A stretch of DNA of 64,000 nt from Candidatus Poribacteria bacterium (GTDB lineage Bacteria; Poribacteria; WGA-4E; PCPOR2b): contig OZ220744.1 in assembly GCA_965116925.1 (NCBI GenBank), positions 576,001 through 640,000 of the forward strand. Reading direction: 5' to 3'. Positions 1 to 64,000 of this stretch are shown one piece after another; within the stretch, counting starts at the first letter, position 1, and each line of letters opens with the position of its first letter. Below the pieces are notes generated by a model. That model did no database searches and was not told the DNA's origin. It was given only the letters and a program-made list of their open reading frames with translations. The translations under genes were made by a program, and so were the position numbers.

Positions 1-2070
1 GAGATCAGAGATTTCATTGTGCTCAAGTTCGAGGATCTCCAAGCTGATTAACTCTGCTATGGGCGATATATCGGAAACCTGATTATCTTTGAGTTTCAGG
101 TTAGTGAGATTTTTTAAGTTTTTTACGGGCGAGATGTCGGAAACCTGATTAGTGGGAAGTCTTAGCGATCGCAGATTTTTTGCAAACTGAATCCCTGTCA
201 AATCACGGATGCCCCTGTTCGCCGCATGGTTGCTTTCCAAGTAATGCAATCCTTCCATCTCCTGTACAGTAATCGGAGCATTAGGACTTTTGCCAAGTGC
301 CTCCGCAATCGCCGCACGTAGGTTGGAGTCAGGGATATGAACACCCCCGCCCGGTAGCAGATCCGGCTGCGATGGACTGTCAACCTCCGCCTCCGGGAAA
401 TCCAATGCGTAAATCATCGCATTAAAACTTGATGTCCACGCATCCCGTTTCATACTTCCATTTGGGCTGTCTAACACCAACAAACCAATATTCTGTAATC
501 CCACATTCTCACGTATCTTCTCTTGGAAGGCTTCGGTCTCTAACCCAATCACCGCAGCGGCATACGCAGCGTCCACCGGTCCCTGAAATACCTCATGGAA
601 ACGGGATATCGGCTCTATGTCGTCCACCGTCCCTCCCGTCGCTTCCAGTGCCACCCTATACCTATCCATATCTCCCCGCAAGAGCGCGTCCATCTCTGAC
701 TGTTCGACGTAGAGTCTCAGGGCGTGCGCTTTGTCATACGCTGGGGTCGCATTACTTTCTATTACTGAACGCACTTCGTCCTCAAAGGTCTTCATCCCCT
801 CTGTATGACAACCGAAACAGGATAAACCATTCCGCACCCTCGGGTCACTCGCAGCGGGATTGGAAACTATCTGTATCGGTGCCGCGTCCAACCGCGAACC
901 CGCCGCCGTCGTGATGTAGTAGCCTTGTAACCCGTTGGGAAGATTAAAGATAACCTCACCACCATCATGGGTGAAATTGAGTGGGTGGGTTAAGATGTTC
1001 TGTGTCCCAACACTCCCTGCAAAGTCATAACTCTTCCAATACGCGCCATAGCGAGAGGTGTGTCGCTCCACCACCCGGTTGTGATTGGAAACACCGGAAT
1101 TGTTGAAACCCGCCCGCCAGACATCAATTCCCGGTGCATTGGTGATATTGTATCCCACATCAACCTCCAGTCGAGTTTCTAACTCCCTATCTGTCAACGG
1201 CAAATCGAGTAGGTCATGATACAGTGGAGGTAGAGATGCTTGTGCGACAAGCCAATCGACGTGAATAGATGGTATATCAGCTTTCATCTCCCCCTGTAAC
1301 CGCGTCAGTTGTGCCTTTAGTGCGGACTGTTCGGGTGCGTCAAACGAGATGTGATAGGGATACGCCGCTTCTATCGTCGTCCAACCATCATTCCGATCCC
1401 ACTCATAGTGTCTTAGGTCGATATAGAAGATAGTCTCTTGTGGATCGATGGGTTGTGGGTTGGTAATTTCGCGCTTCCATGAGAGACTGTTGATCAGTTT
1501 GGAGAGCCCCTTGCGATACTCTTGGAGTATCCCCACAGACTCCCCTGCGTTATAGAGATGTGTCATTGTGAAGTAACGGGCATAGGCACGGTCAAAGGGT
1601 GTAAGTGACATCAGGTGGGTTTCAATGATATTGAGTATTTCAGCAGGAGAGATAAAGTCGCCATCGGTTGTAGGGACCGCTGCCCAATCGGGAGCACCAG
1701 CCAATATCCAGTTTTTCACTGTTTCAATCTGTGGATCGGGTAAAGGAGGACCTCCCAGCGGCATGAGTTGTCCCCCTTTTCCAAGGAGTCGCTTATACAG
1801 TCTAGACGCTTCTGGGTTTCCCGGAACAACGGGACCGTTTTCTGTAATGAGTGTGTTGTATTCCATCAAGAGAGTCTCTTTATAAGCACCGTCAGGACCG
1901 TGGCAGTTGAAGCAGCTCCGTTCAAAGATAGCGTAGGTCTCTAGGGCTATCTGTTGTTGAGCGGAGACGTTTTGAGAACCCACGATGAGTGTCAACAGAC
2001 AGATGAGTCTGATGCAATACTGCTGCCTACAAATCCGAATTAAATTGGGGGCTAAATGAGGCTTAAACAT
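1..2070 (-). CDS. Secreted diheme c-type cytochrome domain + leucine-rich-repeat protein (3' end beyond window)
   Basis: Hand-translated open frame from ATG 2070 (AGGAG RBS) to the window edge; signal-like N-terminus, CFNCH (1900-1914), CFGCH (805-819), then HIPDSNLRAAIAEALGK cap and LRRs (NQVSDISP). Absent from the ORF track because no stop is in the window. Confidence 0.85.
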   Translation of the reverse strand, partial: MFKPHLAPNLIRICRQQYCIRLICLLTLIVGSQNVSAQQQIALETYAIFERSCFNCHGPDGAYKETLLMEYNTLITENGPVVPGNPEASRLYKRLLGKGGQLMPLGGPPLPDPQIETVKNWILAGAPDWAAVPTTDGDFISPAEILNIIETHLMSLTPFDRAYARYFTMTHLYNAGESVGILQEYRKGLSKLINSLSWKREITNPQPIDPQETIFYIDLRHYEWDRNDGWTTIEAAYPYHISFDAPEQSALKAQLTRLQGEMKADIPSIHVDWLVAQASLPPLYHDLLDLPLTDRELETRLEVDVGYNITNAPGIDVWRAGFNNSGVSNHNRVVERHTSRYGAYWKSYDFAGSVGTQNILTHPLNFTHDGGEVIFNLPNGLQGYYITTAAGSRLDAAPIQIVSNPAASDPRVRNGLSCFGCHTEGMKTFEDEVRSVIESNATPAYDKAHALRLYVEQSEMDALLRGDMDRYRVALEATGGTVDDIEPISRFHEVFQGPVDAAYAAAVIGLETEAFQEKIRENVGLQNIGLLVLDSPNGSMKRDAWTSSFNAMIYALDFPEAEVDSPSQPDLLPGGGVHIPDSNLRAAIAEALGKSPNAPITVQEMEGLHYLESNHAANRGIRDLTGIQFAKNLRSLRLPTNQVSDISPVKNLKNLTNLKLKDNQVSDISPIAELISLEILELEHNEISDL

Positions 2071-2242
2071 GAAGAGTGTCTCCTGATATGCTAGTTTGTA
2101 ACGGTTGAAAGGAAGCGAAGAAATTGTTTTTCATAGATCCCCGTCTTTACAATTATGGTGAAGTCTAAAAATAAATAGACACTCAAAGGAGTAGGCACAT
2201 CGCTTTGCATCCCGCCTGCGGGGCACCGTGTGCCGTAACTCC

Positions 2243-3043
2243 TTACCAAGCAGATTTCCGAACCACACGGAAGCCAAACGTATAACACGCAATATAGTGC
2301 CGAAAACGGGAGGCAGTACGGACGCTGCACGCGCTCCGTTGCCCTCGATACCACGAGCCGCCACGCACCACATAATACTCACCGCTATCAGGACCTTGAG
2401 GATTACGAGACGGAGCATGGTGATAGTAGTCTGTCGCGAACCAGTCGTGGCACCACTCCCAGACATTGGCGGCACAATCCATCACACCGTAAGGTGATCC
2501 ACCCCGTGGATAGCTGCCCACAGGCGTTGTCCCCCTCCCCGCAATATTGCATCTATCTTCATCGAATTCATTTCCCCAGGGCCAAAAGCGTCCGTCGCAG
2601 CCTCGCGCTGCTTTCTCCCACTGCGCCTCGGTTGGCAAACCGATTGCGACGCCCGTTTCCTTGCTGAACCACTCACAGTAGGCGAGGGCATCCTTGCGCG
2701 TTACGCACACAACGGGGTGATCAAGCCTTTCCTCAAGTGGGGCTTCTCGCAACTTATACCAGATCGATTTACCGAGTCCATCTAACTCCCGTTCCGTCCG
2801 ATAGCCGGTCTCGTCGACAAATGCCTTAAATTGCCGGTTCGTCACCGTATATTTCGCAATGGTGTATTCAGAGAGATAGACTTCTCGTTGTGGCTGCTCG
2901 CGCGCAAGCCACTCATCGGGAAATTCGGAGTCAAGCTCCTTGATGCGATGGTCCTGCGCTGCATCCGATCCCATGATGAATTCACCCGCAGGGATAGTGA
3001 TCCATTCCATTTCGTCCGGTTTTGTGATTATACGTTCCTGCAT
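2243..3043 (-). CDS. Formylglycine-generating enzyme (SUMF1/FGE-sulfatase) domain protein
   Basis: IPAGEFIMGS, HPVVCV, LPTEAQWEKAARG, NVWEW, RGGSW, GFRVV motifs. Confidence 0.9.
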   Translation of the reverse strand: MQERIITKPDEMEWITIPAGEFIMGSDAAQDHRIKELDSEFPDEWLAREQPQREVYLSEYTIAKYTVTNRQFKAFVDETGYRTERELDGLGKSIWYKLREAPLEERLDHPVVCVTRKDALAYCEWFSKETGVAIGLPTEAQWEKAARGCDGRFWPWGNEFDEDRCNIAGRGTTPVGSYPRGGSPYGVMDCAANVWEWCHDWFATDYYHHAPSRNPQGPDSGEYYVVRGGSWYRGQRSACSVRTASRFRHYIACYTFGFRVVRKSAW

Positions 3044-3209
3044 CTAAGTTCCTTCAGATAATTGAGGGATGCTCATAAATAGCTTTCAATGCGTCCGCAC
3101 ATCAGGAGAAAGATTTCCTTTCCACAGTGGGAGAGGTGTTCGGTGATCCCGTGTGCTATAAACATATCGCCCCGATAATCGGGATTTTCACGCATCACGT
3201 AGTCTATCC

Positions 3210-3322
3210 AGAAAATTCTTAAATCCAGAAAATCCTGATTCAGACAATAATCCGCGCAATCTGTGTCATCTGCTTAATCCGCGATTCAGACAATAATTAT
3301 GAGCACCCTTCACTTAATTTTG
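3210..3322. repeat. Dispersed repeat family 'TGTCTGAATC(G/A)CGGATT..'
   Basis: Related copies at about 15558-15606, 58313-58360 and 61721-61795. Confidence 0.75.
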
Positions 3323-3480
3323 GGCACATCATCCATAGCCATTAAAAGATAGGCATCTTTTATATTTTCTTCCAATTCCTCAAGGGTTTCCCCTTGTGTC
3401 ATTATTTCCGGATGTTCAAGAAGTTTTCCTAACCAAAATTTGTCCGATTTCCAATAGACCATTGTCATTTTAGGTTTCAT
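3310..3480 (-). pseudogene. hicB: HicB-family antitoxin, C-terminus clipped by a repeat; no hicA partner
   Basis: TQGETLEELEENIKDA HicB motif, GGAGG RBS; the last codons run into a repeat also seen at 61721. Confidence 0.7.
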
Positions 3481-3579
3481 GGTTGCACCTCCGATTGATA
3501 ACATCGTGTCTGTTAAGACGTTGGAATGTACATCATGGCACCGCTGTGAAGCCTTGAGTATATGATTCCCTTCGAGTGA

Positions 3580-3939
3580 TCACTTTGTCCGCACTTCAGA
3601 ATCGTAAATCAGAAACTGAATAATCGGTTCAGCGGTTTTCGGCGTCAAACCCGACCCCGGCTTCCGCATCATTTTGTAGACATACTTACGCCACGCCTCC
3701 CCAGTAAATTCTGAGTTAATTGGACGGGCGAGAGTATGGCAACGACTACATTTTTGCTCAAACAGTTTGTAGTTTTCCTGCATTTCCGACGAGTAGGTGG
3801 ATACATCAATAAAGTTGGGACCCTTGTCCGCCGGAAAAATTTTCGGGGTCGCCTGTGGCATCCTGACCAGTGAAACAGTTATAATTACCATTAAACCAAC
3901 TACCAATACCACTGAAATCCAAACAACGGGTTGACGCAT
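3580..3939 (-). CDS. Membrane-anchored monoheme cytochrome c
   Basis: N-terminal TM helix, CSRCH motif, distal Met (KMM). Confidence 0.75.
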   Translation of the reverse strand: MRQPVVWISVVLVVGLMVIITVSLVRMPQATPKIFPADKGPNFIDVSTYSSEMQENYKLFEQKCSRCHTLARPINSEFTGEAWRKYVYKMMRKPGSGLTPKTAEPIIQFLIYDSEVRTK

Positions 3940-4030
3940 CTATCAGTTCTCCTATGAGTTCTCAATTGGATATACTCTAATACGCTCGCTCAGTTTCTGT
4001 CAATCTTTTTTCTCTCAACAGCAAGACACC

Positions 4031-4083
4031 GTAGGGGCGGGGTAACTCCGCCCGTAGTAGGGATTGGGTAACCCAACCCCTAC
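4031..4083. repeat. REP doublet (GTAGGGGCGGG..CCGCCC..GGGT..CCCAACCCCTAC)
   Basis: GTAG...CTAC bounded pair of hairpins; copies at 21029-21078, 42576-42628 and reversed near 56257-56309. Confidence 0.8.
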
Positions 4084-4140
4084 AAATGTACAAAGGGTTT
4101 TCACGTTTCACGCGCTTTCCATTTTACATTTTCTTTTACT

Positions 4141-5169
4141 ATGAGCCTATCAGTTTACCACTTCCAATACAAGCAGGTCAGCGGTCATGAGGGAATCATT
4201 GGACGGCTATCCGAGTCCGAAATTGTGAATCTATTACCGCGTGTGATAGAGATTGCGACGCCGGAGATCTACCCGCCAGGGAGTATCGTCTGGCATGAAG
4301 GCGAATTGAGGCATGAAGAAATCGAGCGATGTCGGTGGCTGACCTTTCTGACACAAATCGACACGTTCATTCGGGAGGCTGAGGCTGCCAATCAAGACCA
4401 ACGGATAGCGGAGACCCTACGGCAGGATTACGATGCCTTTTGTGCCTTCGTTGAATCTGGTATCCATCAACCGATCCTCACGCTCGACAAAGACTGGATT
4501 GCCACAGTCGCACCACAGGCATTTGATTATCAATCTCCGGCGAGGCAGTCTCCATACCTGATTCGTGCGATGCTGAATCTCAGCTACAACGCGGGACCCA
4601 TTGGTAGTGTGCTAGATCCGATGGGTGGTTATGGGCAGACACTTTTCGAGTGCGTGTTAAGAGGGATTAATGGTGCGACGTTAGAGATTTCTCCCACAGC
4701 CTCGAAGCGAAGTGCCGAGAATCTCCGAAAACTCTTGCAGCGGCTTGGGATACCTTTTGAGGAATCCCACGATAGTACATGTCATCTTTTCACAACCCAC
4801 AGCATTCCCCAAAACCGGTATCAGATCATCAACGGCGATACACGGGAGGCGCATCGATATCTACTTAACCAACAATTCGATAGTCTGATCACAGATTTCC
4901 CTTACGGTATCCGCGCCGGAAGCCGAAACGAAAAGCTCACACCCATTCCATTAGATGAGCTGTTAGATGCCGCGCTGCCAAGTTGGGGACGCCTACTCAA
5001 ACCGAACGGGACAGTTGTGATTGCGTATAATTTGAAGGCGTTGCCACGCGAAATAGTGCTCGATCTGATTCAGAAACACAGGTTTCGCCAGCGTTTCGCC
5101 CATGCTGACCTACGCGAGCGGATCTCTCGTAAGATCCATCGAGATATCATAGCGTTTGAAAAAGTATAA
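4141..5169 (+). CDS. SAM-dependent methyltransferase (TRM11/UPF0020-like)
   Basis: VLDPMGGYGQT motif I and ITDFPYG motif IV. Confidence 0.7.
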   Translation: MSLSVYHFQYKQVSGHEGIIGRLSESEIVNLLPRVIEIATPEIYPPGSIVWHEGELRHEEIERCRWLTFLTQIDTFIREAEAANQDQRIAETLRQDYDAFCAFVESGIHQPILTLDKDWIATVAPQAFDYQSPARQSPYLIRAMLNLSYNAGPIGSVLDPMGGYGQTLFECVLRGINGATLEISPTASKRSAENLRKLLQRLGIPFEESHDSTCHLFTTHSIPQNRYQIINGDTREAHRYLLNQQFDSLITDFPYGIRAGSRNEKLTPIPLDELLDAALPSWGRLLKPNGTVVIAYNLKALPREIVLDLIQKHRFRQRFAHADLRERISRKIHRDIIAFEKV

Positions 5170-5170
5170 G

Positions 5171-5204
5171 AGAAACCGAGTTTTTTCTTGAAAACTCGGT
5201 TTCT
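5171..5204. repeat. Palindrome AGAAACCGAGTTTT..AAAACTCGGTTTCT (possible bidirectional terminator)
   Basis: Perfect 14-bp arms between convergent genes; second copy at about 36955-36987. Confidence 0.7.
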
Positions 5205-5355
5205 GTTGCACCTCGCCCGGATTTACTTTATAAAACTGTAGGCGGGGCATCTTGCCCCGCCCGTCCGTGCCAAAAACTCGGGTTCTTTGCACTAAATCTT
5301 AACGTGAGTAAATAAAAAACTCTGTGCATTCTGCTTACTCTGCGTTAAAAAGGGT

Positions 5356-6375
5356 TCACCGATAATTTGGCACCGGCACAACCTCACCATCCCTTTCAGC
5401 AGACAGGTGTGCACAAATTCCCGGCGCAGTATACTCCATCGCTTCGTAAACATCAATTGGCGGTTTCGTATCGTTCAGGATGGATTCGATGAACCCGTCA
5501 ACGATTCTGCTTTCGGCGACTCCGTGACCACTATCATCACTGGTGAAAGGGGTCATCTCTCGGTCAGGGGCTATTCCACGGAAGTATCCACTCGCTCTGT
5601 CCTTATATTGACGTTTACTTTCTAACGCGCCCTTTGTGCCGTAGACAACATACCAGTGAAATGCCGGGTGACGTTCAATTGAAAAGCCGCACAGGATCTT
5701 GACGACTGCACCGCTCTCCATCTGAAACAGTCCAACCTCAAGGTCAATTACACCGAGGTCGGGTGCGATATTAGAGCCGGTATTTAACCCCGTCGCTGCG
5801 ACGCACCGGTCTTCCATTATAAAAATTAGGGGTCCAAGACTATGGGTGCAGTATTGGATTGGCGGCATCTTGGCGCGCCACGTCAACGTCCCATCGCTAC
5901 GCCGCATCATGCCTCGGCAGTCGTGAATATATTCGGCTTCGGCGTAGATAATCTTCCCAAGTTCGCCAGCGCGGATCTGTTCCTTCCATGTGAGGTGCAT
6001 ATCGCTATAGCAGCAGTTCTCAGCGAGCATATATTTCAATCCGGTCTTTTCAACAGTTTGAACAACCGCTTCACACTCTGACAGTGTGTATGCCGCTGGC
6101 ACTTCACAGAGGACATGCTTCCCACCTTCCAATGCGACGATTGTGTGGTCGGCGTGTTGCGGCATCTCAGTGCAGATAACCACTATATCCAGATCGTGTC
6201 TTAGAAAATCCTCGTAATCCGTGTATCTTGACACATTGGCCGGACAGTCAGCCACCTCCAATCGAGATCTATCTGCATCGCACACCGCAACAATTTCTGC
6301 TTGATCTTGCTCCGAAAAGCGGTCTAGGTATACACGCCCGCGCCCTAACCCCACGACACCAACCTTTAACTTCAT
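5356..6375 (-). CDS. Gfo/Idh/MocA family oxidoreductase
   Basis: VGVVGLGRG Rossmann start, KHVLCEVP motif. Confidence 0.9.
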   Translation of the reverse strand: MKLKVGVVGLGRGRVYLDRFSEQDQAEIVAVCDADRSRLEVADCPANVSRYTDYEDFLRHDLDIVVICTEMPQHADHTIVALEGGKHVLCEVPAAYTLSECEAVVQTVEKTGLKYMLAENCCYSDMHLTWKEQIRAGELGKIIYAEAEYIHDCRGMMRRSDGTLTWRAKMPPIQYCTHSLGPLIFIMEDRCVAATGLNTGSNIAPDLGVIDLEVGLFQMESGAVVKILCGFSIERHPAFHWYVVYGTKGALESKRQYKDRASGYFRGIAPDREMTPFTSDDSGHGVAESRIVDGFIESILNDTKPPIDVYEAMEYTAPGICAHLSAERDGEVVPVPNYR

Positions 6376-6386
6376 CAGTTTTCTCC

Positions 6387-6899
6387 TTAACGACTGTGCA
6401 AGATATGATATGCAGCAATTCCCAACGACACATGAACGTTCAGCGAAGCCCCTTTGCCGTACATCGGGATGTAGACGGTCATATCGCAGGCGGCGAGGGT
6501 CCGCTTTGTGACACCGTGGTCCTCATGTCCAACAATTAGGCAAAGCTTATCGGGATATTCGGTCTCATTGTACGGCACAGATGCTGCGGTTATCTCTAAC
6601 GCGCAGCTAGCATAGCCTTGTGCTTTGAGGTCTAAAATTGCATCCGCTGCCTGTTCCACATAGCTCCACTTCACCCGCCGATCTCTGCCCCGTCCAACCT
6701 TCCGAATCAACGGGTGCGGCGGACGTGCGCTAATCCCTGTCAAAATGAGTTGACGCACACCGGCTGCGTCCGCTATCCGAAACGCAGATCCAACGTTGAC
6801 CGGATCTTCGACGTCCTGCAAAATAAAGATGAGTTCTCTATCCGGACGTTTCGCCCCTTTGAGAAAATCCTTGAGCGGTTTGCCACGCAGCTGTTTCAC
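6387..6899 (-). CDS. TrmH/SpoU family RNA methyltransferase
   Basis: DPVNVGSAFR, GHEDHG, IPMYG..SLNV SPOUT motifs. Confidence 0.9.
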   Translation of the reverse strand: MKQLRGKPLKDFLKGAKRPDRELIFILQDVEDPVNVGSAFRIADAAGVRQLILTGISARPPHPLIRKVGRGRDRRVKWSYVEQAADAILDLKAQGYASCALEITAASVPYNETEYPDKLCLIVGHEDHGVTKRTLAACDMTVYIPMYGKGASLNVHVSLGIAAYHILHSR

Positions 6900-7600
6900 T
6901 GTTCAATCTCCCCTTCCAATGCCTCGGGTTTCTCCCTGTCTTTGCCGGCAATGTAGAGAACACAAAGGGTCACAACTATTGCAATCGCCATCCATAAAAC
7001 ACCCCACGCAATGGTCGGAATATACGGCGTTATCTCTTCGTGAAGCATACGGGCATCGGACCGGAGATGGGAGCGGTCTATAATATCGCTCTTGATGTCG
7101 AGAATCGCATAAAGACAACTGGTCAAGCCAATAACTCGTAGCAACCACTCATTAATTGACTCTGGAAGCAATCTGCCTACAATAATCAATACCCCGCCGA
7201 ACCCAACGCCAAATAGAAAACCGAAAGTGTTTCGCAGATAGAAGATCGAAATAAGAATCATGCCGATACCAACAACAGCACTGATCAATTTCCCAAGGTG
7301 CGTCCGTGCTGCGAGAATCAGAATCAACCCACCCCACATTAGACTCCCAAGATAGCCGGCGGTGAGTGTCCAGAAACGTGAACCGCCTGCCGTGATTGCG
7401 TGTCCACCCTCTTCAGGTACAATCTGAATCTCTTTGATACTACCACCCGTCGCAAGCGCAGCGAGACCGTGACTGACCTCGTGCATAAAAACGACGAAAA
7501 TCTTGAGTGGGTAAACGACCGGTGTATTCCAAAGAAAAGCGATGACGATGAAAATACCAATCAAGCGAATGTCTAATCGTTTGAAGAATTTTATGATCAT
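6896..7600 (-). CDS. M50B-like membrane metallopeptidase
   Basis: HEVSH zinc motif, AGYLG, SDA motif, several TM helices; start uncertain (ORF extends to 7657). Confidence 0.85.
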   Translation of the reverse strand: MIIKFFKRLDIRLIGIFIVIAFLWNTPVVYPLKIFVVFMHEVSHGLAALATGGSIKEIQIVPEEGGHAITAGGSRFWTLTAGYLGSLMWGGLILILAARTHLGKLISAVVGIGMILISIFYLRNTFGFLFGVGFGGVLIIVGRLLPESINEWLLRVIGLTSCLYAILDIKSDIIDRSHLRSDARMLHEEITPYIPTIAWGVLWMAIAIVVTLCVLYIAGKDREKPEALEGEIEQ

Positions 7601-7858
7601 ATTTGCTTTCGTGAACTTTTGGTTGATATTCAGGGGTGGATGTGCTATATTTGCCAAGTATTCACATCAATGCCTTCAAGTCTCAGATGAGAGTTAGAGT
7701 AACGGATGCATCGCCGATTTGTCAAGGCGTTTTCAGTCTCGATAGGGTCATTTAATTCTCCTGTAGGAGAGATCTCCGAATCCCGACACCTCACTCTATC
7801 CCATCGGAACACATTTCGGTAGATCCTCAAATGTCTCTATTAAGAAGCGATGCGAAAT

Positions 7859-7991
7859 TATAGTGGATTAAAGAAATAAGTAGACATTTATACTGCGACC
7901 TTTGTGAAGTTTCCAAAGTCCCCCTGATAAGGGGGATTTAGGGGGTTGGCTAGGCATTGGGAGTGTCTAAGTAATTCTAGAATCTACCATA
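7859..7991. mobile_element. MITE family A shell (TAGTG..TACCA, TA flanks) carrying CCCCTGATAAGGGG hairpin cargo
   Basis: About 30-bp imperfect TIRs shared with other A copies; cargo shared with 27135-27168 and 37066-37097. Confidence 0.75.
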
Positions 7992-8008
7992 AACTGGAGA
8001 GCAGTATA

Positions 8009-9091
8009 ATGGGAAATACCTTGGGTCATCTCTTTCGGATTACAACATGGGGCGAATCGCACGGCGGAGCGATCGGCGTCGTGATTGACGGCTGCCCACC
8101 ACAACTCAAAATAGATATCAACACCATTCAGGCGGAACTTGACCGACGGCGACCGGGGCAGAGCCATCTCACAACCTCACGTCAGGAGGAAGATCAGGTA
8201 GAGATTTTGTCCGGCGTTTTCGAGGGGCAAACACTTGGATCGCCGATCTCAATGTTAGTATGGAACAAAGACGCGAAACCCTCCGCCTACGAACACCTCA
8301 AGGACGTGTATCGACCGTCGCACGCTGACTTTACCTACCAACAGAAGTTTGGTCTTCGTAACTGGCAAGGCGGCGGCAGGGCAAGTGCCCGTGAGACAAT
8401 CGGACGGGTGGCAGCGGGCGCGATCGCAAAACAGATTTTACGCGAACAGTGTGGGACAGAGACCCTCGCTTACGTGAAGCAGGTTCACACAATTGAAGCG
8501 GAAGTCGATTCGGAGGTTGTAACGCTTGATGAAATTGAATCCAGCCTCGTTCGATGTCCAGACCCCAGAGCCAGCGAGAAGATGGCGGAGTGTATCGATC
8601 AAGCGAGACGGGATGGCGACTCCCTCGGCGGGATTATCGAATCGGTATCCCGGAATGTGCCTATTGGGCTCGGTGAACCGGTGTTCGACAAACTCAAGGC
8701 AGATTTGGCAAAGGCGATGATGTCCCTCCCAGCGACGATGGGCTTCCAGATCGGTTCGGGGTTTGGCGGTGTGGTCGGCACAGGTTCACAGCACAACGAT
8801 CCCTTCTACAACGACGACAGGCGCATTCGCACACGGACGAACAATTCCGGCGGAACACAGGGCGGCATCTCAAACGGCGAAAACATCGTTTTTCAGATCG
8901 CCTTCAAGCCAACAGCCACCATCCGCAAGGAACAGGAGACGGTAGACCTCGACGGGAACCCTGTCACACTATCAGCGCATGGACGGCATGATCCGTGCGT
9001 TTTGCCCCGCGCGCCTGCCATTGTCGAAGCGATGACTGCGCTGGTATTAGTCGATCATTTCCTGCGACAGCGCGCAAAAACTCTGGATTGA
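8009..9091 (+). CDS. aroC: Chorismate synthase
   Basis: [35 protein letters not shown] signatures; GGAGA RBS. Confidence 0.97.
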
Positions 9092-9181
9092 TCAACCCTA
9101 TCCCGGTAGGTGCGGTTTCCAACCGCACCGAATTTAGTTCCTAGGTTGGGTAGAGCGACAGCGAAACCCAACTCCAATGAA

Positions 9182-9301
9182 CCGATGCTTTTTAAGCGAT
9201 TTTGGATTGATCCCGCCATCGCCACGGGCCCCTTTACCACCTCGGTTGACGTGTTCGGTATCCTATTCTACTGCATAATCGTCCGCATCTTCCTCTTCTA
9301 A
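9182..9301 (+). pseudogene. C-terminal remnant of an MgtE Mg2+ transporter
   Basis: PMLFKRFWIDPAIATGPFTTSVDVFGILFY resembles the MgtE last helices (DPA..GPF.T..D); rest of gene absent. Confidence 0.7.
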
Positions 9302-9313
9302 CCTTCGCTCCAG

Positions 9314-9430
9314 ATGAAGTTTAAGTATTTAAATCGGTAATCCCGATTTTCCTCGAAGCATATGGTAGGCGCGGTTTGCAACCGCGCTGGTGTCGATAGC
9401 AAATTACCCAATTAATAAATTAATCTTCAT
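9314..9430. mobile_element. MITE family D (ATGAAG..CTTCAT ends) with GTAGGCGCGGTT..AACCGCGC REP cargo; uninterrupted copy
   Basis: About 28-bp imperfect TIRs; interrupted homologs at 46543-46765 and 62314-62704. Confidence 0.75.
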
Positions 9431-9468
9431 GAGGAGCGATATATGTTAGCAGTTACGCACTTCAGATT

Positions 9469-9775
9469 GTAGTTGCCCGATTTATCGGGTTGTAGTTGCC
9501 CGATTCATCGGGCGTATCGGCATGTGGTACAACCTACACCCGTCGTAGCGGAGCATCTTGCCTCGCATTGGGGTTGAAACATTGAACGACAGCCTCTCAT
9601 CGTTCAACTGCACAAGTCCTATATGCATTAAAACATACCACCTCCGTAGGTCGGGCATCCCCGATAAATCGGGATCCAAAGCGACTTGCCCGTCCTCCAA
9701 AGCCCCAGAGGGGCGATATGTGTATAGCACACAGGTAAACCAATTCCCCAAGCCCCAGCGGGGCGACATGTGTGT
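9469..9775. repeat. Cluster of REP-like palindromes (GTAGTTGCCCGATT.ATCGGG; GCCCCAG.GGGGCGA.ATGT)
   Basis: Multiple hairpins with copies at 18150, 54016, 62482 and 10345, 58288, 62815. Confidence 0.7.
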
Positions 9776-9944
9776 CCTAAACTTGGTTATTTCTGATAGG
9801 TGTCAGGTATGAAAACTTGACCTACGGGTTGAGTGTAGCGAAATCCCGATCTATCGAGGTTGTTTAGCAACTTGCCTTATAATAATTTCGGTATTTTTAC
9901 GCTAGAAGGGAAGTCATTACCAACCTTGAAGGAGAACAATCAAA

Positions 9945-10175
9945 ATGAGTGACGACGTAACCGAAACACAAGAAGCAACAATCACCCTGACTGTTGAGCA
10001 GTTAGAAGGAATCACTCGGAAGGTGGTGTGTGAAGAACTAATAGAGTTTGCCACGCAGAATCTCTTTAACCTCGATAAAACCTCTCCGCTTTATGAGGAT
10101 ATGAAAGATATTCTTGAACGCAAAAAATCCGATAGATTGAAATTTCACAACCACACGGACGTTTGGAATGAATGA
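9945..10175 (+). CDS. Small hypothetical protein, probable antitoxin
   Basis: AGGAG RBS, 76 aa acidic, overlaps a decayed toxin-like frame. Confidence 0.55.
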   Translation: MSDDVTETQEATITLTVEQLEGITRKVVCEELIEFATQNLFNLDKTSPLYEDMKDILERKKSDRLKFHNHTDVWNE

Positions 10176-10340
10176 ATACCAAGGTTTTTATGAAAGCCGA
10201 TTCGTCCGAAATCTTACGCGCTACTCAGTTTACGCCAACGTATCTAGCGGGGAGTTGAGTAGATCCTCAAAGATCCCTATACCGGCACAGAACGTTTTGC
10301 GCGAGTCACTGACGGGTTAGATTTGCGAGGCTGCCGCAGC
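10168..10340 (+). pseudogene. Decayed RelE/ParE-like toxin
   Basis: MNEYQGFYESRFVRNLTRY, then a frameshift to SLRQRI*RGVE*ILKDPYTGTERF..LDLRGCRS, ending at a repeat. Confidence 0.55.
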
Positions 10341-10633
10341 CCTTCTATAGACATACCGCCCCGCTGGGGCGGAAGATATACCGTTGTCCAACTAGGATTT
10401 CAATCAGTCGGTACATCGGTTCGATAGGTGCTTTCGCTCCAGAGGAGCGCAATGTCTATAGCCAGTTAGCTGTGCAATGGGCACGCTCCAGCGGAGCGCA
10501 ATGTGTAGAACTGAACCGATTAATCGATGAACTAATGAACTTGCGTTATCATAAGTTTCGGTAAACTCTGTTACCGGACATCTTTGCCCGCCTGAACTTC
10601 CTTACCTCCGCTTCAATCCCCTCCAAAAAAGAG

Positions 10634-10686
10634 TTGCAATCTTCATGGTAAATCTGCCATAATATGATGGCAAGTCTACCATGAAG
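10634..10686 (+). promoter_or_regulatory. Promoter with two palindromic operator boxes upstream of the toxin-antitoxin pair
   Basis: TTGCAA-18-CATAAT; boxes ATGGTAAATCTGCCAT (10645-10660) and ATGGCAAGTCTACCAT (10667-10682). Confidence 0.7.
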
Positions 10687-10704
10687 TGAGAGGAAGACAT
10701 CATT

Positions 10705-11055
10705 TTGAACGAAGCGGTGAAAGATGTAACTTGGATTGGGGATTCTCGCGAGCAAGTCCGACGTTTTCCTAAAGCCGTAAGACGGGCAGTCGGTGAAGCT
10801 TTACGTTTTGCCCAGCGCGGTGCGAAACACCCTAAAGCAAAACCGATGCGGGGTATTGGATCTGGCGTTTTGGAAATTATCGCACGTTACGATACAGATA
10901 CCTATCGTGCTGTTTACACTGTCAAAATTGGCGAGAAAATCTATGTGCTCCATGCGTTTCAAAAGAAATCGACTCGCGGCATCAGAACCCCAAAACGAGA
11001 AATTGATTTGATAAAACAGCGACTCACCATCGCGCAACAACTGGAGAAAAAATAA
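10705..11055 (+). CDS. RelE/HigB (Gp49-like) type II toxin
   Basis: WIGDS, GVLEI, YRAVY, YVLHAFQKKS, TPKREI motifs. Confidence 0.9.
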   Translation: MNEAVKDVTWIGDSREQVRRFPKAVRRAVGEALRFAQRGAKHPKAKPMRGIGSGVLEIIARYDTDTYRAVYTVKIGEKIYVLHAFQKKSTRGIRTPKREIDLIKQRLTIAQQLEKK

Positions 11056-11384
11056 TGAATAAAGATGTTAAAGTCGAGCAGGGCTCCGGGAATGTGTTTA
11101 AGGATGTCGGATTTTCTGATGCTGAAGCCGAGCAAGCCTTGTTGAAGGCAGATTTAGCTTTTGAGATATACAACATCATTGAAGCACAAAAACTCACACA
11201 AGCAAAAGCTGGGAAAATTCTCGGTATTGACCCCTCTGACATTTCAAGACTGAAGACAGGTGATTTTAACCGCTTTAGCGTGGAGCGATTATTTACACTT
11301 CTCAATCGTTTTAACCGTAACATTGAGATTCGGATTACACCGGCGGAAGATAGGGAGGGACATCAGCGGGTCGTTGTGGTTTAG
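11055..11384 (+). CDS. XRE-family HTH antitoxin (HigA-like)
   Basis: GSGNVFKDVG, LTQAKAGKILGI HTH, FSVERL; coupled to the toxin stop. Confidence 0.9.
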   Translation: MNKDVKVEQGSGNVFKDVGFSDAEAEQALLKADLAFEIYNIIEAQKLTQAKAGKILGIDPSDISRLKTGDFNRFSVERLFTLLNRFNRNIEIRITPAEDREGHQRVVVV

Positions 11385-11437
11385 GGCAGTTTACCACAGA
11401 TTAAGGCGGGTAAAATTGAATCAGTCAATAATGGAGA

Positions 11438-12931
11438 ATGTTTATGACGGAGATCAGATCTAATCAGCAATGGACGCGAGCGGTCAAAAAGCGTGATGGA
11501 AATACCTGTCGTCAATGTGGAGTGACTATTAACCCTCATGCACATCACATCAAACCGCGTAACAAATATCCTGAATTAGAGTGGGAACTTGACAATGGGA
11601 TAACACTCTGTGGAAACCACCACACTCATTTGAACGGAAAAGAGGAAAGCATCAATCTAAAAGTGATTATACCTGATGAGCAAACTGCCGAGCAGTTAAA
11701 GCGGCTCAACGGTATATTTTGCGACTATCTGCTGTTAAAATTAGATAATCCAGACAAAAGGAACGAGGTGGCTTTTCAGTTGTTTGGTCATCTCCAAATT
11801 TATCCTGATTCACTTGATCAATTTATTCCTGTTATTCAACATTTCCTAGATGAAAATAGATTAGATGCAGGGCTTGCCGAGCAGATGGTGGTTGAATTTT
11901 TGAGATGTAACTCAAATAACATAGTATCACGAATGGTTATCGAATGCGAAGAACGGCTCGCCGCCGAAAGGCACAGACGGGACGCAGAGCCGGACGAAGT
12001 AACGGCATTGCGCCTACTTGCCGAGTCGGATGATGCCGCAGCTGAATGCTATGTCCGTGGCTGGTGTTACGCAAATGGTAGGGGCGTTATTCAAGACGAC
12101 GAGCAAGCGGTCGAGTGGTATCATAGAGCTGCTGAACAAGGACACACCATCGCCCAGTATGACCTGAGCTGGATGTATCAGTATGGTAGAGGCGTCAGTC
12201 CGAACCCTAGTGAGGCAGTCAGGTGGTGTCGATTAGCTGCTGGACAGGGGTATGCCGATGCACAGAATGCTCTTGGTTGGAGGTATCAATATGTCAGAGG
12301 CGTTGGTGTTCAAAACTATGATGAAGCAATCAGATGGTATCGTAGAGCTGCTGAACAAGGACACGCCGATGCCCAAGCTAGGCATAGGGAATTGTCTGCA
12401 AGAAACCAGCAAATTGATACAGCCGATGTGGAGACAGCCAGATTAAATTACAGGGCCACCCAACAAATCGGCTTTGGTGGGAGGCAGACGGTTCGTAGCG
12501 GCTTCGGACGGGACAATGTGCGGACGTTTTTGCACTATCAAAGTGCCGCTCAACAAGGTGATACTGCTGCACAGAACAACATTGGTGTGATGTATGCCAA
12601 TGGTATAGGTGTTGACCAAGATTATGATGAAGCAATCAACTGGTTTAGTAGAGCGGCGCAACAAGGTGATACTGCTGCACAGAATAGCCTCGGAGTGATG
12701 TATGCCAATGGCATAGGCGTTGACCAAGATTATGAACAGGCGTTTAACTGGTTTAGTAAAGCGGCTGAACAACTACATGGCATCGCAGAGTATAACCTCG
12801 GAGTGATGTATACAAATGGCGATCACGTTGTTCAGGATAATGCGAAGGCAGTAAATTGGTTTAGCAGAGCAGCTGAACGAGGCGATATCGAAGCACAGTC
12901 TACTTTAAGGAGATTTGGAAATATCCGCTAA
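11438..12931 (+). CDS. HNH endonuclease - Sel1-repeat fusion protein
   Basis: RDGNTCRQCG..HAHHIKP..NGITLCGNHH HNH; about 6 Sel1 repeats (AQNNIGVMYANGIGVDQDYDEAINWFSRAAQQG). Confidence 0.85.
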   Translation: MFMTEIRSNQQWTRAVKKRDGNTCRQCGVTINPHAHHIKPRNKYPELEWELDNGITLCGNHHTHLNGKEESINLKVIIPDEQTAEQLKRLNGIFCDYLLLKLDNPDKRNEVAFQLFGHLQIYPDSLDQFIPVIQHFLDENRLDAGLAEQMVVEFLRCNSNNIVSRMVIECEERLAAERHRRDAEPDEVTALRLLAESDDAAAECYVRGWCYANGRGVIQDDEQAVEWYHRAAEQGHTIAQYDLSWMYQYGRGVSPNPSEAVRWCRLAAGQGYADAQNALGWRYQYVRGVGVQNYDEAIRWYRRAAEQGHADAQARHRELSARNQQIDTADVETARLNYRATQQIGFGGRQTVRSGFGRDNVRTFLHYQSAAQQGDTAAQNNIGVMYANGIGVDQDYDEAINWFSRAAQQGDTAAQNSLGVMYANGIGVDQDYEQAFNWFSKAAEQLHGIAEYNLGVMYTNGDHVVQDNAKAVNWFSRAAERGDIEAQSTLRRFGNIR

Positions 12932-13076
12932 CCCACTTTATCGGATATTCTGTTTTCAGATATTATACAACAATTTAACGGATTAGGGCGGGCAATCAAA
13001 ATTACCACACATTAACGCCGATTTTGCTGAGTTCCCGGCGTTTCGGCTATCCATCCAAGGGGATATAGGAGCAATC

Positions 13077-13706
13077 ATGAAAAACTTGCAGAAGTTTCTT
13101 TATATGGCGTTAGGTGCAGGAATTATGGCACTAGGTATCATCATCGGGCAGGTTATCACACCGGGCATTGAGGCGCAATCGAATGGGGTGTTTGATGAGA
13201 TTACTTGTCGAAGTCTAAAGGTGGTTGATAAGACGGGAAAGAGGATAGCTTTTCTAGGCAGAGGTGTGTCTTTAACACTTCAGCAGGTGGGTCAAGATAT
13301 AGAAGGCAATGTTTTTGAGATCTTTGGAGAGGAGGGGAAGCCGGCAATCACATTATCCGCTGGTCCAATGAAAGAAGTCTTAATCTATGATAATGCAGGA
13401 AATAGCGCGATAAGATTGATGTCAGTTGGAGAGGGAATGTCTATGATTCAAGCATGGGCAGGAGAAAAAATGGGTTTGGACGTGACGATTTCGGAGGAAT
13501 TCCGTAGTATGACCCTCTATGATCCATTAGAGAAAAAGGATTTTGAAATAGAAGGGCATAAAGTGACAAGTACGAAGGAGGCTTTTCAGGTACGCATCAG
13601 TAATACTAGGAATGCACTACAACTATGGGGGAAGTCTCCATACCAGAAGGGGATTGGTTTCTACGGTGATAGCAACGAAGCAAAACAGACAACGTGGATA
13701 CCTTAG
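13077..13706 (+). CDS. Hypothetical exported protein
   Basis: AGGAG RBS, N-terminal hydrophobic signal, beta-rich body. Confidence 0.7.
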   Translation: MKNLQKFLYMALGAGIMALGIIIGQVITPGIEAQSNGVFDEITCRSLKVVDKTGKRIAFLGRGVSLTLQQVGQDIEGNVFEIFGEEGKPAITLSAGPMKEVLIYDNAGNSAIRLMSVGEGMSMIQAWAGEKMGLDVTISEEFRSMTLYDPLEKKDFEIEGHKVTSTKEAFQVRISNTRNALQLWGKSPYQKGIGFYGDSNEAKQTTWIP

Positions 13707-13720
13707 CAGGAGGAATAATC

Positions 13721-13907
13721 ATGAACGAATTGGTTACAACACAGCACAATGAAACAGAACTGGCTATCAGCACCGAGACGGAAGAATTGATTCAGTCAAG
13801 TATCGCAGATTCAACACTCAAGCGATACAGCGGTTGAGTGAACAGATAAAGGTATAGCTCGGCAGTCAGAGAATGACGCGCCACTAGCAAGATACATCAC
13901 CGAGTTA
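13721..13907 (+). pseudogene. 5' remnant of a tyrosine recombinase/integrase
   Basis: AGGAGG RBS; MNELVTT..LIQSSIADSTLKRY.. and DAPLARYITEL in shifted frames resemble an integrase N-terminal SAM-like domain. Confidence 0.5.
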
Positions 13908-13955
13908 TAAATTTCCTGCCAAGGACCTCGGCTAACGAACACAGAGGATTCAACG

Positions 13956-15071
13956 ATGACCATTTATAAAGAATTAGGTGTCCGCACCCTAATCAATGCA
14001 GCAGGAACTGTCACCCGGTACGGGGGCTCCCTGATGGCACCCGAAGTATTGGACAGTATGCGCGGCGCATCTCAACAGTTCTGTCATTTAGACGAAGTGC
14101 AGAAGAAAGTCGGCGAAAAGATTGCCGCCATGCTTGAAGTAGAGGCAGCGTACGTGACCTCAAGTGCCGCCTGCGGGTTGGTGCTGACCACCGCTGCCTG
14201 TATGGCTGGGACGGATCCCGCTAAAATTGAACAACTACCAGATACGACTGGGATGAAACATGAGGTCATCATCCAAAAGATACATCGAATTGCGTATGAT
14301 CAAGCGATTCGCGTGGCTGGGGGGACACTGATTGAAATTGATGATCAAGGAACGCCGCCAACCGAAGAGATGCACCGTGCCATCAATGAAAACACCGCAG
14401 CTATCTTCTTCATGGCAACGGTCATGAACCACCCCGCCTCTGTACCACTCGATGAGGTTGTATCAATGGGGAGGGCAGCGTCTGTGCCAGTGGTTGTGGA
14501 TGCCGCGTCGGAGTGTCCACCGGTTTCGACCTTGACGCGTTTCTGGGAGGTGGGTGCCGATCTGATTATCTTCAGCGGCGGCAAGAGCATCATGGGACCG
14601 CAATCCACCGGGCTGGTCATCGGGCGAAAAGACCTCATTGCAGGCTGCGCTGCCAACGGCGTTCCATTCGCCACCGTAGGGCGACCTATGAAGGTGAGTC
14701 GGGAGGAAATGATCGGATTTATGAAGGCACTGGAACTCTACTTGGCGAGAGATCACGAAGCCGATACCGCTCGGTGGACAGCTCAACTTGACTACATCGA
14801 AGCAGCGTTACAGGGAATTCCGAATATAACCGTTGGACGGTTCACCAAGTCGGAAACGTATACGATCCCACTACTATACATCCGTCCAGAAGCGGATGCT
14901 AACTTCACACGATCGATGATAGCGGAAGCGTTAGAAGCAGGCGAGCCGTCGATTGTCGTTGGTCAACACTTCACTGAAGATAGCGTTACGATCAATCCCC
15001 ACAACCTACAATCGGGGCAGGAACGGGTTGTGGCAGAACGGTGTAAAGCGGTGTTGGCTCAGATTAGCTAA
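13956..15071 (+). CDS. SelA-like/DgaE-family PLP-dependent enzyme
   Basis: INAAGT, VVDAA, FSGGK PLP lysine, GRPMKV; 371 aa. Confidence 0.85.
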   Translation: MTIYKELGVRTLINAAGTVTRYGGSLMAPEVLDSMRGASQQFCHLDEVQKKVGEKIAAMLEVEAAYVTSSAACGLVLTTAACMAGTDPAKIEQLPDTTGMKHEVIIQKIHRIAYDQAIRVAGGTLIEIDDQGTPPTEEMHRAINENTAAIFFMATVMNHPASVPLDEVVSMGRAASVPVVVDAASECPPVSTLTRFWEVGADLIIFSGGKSIMGPQSTGLVIGRKDLIAGCAANGVPFATVGRPMKVSREEMIGFMKALELYLARDHEADTARWTAQLDYIEAALQGIPNITVGRFTKSETYTIPLLYIRPEADANFTRSMIAEALEAGEPSIVVGQHFTEDSVTINPHNLQSGQERVVAERCKAVLAQIS

Positions 15072-15074
15072 CTC

Positions 15075-15395
15075 CTATTCCGATTTGAACATGCCAAACG
15101 CGAACGCCTCCGGCAATGTGTCAAAAATAATGTTGCCCGCATCATCCGTTGCGAGGTAGTTTCCCATATACTCTGACCACCGCTCCAGTGCAGGATCTTC
15201 GCGGCTCTTGAGCCAATCCGCCTCGGACGGTGCAACCGCATGTAAGAACAGACGGTCCCCTAAGCGATAGATTGACATACTCACACTGTTGTCATCCATA
15301 CTTTTTGCAATTTCGGGCCACAGGTTATCGTGAGCTTCTTTGTATCCCTCGTAACTCCCGGGCTTTAGCTGCATAGATAAACCGATTGAATACAT
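15075..15395 (-). CDS. rhaM: L-rhamnose mutarotase family protein
   Basis: YKEAHDNLWPE motif and W..YM. Confidence 0.8.
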   Translation of the reverse strand: MYSIGLSMQLKPGSYEGYKEAHDNLWPEIAKSMDDNSVSMSIYRLGDRLFLHAVAPSEADWLKSREDPALERWSEYMGNYLATDDAGNIIFDTLPEAFAFGMFKSE

Positions 15396-15480
15396 TTTTA
15401 TTCTCCTTTTTGTAATCTGAAATCCGTAACTCCTACAAAATCCGTAGGTCGAGATTCATATCTCGACACCCAAACTTTCG

Positions 15481-15553
15481 CTCCCCATGTTTGGTAGGCG
15501 CTGTTTGCAACTGCGCCGATTTGGAGTGTCTCATTAATTCTAAAATCTACTAT
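15481..15553. mobile_element. Partial MITE family A
   Basis: Reverse copy of the A left TIR plus REP (cf. 62591-62694). Confidence 0.7.
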
Positions 15554-15617
15554 AATAATTCGCGCCATCTGCGTAATCCGTTTAATCCGCGATTCAGACA
15601 ATAATTATGAACACCCT

Positions 15618-16457
15618 TCAACTAACCGTCGACCGAACAAAATCCCGAAACAGAATTGTCTCTGACAGATTGTCACACGCGTTGCAGTTCTCCCACTCCG
15701 TCCAGACATACTCAACGCCGAACCAGCCACTGTATCCATTCGCCTGTGCGACTTCCAAAATCCGTTTGAAATCAATTGTATTGTTGGCAAAGGTCTCTTG
15801 CAATCGCTCATTACGCGCACCCCTTACATGGAAGTGACTTGCGTATTTGACCAACGGCTCCACAGCCGCGTCCGGCAAACCGATCCGCGTAAAGTGGGCG
15901 TAATCTAAGGTCAAGGTCAAACCGGGAACCTGCTGCACTAACTTCTCCGCCGGTTCCGGCTGCGGAACGATGGAACCGATGTGCGCTTCGACACCGTAGA
16001 CGATGCCGCGCGTCTTGGCTTGATCCACCCGCCAATTCAGTTCATCAACCGCGCGGGCAAAAGAGTCATCGTATGACTCTGTCTCGAAGTGGGCACCGGG
16101 TAATCCAGTCACATGCTCACACTCACACTCGGCGGCGTAATCAAGCGCTTTGATGAACCAATCGCGAGCCTTCTCCCGTTGTGATGCTTCGGGGTGGTTG
16201 ACCGCATGGGACTTGAAATCCAATCCCATTTGAAGAAATATATCAGCAGCCTCCAGGCCCCAACCGTCCAATTTCTTTTTCAATTGTCGTGCAGATTGGG
16301 TAACGTTCTCGAACTCTTGGGAGGGCCGAAGATGGGAGCGTTCCTCAAACAGACCGATATCCACACCTGTGAACTCCAGCATGGCGATGAGTTGGAGGAC
16401 ATGCTCATGAGGTAACAGCGGAAAAGTAAAGTCAGCACAGGCAAGTTTAAGTGTCAT
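15618..16457 (-). CDS. Sugar phosphate isomerase/epimerase (xylose isomerase-like TIM barrel)
   Basis: EAH, LDYAH, HFHVR, GVEY metal motifs. Confidence 0.85.
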   Translation of the reverse strand: MTLKLACADFTFPLLPHEHVLQLIAMLEFTGVDIGLFEERSHLRPSQEFENVTQSARQLKKKLDGWGLEAADIFLQMGLDFKSHAVNHPEASQREKARDWFIKALDYAAECECEHVTGLPGAHFETESYDDSFARAVDELNWRVDQAKTRGIVYGVEAHIGSIVPQPEPAEKLVQQVPGLTLTLDYAHFTRIGLPDAAVEPLVKYASHFHVRGARNERLQETFANNTIDFKRILEVAQANGYSGWFGVEYVWTEWENCNACDNLSETILFRDFVRSTVS

Positions 16458-16459
16458 GA

Positions 16460-17269
16460 TTACTCCATAAATTTCGTTTGTCCCACAGTTTCCCACTCAG
16501 CGGGTGTGATATACGCCCCATCTACCACCAACGATGTGCCAGTGACACCGGAGGAGTCTTCACAGGAGAGATAACGGACTGCTCTAGCGATGTCCATCGG
16601 TGTGATGGCAACCCCTGTGGGAACACGACTGAGGCGGTTCGCAAGCGTGGCTTCTGGGTCAGGGGTGGTGCTCAGGTGGTAGCGCAACATCGGCGTGTCG
16701 GTGATGCCGGGACAGACACAGTTGCAACGCAGCCCCTCGGCAGCGTAATCGAGTGCGATGGATCTGCTCAATCCGAGTACCGCGTGCTTGGAAGTGATAT
16801 ACGCCGGTGTTAGGGCTTGTCCGATGAAGCTGCCCACCGAGCCGATGTTTACCATATAGCTGCGTTGGTTCTTGGTCAGGTGGGGGTGCCCGTGCTTGAT
16901 AGAGAAGAAGATCGATTTGACGTTCACACCCATCAGCTGATCCCACTCCTCCTCCGAGTATTCGTGCAGAGATACAACGTGAACAACCCCAGCGCAATTG
17001 ACAATAATCTGCAAGCCACCGAAGTGTGCAACCGTTTGTTCGATCGATTGGCGCACCGCATCCTCACACGCAACGTCGTATTCGTAGAAGATAGCTTCAC
17101 CGCCGTTAGCGGTAATATCTTCGACAAGTTTCTGACCGCGCTCGGCTTGTATGTCTACGACAGCAACCTTCGCTCCCTCCTCCGCGAAGAGTTGCGCGGT
17201 GGCTTCACCCATTCCCGAAGCACCGCCGCTGATCCAAGCGATCTGTCCTTCCAATCGTTTCGGGTTCAT
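16460..17269 (-). CDS. SDR family oxidoreductase
   Basis: GGASGMG, NCAG, YITSK. Confidence 0.9.
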   Translation of the reverse strand: MNPKRLEGQIAWISGGASGMGEATAQLFAEEGAKVAVVDIQAERGQKLVEDITANGGEAIFYEYDVACEDAVRQSIEQTVAHFGGLQIIVNCAGVVHVVSLHEYSEEEWDQLMGVNVKSIFFSIKHGHPHLTKNQRSYMVNIGSVGSFIGQALTPAYITSKHAVLGLSRSIALDYAAEGLRCNCVCPGITDTPMLRYHLSTTPDPEATLANRLSRVPTGVAITPMDIARAVRYLSCEDSSGVTGTSLVVDGAYITPAEWETVGQTKFME

Positions 17270-17301
17270 ACGATCTCCCATGTTTGAATACCTGCTTCAG
17301 G

Positions 17302-18060
17302 TTATCCGCGTCCAACGTAGGGCATCTTCGTTGCCATGATAGTCATGAACAGCACATTTGCATCCAACGGAAGGCTTGCCATGTGCACTACGGCACGTGC
17401 TACATCGTCCACAGCCATTCTTGGCTCAACCGCAACGGTTCCATTCGGTTGTGGAACACCCACTTCCATCCTGTCCGTTCTTTCGGTCGCTGCGTTACCT
17501 ATGTCGATTTGGCCACACGCAATATCGTACTTACGTCCATCCAGTGATGTCGCCTTCGTAAGACCCGTCAACCCATGTTTGGTAGAGGTATAGGGCGCGG
17601 AGTTGACCCGTGGTGTGTGCGCTGATATAGAACCGTTATTGATGATGCGTCCCCCTCTGGGTTCCTGGTCCTTCATAATCTTGAACGCTTCCTGTGTACA
17701 GAGGAATGCGCCGGTCAGGTTGGTGTCTGCGACCATCTTCCACTGCTCGTAGGTCAAATCCTCTAGCGGCACAGGCGGTGCGCCGGTGCCCGCATTATTA
17801 AACAGTACGTCAAGTCTGCCAAAGGTCTCTTTCGTTCGGGCAAACAAGTTCTGGATAGAAGCGTGATCCCCCACATCTGTCGGCACAACGAGGACGCGTG
17901 AGCTATCCGCTCCTATCTCCTCGGCAGTTCCCTCCAAAGCCTCTACGCGACGACCAGCCAAGACGACGGAATAGCCCTCCTGCGACAGAGCGATCGATGT
18001 CTGCCTACCAATCCCAGAACCTGCTCCCGTTACGATAGCAACCCTCGTAATTGAACTCAT
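17302..18060 (-). CDS. SDR family oxidoreductase
   Basis: [17 protein letters not shown]. Confidence 0.9.
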
Positions 18061-18094
18061 CTATAAATATCTCCTCACAATACATCTATAATAA

Positions 18095-18243
18095 TAGGAC
18101 TTACGTCCTTCGGTAGTGAACAATGATCGTTGTTCATTACGAACTTATTGTAGTTGCCCGATTCATCGGGCGTTGGGAAGGGTGTCTAGCGGCGATAAAT
18201 CGCCGAACTACAAAGGGTTCAGCACTCAACTGCGTAAGCCCTA
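18095..18243. mobile_element. MITE family E (YAGGACTTACG..CGTAAGCCCTA) with REP cargo
   Basis: TIRs; ATAATAA on both flanks; homologs at 37019-37120 and 62413-62575. Confidence 0.75.
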
Positions 18244-18338
18244 ATAATAAAGAACGAAGCGGGGGAATTTGCCCCGCCATTTTTCACATATAACGGTGTT
18301 GAATAGATCGTCGAAACCTGATACAATAAACGCAGTTT

Positions 18339-18367
18339 ACTATACCACTGCCCATGAACAACGTCAA
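18339..18367 (-). promoter_or_regulatory. Sigma70-type promoter for the SDR operon
   Basis: TTGACG-17-TATAGT with extended TG. Confidence 0.6.
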
Positions 18368-18411
18368 GACCAAAAATGGCAGGTAGGTCCGCACTATAGG
18401 AGCACTGTGCT

Positions 18412-19362
18412 ATGAAGTATTTTTCGGTGGAGAGTTCAGACATATCCGTTCCAAACGACTGGATGGATGATCCGGTGCGGCTTTTGAAGGTTAGTTGGAA
18501 AGGCAAACCTGTTACCGGCTTCAACCAATCTTCTCGCCGCTGTTACGTCTATCCGGTGATGACGCCGTCGGGTGTCCCTGTTACAAACGAAAGACCGACC
18601 AGCGACCACCCCTTCCACCAGTCAATCACCGTCGGGAACGACTACTTCTTCACGTACCAGACATCTGCAGCTGGACGGTTTGAGGATCCCGGCATGTGCT
18701 TCTACACCAACGAGCCTGACATGCGCGGGAGAGGAGAGGGACGCATCGTGGCGATGACGCACAACGAATGCACGGAGTTCAACGAGGGGCATCTAGAGTT
18801 TATTGTAAGGATGCAATGGCAGGGACCTGAACAGGGGTACGCCCCAAAATATCGCCGCGTTGTTGCCGAAGAGATGCGCACCATCAGTGTCTTTCCGGGC
18901 GACGCTGGCAACATCCTCGACGTGCGTTCACAGCTTAGACCGACGGAGTGGGATATCCGCCTAGGACCGTCACGGCACGGGTATTTCACAATTCGGGTGG
19001 CTGACTATCTAAGGGTTGCAGATAGGAACGGTGTGAAACAGGAGGGCAACATTGTGGATTCTGAAGGACGACGAGACGATGACGTAGGTTGGCAACACGC
19101 AGATTGGATTGACTACTACGGAACGGATGCCCAAGGGCGCACCGCCGGTATTGCGGTTTTCCAGTTTCCGTCGATGGGAAATGTGGCTTGGTATGCGGGG
19201 GACTATGGAAGCATCAGAGTCAACCCGTTTCGCAAGGGAGCCACTTATGTATCGCGTGGGGAAGAGGTGGACTTAGCCATTCGGGTGGTCGCCCATGACG
19301 GAGACCCCTACGAGGCAGGTGTTCCAGACCTATACGAGTCCTTCAAGCGAGAGACCGAATAA
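18412..19362 (+). CDS. DUF6807/PmoA-family protein
   Basis: YVYPVMTPSG..DHPFHQS, GYFTIRVA, WIDYYG motifs. Confidence 0.7.
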   Translation: MKYFSVESSDISVPNDWMDDPVRLLKVSWKGKPVTGFNQSSRRCYVYPVMTPSGVPVTNERPTSDHPFHQSITVGNDYFFTYQTSAAGRFEDPGMCFYTNEPDMRGRGEGRIVAMTHNECTEFNEGHLEFIVRMQWQGPEQGYAPKYRRVVAEEMRTISVFPGDAGNILDVRSQLRPTEWDIRLGPSRHGYFTIRVADYLRVADRNGVKQEGNIVDSEGRRDDDVGWQHADWIDYYGTDAQGRTAGIAVFQFPSMGNVAWYAGDYGSIRVNPFRKGATYVSRGEEVDLAIRVVAHDGDPYEAGVPDLYESFKRETE

Positions 19363-19384
19363 TTTCAGGAGAGGAGATTGAGCT

Positions 19385-20257
19385 ATGTCAACTGTATCCG
19401 CTTCAGCCCAGACAGTGGTTGGGACACCGCGCATAGATGACCGCGACTGGAGCCAACTCACGCTCGGTCAACGCATTCAGCACCTTGAGGTCGAAGGCTA
19501 CGTGGTTTTCCCCGATCTGCTCGATGCGGACCACATTGCACGTCTCAAAGCGCAGGCATCTCAGTTTGAAACAACCCATGTAGACTACAGCGTCCATCAG
19601 CGAGGGCGATCAAGCATCCAGTTCGCTGGCGGTGCGATCTCCGAATTGATCGCGTATCCACCGATGATCGAGTTCCTCAAGGAGTTATGCGGTGAACACC
19701 TCGTTTTGATGTCCTACGATTACTCCCGATCTGAGCCGGGACACCCCGGCATCAGCCTGCACTGCGACGGTCAACCTTGGGGCTCCCGGATCTTCAGCGC
19801 AGAGTATACCTGTCCCAAAATTATCCGTGTCCTTTACTACCTAGACGACCTAATCCCAGAGGTTTCGCCCTTCCGCGTGGTGCCGCGATCTCATTTGAGT
19901 TTCCACAACGAGGCAAACCCCTACCTACGCTACGCAGAACACCCCGAAGAGATGATGGTAACGTGCAAGGCGGGTGCTGCGGTGCTGTTTAATAACTATG
20001 TTTTCCACGGCAACTACCCAAATGTTGGGACATACCCACGGGAGGCACTGCAGCTCTCATACCGACCAACTTGGGCAGGGCCCGCCGCCGAGGTGGAGCC
20101 TTGGGACAAAGACGAAGTTGCCAAACTCTCCCCAGCTGTGCGTGAATTGATGGGGGATCGCAGCGCTCGCATCTGGATATACGAGGGCGGCAACAAACCG
20201 CCGAATATGCCGCACGAAGCCCCCGGCATGAACCCAAGTCGGTGGGAGCGTGAGTAA
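19385..20257 (+). CDS. Phytanoyl-CoA dioxygenase (PhyH) family Fe/2OG dioxygenase
   Basis: HCD, YLDD, VVPRSH, distal FHG..N..R. Confidence 0.9.
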   Translation: MSTVSASAQTVVGTPRIDDRDWSQLTLGQRIQHLEVEGYVVFPDLLDADHIARLKAQASQFETTHVDYSVHQRGRSSIQFAGGAISELIAYPPMIEFLKELCGEHLVLMSYDYSRSEPGHPGISLHCDGQPWGSRIFSAEYTCPKIIRVLYYLDDLIPEVSPFRVVPRSHLSFHNEANPYLRYAEHPEEMMVTCKAGAAVLFNNYVFHGNYPNVGTYPREALQLSYRPTWAGPAAEVEPWDKDEVAKLSPAVRELMGDRSARIWIYEGGNKPPNMPHEAPGMNPSRWERE

Positions 20258-20269
20258 GACGGGACGCTT

Positions 20270-20989
20270 CTAACCCGCCATAATCAGGGAACTCACCCAC
20301 TCCTGATGCGGATTCAGAATTTTGTAGGTCGTGCCCGCGGGAATGTGAATCATATCCCCTTCGGTTATCTCCTGTTCTTCACCATCGCTTTGGAGCACAC
20401 CGCGATTCTCGATCACATAGTAGACCTGCTCGATATCCGTGTGGCATCGCTCAATCGATTCGTTGCCGGGCTGCACAGACTCGCGAGCAATGAACCGCAT
20501 TCCCTTCAGACAACCATTCTCACTATCGTCTTCAGGTTCGAGTTGATACCATCGTACTGCACCTGCACCGTCCCCTTGTGGTGGCGTCTGTGTCCAATTG
20601 CGGATGGTAAACTTACCACCACGACTCGGCACACCCATACTGATGACGTGATGTTCTAACCAACCCTCATTCATGGTGTTGAACATCTGGTGATGGATGT
20701 CGGCCGGTAAGTAAACCGCATCCCCATCTGTTACGGGATAACGTTTATCCTCGAACAGTACCTCTCCCTTTCCGCTGAGAATATAGTAGACCTGTTCCAA
20801 ACTCTCATGCTTGTGATAATCAGAGGTCTTGCGCCCCTGGAGCGCGTGTCGGGCAAAACCTCCCAGCCTGTCCAGACGATGCCGATCATCGTCGCCGCCT
20901 TCTTTGATAGAGCGTAAACAGCCCCAATGCACTGCACTTAGATGGGAGATGTTAGGTTGGACATCGCGCCAGTTTTTTATGTAAGCCAT
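20270..20989 (-). CDS. Bicupin protein
   Basis: Two cupin motifs (HKHESLEQVYY; HTDIEQVYY). Confidence 0.85.
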   Translation of the reverse strand: MAYIKNWRDVQPNISHLSAVHWGCLRSIKEGGDDDRHRLDRLGGFARHALQGRKTSDYHKHESLEQVYYILSGKGEVLFEDKRYPVTDGDAVYLPADIHHQMFNTMNEGWLEHHVISMGVPSRGGKFTIRNWTQTPPQGDGAGAVRWYQLEPEDDSENGCLKGMRFIARESVQPGNESIERCHTDIEQVYYVIENRGVLQSDGEEQEITEGDMIHIPAGTTYKILNPHQEWVSSLIMAG

Positions 20990-21218
20990 TTTTTCCTCCT
21001 AGTGACTAGGGCGATTGATATGTATGTCGTAGGGGCGAGGTTTCCTCGCCTAACGGGGTGGGAGACCCAACCCCCTACGGGAACTGACCTAATGTAGGGG
21101 CAACCCTTGTGGTTGCCCATCTTTAGTTTTTCTTTTCATTTGTGTGGATTCGCGTTAATTCGCGGAGGCTTTAATACTTCACACCTTCTTTTTATATGAA
21201 CCCAAGTGAATCTTGGTA

Positions 21219-21989
21219 CTATTCCCCCACAAACGCCCTAAATAGACCCACATACAACGCTAGCACCTTTTCAGGATCCGGTCCCCGATACGCGCATTCA
21301 TTGGAGATGTAGCCATCGAATCCGATGCGTTGGAGCCACTCGAACATTTGACGGTAAAGTTCAAAGGTCTCCGGGTCCTCAGCAGCGTGGGTATGCACGG
21401 CGGTGATGTGCGACGCAACCTGCGAAAAGAGTGGTTCAATACTTCCCCCCTCACAACCGAAGAACTGACAGTTGAATACAAAACCGACATTGGGCAGATT
21501 CACACCTTTAATAACTTCCATCGCTGGGACTGGATCTATGAAAGATCCGTGCATTTCGATCGACACCGTAATCCCTTTCGGTTGGGCATACTCCCCAACT
21601 TCTTTTAGCCCATCGGTGACATACCCAACAACGGCATCGCGGGTGTTATCGTCGAATCGGTCACCGAGGACACGGACGTGATCGCAGCCCATAAAGTCCG
21701 TCATCTCAATAACTCGCTTGATGCGGCGCACACTTTCGGCGCGATCCGCTGCATCCGGTGAATGAAAATTCTGGCAACTCGTCAACGATGAAATCACCAC
21801 CCCACTGGCATCAATCTCTCCTTTGAGCTTTCCCCACTGGTCTTCGGGCGTATCCCACTCAAAACCGTGTTTCTGCTCGTAATCCATCAGTAACTCAACG
21901 CCGTGATACCCTGTATCTTCAGCGATTTTGAGTATTTTGCTCAGTTCCCAATCTTGACAGGTCTGATATGTGTTCAGCGACCATTTCAT
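21219..21989 (-). CDS. Sugar phosphate isomerase/epimerase
   Basis: GYHGVEL, IEMHG, GYISNE. Confidence 0.85.
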   Translation of the reverse strand: MKWSLNTYQTCQDWELSKILKIAEDTGYHGVELLMDYEQKHGFEWDTPEDQWGKLKGEIDASGVVISSLTSCQNFHSPDAADRAESVRRIKRVIEMTDFMGCDHVRVLGDRFDDNTRDAVVGYVTDGLKEVGEYAQPKGITVSIEMHGSFIDPVPAMEVIKGVNLPNVGFVFNCQFFGCEGGSIEPLFSQVASHITAVHTHAAEDPETFELYRQMFEWLQRIGFDGYISNECAYRGPDPEKVLALYVGLFRAFVGE

Positions 21990-22020
21990 AATAATTCCTC
22001 CGAATTTGAATTTGCAACAG

Positions 22021-22049
22021 AGTTTAACACATGCAAGGCATCAGGTCAA
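22021..22049 (-). promoter_or_regulatory. Sigma70-type promoter
   Basis: TTGACC-17-TAAACT with extended TG upstream of 21989. Confidence 0.55.
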
Positions 22050-22064
22050 CTCTAGAACGTAACA

Positions 22065-23111
22065 CTAAAATCCCTCCCCTTCTACGCTCCGCAGTTCTTC
22101 TAGAAACCGCCACATATCATCGGGCATTGGAGCGGAAACGGTCAGTCGTTCCTCCGTCTCCGGATGGATGAACCCAAGCGTGTGAGCGTGCAGTGCTTGG
22201 CGATTGAGTGCCACAAGTGCTTCCTCAACAGCAGCGGAAGGAGCATCGTGGAGGGCACGAGCGTATCCGCCCCCGTAAACGTGATCGCCGGCTACGGGGT
22301 GTCCGATATGACTGAGATGGACGCGAATCTGGTGGATACGTCCCGTCTCCAATGTCAGTTGGAGGAGGGAGAACCGGTCGTAACGTTCAAGAAGGTGATA
22401 ATGAGTGACCGCATGACGCCCACCGGTTCCTGTTACTGTCATCTTCCGCTTGTCTCGCGGACTTCGGATAATGTGAGCATTGATTGTCCCCGTTTCGTTG
22501 GGCGGGACACCGCAAACAACAGCGTTGTAGTGACGTGTAGTGGTATGTGCCTCAAACTGAGCCGAAAGATGCCGATGTGCGTGATCTGTCTTAGCAGCGA
22601 CAATCGCGCCGGAGGTGTCCTTGTCGAGGCGATGTACGATGCCGGGGCGTTGAACGCCCCCGATACCGGGGAGGGTTTCGCAGTGGTGGAGCAGCGCATT
22701 GACAAGTGTGCCAGATTGGACATCACCGGCGGGGTGGACAGTCATACCAGCCGGCTTGTTCACGACAATTAGAGCCGAATCTTCATACAGGGTGTCGAGT
22801 AGAATCAGTTCAGGTTCAATTGTCTGAAGGGGGCGTGGTTCGGGAAGTGCGAGGGAAATCTGATCACCGGTTCGGAGTTTGTAGCCGGGCTTGGACGGTT
22901 TGCCGTTGACGGTTATAGCACCTTCGCGAACCAGTTTTTGGATGTATGTTCGTGACAGGGAAAAGGAGGATGGTGTTTCTACCTTTGCATCCACCTGCTC
23001 TGGGAGCTGCGCCTCGACAAAGCGATCAAGTCTAACATCACTTGGGGCGGCGTCCGTGTTAGACGCTCCCTCCCTAAAAGGAGCAAAATCGAAAACTTGG
23101 GACTTTGACAT
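22065..23111 (-). CDS. rluD: 23S rRNA pseudouridine synthase RluD
   Basis: S4 domain, NKPAG, HRLDKDTSG, GRIHQIRVH. Confidence 0.9.
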   Translation of the reverse strand: MSKSQVFDFAPFREGASNTDAAPSDVRLDRFVEAQLPEQVDAKVETPSSFSLSRTYIQKLVREGAITVNGKPSKPGYKLRTGDQISLALPEPRPLQTIEPELILLDTLYEDSALIVVNKPAGMTVHPAGDVQSGTLVNALLHHCETLPGIGGVQRPGIVHRLDKDTSGAIVAAKTDHAHRHLSAQFEAHTTTRHYNAVVCGVPPNETGTINAHIIRSPRDKRKMTVTGTGGRHAVTHYHLLERYDRFSLLQLTLETGRIHQIRVHLSHIGHPVAGDHVYGGGYARALHDAPSAAVEEALVALNRQALHAHTLGFIHPETEERLTVSAPMPDDMWRFLEELRSVEGEGF

Positions 23112-23244
23112 AATGTGGTACAGTAAATATAGTAGTAGGCATACTCCGTATGCCGTAACCTCTTAAAGCCCTAGAGGGGGAGACATGTATCACATTGGGT
23201 TATGTGCGATGTATTGAGAACATCGCTCTCGACAGCAACTTGCG

Positions 23245-24627
23245 TCAAAAAATATGAATAGCACGGTCATAAGCTGCCTCAGCAGATTCCATAACGGCTT
23301 CGGCGAGGGTCGGATGCGCGTGGATTGTATGCGCCAAATCGGCGACCGACGCCTCCATACGGATAGCAATAACGGCTTCATGAATCAGGTCTGAAGCGTG
23401 CGCTCCAAGGATATGGACGCCGAGAATGTCGCCAAATTCCTGATCTGAGATGACCTTGACAAATCCATCTGTCTCGCGCATTCCCAAAGCCTTACCGCTC
23501 GCCGCGTAAGGAAATCGTCCGACCTTAACCGCGTAACCCTCTTCCTCGGCTTGCGCCTCCGTCATGCCGCATCTAGCGATTTCGGGAATTGTGAAAACGC
23601 ACCACGGTATTGTGCTGTAATCCATCTCCGCTTCTCCGCCCATGCAGTTTTGCGCGGCGACAATCCCCTCCGCTGATGCAACATGCGCTAACAGATATCG
23701 ACTCGCCACATCGCCGACTGCGTAGATACCCGGCACATTGGTTTCCATTCGCTCATTAACGACAATCTTGCCTTTATCTATGCGGACACCAACAGCTTCC
23801 AACCCAATGCCTTCCGAGTTGAAACTCCTGCCAATAGAAATCAACATCTTCTCCGCGCTGAAACTTTCGCCGGATTCCAACGTTGCAGTCACCCCGGATT
23901 CTGATTTATCTACGCCCGATACATTGGCGTCTGTCTTGATTTCGATCCCTTTCCGTCTCATCAAAAGGCGGAGTTGTCGAACAACCTGCACATCCTCCGT
24001 AGCAAGAATTGTCGGCAGCAACTCAAGGACGGTGACATCGCAGCCCAATCCGTTGAAGATTGACGCAAACTCACAACCGGCAACACCACCACCCACGATG
24101 ATGAGACTCTTTGGAAGTTCCGTCAGTTCGAGGATTCCTGTCGTCGTCAGGACCTGCTGCTCATCAATCTCAAAAAGGGGAATATTCGCAGGTTCGGAAC
24201 CGGTGGCGATAATAATTTGGTTCGCTTCAATCTGCTCCTGTGTGCTGTCCGCTTTCGTCGCCTCTATCCTATTCCTCCCGGTGAGGACACCGGTGCCGTT
24301 AATTGTGTCAACCCCGTTCCTTTTGAGTAGCTGCGCGATGCCACCGGTAAGTTTTTTGACGGTGGCATCCTTATGTCCTAGCACCTGTGCGTAATCAATC
24401 TCCGCACCGCTAATCTTGACTCCGAATCCTTCTGCCTCCCGAACTTGCGTAGCGAAGTGCGCCACCGAAAACAGCGTTTTGGTCGGGATACACCCCCGAT
24501 TCAGACAGGTGCCTCCCCATTCCCCTTTTTCGATTAAGCAGACTTTGCCTCCTAATTGGGCAGCCTTGATCGCCGCGACATAGCCGCCGGGTCCGCCTCC
24601 AATTATAGCAATATCATAAGTAGACAT
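23245..24627 (-). CDS. lpdA: Dihydrolipoyl dehydrogenase
   Basis: GGGPGG, GGTCLNRGCIP, HPTLAE. Confidence 0.95.
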   Translation of the reverse strand: MSTYDIAIIGGGPGGYVAAIKAAQLGGKVCLIEKGEWGGTCLNRGCIPTKTLFSVAHFATQVREAEGFGVKISGAEIDYAQVLGHKDATVKKLTGGIAQLLKRNGVDTINGTGVLTGRNRIEATKADSTQEQIEANQIIIATGSEPANIPLFEIDEQQVLTTTGILELTELPKSLIIVGGGVAGCEFASIFNGLGCDVTVLELLPTILATEDVQVVRQLRLLMRRKGIEIKTDANVSGVDKSESGVTATLESGESFSAEKMLISIGRSFNSEGIGLEAVGVRIDKGKIVVNERMETNVPGIYAVGDVASRYLLAHVASAEGIVAAQNCMGGEAEMDYSTIPWCVFTIPEIARCGMTEAQAEEEGYAVKVGRFPYAASGKALGMRETDGFVKVISDQEFGDILGVHILGAHASDLIHEAVIAIRMEASVADLAHTIHAHPTLAEAVMESAEAAYDRAIHIF

Positions 24628-24648
24628 TAACACCTCCCGTGTAGGTTT

Positions 24649-25542
24649 TTACATCACAGCTGCCAACTGCTCCCAAATCTCCTCCGGCACCGGCGTGGTT
24701 GCCGCAGCAAAATTCTGTTCAACCTCCGCTGCGTCTTTGGATCCTGTCAGGCTCATGTGGATAAGCGGTTGACGCAGGCAGAATTGGATCGCCAAATTGA
24801 GCAGGTTCTGACTGTTTTCCTCAGCCCACTGCCAGAGTCGATGTGCTTGTTCTCCCTCCGGTGGTCGAGCCGTTACGTCCGGTTCAACGCCGGAGAGCAA
24901 GCCCATTGCGATTGGGCTGCCATTAATCACGCCGATGTCGTGCTTCGCGGCAAACGGCAACAAGCTCTCAGCGGCGGTCTGGCTCAACAGCGTGTAATCA
25001 AGGAAGGTCAGTATCACATCCACAACACCCGTTTCAATGGCGATACGGTGAAACTCATGTTCACGGACACCAAGTCCAATAAAGCGCAGCAGCCCTTCAT
25101 CTCGCATCCGCTGAAGCTCCTCAAATGCCCCACCCTTTGCAAGCACCGGATCCATGCTGTCCGGATCATGAACGAGGCACACATCTAGGTAGTCTGTGTC
25201 CAACAGGCGCATGCTATTTTCGACGCTTCGGCGCGTCGTTGATGCCGAAAAGTCGCCACGCCATTCCGGATGTGTTCCTATCTTTGTTGCCAAGTAAATC
25301 TTCTCACGCCAACCCCCAGCCAGCGCAAGCCCGATCCGTCTTTCACTTTCGCAAGCCCCATACAACGGTGCTGTGTCGAGGTAGTTCATTCCTAGTTCTA
25401 TCGCCCGGTGTACCGCTTCAATCGCTTCATCATCGGATACATTGTCGCGTCCAACACCTGCGCCGCCCATACTGAGCGCGGTTACTTCTAAACCTGTGCG
25501 CCCCAACCGACGGCGAGGTAGCATTGTACTTTCCTGTGTCAT
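24649..25542 (-). CDS. Aldo/keto reductase
   Basis: DTAPLYG, ATK, DYLD..VHDP. Confidence 0.9.
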   Translation of the reverse strand: MTQESTMLPRRRLGRTGLEVTALSMGGAGVGRDNVSDDEAIEAVHRAIELGMNYLDTAPLYGACESERRIGLALAGGWREKIYLATKIGTHPEWRGDFSASTTRRSVENSMRLLDTDYLDVCLVHDPDSMDPVLAKGGAFEELQRMRDEGLLRFIGLGVREHEFHRIAIETGVVDVILTFLDYTLLSQTAAESLLPFAAKHDIGVINGSPIAMGLLSGVEPDVTARPPEGEQAHRLWQWAEENSQNLLNLAIQFCLRQPLIHMSLTGSKDAAEVEQNFAAATTPVPEEIWEQLAAVM

Positions 25543-25704
25543 GATTATTCCTTATTGTATATAACTATCCAAGGTGCTAGTCGTAGACATATTGCTCTAG
25601 ATCCCGATCTTATCGGGGTTTTACGCATTACGTTTCACGATTCAGACAGGCACCAGACCAACAGGCAACAACTCACACCATTATAGAGTAAATAGCAGCC
25701 TAGA

Positions 25705-26070
25705 TTATAACTCCCGGTGTAAATGTCCGCGACGCGCATCCGGCCCAATGACACTCACCCACTGAATCCCTTTTACGGTGTCGTCGGGAATATGTCCATG
25801 CTCCACGCCTTTGGGCGTTACAACCAGATCGCCCGGGCCAATCCGATACGATTGACTCGTGCCCTCAGAGGTGCGCAGGGTAACAGTTGTTGTGCCTTCG
25901 GTGAAATACCAATACTCATCGTAGTCGTGATAGTGTAGCTCTGTTGGCTGATCTTTGGATACTGCAAAGTGTCCAATACTTCCCATATCCACTGGATCGA
26001 GGAGGGGCTTAACCGCTTCTCCGACGCGTTCTCCATCACTGAGTCTGACCACATAGATATCTGTTTTCAT
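25705..26070 (-). CDS. Cupin domain protein
   Basis: HYHDYDEYW and PKGVEH. Confidence 0.85.
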   Translation of the reverse strand: MKTDIYVVRLSDGERVGEAVKPLLDPVDMGSIGHFAVSKDQPTELHYHDYDEYWYFTEGTTTVTLRTSEGTSQSYRIGPGDLVVTPKGVEHGHIPDDTVKGIQWVSVIGPDARRGHLHREL

Positions 26071-26327
26071 CGCTATCTCCTCTGACTCTCTGATTGTTTT
26101 GTTTCCGCTTAATTTCCATTGCTTATATTATCTGAAAAGATCTGTCCCATCAAACCTGTAGCGAGGATGTTATCACAAATTAAGCGGAGAATGCTATCAA
26201 AAAACAGTGAAGTTTGAACGCTGCATCCACCTAAAGCTGATGTATCTATTACTACCTGTAAAAATAATCTCGAATATGATACAATAAAGACACAAACAGA
26301 CCTTACTACTGAATCGCAACTTTAATC

Positions 26328-26966
26328 ATGAAACTAAAAATCCCTAAACTTTTCAGAGGTCCAAAGCCGAAAGTAGCAGTTCCATCGGTTACTGAGGACG
26401 TAGAACCCATTGGACAACCGCAGCCATTCGATTCGGACAAAATCCGATATTGTCCGCAGCGTCCTTTTCCTCCCTATCGGCATGTGCCGGGGGTCACGCC
26501 GCACCCGATCAGAGATCCAGAAGGGCATAGCTACGGCTTGGAGGACGACGATAGCCCGGTTTCCCTACCTACGGAGTGGCGTCAAACTGAGGATTATCTA
26601 TACGGAGTCGATCTCTATAATTTCGCCTACTGGTGGGAAGCGCATGAGGCGTGGGAAGGGCTTTGGAATAAAACGGAGGACGATTGTCGGTTGTTCTTGC
26701 AGGGGTTAATCCAAATTTCGGCGGCACTGATTAAGTACCATATGCGACAACTGCGTGGGCTGCAAAGCCTTTCAACCAATGGACGCAACAAACTACGTCA
26801 GGTGCTAACCAACCTCGACAATCCGACAGGGATGTACATGGGTATAAATCTACCCGAATTCCTAGCCTGCTTGGATACCTTTTGCGATCCGTTCTTTTCC
26901 GATACAGTCTCGGAGCAAACTTACTCTCACGTGACAGTGAAACCACTCATTCACCTGCAGTTCTAG
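26328..26966 (+). CDS. DUF309 domain protein
   Basis: GVDLYN..YWWEAHEAWE..W, LQGLIQ. Confidence 0.85.
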   Translation: MKLKIPKLFRGPKPKVAVPSVTEDVEPIGQPQPFDSDKIRYCPQRPFPPYRHVPGVTPHPIRDPEGHSYGLEDDDSPVSLPTEWRQTEDYLYGVDLYNFAYWWEAHEAWEGLWNKTEDDCRLFLQGLIQISAALIKYHMRQLRGLQSLSTNGRNKLRQVLTNLDNPTGMYMGINLPEFLACLDTFCDPFFSDTVSEQTYSHVTVKPLIHLQF

Positions 26967-27072
26967 ACTACGGTCGAAGTTAAGAGAGAGTCACTTTTAA
27001 CTTCTTGCAGCATTTCGCGAGTCGTGTTATAATTATGCAAACTAGATGATTCTATCAAAGTAAAATCTCAAC

Positions 27073-27314
27073 TATAGCGAATCAGAGAAATAAGTGGACA
27101 TTTACCAATAACCCCAACCTACGCGAAGTTTCCAAAGTCCCCCTGATAAGGGGGATTTAGGGGGTTGGTTCTGGATTGGGAGTGTCCAATTATAGTGAAT
27201 TCAAAAAATAAATAGACACTTTCGCCCCAAACCTGGTAGGTGCGGTTTTCAACCGCACCGGTTTTGAGTGTTTCATTAATTCTAAGGTCCACTATAATTC
27301 TAAAATCTACTATA
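27073..27314. mobile_element. Nested MITEs: family A (27193-27294) inside the TIR of another family A element
   Basis: TA duplicated at 27191-92 and 27295-96; removing the inner copy restores the outer TIR. Confidence 0.8.
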
Positions 27315-27357
27315 AACACTGTGCTTAATCAAAGAACAACATACATGAGGGGGATTC

Positions 27358-28848
27358 ATGGTTCAATATAGAAAACACACTTTGCCTATCGCAATTTTGG
27401 GGGCTGCTGTTATCATCGCGCTCTTTCTTGTACCGCTAGGAGAGAAAACTGCGCTAAGTAATCGCGATGGCAGAAACAGTCTCATGCTGCAGAAGGCACT
27501 AATTGAGGTGATTAGAAAGGCAGATGTACATTATTACGACAGCGTCGATCAGCAGAAGATGTATGAAGGGGCGATCAAAGGTGCACTCGCTGCGCTAGAC
27601 GATCCCTATACTTTCTATCTACCGCCGGTGGATCAGAAACGCGAAGCGGAAAATCTCTACCATGCAAAATTTGGTGGACTGGGTATTCGGATTTATGAGG
27701 ATAAAGGCTTTATAAAAATTGCTCGACCCCTGCCCAATACCCCGGCAATGCGAGCGGGGTTGCAAGCGGGTGATTACATAACCAAAGTCGATGGAGAGCC
27801 GATTCATATTAGTGCGGGAGGCCAAACACTTTCAGAGGTCGTTGATATTTTAAGAGGGTTAGTTGGCACAGAGGTCACCGTTACAGTGCAGCGACGAGGA
27901 TATTCGGATCCATTTGATGTGACATTGATGCGTGAGGAGATCAAAATTAGTAGCGTTGAGCACACAAAGCTAGAGGATGGGATCGGCTATATAAAAATTG
28001 AGAACTTCACCGGCAGGACTGTTGAGGAATTCCAGAAGGCGCTAAAGACCTTACTTGATGCTGAAGATGGAGCGATGACGGCACTGATTCTGGATCTCCG
28101 ACACAATCCGGGAGGATTGCTTAAAGCTGCCTACGACGTAGCAGATGCCTTTATCTCTAGGGGTATTATTGTTTCAACACACGGGCGACTGAATCGATAC
28201 AACCAACAATATCCGGCAACGCCTGAAACACTTTGTCCATCGGAGATCGAGCTAGTGGTGCTTGTGAATGAGTATAGTGCGAGCGGTTCTGAAATTGTCG
28301 CAGGTGCCATCAAGGATTCCAAGCGGGGAGCTATCCTCGGCAAGAAAACTTTCGGCAAAGGTGTCGTCCAGCAACGGTTTCCTTTGAACAGCTTGAACAA
28401 AGATGGTGCAGTATCACTTACAATCTCGACTTACTACACACCGAGCGGCGTCTCAATTAACGAAAAGGGAATCGAACCAAATGTCGAGGTTGAGATGAGC
28501 AAACTCGACGAGGTAACAGCGGCAATGCGATCGTATGCGAGAAAATATGTCAAAACGTTTGTTGAGGAGTGGATCGAACGGACAGAGAAGGAGATGGGGG
28601 AAACTCCCAAAGATTTCTCTCAGTTGGAGGCAACCCTCCCAGAGTTAATAACCACACTTGCGGAACACAATATCACCCTTGATATGGAGGTTGTCAAGAA
28701 CGAAGCAAATCTGTTCTTCAACAGAAATGTTGGTATTGATCCATTAATCGATCTCGTTAATGATAATCAGTTACTAGACGCAATCCAACTGATCAAGACG
28801 GGTGGGGTTGAGGCAGCCCTTGCATCGACCCAAACAGTAGACCTCTAA
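27358..28848 (+). CDS. ctpA: C-terminal processing protease (S41A)
   Basis: DPYT, FGGLGI PDZ, DLRHNPGG, SASGSEI, KTFGKG. Confidence 0.92.
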   Translation: MVQYRKHTLPIAILGAAVIIALFLVPLGEKTALSNRDGRNSLMLQKALIEVIRKADVHYYDSVDQQKMYEGAIKGALAALDDPYTFYLPPVDQKREAENLYHAKFGGLGIRIYEDKGFIKIARPLPNTPAMRAGLQAGDYITKVDGEPIHISAGGQTLSEVVDILRGLVGTEVTVTVQRRGYSDPFDVTLMREEIKISSVEHTKLEDGIGYIKIENFTGRTVEEFQKALKTLLDAEDGAMTALILDLRHNPGGLLKAAYDVADAFISRGIIVSTHGRLNRYNQQYPATPETLCPSEIELVVLVNEYSASGSEIVAGAIKDSKRGAILGKKTFGKGVVQQRFPLNSLNKDGAVSLTISTYYTPSGVSINEKGIEPNVEVEMSKLDEVTAAMRSYARKYVKTFVEEWIERTEKEMGETPKDFSQLEATLPELITTLAEHNITLDMEVVKNEANLFFNRNVGIDPLIDLVNDNQLLDAIQLIKTGGVEAALASTQTVDL

Positions 28849-28860
28849 AAAAATCCTAGC

Positions 28861-28988
28861 TATAGTGAATTCTAAAAATAAATAGACACTTTTGCCCCTC
28901 GGTTTCGATCCCGGTTTATCGGGTCCGGTAGGTGCGGTTTTCAACCGCACCGGTTTGGCGTGTCTCATTAATTCTAAGGTCCACTATA
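28861..28988. mobile_element. MITE family A
   Basis: TA-TAGTG...CACTA-TA; GTAGGTGCGGTTTTCAACCGCACC cargo. Confidence 0.8.
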
Positions 28989-29046
28989 AACAAAGTCGAT
29001 CCATCTTTTTGAAAGGGGCAGAAAATTAGCCTCCAATCTGTCTGGG

Positions 29047-29529
29047 TCATAGCGGTCGTATATAGTGAATCTGTCGAGCGATTTCAATGAAACCCATCTT
29101 GGGATAAAATGCCGTTCCAATCTGATTCTGATCCAGCGTCTCAATCCGGGCGTAAAGCATTCCTTCCTCTTTGAGATATACCAATGCTGTCTCAATCAGT
29201 TGTGTCCCCAGCCCCCCTTGTTGGAAGTCTGGATGTACAGACAAATTTGGGATGCCGCCTATTTTTGTTTGATGGTTGACAGAGGTAGTGATATAACCCG
29301 CTACCTCCCCGCCAATCTCTGCGACAAACACACCGTCCGCATTTGCCGCTACATCATCGTTAATGTGCGGCATCTTGCGCTGTTTCCAATCGAGTTCATT
29401 GATAATACCGAACCTGTCTTCGATATTCTTATCGATTGAAACCCCCTCGAAACAAATTGCGGTGATTTGCCGTAGCGTTTCAAGATCTGATGGTCGATAT
29501 TTCCTTATCACGGTTTCTCCTTCCTGCAA
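29047..29529 (-). CDS. GNAT N-acetyltransferase
   Basis: VHPDFQQGGLG acetyl-CoA motif, FY..GF. Confidence 0.85.
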   Translation of the reverse strand: MQEGETVIRKYRPSDLETLRQITAICFEGVSIDKNIEDRFGIINELDWKQRKMPHINDDVAANADGVFVAEIGGEVAGYITTSVNHQTKIGGIPNLSVHPDFQQGGLGTQLIETALVYLKEEGMLYARIETLDQNQIGTAFYPKMGFIEIARQIHYIRPL

Positions 29530-29633
29530 ATTGCCGATAGAGCTGCATCTATAGTTTTCGTTCTCCCACTATCACACAATAATCAGGAATTTATGCGGTG
29601 TTCAGCAGCCAATCGAGTTCTCAAGGTTATGTT

Positions 29634-30425
29634 CTATTCCCAAAGCGCACCAGAAATCAACTGTTTCAGATATTCAATTTCGTGGGAGGCTGTCTCATAG
29701 GGTGGGTGATGGCTGCCGTGTTCGATAGAAATATAGCCATCAAAACCCTTGTCTTTTAATATCCGCGCGAACTCCGTAAAATCCTCATCCCCGGTGTCCA
29801 GAAATGTCAAATTGGGCCAATTTCCAATCCAATTGTGTGCATGAACATGAACAACGTGGGAACCTAACTGCGCCGCTGTGTCGAACACCGATTCGCCTAA
29901 TAGAGGTGTCTGGATGTTCACCTTCAGGTTTTCCATCCCTACGTCCGCTAACAGTTTGAGTGTAGTTGGACTAGTGTCTGTCAGGTTCGGTCCTGAATGG
30001 ATAACCTGATGGGTTTCGAGTGGAAACACGATGCCGTGCGGCATACCCATCTCACAAATCCGCTGCAACCCGTTCACACAGGCATCCCACTGCTCCACCG
30101 TGGCATCAGCACTACCGACATTGCCGGTGTAGGTGCGAATAAAGGGACCTCCCAACTGAATCGCATATTCGATATATCGTTCTGCATCCCGGATACTCTG
30201 CTCCCATGTCTCCGAGCTTGTGGTGAAGTCAAAATATGGGCAGATCTGGACGATTTCGAGGTGGTGGGCGTCCATTATCCCTTTGAGCCACTTTAGATCC
30301 GCGCCGGAGAGGTACTGTTCCCAAAACTCCAACCCGTCGTATCCCATCTGCGCTAACTTCGGGATGGCTTGTTCAATATCCTGCTGCGTGTTGCCAAAGG
30401 CATTCGTGCAAAACGATGCTTTCAT
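29634..30425 (-). CDS. Sugar phosphate isomerase/epimerase
   Basis: GYDGLE, LETH, HVH, GYISIE. Confidence 0.85.
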   Translation of the reverse strand: MKASFCTNAFGNTQQDIEQAIPKLAQMGYDGLEFWEQYLSGADLKWLKGIMDAHHLEIVQICPYFDFTTSSETWEQSIRDAERYIEYAIQLGGPFIRTYTGNVGSADATVEQWDACVNGLQRICEMGMPHGIVFPLETHQVIHSGPNLTDTSPTTLKLLADVGMENLKVNIQTPLLGESVFDTAAQLGSHVVHVHAHNWIGNWPNLTFLDTGDEDFTEFARILKDKGFDGYISIEHGSHHPPYETASHEIEYLKQLISGALWE

Positions 30426-30511
30426 ACCGTTCTCCTTTGCAAGGTTATTGCCTCGAACTTGCTGTTCCTACAGCAACGTGTAAGGACAAAATCCTGAATT
30501 TTAAGGTGGAC

Positions 30512-33376
30512 TTATGTTGGTGGTTCGTTTCTATGTGCTTTGCTTTTCGCTTGCAACAATCTTCCTATGCTACCTGTCGTTGTAGATTGTGGAGCTGCCG
30601 ATACACCTCTCCTCGAAATCAAATCTGACTCGCTTCCACTCTGATATCCAGATTGGGCTGCCGAGGAGGAGGCGAAATCGCTGGGCGTTGTCGATGGCTC
30701 CTCTGTTAGAGTTGCTTTCTTTTGGCTCAAGCGTGAAAGTGTTAGCGATGATGCGTGGTCCTCTCTGCGGCGAAGCGACTTTAATTGTGTTTTGAGTTCC
30801 GCGAGATAGCCGCTCGCAATGCTGAAACGACGCAGGATCATCTCCAAGACGAATAGAATCAGGCTTATTATCAACAGAGTAAACGAGAGCGGTTTCAAAT
30901 ATTCAATCGCTGTCCCACGGTGTTGAGCAATCTGTTTGGGTGATGGCTCAAAAATTCCGTTGGTTCGACTGGTAAGCTCATTGAGCAACCGATGATTCGT
31001 TTCAAATTCGGCAAACTCTGTCGGGTAAGAGAGATCAAGGCTTTTATAAGCAGTGCTTTCGACCTCCCCATCTCGGTTTTTCTGGACAGTAATAAGGTAG
31101 GATCCGCGCTCTCGCACGGGGAAGGTTCCCGAATATTGCGTCGGTGTGACACGGCGCAGCTCGATTACCTTGCCCCCGCCGTTCGGGCGGGCGATACGCG
31201 CATCAAATGTGATTCCGTGCGTTTCCATGGTTGAACCTGTATCAATGAGTAGTTCGCCCCTACCGTTCTGATGAGTTGCTTGCAAATCAAAATCTCCAGC
31301 ACCGTCCATTGATGGCAATACCCAATTAACAACCTGCCCCCAAAACTTTCCAAAATTCTCCCACTCAATCCAATCCGCTCCCCAACCGGGCTTCACATCG
31401 GAGGTAAAGGCGATAGATCTGCCCAGCCCGTAATTCCATCCAGCGAGGATCGGATGGTCCTCATGGGAACGGATATAGGTTTGTGCGAGTTCCTTTTCTG
31501 AGGTGGCAATGTAGCCGTAGAGTTTCGGTGCGCGATCGATCCCCGCTAACATTGGGTAATCTCCATCATTGATGATTGGCTGAAAGGGTTCTTGAACGGT
31601 ATATTTTTGAGTCTGGCGCACTTCGTCAGCCATAATCTTTGGGAGCTCAGCGATGTTCCGAACATCTCGATATCCGCCTCCCCCCGCTTCGGCAATTGTT
31701 TTCATCAATGCCCTGTCCGAATCACCGATGGCGATAGTCGAGAGGGTCATCTTTTCTGCTGCAATCCGTTTCGCCAACGGAATAAAATCGCCCTCCGATT
31801 TGCCGTCTGATAGAAGCAGGATATGTTTCTGTTTCGCGTCAACCGTTTGGAGTCGCTCATAAGCCTTCTCCAGGGCGGGATACATCTTCGTACCGCTGCC
31901 GGGACGCAACTTTCCAACTTCACGGAGCATCTCTTCGTGTGCAGTTGTCGGTGGGTAATCCATCCTGATTCTCGCGGCGAAGGCGATCACCCCGACGCGA
32001 TCCTCATCGTCGAGCGCACGAATGGAAGCACGCACCCCCTCAAGTGCCAACTGAATCTTCTGATCCGGACCGATATAGTTTGCCATACTTCCGGAGGCAT
32101 CAACAACAAGCATCAACGCAAGGGATTCTTTTTTCTGGCGAGGCGTCATCTCAAGGGGCAATACCTCTTCTAAGGGTGTCTCGTGATAGCCGCCCCTGCC
32201 GAAAGCACGATCCCCGCCAATCACGACCAATCCCTTCCCTATATCGCGAACGTAGCTTTCGATATGCTCCATCTGAAGGGCGGAAAGTTCATCGGCAGAT
32301 ACATTGCTCAAGATTATGGCATCGCTGTTCTGGAGCGCGACAAGATCAGTCGGAAATTCAAAAGGAGAGAGAACTTCAACCGCCAAGCTATTCATCTCAA
32401 GGACAGTCATCAATGCGTCAGTCTGCCCGGCATCTCCCTCAATATACAGGATATGTGGCGTTCCATAAACACGGGTGACACCGTACCCCGTGTTGTTTTC
32501 GGGGTTATCGCCGGTAGCGTTATCAACAGAGAGCTCGATTCGATACTTATAGATATTTTCCTCAGAAATTTGTTGCGGAAAGTCAATTGACCGTTTGCCC
32601 CGTTTCAAGACTCTCATTTGAGGTTCAGCCACGGGGAGATCATTGCGGTAAAGTCTGACTTGAACCTCCGTATCTGTTGTCGTTTCGACAATCGCACGGA
32701 CCTGAAAGGCTTCATCTGACCGCACCTGCGACGGGATTTCCAGCTCTCTCACCCAGACTTCGTATTCCCGCTCGGACGACAACGGAATCGTGAAAACCTC
32801 AATCTCACTCACCTGGACGAGGTCGAGCAAGGCATCCACTTCACCGGCGTTTTGGATGCCATCACTCAACAATACCAACCGCTTTTGTCCTACCTGCCGG
32901 CTGGTTGGCACACTCAGTCCCAGTTGAAGCGCCCCTGCGAGATTGGTTGTCGTTCGGTCAATCTCTACACTATATAAAATCTCTTCTGTTAAATGAGGCT
33001 GCGCTGCTTTCTGTTGATTCGGCACGCTCACCGCAGCTCCCCCCGCGAACAGAATGACGCTGAATAGGTCAGTGGGTTTGAGCGCAGCGAGGGCTATATT
33101 AATCTGCTCGATCCCCGCCTTCTGTTGTGCCGTTGGAACACTGTCAGACACATCAAGGAGGAACACAACGGAGAGAATATCTTCTTCGTCTTTCTGCTGC
33201 AAACCAACTAATGCCAAGATGAGGCAGAGCACCGCACCAAGACGCAGTAGTAGGGTCCCAACCTTGCGCCACTGCGCTGCTTCAATGCGCGTGTAACGGT
33301 TAATAATTAGCAGGATTGGGATAATGCCGAGAAGGAAAAAAAAGAGGGGACTGCTAATCTGGAACATAAATGTCAC
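30512..33376 (-). CDS. Membrane protein with two VWA domains and a GATase-like domain (BatA-like N-terminus)
   Basis: DVSDS and DASGS MIDAS motifs, LLSDG twice, YGLGRS..FTSD. Confidence 0.85.
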   Translation of the reverse strand: MTFMFQISSPLFFFLLGIIPILLIINRYTRIEAAQWRKVGTLLLRLGAVLCLILALVGLQQKDEEDILSVVFLLDVSDSVPTAQQKAGIEQINIALAALKPTDLFSVILFAGGAAVSVPNQQKAAQPHLTEEILYSVEIDRTTTNLAGALQLGLSVPTSRQVGQKRLVLLSDGIQNAGEVDALLDLVQVSEIEVFTIPLSSEREYEVWVRELEIPSQVRSDEAFQVRAIVETTTDTEVQVRLYRNDLPVAEPQMRVLKRGKRSIDFPQQISEENIYKYRIELSVDNATGDNPENNTGYGVTRVYGTPHILYIEGDAGQTDALMTVLEMNSLAVEVLSPFEFPTDLVALQNSDAIILSNVSADELSALQMEHIESYVRDIGKGLVVIGGDRAFGRGGYHETPLEEVLPLEMTPRQKKESLALMLVVDASGSMANYIGPDQKIQLALEGVRASIRALDDEDRVGVIAFAARIRMDYPPTTAHEEMLREVGKLRPGSGTKMYPALEKAYERLQTVDAKQKHILLLSDGKSEGDFIPLAKRIAAEKMTLSTIAIGDSDRALMKTIAEAGGGGYRDVRNIAELPKIMADEVRQTQKYTVQEPFQPIINDGDYPMLAGIDRAPKLYGYIATSEKELAQTYIRSHEDHPILAGWNYGLGRSIAFTSDVKPGWGADWIEWENFGKFWGQVVNWVLPSMDGAGDFDLQATHQNGRGELLIDTGSTMETHGITFDARIARPNGGGKVIELRRVTPTQYSGTFPVRERGSYLITVQKNRDGEVESTAYKSLDLSYPTEFAEFETNHRLLNELTSRTNGIFEPSPKQIAQHRGTAIEYLKPLSFTLLIISLILFVLEMILRRFSIASGYLAELKTQLKSLRRREDHASSLTLSRLSQKKATLTEEPSTTPSDFASSSAAQSGYQSGSESDLISRRGVSAAPQSTTTGSIGRLLQAKSKAHRNEPPT

Positions 33377-34035
33377 AAGGTCCTAAACTGTCTAGGCCAG
33401 AAAGACTCTAGCGCCGCCAAAAAGGTCATCTCTTCTTTTCGTGTTGGGTGACTGATAGTAAGTGAACGGGCGTGTAAAGCCAACGCCTTCTGTCCAAATT
33501 TGACTTTAGAGCCGTACCGAAAATCGCCGATCACTGGATGACCACGATGTGAAAATTGCACACGGATCTGGTGGTGTCTACCTGTGGCAAGTTCAATCTC
33601 AACCCAAGACACACCTTTGCGATACCGAAGCCGACGAAAGGATAATTCCGCACGTTGACCGCCGGGACCTTTAACTATATGGCTTGTGGGACCACGGCGA
33701 TGAATCTGATCGACCAACGTTCCGTTAGTTGGCGTTTTGCCTTCGACGAGTGCCCAGTAAATCTTTCTAACATCTCCCGCCCGAAACTGTTCGGACAACC
33801 GCTTCGCCGCTTTGGAGGTCAGCGCGAACACAACGACGCCTGATGTCGGTCGGTCAAGGCGATGGACAAGGCCTATATAAACATTGCCGGGCTTGTTGAA
33901 CTTATCTCTTATATATTCCCGCGCATAATCCAACAGTGACGTATCACCGGTGCGATCGCCCTGTACCAACATACCCGCCGGTTTACTAACGACAAGGAGA
34001 TGATTATCAGTATAAAGGACTTTCAATGTTTGCAC
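33373..34035 (-). CDS. RluA-family pseudouridine synthase
   Basis: KPAG, HRLDRPTSG, GRHHQIRVQ. Confidence 0.9.
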   Translation of the reverse strand: MQTLKVLYTDNHLLVVSKPAGMLVQGDRTGDTSLLDYAREYIRDKFNKPGNVYIGLVHRLDRPTSGVVVFALTSKAAKRLSEQFRAGDVRKIYWALVEGKTPTNGTLVDQIHRRGPTSHIVKGPGGQRAELSFRRLRYRKGVSWVEIELATGRHHQIRVQFSHRGHPVIGDFRYGSKVKFGQKALALHARSLTISHPTRKEEMTFLAALESFWPRQFRTL

Positions 34036-34083
34036 GGTAAATAAAACGTGAGGACATAGCCCCCTGTAACCTCTCTATCCATT

Positions 34084-34191
34084 TATAGTGGACCTTAGAA
34101 TTAATGAGACACTCCAAATCGGCGCAGTTAGAAACAGCGCCTACCAAACAGGGGTGGCGCAAGTGTTTCTTTATTTTTTGAATTCACTATA
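34084..34191. mobile_element. MITE family A (104 bp + TA flanks)
   Basis: Differs from 46644-46747 at 2 positions by my alignment. Confidence 0.85.
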
Positions 34192-35311
34192 ATCCTGATT
34201 TTGGTTCAGCAGCAACCTGCCGTAACCGTTTTTTTAAGGCTTCTGGATTCGTTCTAATTTCGAGCTCAATTTCTAACACAAAAAACTGCACGGATTCTGG
34301 GAGCGAAAATTCTGTTGTTGTTGCAAAGGCTTCTAGTTTCTGGGAATCCTTCTCAGTCGTCACAACTATATTTATTCCAATATCGCGCGCGCTTGCACTG
34401 ATGTTATTGAGGTCTGCCAACGAGTAGCGGTGGTGATCCGGAAACGCTAGAAGTTCCACAGCCTTCGGTTCAAACTGACGAAGCGTCCCGACAAAGGCTT
34501 TGGGGTTACCGATGCCGCATACCGCGAGGATACGCTGCCCTTCTAACAGGTCTAGTGCACATTCTTCGCCGGTGCTCAGTTGATACAACCTCGTAGGGTG
34601 ATGACAGGTCTGGAAAACCTGTTTCCCTTGTCCAAATTGTTCAAAGTTAATAGATTCTGCCGCAAGGTCTGTCCGCGTCAACAGCAGGACATCTGCCCGT
34701 TTCAAAGCGATTCTCGATTCACGTAACGTTCCCGCTGGGATCAGTTTTCCTGTGCCAAAGGGTTGGGTACTGTCAATTACGAGGATATCCAGATCTCGTG
34801 CCAACTGCCGCCGCTGAAAACCATCGTCCAAGATAAGCACACCATTCGTATGTCCCCACAGTTGAATTACCTCAAGCCCCGCAGCATAGCGATCAACCCC
34901 AACCACGACGGAAACACCCGGTAGCTTACGGGCTATCATGCCAGCCTCATCGCCACTCTCTGTCAGAGATGTCAAAACCCCTTTCCCATCGGATACGACC
35001 AAGGTTGAATGACGGTCTTCTCGACCATAACCACGCAGAAGCACCCCCACCTGAAATCCTTCGTTTTGCAGATATTTTGCTATCCAGACGACTACCGGCG
35101 TTTTGCCCGTGCCACCGGCAACGATATTCCCAACGCTAATCACCCCACAAGGGAGCTGTTTCTGTTTGAGAAGTCCCCAATCGTAGAGCCAACCGCGTGC
35201 CTTGAGGATTACAGCGTAGATATAACTCAACGGAGTCAGCAAGCCGATCAGAAGGGACGGAATAATCCCCGTCGCCTTGCCCGTAATGATAGCGTACAAA
35301 TGATCCTTCAT
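34187..35311 (-). CDS. lpxK: Tetraacyldisaccharide 4'-kinase
   Basis: VGNIVAGGTGKTP, GDE, LDDGFQ, FPDHH, TTEKD. Confidence 0.95.
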   Translation of the reverse strand: MKDHLYAIITGKATGIIPSLLIGLLTPLSYIYAVILKARGWLYDWGLLKQKQLPCGVISVGNIVAGGTGKTPVVVWIAKYLQNEGFQVGVLLRGYGREDRHSTLVVSDGKGVLTSLTESGDEAGMIARKLPGVSVVVGVDRYAAGLEVIQLWGHTNGVLILDDGFQRRQLARDLDILVIDSTQPFGTGKLIPAGTLRESRIALKRADVLLLTRTDLAAESINFEQFGQGKQVFQTCHHPTRLYQLSTGEECALDLLEGQRILAVCGIGNPKAFVGTLRQFEPKAVELLAFPDHHRYSLADLNNISASARDIGINIVVTTEKDSQKLEAFATTTEFSLPESVQFFVLEIELEIRTNPEALKKRLRQVAAEPKSGL

Positions 35312-35775
35312 GAGCGATTCTTCTTGATAAGCCCAACAATCTTATCACGGTTCGTTTCTATCAATTCACGCTGTTCGGGCCAAAATATCGCTGGGAGGGC
35401 ACCGATTGGATACCACGCCAGTTCGTAGTGGTGTTCAACATCTGTTGGAATACCTTCTACCTGTTCTGTAACAAAGAGGAAATAGTGGGTTGTAATCCAG
35501 CAAACCCTGTCATACGAGAGGCGCGCTCGAATTCCCAGTTTTTCAATCAGTTCTAGCGAAGATAAGCCTGCCTCTTCTTCGATTTCTCGGCGGGCAGCAT
35601 CTTCTAAACTTTCGCCGGGTTCGACGCCGCCCTTCGGTAAAACGCGTTCCGTCAGTCCCAGTTCCCCGACAAGCGCGACATAGATTTGTCCATCTGCTAT
35701 CCGTGCAACGATGCCACCCGCAGATGTCCGATCACTCACGCCGGGCGGGCGTTTGTACCAACTTTCGTCAATCAC
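35308..35775 (-). CDS. NUDIX hydrolase
   Basis: GGVEPGESLEDAARREIEEEAG Nudix box. Confidence 0.9.
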   Translation of the reverse strand: MIDESWYKRPPGVSDRTSAGGIVARIADGQIYVALVGELGLTERVLPKGGVEPGESLEDAARREIEEEAGLSSLELIEKLGIRARLSYDRVCWITTHYFLFVTEQVEGIPTDVEHHYELAWYPIGALPAIFWPEQRELIETNRDKIVGLIKKNRS

Positions 35776-35785
35776 TTCATTCTCC

Positions 35786-36901
35786 TCATTGGATGTGGCT
35801 CAATATCAACTGAGCGGTTCGCTGCGCTGCGCCGGGTTCCCCTAGTTGTTCATACACCCAGTACAGACTTTCTTGCTGCACTTCTCGCTTTTCAGGGGCT
35901 TGCAGCAGCTCAAGGGCGATAGGTACGATCCGTTCTGCCGTGACTTGGTCTTGGAGCAGTTCGGGGACGATTTCGCGTCCTGCGATGACATTGGGCAATC
36001 CACTGAGTTCCAGTTTAACCAGTTTTCTGAGGATGTGCCACGATAATCCTGACATCTTGTAAACCACAATCATCGGTGTGCCTAAACAAGTGGCTTCAAG
36101 GGTCGCTGTCCCCGATGCAATGAGCATCAAATCTGATGCACGCATCGCTTCATATACTTGTTTCCTCACAACCTTAACCAACGGCATCTCTGGCAGCGTC
36201 GTCGAATCAATACCGGGTGCGAGTGGAAGGACAAATTGACAATCTGGCACAGTCTGATGTACCTGATCTGTCACCTCCAACATCACCGGCAGGAGCCGTT
36301 CAACTTCTCGACGACGGCTGCCGGGCATTAGCCCAAGCACAGGATAATCTTCATCCAAACCGATCATACGACGGGCTTCCGCACAACTCAGATCGATTTG
36401 GGCAAAGTCCAACAACGGATGCCCGACGAACTCCACATTTGCGCCCGCCTCCCGGTAAAATTCCGCCGCAAATGGAAAAATTGATGCGACAGCGGTTGTC
36501 ATTTTAGCAATCTTTTTCGCACGGTTCGGACGCCATGCCCACGCTTTCGGAGGAATATAGTAGATGACAGGAATTCCCAGACCATGTGCGAAACGGGCCA
36601 AAGCCATGTTGAAATCGCCGAAATCAACCAATACCACAGCATCGGGACGCTTCGTGCGAATCAGATGTTTGAGATGTTTGCGTTTCTTCAAGAAAGCAGG
36701 GATAGCGGTAAACACCTCGCCGATTCCCATCACCGCAGAATCGCGGATATGATAGATGAGCTCAACCCCCGCTGCCTCCATCAAATCGCCTCCCATACCC
36801 AATAGCGCGAAATCGGGAGCGAGCCCCTTCAGCGCGGCAGCCACGCGGGAGGCTTGGAGATCACCGGACGGTTCACCGGCGACAAACATAATCGTTGACA
36901 T
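35786..36901 (-). CDS. lpxB: Lipid-A-disaccharide synthase
   Basis: AGEPSGD, AWAWR, VGHPL, PGSR, SGTATLE. Confidence 0.95.
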   Translation of the reverse strand: MSTIMFVAGEPSGDLQASRVAAALKGLAPDFALLGMGGDLMEAAGVELIYHIRDSAVMGIGEVFTAIPAFLKKRKHLKHLIRTKRPDAVVLVDFGDFNMALARFAHGLGIPVIYYIPPKAWAWRPNRAKKIAKMTTAVASIFPFAAEFYREAGANVEFVGHPLLDFAQIDLSCAEARRMIGLDEDYPVLGLMPGSRRREVERLLPVMLEVTDQVHQTVPDCQFVLPLAPGIDSTTLPEMPLVKVVRKQVYEAMRASDLMLIASGTATLEATCLGTPMIVVYKMSGLSWHILRKLVKLELSGLPNVIAGREIVPELLQDQVTAERIVPIALELLQAPEKREVQQESLYWVYEQLGEPGAAQRTAQLILSHIQ

Positions 36902-37018
36902 GGTATTGAGTGATGTGTGAAACGTAAAGAATCATGTTAAAAAATTATGCAACAGAAACCGAGTTTTTTCGGCAAAACTCGGTTTCTCTTCGCGTTTTAC
37001 ACTTTCTTTTTAACATAA

Positions 37019-37120
37019 CAGGACTTACGCAAATTTAGCACACGGGGGGTAGATTTTTGATTTTTAACCCCCTAAATCCCCCTTGTCAGGGGGACTTATG
37101 AACGTGCTGCGTAAGCCCTA
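37019..37120. mobile_element. MITE family E carrying the CCCCTTGTCAGGGG hairpin
   Basis: CAGGACTTACGCA..TGCGTAAGCCCTA; CATAA on both flanks. Confidence 0.75.
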
Positions 37121-37135
37121 CATAAGTTGCTTTTT

Positions 37136-40100
37136 TTAGTCATCCCCGGTGGTTCGCGTTACATATTCACCGATGACCTCCTCCGGTATCTCCTGCCTGC
37201 CCCCGGTATGCCCAAGCACCACGGGGGTATATTGAATCGGTCCCAATGCTTGTGGGATTGTTTCAACTGTCAGCAGATATTCCCCAAGTTCCAGTTCCTG
37301 AATCATCACGGGACTAGATGCCAATCGCTTAAATTGGCTGTCGAAAAGTTTAGCATCCAGTTGGTCGCTCTCTGTGCGGATGCCAACCCCCACCTTTCCA
37401 TTTACCGTTACATTAAATTTGAAAACTTGGATCTCACCGGGACGAATTAACCGGGGGTTGTCAGATACACTGTCGAGCGGCTTCGGAAAAACCTTCAACA
37501 GGCGAATATTCCCCGTCTGCGTTGTTCCTTCTAATGGTCGTGTCCAAAGCTGATACTCCCCCGATGGCAAAAAATAACGAAGCTGCCGCCCTTTGTTGCT
37601 GCTTCCAACACTCGTAGCCAAAACCTTTTGATCCGCTAGCAGTGCCGTTACGCCTGAGCCCTCTGCATCAACAATGGTGTAAGCAGGGTGCTTCAAATCG
37701 AACATCCAGCGTTGTGATCGGTTTTCTAATTTTGCGACTCCATCGGCAAGACCTTTTACTCTGCGAGGCTTCTTGCCCATAAACGTCAAATCTTTCTCCT
37801 GCGGATTAGCTTCCCAGACCTTGACGTAGCCGGGACCGTATGAGAGTTCAAGTATCCCCTCTGCCCGGTGTGGTTCAAAACGCTCACCTTCACGAATAAT
37901 CCCATCGTTCCCTAGAATACGAGCCTTCACCGCATCCCCGACTACAAAGAGTTCTTTCTGTTCTTTTACCTCCTCTATTAACAGTGACACAGTACCAGTT
38001 TCAGCGAAGACGCCCTCAAATCCCTGTTTTGAGTCGAAAGCCCGAACGGTTTCCACAGTTTCTCTTTTTCTTTCTATGCGGAATAAACCGGCTTCGTCGC
38101 TCCGGTTAGTGATGAATAGTTCTCCGCCGGGAACGGTAATTGACTCCTGAGTATTCCTGTGTGCGGCAATAAGTACTTGCGTGTGTTTCCCATCCCAAAC
38201 AAACGCGACCAGGCCGCCGGTAAGCAATAGCTCATAAGTCTGACGGGATTTATCTAGCACAAAGGCCTTGGCACTGCCGGCCTTGATTGGTCCCTCGTAC
38301 GAGAGCGTTTTACCAAACTTTACCCGCTCTTCCAACCGAAAAGTGCGTGTGCTGAGATGCACCTTTTCTGTTTCAATCGTTTCGCGCGTTTGCCAGATTT
38401 TGGCGCGGTATTTGCCTTTGCGTGGCACCGCTGCCACCGTTTTCGATGGTGCTATCCCCATCCTACCCCAGTGAAATTTTGATCCAAACTGACTTTCGGA
38501 GGTGTAAGTCATTGCACCAATCTGCCCTCCGATGGAGTTTACTTCTAGCAACAAAGGATTATCATTTTCGTGTTCGAGATTGAAGGCGAACGGCAGTTGT
38601 CCCAGCTCAACCGTTTTAACCGCCCCGGTTGCCAATACAAAGGGTTCGAGGATCAGGTGCTGGGTCTTCTCATAAGAACTCAAAACTAGCCAGCCGCGCC
38701 CATCATTCATCACCACCGGCGTATTATCCTTGACAGTCTCAAAAGGTCGATCGAGCGTAGACGAGAACTGCAACGACGCCCCGGTGCTCTCGGTTGCCCA
38801 ATAACTGCTCTGATCAGCATCGGTTAATTCCAACGCGATCGGTTCTGCGTATGGGGGCCAAAGCAGTTCAGTTTGTTCCGGCAGAACGGAGACCGGCTTG
38901 ACCTTGAGAGGTGCGACATCTAACGTCGCTTCTCCCGTGAAATCCCCCAATCCCCACAGCAAAATCTGATAGGGCGTCTTCGCTTGTAAGGGGATATAGA
39001 ACGATGCGGCTTCGGTGTCATTGACTGTCCCTTCGTACAGTGTGTGTGTCTCCTTCAGTAAAGCAACCCCCAATTCGCCCACCCCATTTCCTGTCGAGAG
39101 TTGGAAGGCGTTTACAGTAACACCTACGAGGGGGCTCGTGTTATCAACCCTGAACGGAATAACTAACACTTTTTCCTCAAGATCTTCATCCACCGTAAAC
39201 GGTGGGAAACCGCGTTGAGGGAGAACGTGCTGCTCACGGAACTCCATGGTGATTTCGACGGTGCCGTAGGTGCGGCCAACGGGAACCAATTTCAGGAGGT
39301 AACGCCCGGGATCCAATCGCTGGGAAATGCGGAAATTCCAATCGTTCGGCATGTCATCATTCTGTGCTAAAAGCTGAGTACCGGTTTCATCCCATAGGCT
39401 AGCCTTCACATCAGTTGGACCAAAACTGGAGAGATCAACAATCCCGGATTCTCCCAGACGGATGGTTAGATCGGCGGGGAGCTCAACCGGCTGTCGCAAG
39501 CCGGGGATAAGCTGAGAAGTTTCCATGCGTAGGGTGTAGGGCAGCAGGTTATTTTCATTAGCACTTTTTACCGCAATTTCATACTGCCCCGGCTGGAGCG
39601 TATCTTTCCATTCGCTGCCCCCCGTTATTACCCTACCATCACCTGTCCCAATTAGATCGGGACGAATAACCCCCTCCATTCCACCGCTTAATTTGATTGT
39701 CACATCAACGGGTGCCGTGATTTCCGTGGTGAACATATCCGGCGGTCTACCCTCCTCTTCCCGCCACATCATTTTAATCGTTTCGTTGAAGGATATAGGA
39801 TGGGGACCCTTTCCGACGCGTTCCTGTTTCTCAGCTATTCGTGTCAAAGCGGTAATTCGCGTAGATTCGACCGGCAACGGCATTGAGTAGTAATGGTAAA
39901 CGCCCGGCTCGAAACGTGCATGCAACACTCCTTCGCGCCCGGGCTTAGTCAGGGGCCACTCCCCTTTATCCTCTAAGCGATAGGTGAAATCTTTACCAAG
40001 ACCAAGAGTTTGCAAATGGTATAGCCCCGGTTCGTCAATTGTCAGCGTATACCGGAGGGCGACGTCCGGTTCTAAGTGCGCTTTTTTCACTACTCCGACT

Positions 40101-42343
40101 GTAGGTCCTTCCTCTAGGCGAAGGGGTGTTCGACGCAGATGAATTCCTGCCCGCCCACGAGACTGTCCCTGTGTTTGCACCGTGATCTGATACACACCGG
40201 GTCTGAGATACTGCTGTACCAAGGCATTGCGTCCGATACCATTCTGTTGTTCAGTAAATAGTTGAGTGATAAGTGCCGTCCGCACGGTCAACTCGGTTGC
40301 TAGACGACCGCTCGTCTCCAAGCGGTAAAGACTCGGTTCTTCCACAATAAGGGTGAAATGCTGCTTTTGCTCGCGCTCAAAGTTGACGTACAACGGTTTC
40401 TGTTCGGTAAGCTGCGGAAATGGCTTGGGTTGCTCTAACTGATTCTTTAGATCGCTCAACGTTAGTTCCGAAGGCGGCTCGGCGGGAATCGTCTTTAGGG
40501 TAAAGAGCGTTGTTTCTGTCCCTGAGTTTTTCAGACGTAACTTATGCGAGCCGGGCGACAGGATTGAGTCAGCGTTCAATCTGCGCTCCCCTGCGGTCAA
40601 GAGAAAGGGGCCCTCTTTGTCCGCTTGAATAAAAAGGGTGGACCGTTTTCGCACACGAATGGAAACCGGCACCGATTGCCCCGGGTTGAGAATCACGGGC
40701 AGCGGTTCACTTAAATCCATCGGCAACACGCGGGTAATTATCCCTGTAGTGACATTGTGCCGATGATTCAGTTGGAACGTGTATTGTCCGCGGTGTTGAG
40801 GTAGGGTGACTTTGGGTAACAATAAGCTCTGTTTCCGAGCGGCTGGAGGAATCGTCTGGAAATTATCTGCCTCTGCATCCTTCTGGCGTAGAATGAATGA
40901 GAGAATCCCCTTCGATTCATCGGGTCGGATTGTGAGTTTATAAAAACCCTGAATCAATTCAAATACCTTCCCCGGCGACTGAAATGGCGGAGATCGGTAG
41001 TTTCTGGGTTGGATTGCCATAAAGGGTTCTATTCGGTAGCGTCCTCTTGCTCCAGATGTCTCAGTCTCCTCAATCACATAGGTTCCGGCATCTTCCAATT
41101 TAAGGAACAGACTGGTCTCACCTAACAGATTAAATTTTCCCGTAACCAAGGGAGCGTTTAATCCAACAGGTAACACTTGTGATTCCACCGGTGTCTCCTG
41201 CCTCGGATGGCTCAGAATCCCTGTAACGTCGATAGCGTCACGTCCCTCTGCTGAATGTAGGGAGGAAATCCAATAGTCCCCTCTATTTTGAGAGTGAGAA
41301 AAGGAAAAGGTCGCGCTTTTTGTGGTAAAATAGGTTAGAACGACTCTGTCGCCAGGGTTTCCCTGAACGGTGACCCATTTGTTCCGCCTCATTTCCTTTG
41401 TCTGTACAACCGCCCAAGGATTGCGGGATTTCTTTGTGATGGCTGCTCGATCTCCGCCACCATGTCGGCTCGCCTTATCCTCCCACTGCTTCACCGATAG
41501 CGTTGTCGCTTTTTTATCCGCTCGCGAAATTTGAAAAAAGTCAGTGTTCGCCGGTGCCACGTAAGCATCTCGACCGAAAGGGGAGAGCGTGATAATCTGC
41601 TTTCCACTAGCTCCCAATCGGCGATATCCCATACGCAGAGAGAAAGGATGTGCTCCCGAATCGTCAGCCCATGCCAATTCCGCACCGCCATAAAATGTCA
41701 ATCGGTATACTCCCGGATTCAGGTCGTGATAAAATTCTGCGTAGCCCATCGGTTGACCGTTGACCGGCTCGTAGGTCGAGAAACTAGGCTTTATATCCTC
41801 AAGCCAGACCCCATCACGCCACAGACGGCAATCTTTGAGGTTTCGCCCGATTGCTTCAAGTCGTAGGATCCGCCGGTTTTTAAGATGCAGCCAGAAGGAC
41901 TGCTGTTGCAGATCTTCCAGTGAACTGTTTTCGATTTGATAGGCGTCGAGTGAGAGGAGTTTGTCGGACGAACCGATCTCCACAAACGGATATACAGCCA
42001 GTTTCAGAGCACCCGCGCCCTCTTCGTGAGACCGCAATCGGATTTTATAAATGCCCTTGTCCAGTAGCAGGTCGAGCCGCCCATCCTGTTCGCCCGCACT
42101 CCCCGCGGCAGCGAAAGGGCCCGCCATCCGATCCACAATTTCGATTTTTGTGCCTTGATCGCTTTGGGCTTGTAAACTATAGCGACCCGGGACAGCGATG
42201 TGCAGCAGCGTTTCGTTCAGCCCATGAGCATCAAATTCAGTGTGCTCCAGACGTGGCAATTCCCCCTGTCCAAAAGCCCAAGTAGAAAGGGTTATACCGA
42301 CAAAAACGAGCCACAGGGTTCTTCTCCAAATTTTCCCTAGCAT
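37136..42343 (-). CDS. Very large secreted hypothetical protein with repeated beta-sandwich (PPC-like) modules
   Basis: GGAGA RBS before MLGKIWRR signal peptide; recurring PG.Y.L/I motifs; ORF extends to 42385. Confidence 0.8.
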   Translation of the reverse strand: MLGKIWRRTLWLVFVGITLSTWAFGQGELPRLEHTEFDAHGLNETLLHIAVPGRYSLQAQSDQGTKIEIVDRMAGPFAAAGSAGEQDGRLDLLLDKGIYKIRLRSHEEGAGALKLAVYPFVEIGSSDKLLSLDAYQIENSSLEDLQQQSFWLHLKNRRILRLEAIGRNLKDCRLWRDGVWLEDIKPSFSTYEPVNGQPMGYAEFYHDLNPGVYRLTFYGGAELAWADDSGAHPFSLRMGYRRLGASGKQIITLSPFGRDAYVAPANTDFFQISRADKKATTLSVKQWEDKASRHGGGDRAAITKKSRNPWAVVQTKEMRRNKWVTVQGNPGDRVVLTYFTTKSATFSFSHSQNRGDYWISSLHSAEGRDAIDVTGILSHPRQETPVESQVLPVGLNAPLVTGKFNLLGETSLFLKLEDAGTYVIEETETSGARGRYRIEPFMAIQPRNYRSPPFQSPGKVFELIQGFYKLTIRPDESKGILSFILRQKDAEADNFQTIPPAARKQSLLLPKVTLPQHRGQYTFQLNHRHNVTTGIITRVLPMDLSEPLPVILNPGQSVPVSIRVRKRSTLFIQADKEGPFLLTAGERRLNADSILSPGSHKLRLKNSGTETTLFTLKTIPAEPPSELTLSDLKNQLEQPKPFPQLTEQKPLYVNFEREQKQHFTLIVEEPSLYRLETSGRLATELTVRTALITQLFTEQQNGIGRNALVQQYLRPGVYQITVQTQGQSRGRAGIHLRRTPLRLEEGPTVGVVKKAHLEPDVALRYTLTIDEPGLYHLQTLGLGKDFTYRLEDKGEWPLTKPGREGVLHARFEPGVYHYYSMPLPVESTRITALTRIAEKQERVGKGPHPISFNETIKMMWREEEGRPPDMFTTEITAPVDVTIKLSGGMEGVIRPDLIGTGDGRVITGGSEWKDTLQPGQYEIAVKSANENNLLPYTLRMETSQLIPGLRQPVELPADLTIRLGESGIVDLSSFGPTDVKASLWDETGTQLLAQNDDMPNDWNFRISQRLDPGRYLLKLVPVGRTYGTVEITMEFREQHVLPQRGFPPFTVDEDLEEKVLVIPFRVDNTSPLVGVTVNAFQLSTGNGVGELGVALLKETHTLYEGTVNDTEAASFYIPLQAKTPYQILLWGLGDFTGEATLDVAPLKVKPVSVLPEQTELLWPPYAEPIALELTDADQSSYWATESTGASLQFSSTLDRPFETVKDNTPVVMNDGRGWLVLSSYEKTQHLILEPFVLATGAVKTVELGQLPFAFNLEHENDNPLLLEVNSIGGQIGAMTYTSESQFGSKFHWGRMGIAPSKTVAAVPRKGKYRAKIWQTRETIETEKVHLSTRTFRLEERVKFGKTLSYEGPIKAGSAKAFVLDKSRQTYELLLTGGLVAFVWDGKHTQVLIAAHRNTQESITVPGGELFITNRSDEAGLFRIERKRETVETVRAFDSKQGFEGVFAETGTVSLLIEEVKEQKELFVVGDAVKARILGNDGIIREGERFEPHRAEGILELSYGPGYVKVWEANPQEKDLTFMGKKPRRVKGLADGVAKLENRSQRWMFDLKHPAYTIVDAEGSGVTALLADQKVLATSVGSSNKGRQLRYFLPSGEYQLWTRPLEGTTQTGNIRLLKVFPKPLDSVSDNPRLIRPGEIQVFKFNVTVNGKVGVGIRTESDQLDAKLFDSQFKRLASSPVMIQELELGEYLLTVETIPQALGPIQYTPVVLGHTGGRQEIPEEVIGEYVTRTTGDD

Positions 42344-42862
42344 ATCGTTTCTCCAATTGATTGTGAATAGTATAAAAGTTGCCAACTCTTCCAGAGAAAC
42401 CGTAGAAGCAATTCTTGTGCCTACCCTTCAAAAAACTGTGAGCAAAAAGAGCGATATTGATAAGTTTACCACATTCTTCTGTATCTTTGCACTCTAGTTT
42501 TAACCTGAGTCGATTGGTTTTATTTTTTTGAGGATGGCTCATGTAAAAAGAAAGTGCAAAATATGAAGCGAAATCGTAGGGGCGGGGTTTCCCCGCCCGC
42601 AGTAAGGGTTGGGTGACCCAACCCCTACGAAAACTCGGTTGCTGTTGCACGCTTTCTTAACATGAGCCTTTGAGGATAAGTGGTTACGGTCAAAAATGAA
42701 CTGGACGCAGAGAAAAATCAGTTACGCTGCTTATCCCATGTTAAATTAAACCGTAAGGACAGATAGCTTAACGGAAAGGCAGATTTGCTTGGTGTGGTAA
42801 GAAGGTAGGTATAGAAAGACGACATTGCCGTTTTGCTGTCAGCGAAATACGGCAAAGAATGG

Positions 42863-42981
42863 TTTCTAGGGGGTGTTGACATTTTGAGGCTACTGATTCG
42901 GCAAACGCTGTAATCATCGGATAATCTGACAAATGTAGCGTTTGCGGCTTTGGATCACAATCTAACAGATTGTGGTACAAA
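42863..42981. repeat. Repeat family K (CTAGGGGGTGTTGACATT end)
   Basis: Reverse copy split between 62162-62204 and 62710-62791; same end at about 56350-56368. Confidence 0.7.
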
Positions 42982-42989
42982 TTTGCCGC

Positions 42990-43724
42990 TTACTGCTTTT
43001 TCAACGCACCCCACGTCATTGCTAGTTTCCCTTTCGGGTGCACAGCGACCTCGATTCCACCAATAGTTATGTCGTAGTCGATGAGTTCAAAAATAACATC
43101 GCTGCTATTGAGAGATTTCACTAAGCCGAAATCCGGAGCGAGCCACATTGTGCTCTGTATAGAAAGTTTGACTAAGCCTGATGTAGAGAGCTCCTGCTCT
43201 ATTTTCAAACAGTCGCGGAATGTTCCAGCCGGGACGGTAACATCTTCAATCTTGATGACCTTGGCGGCGTTGGTCACTTCGATTGGTATGACACCCAGTC
43301 TAGCTTCGCCGGTCACTGTCCATGTTGAACCCAATCCAATTGGGATGGGCAGAAAGGTTTCGGGCGGAGAATAGTCAATTGTAACATCAAACCCTTGGAC
43401 TTTTGCAGTCGCTCGGAATATCAGAACCCGGCCCGGCGTAGCTTTGATAAAAAACTTATTGGGATTGTTACTTGCCGGATCTGAAACGGGATATGTCCTA
43501 TCCGAAATGACTTTTAGCGATTCAGCACCGATGGTTTCGGGACCCTCAATTGTGACAACTCTCTCCTCGATCCCGTCGGTGCTGCGCAAAACCCAAGTAT
43601 TCCCAAATTCGTCTGGATAATAGTTCTGCGCGTAGCCGGGCGAAGCTAAACTGTACACGATTGCAATTGATAAAAGGCAGATAAAACAGTAACGATAACC
43701 GGTTGTGAGAAATCCAACTTTCAT
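42990..43724 (-). CDS. Secreted hypothetical protein with C-terminal AVHPKGKLAMTWGALK motif
   Basis: Signal peptide; VTVPAGTF..W.APD.GLVK motifs. Confidence 0.75.
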   Translation of the reverse strand: MKVGFLTTGYRYCFICLLSIAIVYSLASPGYAQNYYPDEFGNTWVLRSTDGIEERVVTIEGPETIGAESLKVISDRTYPVSDPASNNPNKFFIKATPGRVLIFRATAKVQGFDVTIDYSPPETFLPIPIGLGSTWTVTGEARLGVIPIEVTNAAKVIKIEDVTVPAGTFRDCLKIEQELSTSGLVKLSIQSTMWLAPDFGLVKSLNSSDVIFELIDYDITIGGIEVAVHPKGKLAMTWGALKKQ

Positions 43725-43791
43725 AATATAATCTTTTTCACGTTTTAGCTGTAGAAATCCGCCTCCGGTTACACGTTCTCACGCTTGTGGC

Positions 43792-44262
43792 TCATGGGCT
43801 CACTTGCATATTGATATGTCGGCGGGGGATTTCAATTCTTTGTCCTGGGCGAATGAGATTGGGGTTTTTCAGTTTGTTATAGGCTAGCAAAGTACGCAGA
43901 TCAAGATTATGCCTTCTAGAGATTTGCCAGAGAGTATCCCCTTTGTGGACATAGTAGACCTCCACTGAACCGGCGGAGGTATTCTCAGGGTGCGAGGAGA
44001 ATTCTGACGATTCGCTGGATTCCTCGGCTTTCGCTTCGCTAGATTGACCTTTGTATGATATTGCTTCAGTCGCTTGTTCACTATAAGTCGCACTGTTTGA
44101 TTCCAGTAAATTTGTGAGATCTATTTGTGTGAGTTCTGTTGGTGTGAGCTCTTCTAACTGTGTTCGCGCGGTTGCTGCATCATCGCGTAACTTAGTGAAT
44201 AATACCAAATTTAACACAAAAATCACGGCGGTCCATATCAACACCTGCTTGCGAGCGTACAT
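43792..44262 (-). CDS. LysM domain protein
   Basis: YYVHKGDTLWQIS..N..I.PGQ.I.IP; N-terminal TM. Confidence 0.88.
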   Translation of the reverse strand: MYARKQVLIWTAVIFVLNLVLFTKLRDDAATARTQLEELTPTELTQIDLTNLLESNSATYSEQATEAISYKGQSSEAKAEESSESSEFSSHPENTSAGSVEVYYVHKGDTLWQISRRHNLDLRTLLAYNKLKNPNLIRPGQRIEIPRRHINMQVSP

Positions 44263-44400
44263 GAGACCCTCCCTTGAACGAATAGAATATTGAGTACAAA
44301 TAAAATAACGTCAATAACTATGCGACCGATTCATAAAATTTATGATTGAGAGCCTTAGAAACCACACTAGTTTCTAATTCAAAAAGATTCTACATTAGAC

Positions 44401-45579
44401 TCACCTCATTTGATTTAATAATTCTACTGCTGCATCGGCAATCTGCTCACCACAGCCGGGACGGAAACGGGAGGAATTGGACTCATACCCACCCTGTTTA
44501 TAGGCAATCTCGACCGGAATATAGCCGATACTTCCGTTGGTCATGCTCATCACGAACAGGTTTTCCCGTCGCGCTCGGTTTAGGATGTCAAAGCCGATCT
44601 CGACGAAAATTTCGCCCGGCAGTCCGATGAAATAGATGGGTCCAACCGCAATACATTGGAGGTCAATCTCCTCGGTTGTTTTTTCATCAACTGCTTCTTT
44701 TAGTTCTAGGGAGTGCTTTTGATGCACCACCCGTATTTTTGCTTCAGCCGAGGTTTCGATCCATTGTAGGACCTTTATCGCCTCGCCCCCGACGGTTCTG
44801 CCAATCATGCGCGGATACTCACCTTCACGCTGGATGGGGACAATATTGCCTGCACAGCCCAATCCAAATAAACAGGTTCCACCCTCCCCTGTTTCGACGA
44901 CCTCCATTGCATATCCCGGATAGTCCGCGCTAATCGTATACATCCTGTCTGTCGCGGTGACAGGATGGCAAGCGAAATGGATAAGGGATGCCACGAGTTC
45001 CTCGGTTACGCTATCAACGCGAAGGACTCTCACCGTCGAATCGTAGGGACCGAACGTTAAATCTGAATCGGGATCGGGGAGACGATAGCTAGTTTGTGCA
45101 CTGCCATCTGGGCGAATCGTGTGCCGATTATAGCTGACCTGATCCGCGGTGCCCTTTCCTGCGCCAACCCGCGCCGGTTGAAGCCGTTGTTGAGCGATTT
45201 GCGTTACCGTCGTAAGCTGCTGTACAAGCATGTCGGCATAAATGCGATTCTTAGGATTATCAGGAGAGGTGGCACGTGATGCGCGAACTTCGGGCCCGAA
45301 ATGCGTATGGGAGCAACTGATCATCACGTTGCCTGCCGGAATCCCTGTCGTCTCCTCAATTGTTTGACGAACATGATCAACGAATATCGCTTCTACACCA
45401 ATCAAATCATTGGTGATGATTGCAGCTTGTGTCTCCCCATCATCAAATACGATGGCTTTCGCGTAGAGCGCGTCAGCGACTGTTTCACTGCCACTGTCTC
45501 GCCCCGCATATCCTGCCATGTTGCAGCCGAGCGGCGGCGTGATGTCAATCTTCGCAGCACCAACTTTTAAGTTTTCCAT
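44401..45579 (-). CDS. Neutral/alkaline ceramidase-like hydrolase
   Basis: DITP, SHTHFGP, ACHP, SADYPG, PGEIF, GGYE. Confidence 0.8.
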   Translation of the reverse strand: MENLKVGAAKIDITPPLGCNMAGYAGRDSGSETVADALYAKAIVFDDGETQAAIITNDLIGVEAIFVDHVRQTIEETTGIPAGNVMISCSHTHFGPEVRASRATSPDNPKNRIYADMLVQQLTTVTQIAQQRLQPARVGAGKGTADQVSYNRHTIRPDGSAQTSYRLPDPDSDLTFGPYDSTVRVLRVDSVTEELVASLIHFACHPVTATDRMYTISADYPGYAMEVVETGEGGTCLFGLGCAGNIVPIQREGEYPRMIGRTVGGEAIKVLQWIETSAEAKIRVVHQKHSLELKEAVDEKTTEEIDLQCIAVGPIYFIGLPGEIFVEIGFDILNRARRENLFVMSMTNGSIGYIPVEIAYKQGGYESNSSRFRPGCGEQIADAAVELLNQMR

Positions 45580-45581
45580 AC

Positions 45582-46211
45582 TCAATCCTCGTCTGCCGCT
45601 GCAATTTTAATTAGAACACCACTCACAATCAAGAAAGCGAGTGCCCGCAGGACAACATGGAGTTGAATGCCGAGCTGAGGAATCCACATCCCGATCGGGA
45701 ACGCGAGGACGGCGATCAAGAAGATGTATCCTGCCAACCTGTTCCAGCCGCCAATAAGCGAGAGACCGTAGCATAATGCGGTGAGTGCAGCAAAGAAGGT
45801 TCCAGTCATCAGCAACGCTTCCGCAAACTCTTCGGATACTTGGTAAATTGCCATCGCATGGGTTGGATGATCTGCGTGCAATTCACCCAAGGTGCGAAGC
45901 GGAGCAGTTTGAGAGAGATGCCCTACCACCTCTAAAATCAGCCACATCGTCGCAAAACCAAGCCCAAGGTAGCTGCGTGTCGTCGCAGTGGCGTTGAGTG
46001 ATACGAACAACGCGATGACCGTCGGCACAATCAGAATGAGACTTACGACGCTTAACCCGTGCGTCACTCCCACCAACTTCAACGCCGGCGTCCCCAGAGC
46101 AGCATCTTGGAGACGCATCACGACTATATAACTGGATACGAGCATCAATATGCCGCTAAGAAGACCAGTGACACCACCGATTAGATGCAGGCCAACAGGT
46201 TTATTGTTCAT
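45582..46211 (-). CDS. Integral membrane protein
   Basis: About 6 hydrophobic helices; AGGAGG RBS. Confidence 0.75.
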   Translation of the reverse strand: MNNKPVGLHLIGGVTGLLSGILMLVSSYIVVMRLQDAALGTPALKLVGVTHGLSVVSLILIVPTVIALFVSLNATATTRSYLGLGFATMWLILEVVGHLSQTAPLRTLGELHADHPTHAMAIYQVSEEFAEALLMTGTFFAALTALCYGLSLIGGWNRLAGYIFLIAVLAFPIGMWIPQLGIQLHVVLRALAFLIVSGVLIKIAAADED

Positions 46212-46494
46212 GAGAGGTCCTCCTTTTTTAGATCAAGATCCGCTGTGTAACCCCCGTTTTCGAGCAGCTGGGGGAGAGAAAATAAGTAAGACAGATTCAA
46301 ACTATTATAACCTAAGTTGCTAGTTAGCCGTAGTCACGCCAGTCGCGATTCGGAGGGTACGCCCCCTACCGCCCGTTTTCTGTAGGAGAGAATTCCAATT
46401 CCCGACTCTTGCGATAGAATTTTTGTAAAAAGTGTTAGATTTTGTTAGATTTTGACAATTTGAATTGTCCCAAGCGCAAAACATCAGTTCAAGT

Positions 46495-46819
46495 TATAGT
46501 AGATCTTAGAATTAATGAGATACTCCAAACCGGTGCGGTTTCATGAAGATTAAAAAAACAGTTCGGTAATTTGCTAGCGACGCCGGCGCGGTTGAAAACC
46601 GCGCCTACCGTATATTTCGAGGAAAATCGGGATTACCGATTTATAGTGGACCTTAGAATTAATGAGACACTCCAAATCGGCGCAGTTATAAACAGTGCCT
46701 ACCAAACAGGGGTGGCGCAAGTGTTTCTTTATTTTTTGAATTCACTATAAATACTTAAACTTCATCTAACCGCATCTACCGGGGGTGAAAGTGTCTGTTT
46801 ATTTTTAGAATTCACCATA
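46495..46819. mobile_element. Three-level nest: A (46497-46817) > D (46543-46765) > A (46644-46747)
   Basis: TIRs of each visible; TA duplication; empty D at 9314-9430. Confidence 0.85.
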
Positions 46820-46999
46820 ATTCTCCTGTAGGAGGGATCTCCGAATCCCGACGCCTCACGCTAGGAGCGACTTCCCGATTAGGTTGATTTTCCAAAATCG
46901 ACAGTTTTGCTATCAACCCATTGGGACTGAATGAACTAATAAACCAATGAACTCACAATAAATTTCTGATTAGGACTAACTGTCCAATCCGGGAATCGC

Positions 47000-47185
47000 T
47001 CAGGTCGAGCCTGTATCACAAGCTGCCGCTTTCCCATTTCCAACCGATGCAAAGCTAGAAAAAACCTTCATCGGTTTTTCCGCACCACATTCGGGACATA
47101 CAAGCTCACTGTTATCTGCATTGATCGATTGTAATATCTCAAATTTGGATTCGCATGTCTTGCACTGATACTCATAAATTGGCAT
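47000..47185 (-). CDS. FmdB-family zinc-ribbon protein (possible UGA readthrough to 46976)
   Basis: MPIYEYQCKTC..CPECG..SSF. Confidence 0.9.
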   Translation of the reverse strand: MPIYEYQCKTCESKFEILQSINADNSELVCPECGAEKPMKVFSSFASVGNGKAAACDTGST

Positions 47186-47218
47186 TGTCTTTCCTCCGAA
47201 CAGATTGGATTATAGATC

Positions 47219-49009
47219 TTATTTCATTGTTGCTGCCAACGCCTTTGCCTGTTCCACCTTTTCACGGATTAAATTGCAGCCACCCTGCCAAAAGTCAGGC
47301 GAAGCGATATCAATCCCCATGTCAGCGACCAATTGGATGGGCGTCGCAGAGCAACCGGCGCTCAACAGATCGAAGTAGCGGGGCACGAACGATTCGCCAT
47401 CGCGTTGATACTGGGCATAGAGCGACAGCACCAGCAACTCGCCAAAGGAATAAGCATAGACGTAAAACGACAGTTGGAAAACGTGCGGGATATAGAGCCA
47501 CCACCACCGATGGTCTTCGCCCAACGTTAGTGAGTCTCCAAACATCTCCTGCATCATCCGTTGCCAGAGTTCACAATAGGCTTCTGTCGTCTGTTCCCCC
47601 TTTTCGCGGCGCAGACGGTGTGCCTCCTGCTCAAAGCGATACATAGCGATCTGACGAAACACGGTAGCAAAGATGTCCTCTATTTTACCACATAGCAGTG
47701 CCAAACGCTCCTCCGTCGATTCTAACGTAGACTGCAACTGGTCAAACACCAACATCTCTCCAAAGGTGCTTGCAGTCTCCGCCAGGGGCAAGACAGGGTG
47801 ATAGTTGAGCAAGCTCTGCTTGCTAGCGAGTACATCGTGAATACCGTGCCCTAACTCATGTGCTAGCGTCATCACATCACGCGGTTTGCCGGTGTAGTTC
47901 ATAAAAACATAGGGGTGCAAATCAGGCGTGACCCCTGCACAATATGCGCCGCCGCGTTTGCCCGCACGGAGCTCAGCGTCAATCCAACGTTTGCTAAAGA
48001 ACGGCTCCGTTATTTCCGCCAACTGCGGTGAAAACTGACCGAAGGCATCCATCACCATGCCTTGTGCCTCATCGAACGGGATGTTACCGCGATCGCCGAG
48101 CAACGGAGCGTATCGATCGTAGTGCGTCAGTTCATCCAACCCCAACAACTGCCGCTTGAGATGATAGTAATCAGCAGCGATATCGTAATTATTAACGCAC
48201 ACATCCGACACAGTGTTGACCACTGCCTCGTCTACCTCGTTGTCAAGATGCCTCGCTGCTTCCGGCGATGAGTGCCCTCGCAAACCGTCCAGAATCTGCT
48301 TTTCGTGGAGGAGCGTATTGAAGATGAAAGTCAACACATGTGCATCCCGCTTGAGTGTATCTGTTAGGGCAGCAGCGGCGGCTTTGCGTATTTCGCGATC
48401 TGGGTTGTAAAAGTTTACCAACAACTCGCTTTGAGTCAGTTCTTCGTCCCCCATGCGGAAGATCTGCCGCGAGGTGATTTCGGTAAACAGGCGTCCAAAA
48501 GCGCGTCCTCTTGTATTGGCTGTCTCCTCCAAAATCTTCTCTTCTGCTTCACTCAAATGGTGCGCTGCCAGTGCCCGTTCATGTTCTAGATAGTGTCGGT
48601 AGGGGGCGAGTTGCGGATCCGCGATGATTTGATCAAAGGTTTCTTGCGGGATCTGGCCGATTTCAAGATCGAAGAAAATCAGATGAGTTGCCGCTGCTGA
48701 ACCAACCTCACGTGTTCTCTGCAACAACGCGCCTCGTTGAGCGTCCGCGGTATCCGTCGAAAACAGCAGATTGGCATAAGACCCCGGCTTATACTGAGCC
48801 GTCATCAAAGCTTCATAATCGTTGAGCGCGCTACATAATAGATCCGCTGTCACATCTGTTGAGGCGATGCGTCCTTTGTATTTCTCCTCAAACTGTGCCG
48901 CCTGATCGACCATCGAATTGAGGTCGGTATCTAACCGCGAATCGTCAACGCTATCGTATAGATCCGACAAGTCCCATGTCGGTAAACCATTTGTACTTTC
49001 AGTGCTCAC
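47219..49009 (-). CDS. pepF: M3B oligoendopeptidase F
   Basis: WDLSDLY, KRGGAY, HELGH, ETASTFGE, FYVYAY. Confidence 0.9.
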   Translation of the reverse strand: MSTESTNGLPTWDLSDLYDSVDDSRLDTDLNSMVDQAAQFEEKYKGRIASTDVTADLLCSALNDYEALMTAQYKPGSYANLLFSTDTADAQRGALLQRTREVGSAAATHLIFFDLEIGQIPQETFDQIIADPQLAPYRHYLEHERALAAHHLSEAEEKILEETANTRGRAFGRLFTEITSRQIFRMGDEELTQSELLVNFYNPDREIRKAAAAALTDTLKRDAHVLTFIFNTLLHEKQILDGLRGHSSPEAARHLDNEVDEAVVNTVSDVCVNNYDIAADYYHLKRQLLGLDELTHYDRYAPLLGDRGNIPFDEAQGMVMDAFGQFSPQLAEITEPFFSKRWIDAELRAGKRGGAYCAGVTPDLHPYVFMNYTGKPRDVMTLAHELGHGIHDVLASKQSLLNYHPVLPLAETASTFGEMLVFDQLQSTLESTEERLALLCGKIEDIFATVFRQIAMYRFEQEAHRLRREKGEQTTEAYCELWQRMMQEMFGDSLTLGEDHRWWWLYIPHVFQLSFYVYAYSFGELLVLSLYAQYQRDGESFVPRYFDLLSAGCSATPIQLVADMGIDIASPDFWQGGCNLIREKVEQAKALAATMK

Positions 49010-49021
49010 AGTATTATTCTC

Positions 49022-49139
49022 CTAGTGCTCAGTCATATAAGTTTTGCATACAACAAGGGGGTCGGGTGACCCGACCCCTACGAAGTATTATGAGTCTCAA
49101 TCCATATAGACAATCATAATTTGTCTGACAGTGTACTAG
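49022..49139. mobile_element. MITE family G (49026-49135) with CTAG flanks
   Basis: Near-identical to 61972-62082, which is flanked by TTAA. Confidence 0.85.
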
Positions 49140-49186
49140 ACATCTTCAAAAGGACTAGCGCATAGGGCTAGATTATTCAAAATAGA

Positions 49187-49909
49187 TCAGTGCTTCCCAG
49201 TTAACGGGACAAAACTAACAGGCATCACCTGTCTCGTCATAACTGAACCCGATTCCGTTTTTTGTACAAGTGTCAGGTTCTGCACCCGGAAACGCCCACC
49301 AACCGGGATACACAGTTTCCCGCCCGGTTTCAGTTGATGGATTAACATCGGTGGAATATGATCCGGTGCAGCGGTGACAATAATCGCGTCGTAAGGCGCG
49401 TGTTCCTCCCAGCCGAAATAACCATCGCCGATCTTCACCGTCACGTTTTTATAGTCGAGTCGTTTCAACCGCTTCTCTGCACTTTCGCCAAGTTCCTTGA
49501 TAATCTCGATAGTATAGACATGATCGACCAACTCCGCTAACACCGCCGCTTGATACCCCGAACCGGTGCCCACTTCGAGGACCTTGTGCTCTTTTTTAGG
49601 GTCGAGCAATTCCGTCATATATGCAACGATATACGGTTGCGAAATTGTCTGGTCATATCCAATCGGCAGCGGCATATCAATATATGCTTGGGATTTCAGA
49701 TGGGCAGGGACAAATTCATGACGGAGCACACGCCGCATCGCTTCCAAAACAGACCTGTTCTTAACACCGATTCGACCATCGGTGATCCCCTCTGCGTCAA
49801 TCTGGTGTTTGACCATCCACTCACGATCACTGTCGAAATCACCAACACTGTGTGGGGGTATAGCGATTACCAAGAGAAATGTGGCGAGGATGCAAAAGTT
49901 CTGTTTCAT
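49187..49909 (-). CDS. pcm: Protein-L-isoaspartate O-methyltransferase (with N-terminal signal-like segment)
   Basis: QTISQP, LEVGTGSGYQ, YDAIIVTAA, FVPL. Confidence 0.93.
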   Translation of the reverse strand: MKQNFCILATFLLVIAIPPHSVGDFDSDREWMVKHQIDAEGITDGRIGVKNRSVLEAMRRVLRHEFVPAHLKSQAYIDMPLPIGYDQTISQPYIVAYMTELLDPKKEHKVLEVGTGSGYQAAVLAELVDHVYTIEIIKELGESAEKRLKRLDYKNVTVKIGDGYFGWEEHAPYDAIIVTAAPDHIPPMLIHQLKPGGKLCIPVGGRFRVQNLTLVQKTESGSVMTRQVMPVSFVPLTGKH

Positions 49910-50159
49910 GATATGCCTCCTTATAGAAAACTGCTAACTTGTTTGCAGTAGAAAAATTATGGGGCTTTTAAGTGTCACCATTTGATCGAAAAAGGTAGCA
50001 TGGGTGAGATTAAAAAGGTTACATTTCGCCTACGAAAATCAAATTTTCCCAATTTTCCCGCGCAAATGGGAAAATTGTCCCTATTTCAGCATGAAACGTT
50101 TAGTCATGCTCGCTAATCATATTACAAACAGTTACAAACAATTACATTTTGTCTTCATC

Positions 50160-52646
50160 CTAAACTCTCCAGAGATGGACGCATCCACCGATGAGGTAGA
50201 TCCCGACCGCCAGCAGAATCACAAGGTTAAAGCCGAACGCAATCGCAAGACAGGTCGCCAGAATCGCGCTTACTACAGACGCATAACCGTTGATGCCCCA
50301 CGCCCAAGCAATTAGATGCGGATGGTGTCTCTGCAACCAGTCTATACCCAACGGGAAGGGCATTCCCATGAAAAACGCTAAAGGTGCAATTAATCCAATA
50401 GATACGACAATCTTCAGGGCATCGGAGCTCGCGAGAAAGCGGTGGAAAATCGGCGGAAGCAGTTGTAAGTAAATAAGCGCGAGGACCGATAATATGCCGA
50501 TTGCAACGGGGATTGGATGTCCCTGAAGCCTCCCGATTGTTCTCAGCTTCAGCGAAAAAAGGCTGCCGAGACCCGCAAAAAGCAAGAACGCACAGAGCAC
50601 AACCGCAACCGCATACGTTGGGTTCGCAAGCAACAGAAGAAACTTCTGGATGAACGACATTTCGATGAACATGAATCCAACACCCAGACTCAGAAAATAG
50701 ATGAATACTCGCCAAGTCTCGGACACTCGGAACGGAGTGGTAGAACGCGGATTGGGTGCGGTGGAGGAAGTGGCTTCCCGCTTCAGGAAAAAGAGCGGTA
50801 TCAGAATCAAGACTAGCCCCGCCAGTACCGCTTGGATCAACGTTGCAATCAGGAGCAGATACCCCCATTCGATGAACGGGATAGCACTCCTCCCGACCGT
50901 CCGAACCATGTGAACCAGTGAATCAAAACGCAAAAATTGAAAGAAATATGGACGATTATCAGTTGTAGGGCGGATATTGAAGGGATACCCTTCGTAAAAT
51001 TGTTCCCGATCGTTGGATAAAATCGCTTGTGCGGCCCGAAAGTAGATCGGCTCCGTCAATTGGTTGTAGCGATTTGCTTCTACCTCCGACATTTGAGGGG
51101 AGTACGCCAGATCAAAAGAACGCTCACGGCAAAAATCCTGAATCGCCGCTCGATCTGCCGCGTCGAAAGCCCCCCTCTTTATTAGCAACGTGCCGGTCCG
51201 CCAGCCACGAATCATCGCCAACTGTTGAGCGGGAACCGCGCCATCATGCCGTTCCAGCGTCTCAACTGCCGTTGCAAATAACCGTATCATATCACGCGGC
51301 GGAGTTTTCAGCCAGCGCGTAATCGAAATAATGCCCCCAGGTGCCAGGTGTTGATACAGGTCTGTGAACGCCTCAACGGTGTAAAGATAGCTTTCGCTCA
51401 GGGCGTGCGTCCCTGCCGCAGATGCGCTCACAGAATCGAGCAGTGCAATCTGGATAAGATCGTACCGCTTTGTTGTTGCTCTCACAAATCCGCGCGCCTC
51501 TGCGGCGTGAACCTGCACCGGATAGGGTGAATCTAGCGCGTAGATGTGCCCGGCGAAATCTGTGTGTTCTTTCGCCACGAGTTCAAGTACTTGTGGGTTT
51601 AGCTCCACCGCATCGACCGATACCACACCGTGATACAGCGCGTTGAGGACATCCCCGCCACCACCCGCACCCAAGACCAGCACGCGAGGCGGCTCAAGTA
51701 GGTGATATGCCACCGCCGATGTTGTATCCCCAAGATAACCTAACTTTGATAGGTCACCTCTGAAATCGGTTATCGCTGTCATTCCATCGGCATCGGTGAA
51801 TAAGCCCAACTGTGGTTGTACCGGATGCTGTGTGTTTAGACTCAACCCCGGCACCGCACGGATTAATTCACTACGAACCACATGCAACACACCGAAGGGA
51901 CTATGCCGCTTATTCAAAATCTGTGCATCCGGGAAATTCAACACACTACTCAACCCTTTGTAGGGTGAAACCTTTATTGAGATAGGGTTGAACAATAGGT
52001 AGCCGATAAACGCAGCAGCCAGTCCAGTTATCGGGATAATTCGCCGCCACCGCCGCGTTTTCCAACTTTCCCAATTAGCGATCAGGACAGCACAAAATCC
52101 AACTGCTGAGATGAGCGTCAGGTTTTGTGCCGGGGGAATCAGGTACATCGTAACAATGATGCCCAAAGCCCCAATACCGGAACCAAAAAGATCGAAAAAA
52201 TAGAGCCGGTTGACATTTTCTGCAAATCGGAGCAACGCCAGGCCAATGCAGGCTGCACCAAAGAAAAACGGGAGCGATAGAATAAGATACAGGGCGAAAA
52301 TCGATAACACCTGACTCGGCTGCCAAACCAGCATCAGTGGATTAAACGGTACATATTGATGCAGCACAAAACACCCAACAACGCCGATTGAATAGAGCAA
52401 TCCACAAATCGTGTAAGCATTGTGAAAGCGTCGGTCTACTTTGTCGGATTTCCAACGATTCCCCATCAACCAACGTTGCGTAAGCGAAATCGCTGTCCCA
52501 CTCGCACCAAATCCAAGCAGTGCGAGGCTGATGATCATGTGCGCGAAATGATGCCATTGCGCTATTGAAAACAGGCGTACAAGCGTAATCTCATAAGCGA
52601 TGATTGAACCGGCTAGCAGGGCAACAGAGAGGAAATAGAGGTTCAT
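50160..52646 (-). CDS. Polytopic membrane protein with spermidine-synthase-like SAM domain
   Basis: Many TM helices, VLVLGAGGG, VELNP, E.YLYTVEAF, AWGING. Confidence 0.8.
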   Translation of the reverse strand: MNLYFLSVALLAGSIIAYEITLVRLFSIAQWHHFAHMIISLALLGFGASGTAISLTQRWLMGNRWKSDKVDRRFHNAYTICGLLYSIGVVGCFVLHQYVPFNPLMLVWQPSQVLSIFALYLILSLPFFFGAACIGLALLRFAENVNRLYFFDLFGSGIGALGIIVTMYLIPPAQNLTLISAVGFCAVLIANWESWKTRRWRRIIPITGLAAAFIGYLLFNPISIKVSPYKGLSSVLNFPDAQILNKRHSPFGVLHVVRSELIRAVPGLSLNTQHPVQPQLGLFTDADGMTAITDFRGDLSKLGYLGDTTSAVAYHLLEPPRVLVLGAGGGGDVLNALYHGVVSVDAVELNPQVLELVAKEHTDFAGHIYALDSPYPVQVHAAEARGFVRATTKRYDLIQIALLDSVSASAAGTHALSESYLYTVEAFTDLYQHLAPGGIISITRWLKTPPRDMIRLFATAVETLERHDGAVPAQQLAMIRGWRTGTLLIKRGAFDAADRAAIQDFCRERSFDLAYSPQMSEVEANRYNQLTEPIYFRAAQAILSNDREQFYEGYPFNIRPTTDNRPYFFQFLRFDSLVHMVRTVGRSAIPFIEWGYLLLIATLIQAVLAGLVLILIPLFFLKREATSSTAPNPRSTTPFRVSETWRVFIYFLSLGVGFMFIEMSFIQKFLLLLANPTYAVAVVLCAFLLFAGLGSLFSLKLRTIGRLQGHPIPVAIGILSVLALIYLQLLPPIFHRFLASSDALKIVVSIGLIAPLAFFMGMPFPLGIDWLQRHHPHLIAWAWGINGYASVVSAILATCLAIAFGFNLVILLAVGIYLIGGCVHLWRV

Positions 52647-52660
52647 CGTCAAATGGATTT

Positions 52661-53770
52661 CTACGGCATTTCTCGGAGAAGTTGTTTGGTTACGACCTCA
52701 AATCGCGCACGTGTCGCATGCTGTAGTTGGGGAAACCAGAGGGCCGGATCCGATGGCTCGCTTGTCCACTCTGCTGACCCGCTATACAATACATAGACAT
52801 CCCACGCGGTTTCGTTTAAGCGGAGCAGATCCTTCCAAAGGTCGCCAGTGGCTTTGTTGCTATCCCAATAATGCGTAAATCTTTCGTGAGTAAACTCATT
52901 AGCCCGTCTCTCTGCCGAGACCCGATTATCGCTATTAAGGATCGGTTGCCAGATCAGATAAGCCCGCAGCCGTTCATCCCCAACTCTTTCAAACAGTTTT
53001 ATTATTTCGGAGACCCCCCGACGACATTTCGGTCAGCCGGGAGAAAGCAGCGCAACTACGCGAACATTACCTGTATCTTCTTGGAAATGATGCATCAACT
53101 GATCTATATGCACAAGTTCCGTGACAGGCTGCCGATCACTCCTGAAAACATCTTTCTGCTTTTCGGCAGTCTCGCGCATCTGATCAATCAGGGGCTTACG
53201 TTCATCTCGGTCTAGCACACCGAGCAAGGTGTTTTGCCACGCCATCGGAATGAGGACCTCCATCTGTTGCATGAGCGTGAGGCCATCAAGGGTGCCCCAC
53301 CGTTCCGCAACGACTCCATCGGCGATTTGATAGATGTCGAATCCTGACACCGTTACCTGCTTGTCAGTTGGGTCAATCCCCATAAAACTATTTTTGTGAG
53401 TACCCTGCATAGTGGTACGAGTTACCACCTGATCTCCGTTGACAGTCATCTGCTCAACGGTGAAACGCAGATCGGGAAAGGCGAAACGTAACGCTCTTAC
53501 GGTCTGTTTGAAGCCTTCTATGCCAGATTTACCCCCTAGACCGATTGGGTTATGATCGATATATTCAGCGGCAATTAGCGTCTCTACTTGCTCCAGCTTT
53601 CCCTTGTTAAAGACCTCCTCGTAGATGCGAGAGATGGTCGCTCGGTCCGCTGCCGCTCCGGCGTCTTCTGCCTCCGCAATTGATACCTCAATCAATAGGC
53701 AAGCACCGATTAGGAGCACTCCCACTATCAAGAGATGGGGTAGTTTTGTTACTGTTAGCGATTGTTTCAT
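52661..53770 (-). CDS. Putative selenoprotein: signal peptide + SnoaL/ester cyclase + UxxC thioredoxin-like domain (369 aa)
   Basis: In-frame TGA 53033-35 in LLSPG-U-PKC, followed by 123 open codons to TAG 52661 and a SECIS-like hairpin. Confidence 0.75.
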
Positions 53771-53824
53771 ATTTTAACTCCTATCTATTTGGACTTCTGA
53801 TTGATTTTGTCATCAGGTTCTCCA

Positions 53825-53852
53825 ATTATACCAATTCGATTCGCAATGTCAA
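53825..53852 (-). promoter_or_regulatory. Consensus sigma70 promoter
   Basis: TTGACA-16-TATAAT with extended TG. Confidence 0.7.
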
Positions 53853-53892
53853 TGAGAAAATGTAGATTCGACCTTCTTTTTCTATGGGTCCG

Positions 53893-54200
53893 GTAGGTTG
53901 GGCTTTCTAGCCCGACTACATCAATGGACCAATGACTTTCACATTTCATCCATCACGTTTCACATTCTCCGCATACAGTCAATCCCACCCCGAAGTTCCG
54001 GGCACCGCTCCCGCTGTAGTTGCCCGCCTGTCCCGATTCATCGCGGATTTATCGGAACCTGCTCTCGCTTACTCACGGAACGGAGGCACGGACGATTTAT
54101 GCCGATTCATCGACAGCTTCGACAAGTCCCGATTTATCGGGATGCTCCCCGATACATCGGGGCAGGCTGGAACGGCATCGGGATCAGGCATCCTATCGAG
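53893..54200. repeat. Cluster of REP-like and CCCGAT.{3,5}TCGGG micro-palindromes
   Basis: Repeated CCCGATTTATCGGG-type hairpins; similar cluster at 56150-56590. Confidence 0.65.
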
Positions 54201-54458
54201 GGCGGCGAAATACCCGCAGGTCAACCTATCATACAAATTGGCACAACCTCTGGGCACCGATCAGAAAAAAAAGTCAAACCCCAGAGAAAGGTGCTTTCCT
54301 TCACTAAGGTGTAACCCTACCGCTGGATCTCCATCCTCGATGTTCGTTAAAGTAATACTAACACAGGCTATACCATAATGCAACTACTTTGTTTACAGTT
54401 GTGAAATTTTCCCGGCAAACATACCCAGATAACTGTGTGTGACATAAGAAGAGATGGC

Positions 54459-55640
54459 TCACCAATCGACAATGACACCCCGTGCTTCAAGAGCAGGAAT
54501 GTGTTGATTGCGTGAAATGTCGCTCAACTGATTCCCTTGGAGTTGTATCAAATCGCCTGCCCCGATCCCTATGTTATCTAGCAACGACTGAATATCTACA
54601 ATCTTGTTCCGCCTTAGACTGAGTCTCTCTAGCTGAACCAATCCCACAAGCGGGCTGAGATCCACAATCTGGTTGCTAGGGAGATACAAGGAATCTAGCT
54701 GAACCAACCCGGCAAGTGGGCTGAGATCCGAAATCTCGTTGCCCCCGAGACTCAGGCGCTGTAGTTGAACCAACCCGGCAAGCGGGCTGAGATCCGAAAT
54801 CTCGTTGTTAGAGAGAGACAGGGACGGTAGCTGAATCCACCCGGCAAGCGGGCTCAGGTCGGAAATCTCGTTGTTAGAGACATCCAGGAACGGTAGCTGA
54901 ACCAATCCCACAAGCGGGCTGAGATCGGAAATCTCGTTGTCTTCCAGAGCGAGTACCTCTAGCTGAACCAACCCTGCAAGCGGGCTGAGATCTGCAATCT
55001 GGTTGTCTTCCAGATCGAGTCTTTCTAGCTGAACCAACCCGGCAAGCGGGCTCAGGTCGGAAATCTCGTTGAGAGAAAGATCCAGATATAATAGGTTAAC
55101 CAACCCTGCAAGCGGGCTGAGGTCGGAAATCTCGTTGAGAGAAAGATCCAAATCCCGTAGGTTGACCAAACCGGCAAGCGGGCTGAGGTCGCTGATGCCG
55201 TTTCCCAGCAAATTTAACGTCCTCAGATTGGTGAATCTCGCAAGCGGGCTGAGGTCGCTGATGCCGTTTCCCAGCAAATTTAACGACTCTAACTTGACCA
55301 ACCCCGCCAACGCCGCGAGATGCTCGCTGGATACATTCATGACCTCTATTTCTAACACCACCAAGTTGACACACGCTGCTAATAAATCGACCTCATACTG
55401 TTCAATAAATGCGTATTGAGGCCCCGGGACCAGCCGGAGATGAGTTACCTTTGCCAATTCAGCCTTTGTGGCGTTCATGGGATTTTTCCCCAGTACCTTA
55501 CGCAATTCTATGTCAATTGACCTAGGATGGCCCTCACCTTCCTCTGAGTCGGGGCTCGGTGGATTCGCCGTGTCCTGACCACAGGCGACAAGCCACACCA
55601 CTGCCAAGCAGACCAAGAGTGTGATTCTGACGATTTTCAT
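54459..55640 (-). CDS. Internalin-like leucine-rich-repeat lipoprotein
   Basis: Lipobox LVAC; tandem 22-aa NEISDLSPLAGLVQL repeats (66-bp DNA repeats). Confidence 0.88.
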   Translation of the reverse strand: MKIVRITLLVCLAVVWLVACGQDTANPPSPDSEEGEGHPRSIDIELRKVLGKNPMNATKAELAKVTHLRLVPGPQYAFIEQYEVDLLAACVNLVVLEIEVMNVSSEHLAALAGLVKLESLNLLGNGISDLSPLARFTNLRTLNLLGNGISDLSPLAGLVNLRDLDLSLNEISDLSPLAGLVNLLYLDLSLNEISDLSPLAGLVQLERLDLEDNQIADLSPLAGLVQLEVLALEDNEISDLSPLVGLVQLPFLDVSNNEISDLSPLAGWIQLPSLSLSNNEISDLSPLAGLVQLQRLSLGGNEISDLSPLAGLVQLDSLYLPSNQIVDLSPLVGLVQLERLSLRRNKIVDIQSLLDNIGIGAGDLIQLQGNQLSDISRNQHIPALEARGVIVDW

Positions 55641-55827
55641 TGGACACCTTCCTATCGTACTAGATTCGAGAAGTTTTATCACAGAACGGGGTAACACTCC
55701 ACTAAAATCTGGAGTTATGACCTGACAAAAAAGAGGGGCTCTCGCCCCCGGTAGGTGCGGTTTCCAACCGCACCGCATCGTTATGACCTGACAAAAAGGG
55801 AATCCGTTGATTACCTTTATGTATCCT

Positions 55828-56378
55828 AACCTAAGTTGCTAGTTGATTAACTAAGCGGTGGAAATGGATCCAATAGTCACGAATTGGAATTCCCTTATAA
55901 AAAAAGACACTGTAGGGGGCGTACTTTCCAAATCGCGACAAGAGGCTTGTTCTAATTATGCAGACCTCTCACGATAACTAGTTTCGTCGTAATCAGATAA
56001 TCGAGTAGGATGCGTAGACACATCATCTTCCGTAGGGGTTGGGTCTCCCAACCCTTTACTCGCACCTCTGTAGGTTGATCCAAAATTGACAATACCTAGA
56101 ATATAGCGCTATAGTCTAGGCTCAATCCACCATGTACTGTTACGCTACATACCGGGTATTTTGTCGAGATATGAATCTCGACCTATGCCGTTCCGCCTGT
56201 CCCGATGTAGTCGGGGAGCATCCCGATGAATCGGGACAATTGACTCAACCTGTATGGCTTGGGACCCCCAATCCGCGTTGGACGATGGGCGAGAGAACCT
56301 CGCCCCTACGATTGGGCATTCATCGGCAAATGGAAGACGCACCTCACATAAATGTCAACACGCCCTAGCAACTTAGGT
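55828..56378. mobile_element. Composite repeat region bounded by AACCTAAGTTGCTAG inverted repeats (family F)
   Basis: 15-bp perfect IR; same end at 46309 and 62839. Confidence 0.55.
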
Positions 56379-56759
56379 TCTCCCAACAAAAAAGGAGTCA
56401 ACACATATTTTTTCATAAGCCGGACTGTCCCACAAGCGGAAAAGTGAGTCGAGTAGGGCTATTCAGTTTTCCGTTTTTTGACCGGTTTCGGAATGATCCA
56501 AATCCGTAGCTGCTCCGTTCCGCCTGTCCCCCTGGTCTCGGAACGGACGATTCATCGGGGATACATCGGGATTTATCGGGGATCCCATCAGGTACCTACC
56601 CCTACATTCGGTCAATTTCTGTATAAACTCCACAAATCCAAAACATACCATCGAAACCAATACCTCTTTGACGAAAAACCACAATTTTTCTGAAGTAAGT
56701 CCAAGCCAATCTGCTCCTACATTAAACCAATCTGCCCATTGATATACTGGGTTTTCACC

Positions 56760-56788
56760 TTGACTTGCCTACCCACCACTGCTATAAT
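56760..56788 (+). promoter_or_regulatory. Sigma70 promoter of the sulfatase-like gene
   Basis: TTGACT-17-TATAAT with extended TG. Confidence 0.7.
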
Positions 56789-56868
56789 CTGCATATCTGG
56801 CGCGTGCTGTATAGTAGGACAGGCACGCTTTACGCAATCCACCCACCTCAACACAAGGAGTTTGCCGA

Positions 56869-58275
56869 ATGAACACGATTGTCATCTGCTGCGATACGCT
56901 CCGAGCAGATGTGGTAGATCACACTTGGGAAGACCATGTTAATACGCCCCATCTCGATCGGTTGCGAGAAAATAGCACGGTGTTCAATAACGCTTGGGGC
57001 GAAGGCGAGCCAACCATCCCGATGCGGCGCGGTTTCTTCACAGGCATGAGATCCTACCCGTGGCGCTTCCATATTGATGACCGTGGCTCGGTCCCGAACA
57101 TATACGGCTGGCACGCGATCCCTACAGCACAGACGACACTAGCAGAACACCTGCTACTCAATGGTGTGGCAACAGGGTTGGTTGCCGATGTCTATCACAT
57201 GTTCAAACCGACGATGAATTTTACACGCGGGTTTATGAGTTACGACTATATTCGTGGGCAGGAATCGGATCGGGTGCGGAGTGGTCCCCTTTCCGCTATC
57301 AATATGGAACCTTACCTGCCCGACGAAATCGCCAATCCGACAGACCGCCCCGGTATCGCACAATACCTGCTGAACATGCAGGATCGACGCGGAGAGGAGG
57401 ATTACCTCGCCCCGCGCGTCTTTCGCAGTGCCGCACGGTGGATACAGGACAATCACGAAAATCAGCCGTTCTTCCTCTGGATCGATAGCTTCACACCCCA
57501 CGAATGCTGGGACCCGCCGATGCACTTCGCCGATCAGTATTTCAAAGCGGAGGGTGTCAAGGATTATATCTATCCGCAGATGGTACAGAATTATAAAACT
57601 TTGACGGACGATGAGATACGCCGCACAAAAGCCCTCTACTACGGCTATGTTACCTTTGTCGATAAGTGGATCGGCTACCTGCTGGATACCCTCACCGATC
57701 TGTGCCTGTGGGAGGACACCGTAATCTGCTTTGTCTCCGATCACGGCACCGAGTTGATGGACCATACGCAGTTCGGCAAGACCGCAGACGCGATGCACCC
57801 GTTTAACACTCGGCTCAATTTCTGGATTCGCCACCCGGATCCCGCATACCACGGCAAAACAATTGACGCTTACGCCCAGAATATCGATCTGATGCCGACA
57901 ATCCTCTCCATCTTTGGGGTTGAGGGTGAAGCGGTTGATGGCTATAACCTCCTACCCGTCATGTCCGGTGCACAAGAGGGACAGCGCGACCACGTCATCA
58001 CCGGTTGGAGTTCGACCGCTGGGATCCGCACACCTGAATGGCTCCTCATGCTTGAGACGGTGAACGCAGATACCAATCCACGCCTATTCCATTCAGTCAA
58101 CGATCCGAATGAGGAGCATAACGTCGCTGCTGCTCACCCCGAAGTCGTCAGTCAGTTGCAAGCGAAATTGGAAGATTTAATCGGGGGCTCACTGCCGACC
58201 ACCTATACCCATCAACCGACGATGGAACATAACGCGACATTCGCCCAGTGGGCACAAAGCAATCTGGTCCGATGA
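56869..58275 (+). CDS. Sulfatase-like hydrolase (alkaline phosphatase superfamily)
   Basis: DTLRAD, TIPMR, PHE.WD, SDHG, D.MPTI. Confidence 0.85.
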   Translation: MNTIVICCDTLRADVVDHTWEDHVNTPHLDRLRENSTVFNNAWGEGEPTIPMRRGFFTGMRSYPWRFHIDDRGSVPNIYGWHAIPTAQTTLAEHLLLNGVATGLVADVYHMFKPTMNFTRGFMSYDYIRGQESDRVRSGPLSAINMEPYLPDEIANPTDRPGIAQYLLNMQDRRGEEDYLAPRVFRSAARWIQDNHENQPFFLWIDSFTPHECWDPPMHFADQYFKAEGVKDYIYPQMVQNYKTLTDDEIRRTKALYYGYVTFVDKWIGYLLDTLTDLCLWEDTVICFVSDHGTELMDHTQFGKTADAMHPFNTRLNFWIRHPDPAYHGKTIDAYAQNIDLMPTILSIFGVEGEAVDGYNLLPVMSGAQEGQRDHVITGWSSTAGIRTPEWLLMLETVNADTNPRLFHSVNDPNEEHNVAAAHPEVVSQLQAKLEDLIGGSLPTTYTHQPTMEHNATFAQWAQSNLVR

Positions 58276-58567
58276 AACCGATCTCACGCCACAGCGGGGC
58301 GACATGTGCCATTTGTCTGAATCGCGGATTAAGCAGATGACACAGATTACGCGGATTATTGTCCCGATAAATCCCCGATGGCTCATGTTAAGAAAGCGTA
58401 CAACAGTGGTGCGTAGGTTGGGTTGAACGGCTAAAAGCGAATCCCTATCAAGAACGATAAAGGCGTTACCTTTCAACAACATGGCCTTATAGATAGATAT
58501 AGTGAAACCCAACAATATACTGATTCAATTCCTGTAGGTCGAGATTCACATCTCGACAATATTTCCC

Positions 58568-61500
58568 ATGACACCCCTTAATCTCAAACCAACCCATAAA
58601 CCTGTCAAAGCCTACTACGAATCCCTTGAACGTTTCGAGTCAATCGGTGTTTCCCACGAAACCGCCGTCCGCTCGGCGTTCCAAACCCTACTCGAATACT
58701 GTGGACGACAATTTGACTGGATCCTCGTACCTGAGCACCCAATGACTCCTCTGATAAGAGGGGCTAGGGGGGTTAAAAACAGGCGGATTGTCGTTGATGG
58801 TGCATTAATTGACACTTTCCAACTCCTCCACGGTTATTGGGAGGCGAAGGACATCCACGACGACCTACCGACCGAAGTGCTCCGCAAGTTTGAAACAGGC
58901 TACCCCCGCGACAACATCCTCTTCCAAACCCCACACCGCGCCATCCTCTGGCAGAACAATCAGCGGACACTTGATGCGGACCTGACCGACCCGACGCAAC
59001 TGATACATACCCTTGAAACTTTCTTCTCCCACCGTCCGCAAGAATACACCGAATGGGAGGAGGCGGTTGTACAGTTCAAAGACAGAGTGCCCGCGCTTGG
59101 GAACGGCTTGGCAGAACTAATCGAAAAGGAACGGGGAGCGAATCGGGAGTTTACCGCCGCCTTTGCCGCCTTCCATGAGAAATGTCGTCAATCGATCAAC
59201 CCCAACCTCTCCGAAGCCGCTGTCGAGGAGATGCTGATTCAGCACCTGTTGACCGAGCGAATCTTCCGAACCGTCTTTAGCAACTCCGAATTCACCCGCC
59301 GCAATGTTATCGCCCGCGAAATCGAAACCGTTATCACCGCGCTGATGTCTCACGCTTTCAGCCGCGAAGATTTTCTGCGTAGCCTTGATCCCTTTTACGT
59401 CGCAATCGAGCGCACCGCTGCGACCATCGACGACTTCTCCCAAAAACAGGGGTTTCTCAACACGGTCTATGAGCAGTTTTTTCAAGGCTTTTCGGTGGAG
59501 GTCGCCGATACGCACGGAGTGGTCTACACACCGCAACCGATTGTTGATTTCATGGTGCGAAGCGTTGAGGAGATTCTAGGGTTTGAATTCAATCGATCCC
59601 TCTCCGATTCCGGTGTTCACATCATTGACCCATTTGTGGGGACCGGCAATTTCATTGTGCGGACAATGCGCGAGATTCGCCCAATCGCACTTGAGGACAA
59701 GTATCAGTCCGAACTCCACTGCAATGAGGTGATGCTGCTGCCGTATTACATCGCGTCGATGAACATCGAGCATGAGTTTTACGAAGCGACAGGGGACTAT
59801 CGACCCTTTGACGGTATCTGCCTCGTTGATACGTTTGATCTGGCAGAAGACCGACAGTTGCCGCTGTTCGCCCCTGACAATACCCGCCGCGTTGAATCAC
59901 AGAAGGAAACCCCGATGTTTGTGGTCATCGGCAATCCACCGTATAACGTCGGTCAGGTCAACGAGAATGACAATAACAAGAATCGAGAATACCCAACGAT
60001 GGCTGCGCGGGTTGCGGATGCCTATGCGAAAGACTCGAAAGCGACACTCAAAAACGCCCTAGCGGACCCGTATGTGAAGGCGATTCGATGGGCATCAGAC
60101 CGGATTGGTGAGGAGGGCGTTGTTGCATTTGTGACGAATAACAGTTTTATCGACAGCGTGGCGTTTGATGGAATGCGGAAACATCTTGCGGACGATTTTG
60201 ATGTGATTTACATTCTGGACTTAGGTGGGAATGCACGGAAGGGATTGAAGGTCTCAGATGCCAATGTGTTCGGGATACGGGTTGGTGTGAGCATTAACCT
60301 ATTGGTGAAGACCGGACGGGCGATAAATCGCCCTACTACAAACGATGACAACTCTGTCCCTACCTGTATCTTTTACTATCGCACCAACAATCTATGGAAC
60401 AAAAAACAGAAGTTTGATTTTCTGAATGAACGTGGACATATCAGTAATATAGACTGGCAGCCCATTCGACCTGATGCACGCGACACATGGCTGACAGAAG
60501 GACTCCACGCCGAATTTGAAGACTTTATCCCAATGGGAACCAAGGAAGCTAAGGCGGTGAAGAATGAGGTAGTGGATGTGATTTTTAAGATTTATAGCCG
60601 CGGTATCGTAACCTCCCGCGATGCGTGGGCGTACAACTTCAACCGAAACACTCTCACTGAAAATATGAGTGGGATGATTAACGCCTACAATGAGCAGGTA
60701 TTCAAGTGGGAACATCGGGAGGATAGGGATGCAAACGTTGATGATTTTGTGGTTTATGATGACGGGCAAATCAGTTGGAGTCGTGACTTAAAATTAGACT
60801 TGAGACGAGGCAGAATCGCCGAATACACTGAAGGCAAGATGAGAAATTCGCTTTATCGTCCCTTCACAAAATCTAACCTGTTCCTTGATCGACTTATGAA
60901 CGAGGAAGTTTACGTTTTCCCATCTATCTTTCCTACTCCTGAGACAGAGGCGGAAAATCGGATGATTTGTGTCAGTGGGCGAGGACACGAGATTTTCAGA
61001 TGTCAGATTGCCAATCAAATCACCGATCTAAAATTTTCAAATTCGTCAAATGGTGGGACCCAATGCTTTCCCTTCTACACTTATGACGAAGACGGTACAA
61101 ACCGCCGGGAGAACATCACCGATTGGGCGTTGGCACGATTCCGGGCACATTACCGAGACGAGGCAATCACCAAGTGGGACATCTTCCATCACGTTTACGC
61201 GCTTCTGCACCATCCCATTTATCGGGAGCGGTATCAGGCAAATCTCAAGCGGGACCTGCCACGCCTGCTGTATACGTCCGATTTTTGGGCATTTGCCAAA
61301 GCGGGGCAACGGTTGGGAGAAATCCACATCGGCTATGAGGAAGTGGAGGAATATCCGCTACATTTCATCGAAAACCGTGAAGTGCCAATTGATTGGCGTG
61401 TGGAGAAGATGAAGCTATCCAAAGACAAAACGCAGCTGATATACAACGATTTCCTGACACTGGCGGGGATACCCGCAAAGGCGTTTGACTACCGGCTTGG

Positions 61501-61696
61501 GAATCGATCTGCATTGGAATGGGTGATCGACCAGTATCGCGTCAAGATAGACAAACGCAGCGGCATAGTCAACGACCCGAACCGAGCGGACGACCCGCGG
61601 TACATCGTCAAACTCATCGGGCAGGTGATTGCAGTCAGTTTGGAGACGGTTGAGATTGTAAAGAACTTACCGGAATTGGGGCTATCTTCTCATTAA
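58568..61696 (+). CDS. Single-chain restriction-modification enzyme (nuclease + N6-adenine MTase + Type ISP-like specificity domain)
   Basis: DG..GYWEAK, YTP, DPFVGTG, GNPPY, LYRPF, RSALEWVIDQY. Confidence 0.88.
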   Translation: MTPLNLKPTHKPVKAYYESLERFESIGVSHETAVRSAFQTLLEYCGRQFDWILVPEHPMTPLIRGARGVKNRRIVVDGALIDTFQLLHGYWEAKDIHDDLPTEVLRKFETGYPRDNILFQTPHRAILWQNNQRTLDADLTDPTQLIHTLETFFSHRPQEYTEWEEAVVQFKDRVPALGNGLAELIEKERGANREFTAAFAAFHEKCRQSINPNLSEAAVEEMLIQHLLTERIFRTVFSNSEFTRRNVIAREIETVITALMSHAFSREDFLRSLDPFYVAIERTAATIDDFSQKQGFLNTVYEQFFQGFSVEVADTHGVVYTPQPIVDFMVRSVEEILGFEFNRSLSDSGVHIIDPFVGTGNFIVRTMREIRPIALEDKYQSELHCNEVMLLPYYIASMNIEHEFYEATGDYRPFDGICLVDTFDLAEDRQLPLFAPDNTRRVESQKETPMFVVIGNPPYNVGQVNENDNNKNREYPTMAARVADAYAKDSKATLKNALADPYVKAIRWASDRIGEEGVVAFVTNNSFIDSVAFDGMRKHLADDFDVIYILDLGGNARKGLKVSDANVFGIRVGVSINLLVKTGRAINRPTTNDDNSVPTCIFYYRTNNLWNKKQKFDFLNERGHISNIDWQPIRPDARDTWLTEGLHAEFEDFIPMGTKEAKAVKNEVVDVIFKIYSRGIVTSRDAWAYNFNRNTLTENMSGMINAYNEQVFKWEHREDRDANVDDFVVYDDGQISWSRDLKLDLRRGRIAEYTEGKMRNSLYRPFTKSNLFLDRLMNEEVYVFPSIFPTPETEAENRMICVSGRGHEIFRCQIANQITDLKFSNSSNGGTQCFPFYTYDEDGTNRRENITDWALARFRAHYRDEAITKWDIFHHVYALLHHPIYRERYQANLKRDLPRLLYTSDFWAFAKAGQRLGEIHIGYEEVEEYPLHFIENREVPIDWRVEKMKLSKDKTQLIYNDFLTLAGIPAKAFDYRLGNRSALEWVIDQYRVKIDKRSGIVNDPNRADDPRYIVKLIGQVIAVSLETVEIVKNLPELGLSSH

Positions 61697-61854
61697 ACAC
61701 AGTGTATAGGGGAAACGTCTCAAATTAAATGAGGGGTGCTCATAATCATTGTCTGAATCACGGATTCAACAGATTACTCAGAAAACACGGATTACCAAAA
61801 AGCCGAGAGATCCAATATCTATAGAATGACCGTTTCCTACCCGCCAGTCGATAG

Positions 61855-61950
61855 GAGAGACATTGCACTCCTCTGGAGCGCGCCCATTGCACAGCCAAAC
61901 TGCTATAGACATTGCGCTCCTCTGGAGCGAGAACACCTATTGAACCGATG
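61855..61950. repeat. TAGACATTGCGCTCC.CTGGAGCG hairpin doublet
   Basis: Reverse-complement homolog of about 10413-10510; further copy at 62890-62968. Confidence 0.75.
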
Positions 61951-61967
61951 CGTGACACATTAATTGA

Positions 61968-62086
61968 TTAATACTCAGTCATATAAGTTTTGCATATCAA
62001 CAAGGGGGTCGGGTGACCCGACCCCTACGAAGTATTATGAGTCTCAATCCATATAGACAATCATAATTTGCCTGACAGTGTATTAA
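61968..62086. mobile_element. MITE family G (61972-62082) with TTAA flanks
   Basis: Near-identical to 49026-49135. Confidence 0.85.
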
Positions 62087-62161
62087 GTTCTGTTGGGATT
62101 TGAAAGCCCGTAGGTTGAATTGAACGGTTAAACGTCAATCCCTATCAAGTACAAAGGAGTC

Positions 62162-62791
62162 TTTTGTACCACGATCTGTTAGATTGTGATCCCTGTTCGC
62201 AAACTATAGTGGACATTAGAATTAATGAGACACTCCAAATCGGCGCAGTTGAAAACAGCGCCTACCAAATATGGAGAGCGAAGGTGTTCATTTATTTTTT
62301 GAATTCACTATAAATGAGGTTTCAGAAAATAATTCGGTAATTCTATATTTTTCCCAGGACCGGTAGGTGCGGTTTTCAACCCCACCGGGCATCGTTCGGA
62401 AATTACCGAATTTAGGACTTACGCACTTCAGTAGGGAACGCAGATCTGCGTTCCCTACGAATCTCTTATGGAATCTCTGTTGTAGTTGCCCGATTCATCG
62501 GGCGTTGGGACGGGTGTGCAGGGGCGATAAATCGCCGAACTACAAAACGTTGACCATTCAACTGCGTAACTCCTACGAATTAATAAATTATAGTAGATTT
62601 TAGAATTAATGGGACACTCCAAATCGGCGCAGTTGGAAACAGCGCCTACCAAACATGGGGGGTGGAAGTGTTTATTTATTTTTTGAATTCACTATAATCT
62701 TCATACAGTTTGCGCCACATTTGTCAGATTACCCAATGATTATAGCATTTGTCAAATCAGCACCCTCAAAATGTCAACACGCCCTAGATAC
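62162..62791. mobile_element. Multi-family nest: K > [A 62207-62310; D 62314-62704 > (E 62413-62575, A 62591-62694)]
   Basis: TIRs, TA and CGAATT duplications; uninterrupted K at 42863 and D at 9314. Confidence 0.8.
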
Positions 62792-63078
62792 CTATCTCGA
62801 CAGTCGTATGTATTCCGCCCCAGTGGGGCGGTATGTCTAACCTAAGTTGTTAGTTGATAAACCAAACGTCAGCAACCGATGAAAGATGCTATACACATTG
62901 CGCTCCACTGGAGCGCGAGGGTTGGATATATCGCTATTCTATAGACATATCGCTCCACTGGAGCGAAAGACAAAGGACTTATCAGCTGGGTGGGGAGCCC
63001 CCGTCCCTACAATGAAACCTATGGACTTTCAACGACTAGCTATTTGCGTTAAAGTAGCGTGAGGTATAAACAAGGACG

Positions 63079-64000
63079 ATGAGATGTAAAGCACGAACCC
63101 CTTTTATTTTTCGATGTCTCAGGAACGCCGTTGAGGACAGTCCATACTGCCTAGAACATCAGAACTATCCACCGCGCGGTTGGCGATATGGCTTATTGAC
63201 GGCTTCGAGGGTTGCAACCGGGATTGCTGGAGCTGCGGTTGCGGTCATCGGCTTCGCCTGCCTGAGAAACTGCCCGAACAAAGATTTGAAGGATAGCGAA
63301 GGGCAGCTGAACGGGGTGCCGCCATTTGATTACGCTGTGTTGTGTCTGGCGATTTACGAGGCGAAGGAAACACTTTACCTCTCCACAGAAACGGGTAGAT
63401 CCACGATCTTTATGACGCCAGCGGGGAGTAATGATGTCTATTTTTCCCGAATAACAGAGCCACCCGACTGGATGCAGCTCTCCGCCCCTTCGCGTCGGAG
63501 TCAACTCCCGGACGGGCTAAAGGACGCAAGGTTTGAAGATGCAAACACAGGCTTTCGTGCCATGTTATACCAGTCAAAAAACACGGAGGAAATTGTTGTC
63601 GTTTATCGGGGTGTCAGGAGAACCAATATCCTCCAAGATAGCCAGACTTGCCTTTCTCAAGGGTTAGGGTTTGGCGCAGCGATATATCAACAGGCTATCC
63701 AACTTGGCAAAGCGGTGGTGGAAGCGTATGGGGATAAAGTGTTCTTCACAGGTCATTCCATGGGCGGCGGTCTGGCAGCTGCCGCGAGTCTCGTAGCGAA
63801 CCGGCCGGCGATAACTTTCAACAGCGCAGGCGTCCATCCCGCTACCCTTGAGGGATTTGGCTTAGACGACGCAACCATTGACGAAAAACTAAAATCTATT
63901 GTGAACTATTATGTGCCGGGCGAATGGCTATCCACCCTGCAAGCTCCCTGCTTTGTCAAGAGTGCCGCCGGTATACATATCCCACTGCCAGATGTCGGGG
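63079..64000 (+). CDS. Lipase class 3/phospholipase A1-like protein with N-terminal CCCH motif and TM helix (3' end beyond window)
   Basis: Hand translation: MRCKART..RC..YCLEH, TM, GFRAMLY, VVYRG, TGHSMGGGLA (63751), TFNSAG; absent from the ORF track. Confidence 0.8.
   Translation, partial: MRCKARTPFIFRCLRNAVEDSPYCLEHQNYPPRGWRYGLLTASRVATGIAGAAVAVIGFACLRNCPNKDLKDSEGQLNGVPPFDYAVLCLAIYEAKETLYLSTETGRSTIFMTPAGSNDVYFSRITEPPDWMQLSAPSRRSQLPDGLKDARFEDANTGFRAMLYQSKNTEEIVVVYRGVRRTNILQDSQTCLSQGLGFGAAIYQQAIQLGKAVVEAYGDKVFFTGHSMGGGLAAAASLVANRPAITFNSAGVHPATLEGFGLDDATIDEKLKSIVNYYVPGEWLSTLQAPCFVKSAAGIHIPLPDVG

Follow-up and report, generated by a model that had tools for sequence, protein, structure and literature searches.

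The spacer upstream of aroC contains a 133-bp element at positions 7859 to 7991 of the window, by which we mean the whole 64-kb stretch of DNA analysed (G000:C1:576001-640000; the genome is complete, at 6.47 Mb and 49% G+C; genomes and loci are given by our own handles). The element reads TATAGTGGATTAAAGAAATAAGTAGACAT ... CCCCCTGATAAGGGGG ... GTGTCTAAGTAATTCTAGAATCTACCATA and is comprised of 29-nt imperfect terminal inverted repeats (TIRs) and a central GC hairpin. It stops 17 nt upstream of the aroC start codon at 8009. The best matches to this aroC, at 83-97% identity, come almost exclusively from Candidatus Poribacteria MAG records, and other phyla supply weaker ones at 59-69%. When the element was folded as single-stranded DNA, the TIRs were paired and the hairpin lay in the centre, with a modest z of -2.06. 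A promoter/terminator scan of 7859-7991 revealed neither promoter-like nor terminator-like sites. The element is short and non-coding and has terminal inverted repeats, as is characteristic of an IS630-derived MITE. Comparison of orthologous sites revealed that the element is missing from the spacer between the upstream gene and aroC in 9/9 genomes of the same genus. At the site these relatives have CTGA in place of the expected TA, which means that this copy does not show a clean TA duplication. The ends of the element match the consensus ends of the A2 subfamily at 26/29 and 28/29 positions and those of the A1 subfamily at 24/29 and 22/29 positions. Table 1 lists this element and the related features of the window.

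Table 1. MITEs, hairpin modules and REPs located in the 64-kb window
Feature	Position	Strand	Remarks
A2-subfamily IS630-type MITE, 133 bp	7859..7991	+	Sequence, termini, 9/9 empty sites, fold
Left TIR of the 7859 MITE	7859-7887		
Cmod hairpin module of the 7859 MITE	7916-7947		
Right TIR of the 7859 MITE	7963-7991		
R1 REP outside A shells	9105..9131	+	R1-GAATTyAGT subtype, also beside RAYT genes; shared with G017
B MITE (IS630 type 3 ends, R3 core)	9314..9430	+	In the 3-nt loop of CGCTCC-AGA-GGAGCG; hairpin intact in G018
Second A2 (Cmod) MITE	27073..27314	+	Split: 27073-27190 and 27297-27314; whole block missing in G018, G005, G004 (G017 too, wider limits); empty-site sequence from G018, G005
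A1 (R1) MITE	27191-27296		In a TA of the right TIR of A2 27073-27314
A1 MITE with CCCGGTTTATCGGG mini-hairpin and R1 REP	28861..28988	+	Termini, hairpins
A1 MITE with R2 REP, re-used TA site	34084..34191	-	Termini and strain contig
E-type MITE with Cmod on the other strand	37019..37118	-	Absent in G018, G005
F-type MITE, inverted R9/R5 REP pair	42536..42668	+	Absent in G018, G004
Cluster: A1 (R2) MITE 46642-46749, more A ends, B MITEs with R3	46464..46972	.	All absent in G005
K-type MITE with R8 REP	49022..49139	+	At CTAG, TA duplicated; absent in G017, G007, G018, G005
R1 REP outside A shells	55750..55776	+	
A1 MITE with R2 REP	62205..62312	-	Termini
A1 MITE with R2 REP	62589..62696	-	Termini

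A first-pass annotation of the window had described the 7859 element as one of several TIR-bounded shells carrying hairpin cargo, and all of the hairpins and termini that it listed were found where it had placed them. To locate A-type termini, the whole genome was searched by blastn-short with both A ends. This yielded 571 termini, of which 218 pairs lie within the pairing limit of 600 bp, the main sizes of the paired elements being 101-103 and 106-108 bp. In the window, A-type termini are located at 7859, 27191/27296, 28861/28988, 34084/34191, 46642/46749, 62205/62312 and 62589/62696. Between them lie GGTAGG(T/C)GC hairpins, except in the elements starting at 7859 and 27073, which hold a CCCCTGATAAGGGG hairpin. 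The same TIRs had been said to surround both kinds of cargo. Both are indeed bounded by A-type ends, but these represent two subfamilies, since the A1 and A2 consensus ends are alike at 23/29 positions at each end. REP-bearing A shells (A1) and those bearing the second hairpin, Cmod (A2 and A3), are thus distinct subfamilies.

The genome contains nine DDE_3 matches, which represent three IS630-family element types, and the IS630 transposases score 130 and 162 bits on the IS630 model NF033545. The A ends are similar to the ends of types 1 and 2 and differ between left and right in the same way. A3a matches the left end and A2b the right end of type 1 at 24/29 positions each, and A1a matches the left end of type 2 at 23/29. 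Identities to IS630 of 22-24/29 compare with a left-versus-right background of 16-22/29 (mostly 18-21), and the likeness of the A ends to those of the resident autonomous elements therefore appears real, by a modest margin. Long-range pairing of A termini revealed no autonomous A element. The one transposase that does lie between A ends belongs to an IS701-family element of 1,370 bp, which has inserted into an A MITE. TA duplication was seen where the A1 MITE at 27191-27296 nests in an A2 copy (CCAAT-TA-[TAGTG..CACTA]-TA-ATTC), and a strain contig described below, which skips 34084-34189, leads to the same conclusion for the A family. The number of termini and pairs, the 9/9 empty sites at aroC and the variable counts indicate that the family has many copies and is polymorphic in insertion among relatives. 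The IS630-like ends, the TA duplication and the clean empty sites support the earlier proposal that the TIR shells are transposase-type MITEs.

The hairpin at the apex of the 7859 MITE is a 32-nt module, AAGTCCCCCTGAYAAGGGGGATTTAGGGGGTT, which we designate Cmod; it is longer than the version first described. CCCCTGAYAAGGGG occurs three times in the window (7921+, 27140+ and 37079-), compared with 0.02 occurrences expected by chance, and the whole genome has 106 Cmod matches with at most one mismatch. Together with the number of A-type termini, this shows that chance does not account for the genome-wide pattern. As the first-pass annotation had stated, the hairpin is also present in an E shell, where it lies on the other strand. 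No GTAG tag was found at the foot of the Cmod hairpin, and none of the genome's five Y1_Tnp loci has a Cmod within 1.2-1.5 kb. Nine of 104 copies are outside the six shell patterns used here, several of these being apparent chance matches or truncated E shells. Cmod, having no GTAG and no RAYT neighbour and being almost never free, is not a REP by the usual criteria.

A scan of the genome for GTAG with a stem-loop revealed 1,169 non-redundant hairpins belonging to at least eleven families, among them R1 (GGTAGGTGCGGTTTnnAACCGCACC, 146 copies), R2 (GGTAGGCGCTGTTTnnAACTGCGCC, 141 copies), R3 (76 copies), R4 (131), R5 (127), R7 (80) and R8 (52). R1 and R2 have the form GGTAGG, stem, loop, stem, and are GTAG-tagged imperfect palindromes at high copy number, which is characteristic of REPs. 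Of the five Y1_Tnp matches, one is an IS200-like fragment. Three genes score above the cut-off of 80 on the RAYT model NF047646 (NCBIfam), with 121, 118 and 90 bits, and a fourth reaches 71.5. The two best (L002 and L003; 121 and 118 bits) have R1(+) upstream and R2(-) arrays downstream, in inverted orientation. Since R1 and R2 flank two RAYT genes, they are genuine RAYT-linked REPs. The notion that the cargo of the shells consists of such REPs holds for R1 and R2, but not for Cmod. The REPs reported as free at 9106 and 55751 are R1 copies outside A shells.

At least six shell families (A, B, E, F, H and K) have GTAG REPs or Cmod in their central part and share a common plan of TIR, short linker, one or more small hairpin modules, short linker and TIR; GTAG-tagged REPs make up the majority of the modules. 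The "D" and "G" shells of the first-pass annotation were undefined and not matchable by name; in our set, B, F, H and K hold GTAG hairpins. The B shell shares its termini with a 1,241-bp element encoding an IS630-family transposase (IS630 type 3), and the H shell with a 1,322-bp ISAs1 element present in 3 copies (229 bits on NF033564). The K shell inserts at CTAG and duplicates TA. The TIR of the E shell is AGGACTTACGCA, with a 7-bp target duplication ((A/T)ACATAA in the 37019 copy), and that of the F shell is GGCTCATGT, with a 9-bp duplication (TTTGAGGAT in the 42536 copy). For the E, F and K shells, no autonomous counterpart was found in this genome. We considered derivation of E from IS982 and of F from IS5 and rejected both, as comparison of copies gave the IS982 and IS5 elements other ends and placed them merely inside E and F shells.

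In order to relate cargo to shell, each module was assigned to the innermost pair of termini of the same family, at most 130 nt away on each side, using the TIR patterns of the six families. Shells outside these six patterns score as free, so the free counts that follow are upper bounds. The 146 R1 copies comprise 73 in A shells, 4 in B shells, 4 in chimeric shells, 44 with one end only and 21 free. For R2 (141 copies) the distribution is 94 in A, 2 chimeric, 27 with one end and 18 free. R3 is in B in 63 of 76 copies and R8 in K in 44 of 52. R4 (131 copies) has 32 in E and 78 free, R5 (127) has 42 in F and 73 free, and R9 (76) has 9 in F, 7 in K and 44 free; 5 of the 39 R10 copies are in A. 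R7 (80 copies) is spread over E (4), F (14) and H (12), with 26 at one end and 23 free, and Cmod (104) over A (36), E (24) and F (1), with 4 chimeric, 30 at one end and 9 free. The A shell carries R1, R2, R10 or Cmod, Cmod is found in A and E, and R7 in E, F and H. The shell-cargo matrix is therefore combinatorial, the same module occurring in unrelated shells. REP modules have sharp, identical borders in these unrelated shells, as R7 does in E, F and H, and REPIN-like R1/R2 doublets occur inside A shells. Since most copies of R1, R2, R3 and R8 are inside shells, the shells do serve to spread them. This had been proposed by the first-pass annotation, and the clean polymorphisms, all of whole shells, agree with it.

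The polymorphisms come from a sample of synteny, consisting of the one 64-kb window compared with five collinear relatives at about 78-94% identity, in which indels of at least 12 bp were scored. Among the 58 indels, the window-specific insertions that carry a motif and have clean empty sites are all whole shells with their cargo, namely A2 at 7858-7991, A2::A1 at 27073-27314, A1 at 34084-34191, E at 37019-37118, F at 42536-42668 and K at 49022-49139. The mixed cluster of several shells at 46464-46972 is absent in G005. None of the 58 indels in the five genome comparisons across this window is a solo GTAG REP insertion. One candidate, a solo R7 in G007, was rejected on inspection because it is half an E shell plus R7. 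A 141-149-bp block at 25555-25704 that matches no shell pattern is absent in G018, G007 and G004.

A sponge-metagenome contig of 7,910 nt (run X2), which is 1.5-2% divergent from the window, joins 34083 directly to 34190. The A1 (R2) copy at this site is therefore missing in a very close (~98%-identical) strain. This long contig was the only one used, most other joints, with sides of 20-31 letters, being from other repeat copies. Other species have different occupants of the TA site at 34084: G018 has a 208-bp A1 there, G007 an A2 (Cmod) in the opposite orientation, and G005 a deletion remnant. A change of cargo in situ between G000, G018 and G007 was considered for this site and rejected; re-use of one TA site by different subfamilies is the better explanation. 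The unit gained and lost between species and between strains is the whole shell plus its cargo.

Analysis of the 218 paired A elements revealed 79 with R2 only and 56 with R1 only, both in constant orientation and place. The remainder comprise 23 without motifs, 3 with Cmod only (A2 is under-detected by the queries) and 57 composites. In 125 canonical A1 elements, the cargo is tied to the variant immediately to its right (35 R1/5 R2 versus 7 R1/53 R2; Fisher p = 9e-15). Its tie to the left variant is looser (32/20 versus 17/49 R1/R2; p = 1.4e-4). This weakening of linkage with distance is as expected from recombination between two main subfamilies. Each shell-cargo combination behaves like an inherited MITE subfamily, and the data argue against frequent swaps of cargo. 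The cargo had been called interchangeable. This is borne out insofar as the same modules occur in unrelated shells, but position and orientation are fixed, variants are linked and the combinations are genus-wide. A single A1 copy of 78 bp lacks a hairpin; its shell is of the type seen in the most abundant R1 subfamily, CCGG stands on both sides, and a deletion between the CCGG repeats explains it as well as an empty shell does. No orthologous MITE pair with and without cargo was found, and entry of a module into a shell was never seen. The capture of REPs by shells, as proposed in the first-pass annotation, was thus not itself observed; what could be seen were recombination events at modules that shells have in common, and small elements that had inserted into hairpin loops.

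Of the 104 Cmod copies, four are bounded by an A end on one side and an E end on the other, the two halves meeting precisely at the module (3755627, 5143963, 6249995 and 5136941), and about ten E copies have the left context of A2, TTTCCAAAGTC, beside Cmod. Both observations point to the shared 32 nt as the site of recombination or of template switching. Exchange of cargo appears to be rare and to take two routes, recombination where shells have a module in common and the nesting of elements in hairpin loops. We also surveyed other genomes for the two Cmod contexts. Cmod in the A context was present in 14/16 other genomes of the genus, at 0-76 copies, and in the E context in 13/16 of these genomes and 3/4 of the sister genus, at 0-39 copies. 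Neither context was found in 39 genomes of three other families. Both combinations are genus-wide and old, and their copy numbers reflect bursts of whole units.

Taken together, these data lead us to regard the 7859 element as an IS630-derived non-autonomous MITE with Cmod at its centre, and as one instance of a genus-wide pattern in which REPs or Cmod sit in shells as passengers, a reading to which we assign a probability of roughly 0.7. IS630 transposases encoded elsewhere in the genome are predicted to move the MITE in trans, into TA. The modules would have entered founder MITEs rarely, as discrete hairpin units at an exposed apex or loop; alternatively, they may have been incorporated as filler during a repair-type formation of the MITE. 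They would then have been multiplied by the DDE transposase as passengers, and later exchange would be due to recombination or gene conversion between copies, with no dedicated capture mechanism.

An active two-tier system, in which RAYTs often load REPs into the centres of MITEs, DDE transposases spread the products and cargo turns over as fast as shells, appears unlikely. It would account for the three genes above the RAYT cut-off (121, 118 and 90 bits), two of them flanked by R1/R2, for the sharp borders of R7 across E, F and H, for the REPIN-like R1/R2 doublets within A shells and for the hairpin loops being insertion hot spots in this genome (see below). It is difficult to reconcile with the lack of a solo GTAG REP among the 58 indels of the five comparisons. 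The constant orientation and position of R1/R2 in A1, the strong tie of cargo to shell variants, the sharing of shell-cargo combinations across the genus, and a Cmod with neither GTAG tag nor RAYT link also argue against it. We consider it more doubtful still that the modules are kept for a function in the host or the element (RNA stabilisation, termination or protein binding), such that the shared centres reflect selection more than mobility. The scan of 7859-7991 gave no terminator- or promoter-like site, the fold has a z of only -2.06, and copy numbers differ between species (0-76 and 0-39) in the manner expected of selfish bursts. In favour of a function, hairpins are central in six unrelated shell families, the module sequence is very well conserved across species, and REPs elsewhere are reported, in the accessible parts of two sources, to alter mRNA stability and to bind proteins (PMC3184786, PMC3733652).

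The shells could also be long REPIN-like hairpins moved by RAYTs, their likeness to IS630 ends being coincidental. The elements do fold as long hairpins with the REP at the tip, and the genome has RAYT genes. We nevertheless find this reading scarcely credible, as the A ends differ from each other in the way that IS630 left and right ends do, and both TA and CTAG target duplications are present, which IS200/IS605-type enzymes are not known to make. Further, the B termini are those of the 1,241-bp IS630-family element and the H termini those of the 1,322-bp ISAs1 element with its 3 copies.

The passenger reading places the element among known kinds of repeats. IS630/Tc1-mariner MITEs include Correia/NEMIS of Neisseria, RUP of Streptococcus pneumoniae and Nezha of cyanobacteria (PMC2817692, PMC3733652). 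Going by the accessible parts of these sources, the likeness lies in a length of ~100-135 bp, the non-coding sequence, 29-nt imperfect TIRs like those of the resident IS630, TA duplication, hundreds of copies and a mostly intergenic location. Unlike in Correia, RUP and Nezha, the centre here is a discrete module that recurs outside the family, whether among the RAYT-linked GTAG REPs or within a shell of unrelated type. No description of a discrete-module centre for these three was found in the literature searched, a body of work that most subscription journals fall outside. R1 and R2 are similar to the REPs and REPINs associated with RAYTs (Nunvar 2010, PMC2817692; Bertels and Rainey 2011, PMC3116915; Di Nocera 2013, PMC3733652), as far as the accessible text of these papers goes, in being imperfect GTAG palindromes of ~25 nt with more than 140 copies each that flank RAYTs in inverted orientation and form inverted doublets. 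They differ in that R1/R2 copies are, more than half of them overall, in full IS630-type shells (73/146 and 94/141) and in that the unit seen to be polymorphic is the shell rather than a REP or a REPIN. Cmod, moreover, lacks both the GTAG tag and the RAYT association.

IS630-type MITEs, GTAG REPs with RAYTs, REPINs and REP-targeting IS elements have all been described (PMC2817692, PMC3116915, PMC3733652, PMC3184786 and PMC1525189, as judged from their accessible parts). The parts of the present system are known kinds of selfish DNA, and it is their combination that is unusual. A description of REPs in MITEs or of Poribacteria MITEs was not found in the searched literature, from which subscription journals were mostly absent, so absence from print is not established. 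In the accessible portions of the literature that treats MITE, REP, RAYT and IS630 together, no MITE is described as holding a REP. The means by which REPs multiply are still under debate, as is the persistence of many REP families that have no obvious enzyme of their own, and here one class of selfish DNA has a concrete, testable route for spreading another. Because most copies of several REP families are in MITEs made from the ends of other transposons, and the MITE is the unit that comes and goes, REP copy number is not a measure of RAYT activity alone. Module sharing, chimeras with a module at the joint and a loop-targeting IS630 relative (see below) together explain the very repeat-dense, mosaic intergenic regions of these symbionts. 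The element upstream of aroC represents one of several transposon families in this genome that carry and spread hairpin repeats. Its parts are ordinary and no host effect was shown, but there is a warning for annotation, in that hairpin-rich blocks of this kind are nested mobile elements and not RNA genes.

The hairpins are also targets of insertion. In 68 of the 75 single B elements analysed, the flanking bases form a stem in which 5/6 or more are complementary, compared with 0.5% of 20,000 random positions. By type of target, 51 are in R1/R2/R3-type loops, 22 are in other hairpins and 2 are in none, so that 73/75 are in loops. The insertion is at the middle base of a 3-nt loop, and the same base is present on both sides in 55/75. 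Most copies of B and IS630 type 3 are at one defined hairpin position, as is characteristic of REP-targeting IS elements. Such elements include IS1397 and ISKpn1 (IS3), IS621, ISPa11 and ISPpu9/10 (IS110), ISRm22 (IS4) and others (Tobes and Pareja 2006, PMC1525189). B and its 1,241-bp parent resemble them in being found almost only in hairpins, mostly REPs, but the parent belongs to the IS630 family and the site is the middle of a 3-nt loop, not TA. The accessible part of that paper names the IS3, IS110, IS4, IS256 and IS5 families as REP-targeting and does not mention IS630 (PMC1525189).

It is conceivable, and we put this forward tentatively, that hairpins are the common currency of two transposition systems. 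REPs would enter the apices of MITEs, DDE enzymes would multiply them, and the hairpins would offer new landing sites to an IS630 relative that recognises loops (structure rather than TA) and duplicates one base. If so, the repeats would make their own targets and build self-similar nested elements, and REP families without their own RAYT could persist.

In G007 and G014, the loop split by the B MITE at 9314-9430 holds a different insertion, a mini-hairpin of ~28 nt. The SDRs of Nostocaceae, attributed to Elhai et al. in 2008, are reportedly hairpin repeats of ~21-27 nt that are apparently inserted in other repeats. By description they resemble Cmod and the ~28-nt CCCGAT..ATCGGG mini-hairpin, but they belong to another phylum and have other sequences. 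No SDR-like repeat outside Nostocaceae is reported among the cyanobacteria examined in the accessible part of a later source (PMC5861425).

One IS630-type element and the MITE sharing its ends strongly prefer hairpin loops as insertion sites, and nested composites are the outcome. Both 1,241-bp parents of B have inserted into a B MITE, in the loop of its R3. For one of them (L013), the host B MITE is itself in the R1 loop of an A1 MITE, giving three levels of nesting.

Across the genome, the MITE of TIR shell family B and the 1,241-bp IS630-family element that shares its termini (its parent) were found inserted into hairpin loops of 3 nt, at the central base. The target hairpins were for the most part REPs, the target is not TA, and an identical base flanked the B insertion on either side in 55 of 75 cases. 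Both 1,241-bp parents lie in the loop of an R3 hairpin, one of the GTAG-tagged REP families, carried by a B MITE. At locus L013, the B MITE that bears the parent is itself nested in an A1 MITE, within the loop of the latter's R1 hairpin (A1 and A2 being subfamilies of the IS630-type A shells). We also noted a mini-hairpin (TTGyTCTGAATCCCGATCTTATCGGGG) within the loops of other hairpins. Its presence or absence varies among species, and this repeat may be a mobile unit of very small size.

Coordinates of mobile elements, target site, repeats and the RAYT-model gene
Feature	Size or score	Location
H-type (ISAs1-derived) MITE fragment with GTAGG hairpin	55 bp	window 7745-7800
B MITE	117 bp	window 9314-9430
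Mini-hairpin, relatives G007 and G014	~28 nt	site orthologous to window ~9306-9440
Mini-hairpin, G007	~28 nt	window ~35786
108-nt repeats		window 12085-12897
TA site		window 34084-34191
66-nt tandem array		window 54562-55268
Stretches resembling IS982 ends		window ~55800-55830
Parent of B, nested copy	1,241 bp	L013 1331-2679
IS701-family element inside b end of A MITE	1,370 bp	G000:C1:1746008-1747494 (L028)
IS701-family element, second copy		1884299
Third RAYT-model gene of the genome	90 bits	G000:C1:6178252-6178464 (L005)

The A-type MITE at a single TA site in the window differs between species. The occupant is an R2-bearing A1, an A1 of 208 bp with three REPs, or A2 in the opposite orientation with Cmod, a 32-nt hairpin module. 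The same site is unoccupied in a ~98%-identical strain, and with its differing occupants this indicates that it is an insertion hot spot. The H-type fragment, among nine relatives, is common to G005 only.

The IS701-family insertion in the A MITE is accompanied by an 8-bp duplication (TAGGATTA), and the second copy has the same A flanks. The source genome (G000) also carries copies of a 943-bp IS982 element with the ends TAACCCAAGTTGCTA; short stretches resembling these ends (CCTAAGTTGCTAGTTG) are present in the window and may represent a further MITE or solo-end family.

The third RAYT-model gene (NCBIfam NF047646) is bordered on either side by doublets of GTAGTAG-tagged hairpins. These start with GTAGTAGG, as do the R6 and R10 hairpins, and gene and doublets together may be the source system of R6/R10.

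The window also contains two sets of repeats. The 66-nt unit forms a tandem array of at least eight copies, with 69-81% identity to the reference copy. The 108-nt repeats, in six to nine copies, are probably coding, and the product resembles a tandem helical-repeat protein.

Follow-up and report, generated by a model that had tools for sequence, protein, structure and literature searches.

A predicted SnoaL-linked selenoprotein with a TlpA-like thioredoxin-fold domain spanning an in-frame UGA codon in a Candidatus Poribacteria bacterium

Within the window, a 64,000-nucleotide stretch of a Candidatus Poribacteria genome, one minus-strand locus raises the question of whether a TGA codon terminates translation or encodes selenocysteine (Sec). 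An open reading frame of 245 amino acids (53770..53033, minus strand) starts with ATG at 53770 and ends in VRVVALLSPG at TGA 53035-53033. Past this codon, the same frame (PKCRRGVSEII...) stays open for 123 codons until TAG 52663-52661, 14 nt short of the ATG (52646) with which the next minus-strand gene starts. This is the layout given in a preliminary description of the locus, and it was confirmed. As the first in-frame ATG, GTG or TTG past the TGA is found only 82 codons downstream, the downstream domain is not encodable as a separate gene. We propose that 52661..53770 (minus strand) is one complete gene of 369 codons, in which UGA-246 would be read as Sec, plus the TAG stop at 52661-52663. 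The predicted product is a 369-residue selenoprotein composed of a signal-like segment, a SnoaL domain, a linker and a TlpA-like thioredoxin-fold domain, and we assign a probability of about 0.88 to this reading as a whole.

The conservation of the TGA was followed in 61 genomes, of which 37 gave a match and 33 a match reaching the C-terminal domain. All 33 full-length orthologues (36-93% identity, tblastn) contain exactly one in-frame TGA, always in the column of 53033..53035 (minus strand), and all read SP[GN]-U-P-x-C. Since both the TGA and the open frame recur in 33/33 orthologous loci, they are far beyond chance. A domain profile search of the whole phylum gave a match in 33 of 176 genomes, with TGA in every one. 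Downstream of the TGA, the differences per codon position 1/2/3 are 0.01/0.00/0.11 versus orthologue L029 and 0.08/0.08/0.30 versus L038, and the protein identity differs from that upstream by between -5 and +9 points (8 pairs). By these counts, third-position changes dominate and the downstream frame evolves as coding sequence. The relatives thus keep TGA, with no TGC or TGT in its place and with a conserved, coding-like frame behind it, as the preliminary description had anticipated.

The encoded protein begins with a signal-like segment (about residues 1-35; 53666..53770, minus strand), which has a basic start, a LLIVGVLLIGACLLI core and AEA before ED. Upstream of the SnoaL domain, 32 of the 33 orthologues carry a hydrophobic 15-mer with a mean Kyte-Doolittle value ≥ 1.8, and the remaining one reaches 1.79. 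Because of this segment, and judged solely from N-terminal hydrophobicity, the product is probably exported or anchored outside the cytoplasm. Residues 45-169 (53264..53638, minus strand) form a SnoaL/NTF2-like domain without Cys. It scores 127.3 bits with PF07366 (cut-off 28.4) and has an NTF2-like fold, and Foldseek retrieved the cyclases TsrD, IdmH and SnoaL at E-values of 1e-12 to 1e-10 (TsrD 1.2e-12). The linker that follows (residues 170-214; 53129..53263, minus strand) differs in sequence among orthologues, is acidic in those of family f3 and is modelled with low confidence (pLDDT < 50 at model residues 131-142 and 161-169). The two-domain model has a pTM of 0.58, and its interdomain geometry is uncertain.

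Residues 215-369 (52664..53128, minus strand) are predicted to form a TlpA/DsbE-like thioredoxin-fold domain that spans the TGA (AF2 pLDDT 96.8, pTM 0.92). Strand beta-1 (VRVVALL) is encoded upstream of the TGA, which places this codon inside the modelled fold, between beta-1 and helix alpha-1. The VIA structure matches of the domain are DsbE, CcmG, ResA and the C-terminal domain of DipZ (Z 12-14.6), so that the thioredoxin-like fold suggested earlier is borne out by oxidoreductases of the DsbE/CcmG/ResA type. On the sequence level, the domain has no match at E ≤ 1 among the Pfam and NCBIfam models, including those of the thioredoxin clan, and only SnoaL-type models match the protein; a profile search of PDB sequences returned only marginal thioredoxin and glutaredoxin matches (best E 0.024). 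Residue 246 is the first position of U-P-K-C, and Cys249 (codon 53024..53026, minus strand), the second residue of UxxC, is presumed to be the resolving residue. The mature protein contains no other Sec or Cys. At the usual place of the cis-Pro, directly before the nearly invariant W279-D280, this protein has Ala and the f3 orthologues have Pro.

Homologues of the C-terminal domain number 1017 at E ≤ 0.001, and many carry Cys at the Sec site. In 152 aligned stretches from 149 representatives, C..C stands in register with U..C in 110, which corresponds to 110 of the 121 stretches covering the motif. In 11 others different residues are found, 5 begin directly after the Sec site as 'MC...', and 26 miss the site. 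Some representatives have W in the Sec column. The CxxC opposite U-P-K-C that the preliminary description had looked to homologues for is therefore the prevailing form. In alignment A1 (70 sequences), the only invariant columns are C202 and C205, the latter being that of Cys249. Among 64 representative homologues scanned, which are mostly multi-domain proteins, the domain adjoins an HMA domain in 14 and a MerT domain in 6; a SnoaL fusion was found in 0/64. A query of the ESM Atlas with the Cys homologue P0076 returned only unnamed clusters, and the TlpA and AhpC clusters, which score ≤ 0.86, serve as a lead only.

A SECIS-like hairpin (53007..53021, minus strand) begins 11 nt past the UGA. With the U of UGA as position 1, UCGGGG (15-20) pairs with CUCCGA (24-29) around the loop GGU (21-23), and the isolated hairpin, short with its 6-bp stem, folds at -6.6 kcal/mol. 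A hairpin with a G-first loop is thus present downstream of the TGA as earlier described. Its codons are nearly devoid of synonymous variation among the orthologues (CGT 32/32, CGG 33/33, GGG 33/33, GTC 32/32, TCC 33/33, GAA 32/33), the one departure in codons 250-255 being a single GAG at E255 among 33 orthologues. Nearby codons for invariant V, A, L, S and P vary at 1.5-1.8 bits in the same 33. By this comparison, constraint acts on the hairpin at the RNA level. When a 76-nt segment is folded, the minimum-energy structure favours another pairing, which uses the upstream S-P-G codons, with a z of only -2.16. This alternative is weakened because the upstream codons vary at synonymous sites, and we rejected it as a conserved element. 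A scan of 52600-53800 against Rfam (E ≤ 10) gave no SECIS family and only a chance snoRNA match, which says little, as Rfam is not known to contain a general model for the bacterial SECIS. According to PMC1976440 and PMC9312934, the SECIS of bacteria consists of a stem-loop placed directly 3' of the UGA; such a stem-loop, with a small apical loop containing G, lies here at nt 15-29.

A second Sec-bearing lineage was found by searching metagenome contigs with the single protein P0193. In 37 of 37 metagenome loci examined, it has TGA at the same site (SPT-U-PMC). This soil-metagenome lineage shares the same unnamed domain, the Sec column and the hairpin register with the present protein. It differs in its architecture, as it is without SnoaL: a signal peptide is followed by the domain with SPT-U-PMC and then by a C-terminal DF-family domain (NF049942; 77.5 and 78.5 bits, cut-off 70), which carries Cys, not Sec. 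The peptide encoded over the hairpin is also different (RWGFSN), and the hairpin is kept through a double change of C-G to U-A. Across both Sec-bearing lineages, all 270 stem cells pair; five of the six stem pairs are invariant, and at pair 16-28 the distinct rows divide into 21 with C-G and 24 with U-A. This single compensatory pair probably represents one evolutionary event.

The genome is equipped for Sec insertion. Genes for selA, selB and selD are all found above curated cut-offs, and ARAGORN identifies a tRNA-SeC with the anticodon tca, the selC component. The selD gene contains an in-frame TGA of its own, which is followed by a hairpin with its loop at the same distance (positions 21-24). 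Hence the Sec machinery that the preliminary description pointed to, namely selA, selB, tRNA-Sec(tca) and a Sec-containing selD, is at hand, and selA occurs in 163 of the 176 genomes of the phylum. Among 8 neighbouring genes, 5 terminate at TGA in the ordinary way; therefore, the code is not reassigned.

For the decoding step, we envisage that UGA-246 is decoded as Sec during translation and that SelB with Sec-tRNA(Sec) would be recruited by the short hairpin 11 nt downstream with its G-first apical loop. The resulting active site, U246-P-K-C249, would be located at the start of helix alpha-1. In the most likely chemistry, Sec246 would attack a disulfide, peroxide or soft metal as external substrate, resolution of the adduct by Cys249 would give a selenenylsulfide, and a pathway of the DsbD/CcdA type may re-reduce it; the genome encodes a member of the DsbD/CcdA family. 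The SnoaL domain could bind a hydrophobic ligand or a partner. An extracytoplasmic selenol/thiol oxidoreductase function is likely. A specific role as disulfide reductase has about even chances.

TlpA/DsbE(CcmG)/ResA-type proteins resemble the domain in the predicted fold (rmsd 2.5-3.1 A, 121-135 of 155 residues aligned), in the redox motif at the N-terminus of helix alpha-1, in the N-terminal export or anchor segment, which is predicted here, and in the DsbD/CcdA gene of the genome. The motif of CcmG and ResA is W-x-x-W-C-x-x-C, whereas here it is LSP-x-U/C-x-x-C, with Sec replacing the first Cys. Further differences are the absence of any sequence-model match at E ≤ 1, an identity of 5-18% to solved members, the Ala at the usual cis-Pro position and the fusion to a SnoaL domain. 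SnoaL-like polyketide and ester cyclases (PF07366) correspond to the N-terminal domain, with the TsrD, IdmH and SnoaL structures at 21-32% identity. In contrast to these cyclases, the present protein is probably exported, is in no biosynthetic cluster and continues into a redox domain with Sec.

Thioredoxin-fold selenoproteins with a UxxC motif have been catalogued before. Table 1 of PMC13188914 names Trx, Grx, Prx-like thiol:disulfide oxidoreductase, thiol:disulfide interchange protein and DsbA-like, as well as DsbG-like, the Redoxin family, SaoT, HUIPC-motif protein and thiol-disulfide isomerase-like cd02966. With these, as far as that table and its accompanying text go, the present protein shares the Sec in the first position of UxxC, the thioredoxin-like fold, the many Cys homologues and the SECIS-like hairpin directly 3' of the UGA. 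For those families in that table that are given by a Pfam, TIGRFAM or NF model, none of the models matched the present protein. The words 'SnoaL' and 'cyclase' are absent from the text of PMC13188914, and we found no literature linking SnoaL with a selenoprotein. The view that this fusion is not described agrees with both the literature searched and the lack of a Pfam or NCBIfam model. The balance tips slightly towards a joint proposal that goes further: the protein would be the first recognised member of an undescribed family of extracytoplasmic TlpA-like domains with the signature [LIV]x[LIV][LIV]SPx-U/C-xxC-xxG and no Pfam/NCBIfam model, in which two or more independent architectures contain Sec (one with SnoaL in a single bacterial phylum, one with a DF domain in soil metagenomes) and Cys forms are repeatedly fused to HMA or MerT metal modules.

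Two other activities of such a selenoprotein have to be weighed. Rather than a disulfide reductase, it may be a peroxidase of the GPx/Prx-like kind, to which the SnoaL cup delivers hydrophobic hydroperoxides. NTF2-like cups bind hydrophobic ligands, and structures of GPx, Bcp and tryparedoxin peroxidase score near the DsbE/CcmG type (Z about 12), with GPX8 at rank 4 in Foldseek (E 7e-6). The nearly invariant W-D also stands where GPx has W-N. We nevertheless regard this activity as unlikely: the best structural matches are of the DsbE/CcmG/ResA type, and the motif, UxxC with its invariant Cys at the fourth position, is typical of thiol-disulfide oxidoreductases, while the GPx motif is given as UxxT in Table 1 of PMC13188914. 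A conserved Gln is likewise missing from alignment A1.

The UxxC site might instead handle soft metals such as Hg and Cu; it could bind them or maintain the cysteines of a metallochaperone in reduced form. The HMA and MerT domains beside this domain in the homologues speak for such a task, and copper chaperones are known targets of TlpA-type reductases. Selenoproteins with HMA and MerT are themselves on record (NCBIfam NF041115 and NF045683; Table 1 of PMC13188914). On the other hand, the present protein and its 32 orthologues contain no HMA or MerT domain, and their fusion partner is SnoaL, which none of the scanned Cys homologues has. Nor was an adjoining metal gene identified in the loci examined; at L060, no family match was obtained for three flanking ORFs. 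Metal handling therefore appears improbable for this protein.

Returning to the selenoprotein reading, the extent to which such genes escape annotation can be estimated from their close database relatives. All 74 of these are truncated at 237-252 aa, and the four that are named are called ester cyclase or steroid delta-isomerase-like. The view that the TGA is a true stop of a 245-residue SnoaL protein, with a decayed remnant or a separate gene behind it, agrees with these calls, with separately recorded short C-terminal ORFs (e.g., P0081, a 112-aa 'hypothetical protein') and with TGA being a common stop in the genome, but it is highly improbable in view of the position of the TGA within the thioredoxin fold, the open and coding-like frame in every orthologue, the distance to the next in-frame start and the Cys in the TGA column of homologues. 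As the database relatives end at the TGA, the whole redox domain is hidden from annotation in at least 33 species and many metagenome clusters. Gene callers should read through the TGA of this family. With its recognition, the approximately 119 catalogued prokaryotic selenoprotein families would gain a further family and NTF2/SnoaL as a new domain partner. The hairpin would serve as a clean SECIS example: it is short, its synonymous sites are frozen, and one stem pair differs in a compensatory way between the two lineages. The fusions of Cys forms to HMA and MerT suggest a possible use of this unnamed periplasmic thioredoxin-like family. If the wider family proposal above holds, the protein would be the first NTF2/SnoaL-linked selenoprotein and would point to a selenium-dependent periplasmic redox or metal-handling step in sponge-associated bacteria.

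As a candidate for a conserved operon partner, we considered the 828-aa membrane protein encoded downstream. Only 21 of the 33 loci have it beside the gene, and it was dropped; an f3 locus has unrelated neighbour genes on the opposite strand, the neighbours in genome G021 are also different, and no gene partner is conserved across families. Two RNA libraries that belong to a single study contain contigs of about 3.6 kb covering 52600-53786. Such contigs are no proof of transcription and give at most a weak hint of expression. Each differs from the present sequence at 43 positions, and among the differences listed none falls on the TGA at 53033-53035.

The gene studied lies on the minus strand. 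Its annotated part is a 245-codon ORF that starts with an ATG at 53770 (-) and ends with VRVVALLSPG at a TGA at 53035-53033. The frame continues past this TGA as PKCRRGVSEIIKLFERV... and stays open for 123 codons until a TAG at 52663-52661 (-), which is followed after 14 nt by the next same-strand ATG (52646). Both the end of the ORF and the 123-codon extension had been proposed in the preliminary description, and they were confirmed on the minus-strand reading. No in-frame ATG, GTG, or TTG occurs within 82 codons past the TGA. Hence, the downstream domain cannot be a separately started gene. The post-TGA frame evolves as coding sequence, with differences at codon positions 1/2/3 of 0.01/0.00/0.11 against locus L029, 0.08/0.08/0.30 against L038, and 0.13/0.11/0.35 against L043. 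In eight pairs, protein identity after the TGA is close to that before it (from 5 points below to 9 points above).

Of 61 related genomes searched in six frames, 37 gave matches, with tblastn identities to orthologues of 36-93%. The match extends into the C-terminal domain in 33 of the 37, each with exactly one in-frame TGA, so that the TGA is conserved in all full-reach orthologues. The motif SP[G/N]-U-P-x-C is present in 33/33 translations, and the frame is open to a normal stop in each. The remaining four genomes matched in the SnoaL part only, without an internal stop. Secondary matches also cover only the SnoaL part, and two of them (in genomes G030 and G022) carry in-frame TAG codons; we take all these SnoaL-only matches as paralogues. 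When 176 genomes of the phylum were searched with a profile of the C-terminal domain, it was found in 33, with TGA in every one. By family, and with the window's own genome left out, it occurs in 21/28 genomes of f1 and 11/11 of f3, and it was not found in f2 (0/112).

Homologues with Cys at the Sec position were found as well. With residues 180-369 as the query, an exhaustive HMMER search returned 1017 proteins (E ≤ 0.001), and 149 of the best 150 were aligned to the query, giving 152 stretches (the truncated orthologue P0063 was left out). C..C is exactly in register with U..C in 110 of these. The site is not reached by 26 stretches, a further five start directly past it as 'MC...', and 11 have other residues at the motif (D..S 4, W..S 2, W..C 2, S..S 1, G.. 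1, V..V 1). In a 70-sequence alignment, the U/C column and the second-Cys column are the sole invariant columns. Trp occupies the Sec/Cys column (SPTW...) in four representative homologues (P0090, P0092, P0150, and P0207), two of which retain the second Cys; the codon may be a genuine TGG, or a TGA that the gene caller translated as Trp. In P0089, P0097, P0106, P0211, and P0091, D..S or S..S replaces C..C, and these are presumably redox-inactive family members.

A hairpin after the TGA had also been described, and it holds: with the U of UGA as nt 1, UCGGGG (nt 15-20) can pair with CUCCGA (nt 24-29) around a GGU loop (window 53021-53007, minus strand). It occupies the place expected of a SECIS. 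The six codons that form it, those past Cys249 (R R G V S E), hardly vary at synonymous sites among the 33 orthologues (CGT 32/32, CGG 33/33, GGG 33/33, GTC 32/32, TCC 33/33, GAA 32/33). The equally invariant residues V239, A240, L241, S243, and P244 just upstream use 3-4 codons each, with a codon entropy of 1.5-1.8 bits. In a second Sec lineage from metagenomes, RWGFSN follows the motif in place of RRGVSE, and the hairpin register is unchanged. Pair 16-28 changes there from C-G to U-A, which is one compensatory event. In a joint alignment of both lineages (70 rows, 45 distinct), 270/270 cells pair, and pairing falls to 34-83% when the partner columns are slid. The other five stem pairs do not vary in this alignment. 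The covariation evidence is thus thin, and the frozen synonymous sites argue more strongly for an RNA element. In E. coli, the SECIS loop of fdhF contains G23-U24.

The genome has the machinery that Sec insertion would need, as selA (607 bits), selB (373 bits), selD (369 bits), and tRNA-Sec (76.6 bits) all score above curated cut-offs. The selA, selB, and tRNA-Sec genes lie side by side, and ARAGORN reports a tRNA-SeC with anticodon tca. Across the phylum, selA occurs in 163/176 genomes. The selD gene (L001, G000:C1:6017131-6021051) has an in-frame TGA (...KTCG-U-AAKVSP...), and the selenophosphate synthetase of this genome is a selenoprotein itself. Past its UGA lies a hairpin of 7 bp (CAGUCCA/UGGACUG) with a GU loop; with one pair fewer, the loop is AGUU at nt 21-24, at the same distance as the loop in the window. 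TGA is the ordinary stop in 5/8 neighbouring genes; therefore, the code is not reassigned. Five independent lines (the kept TGA, coding evolution, Cys homologues, the RNA element, and the machinery) argue that UGA-246 is a Sec codon. It would be decoded with the aid of the hairpin at nt 15-29 to give a 369-residue protein, a step with strong support. We put the probability of the selenoprotein identity and architecture at about 90%.

Pfam finds the SnoaL domain alone (residues 45-169, 127.3 bits), and NCBIfam gives weak SnoaL-type matches only. In a model of residues 45-369 (pLDDT 87.5), both domains are well folded, the linker between them is of low confidence, and their relative orientation is uncertain (pTM 0.58). 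The N-terminal domain matches the SnoaL-type cyclases TsrD, IdmH, and SnoaL (E 1e-12 to 1e-10). Modelled alone, the C-terminal domain (residues 215-369) reaches pLDDT 96.8 and pTM 0.92 and is predicted to adopt a thioredoxin fold, with strand beta-1 (VRVVALL) before the TGA and helix alpha-1 after it, in line with the thioredoxin-like domain proposed earlier. By sequence, it appears to belong to no named family: neither it nor 15 Cys homologues had a match in Pfam or NCBIfam, a profile search of PDB sequences gave a best E of 0.024, and the Atlas queried with the Cys homologue P0076 returned unnamed clusters only. At the N-terminus, a basic start is followed by a hydrophobic core of 15 residues and by an A-E-A motif. 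Upstream of the SnoaL domain, 32/33 orthologues have a similar hydrophobic segment (the remaining one, at 1.79, falls just short of the 1.8 threshold), and stand-alone Cys homologues likewise show one. Judged from this segment, the protein is likely exported or membrane-anchored.

The best structural matches of the C-terminal domain (Foldseek, VIA-align) are the extracytoplasmic thiol-disulfide oxidoreductases DsbE, CcmG, ResA, DsbF, and the DipZ C-terminal domain (Z 12-14.6, rmsd 2.5-3.1 Å, 121-135 residues aligned). A disulfide-reductase-type role has, in our view, an even chance of being correct. GPx, Bcp, and Sco proteins rank closely behind (Z about 12), and a peroxidase-like role of the Sec domain is improbable. 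A metal-handling role is similarly improbable. Among 64 representative homologues scanned (mostly multi-domain), the partner domains were HMA in 14, MerT in six, and rhodanese in one, and none had a SnoaL domain. In the most likely mechanism, Sec246 at the N-terminus of alpha-1 of the exported protein would be the attacking nucleophile, and Cys249 would resolve the adduct to a selenenylsulfide. Re-reduction may follow a DsbD/CcdA-dependent route, and the genome has one DsbD/CcdA-family gene. In 32/33 orthologues, the mature protein contains C249 as its only Cys, plus U246 (L060 has one extra Cys); without other Cys, the redox pair must act on an external substrate. The SnoaL cup may bind a hydrophobic ligand or partner.

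The second Sec lineage was reached through the homologue P0193, to which 43 metagenome loci are related. The analysis covered the 37 loci that match from residue 1 onwards (L061-L093, L100-L103), and six distant ones (L094-L099) were dropped. In 37/37, a TGA lies two codons ahead of the annotated Met, with ...GKVRLVALxSPT-U-PMC in the upstream frame; gene callers place the start of these genes at the U-P-M-C Met. A signal peptide is followed by the unnamed domain of the window protein (SPT-U-PMC) and then by a DF-family domain (NF049942, Cys form), and some homologues also carry a DF-family (seleno)protein domain of this model. This lineage represents a second, unannotated selenoprotein architecture. 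Together with the SnoaL fusion, this makes at least two architectures in which the Sec-bearing domain, an unnamed TlpA-like family, uses Sec.

New families of selenoproteins in bacteria continue to be reported on a regular basis. A 2026 review (PMC13188914) compiles 119 prokaryotic families with domain ids; in its text, neither 'SnoaL' nor 'cyclase' occurs, and the Pfam, TIGRFAM, and NF models named there do not match the window protein. This comparison covered the families that have such models; the 'thiol-disulfide isomerase-like' group of the 2005 Sargasso work (cd02966) may overlap with the present family, and cd02970 likewise stands for a family defined by a CDD id only. The main texts of BSepDB (PMC13326102) and deep-Sep (PMC12013277) contain neither word, and their supplements could list the gene. 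A full-text literature search gave no paper pairing a selenoprotein with SnoaL. Judged from listings, no paper on Poribacteria and selenocysteine concerns this gene, and among the matches listed for selenocysteine with NTF2-like or cyclase, the only selenocysteine-bearing one was an E. coli study. The kind of protein, a thioredoxin-fold UxxC selenoprotein, is already known; the family and the fusion appear to be new. A SnoaL-linked selenoprotein is useful for annotation and selenoproteome catalogues and suggests experiments.

The gene is a genuine, consistently misannotated selenoprotein gene. In a 5.8-billion-protein collection, 74/74 close relatives are 237-252 aa long and match only the pre-TGA part. 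Four are named, three as 'ester cyclase' and one as 'steroid delta-isomerase-like uncharacterized protein', and one of these four is attributed to Candidatus Poribacteria. Sponge-metagenome runs contain the stretch. RNA-library contigs of about 3.6 kb (from two libraries of a single study) cover the gene from end to end with 43 differences each, which does not prove transcription; among the rows listed, there is no difference at the TGA and a synonymous change in the next codon.

Starting 14 nt past the selenoprotein stop, window 50160-52646 (-) encodes a polytopic membrane protein of 828 residues, in which a spermidine-synthase-like domain is weakly matched (PF01564, E 1e-5). This linkage is found at 21/33 orthologous loci, all in f1. 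One f3 locus is flanked by genes for BacA and a glyoxalase-fold protein on the opposite strand, and genome G021 has neighbours different from both. As the neighbours differ among these loci, no functional partner can be inferred. On the other side, a gap of about 690 bp (53771-54458) contains no ORFs other than short, overlapping ones on the plus strand (138-148 aa). It is followed by a gene for a 439-residue protein (54459-55778, minus strand) that is hydrophobic near its N-terminus (residues 46-66) and carries many leucine-rich repeats of 22 residues in tandem (LRR_4, E 1.9e-45). At the other 32 orthologous loci, no match to this protein was found within 1.5 kb on either side. Farther on, window 58568-61696 (+) encodes a Type ISP restriction-modification enzyme (Type_ISP_C, E 7e-100) with an N6 methylase domain.
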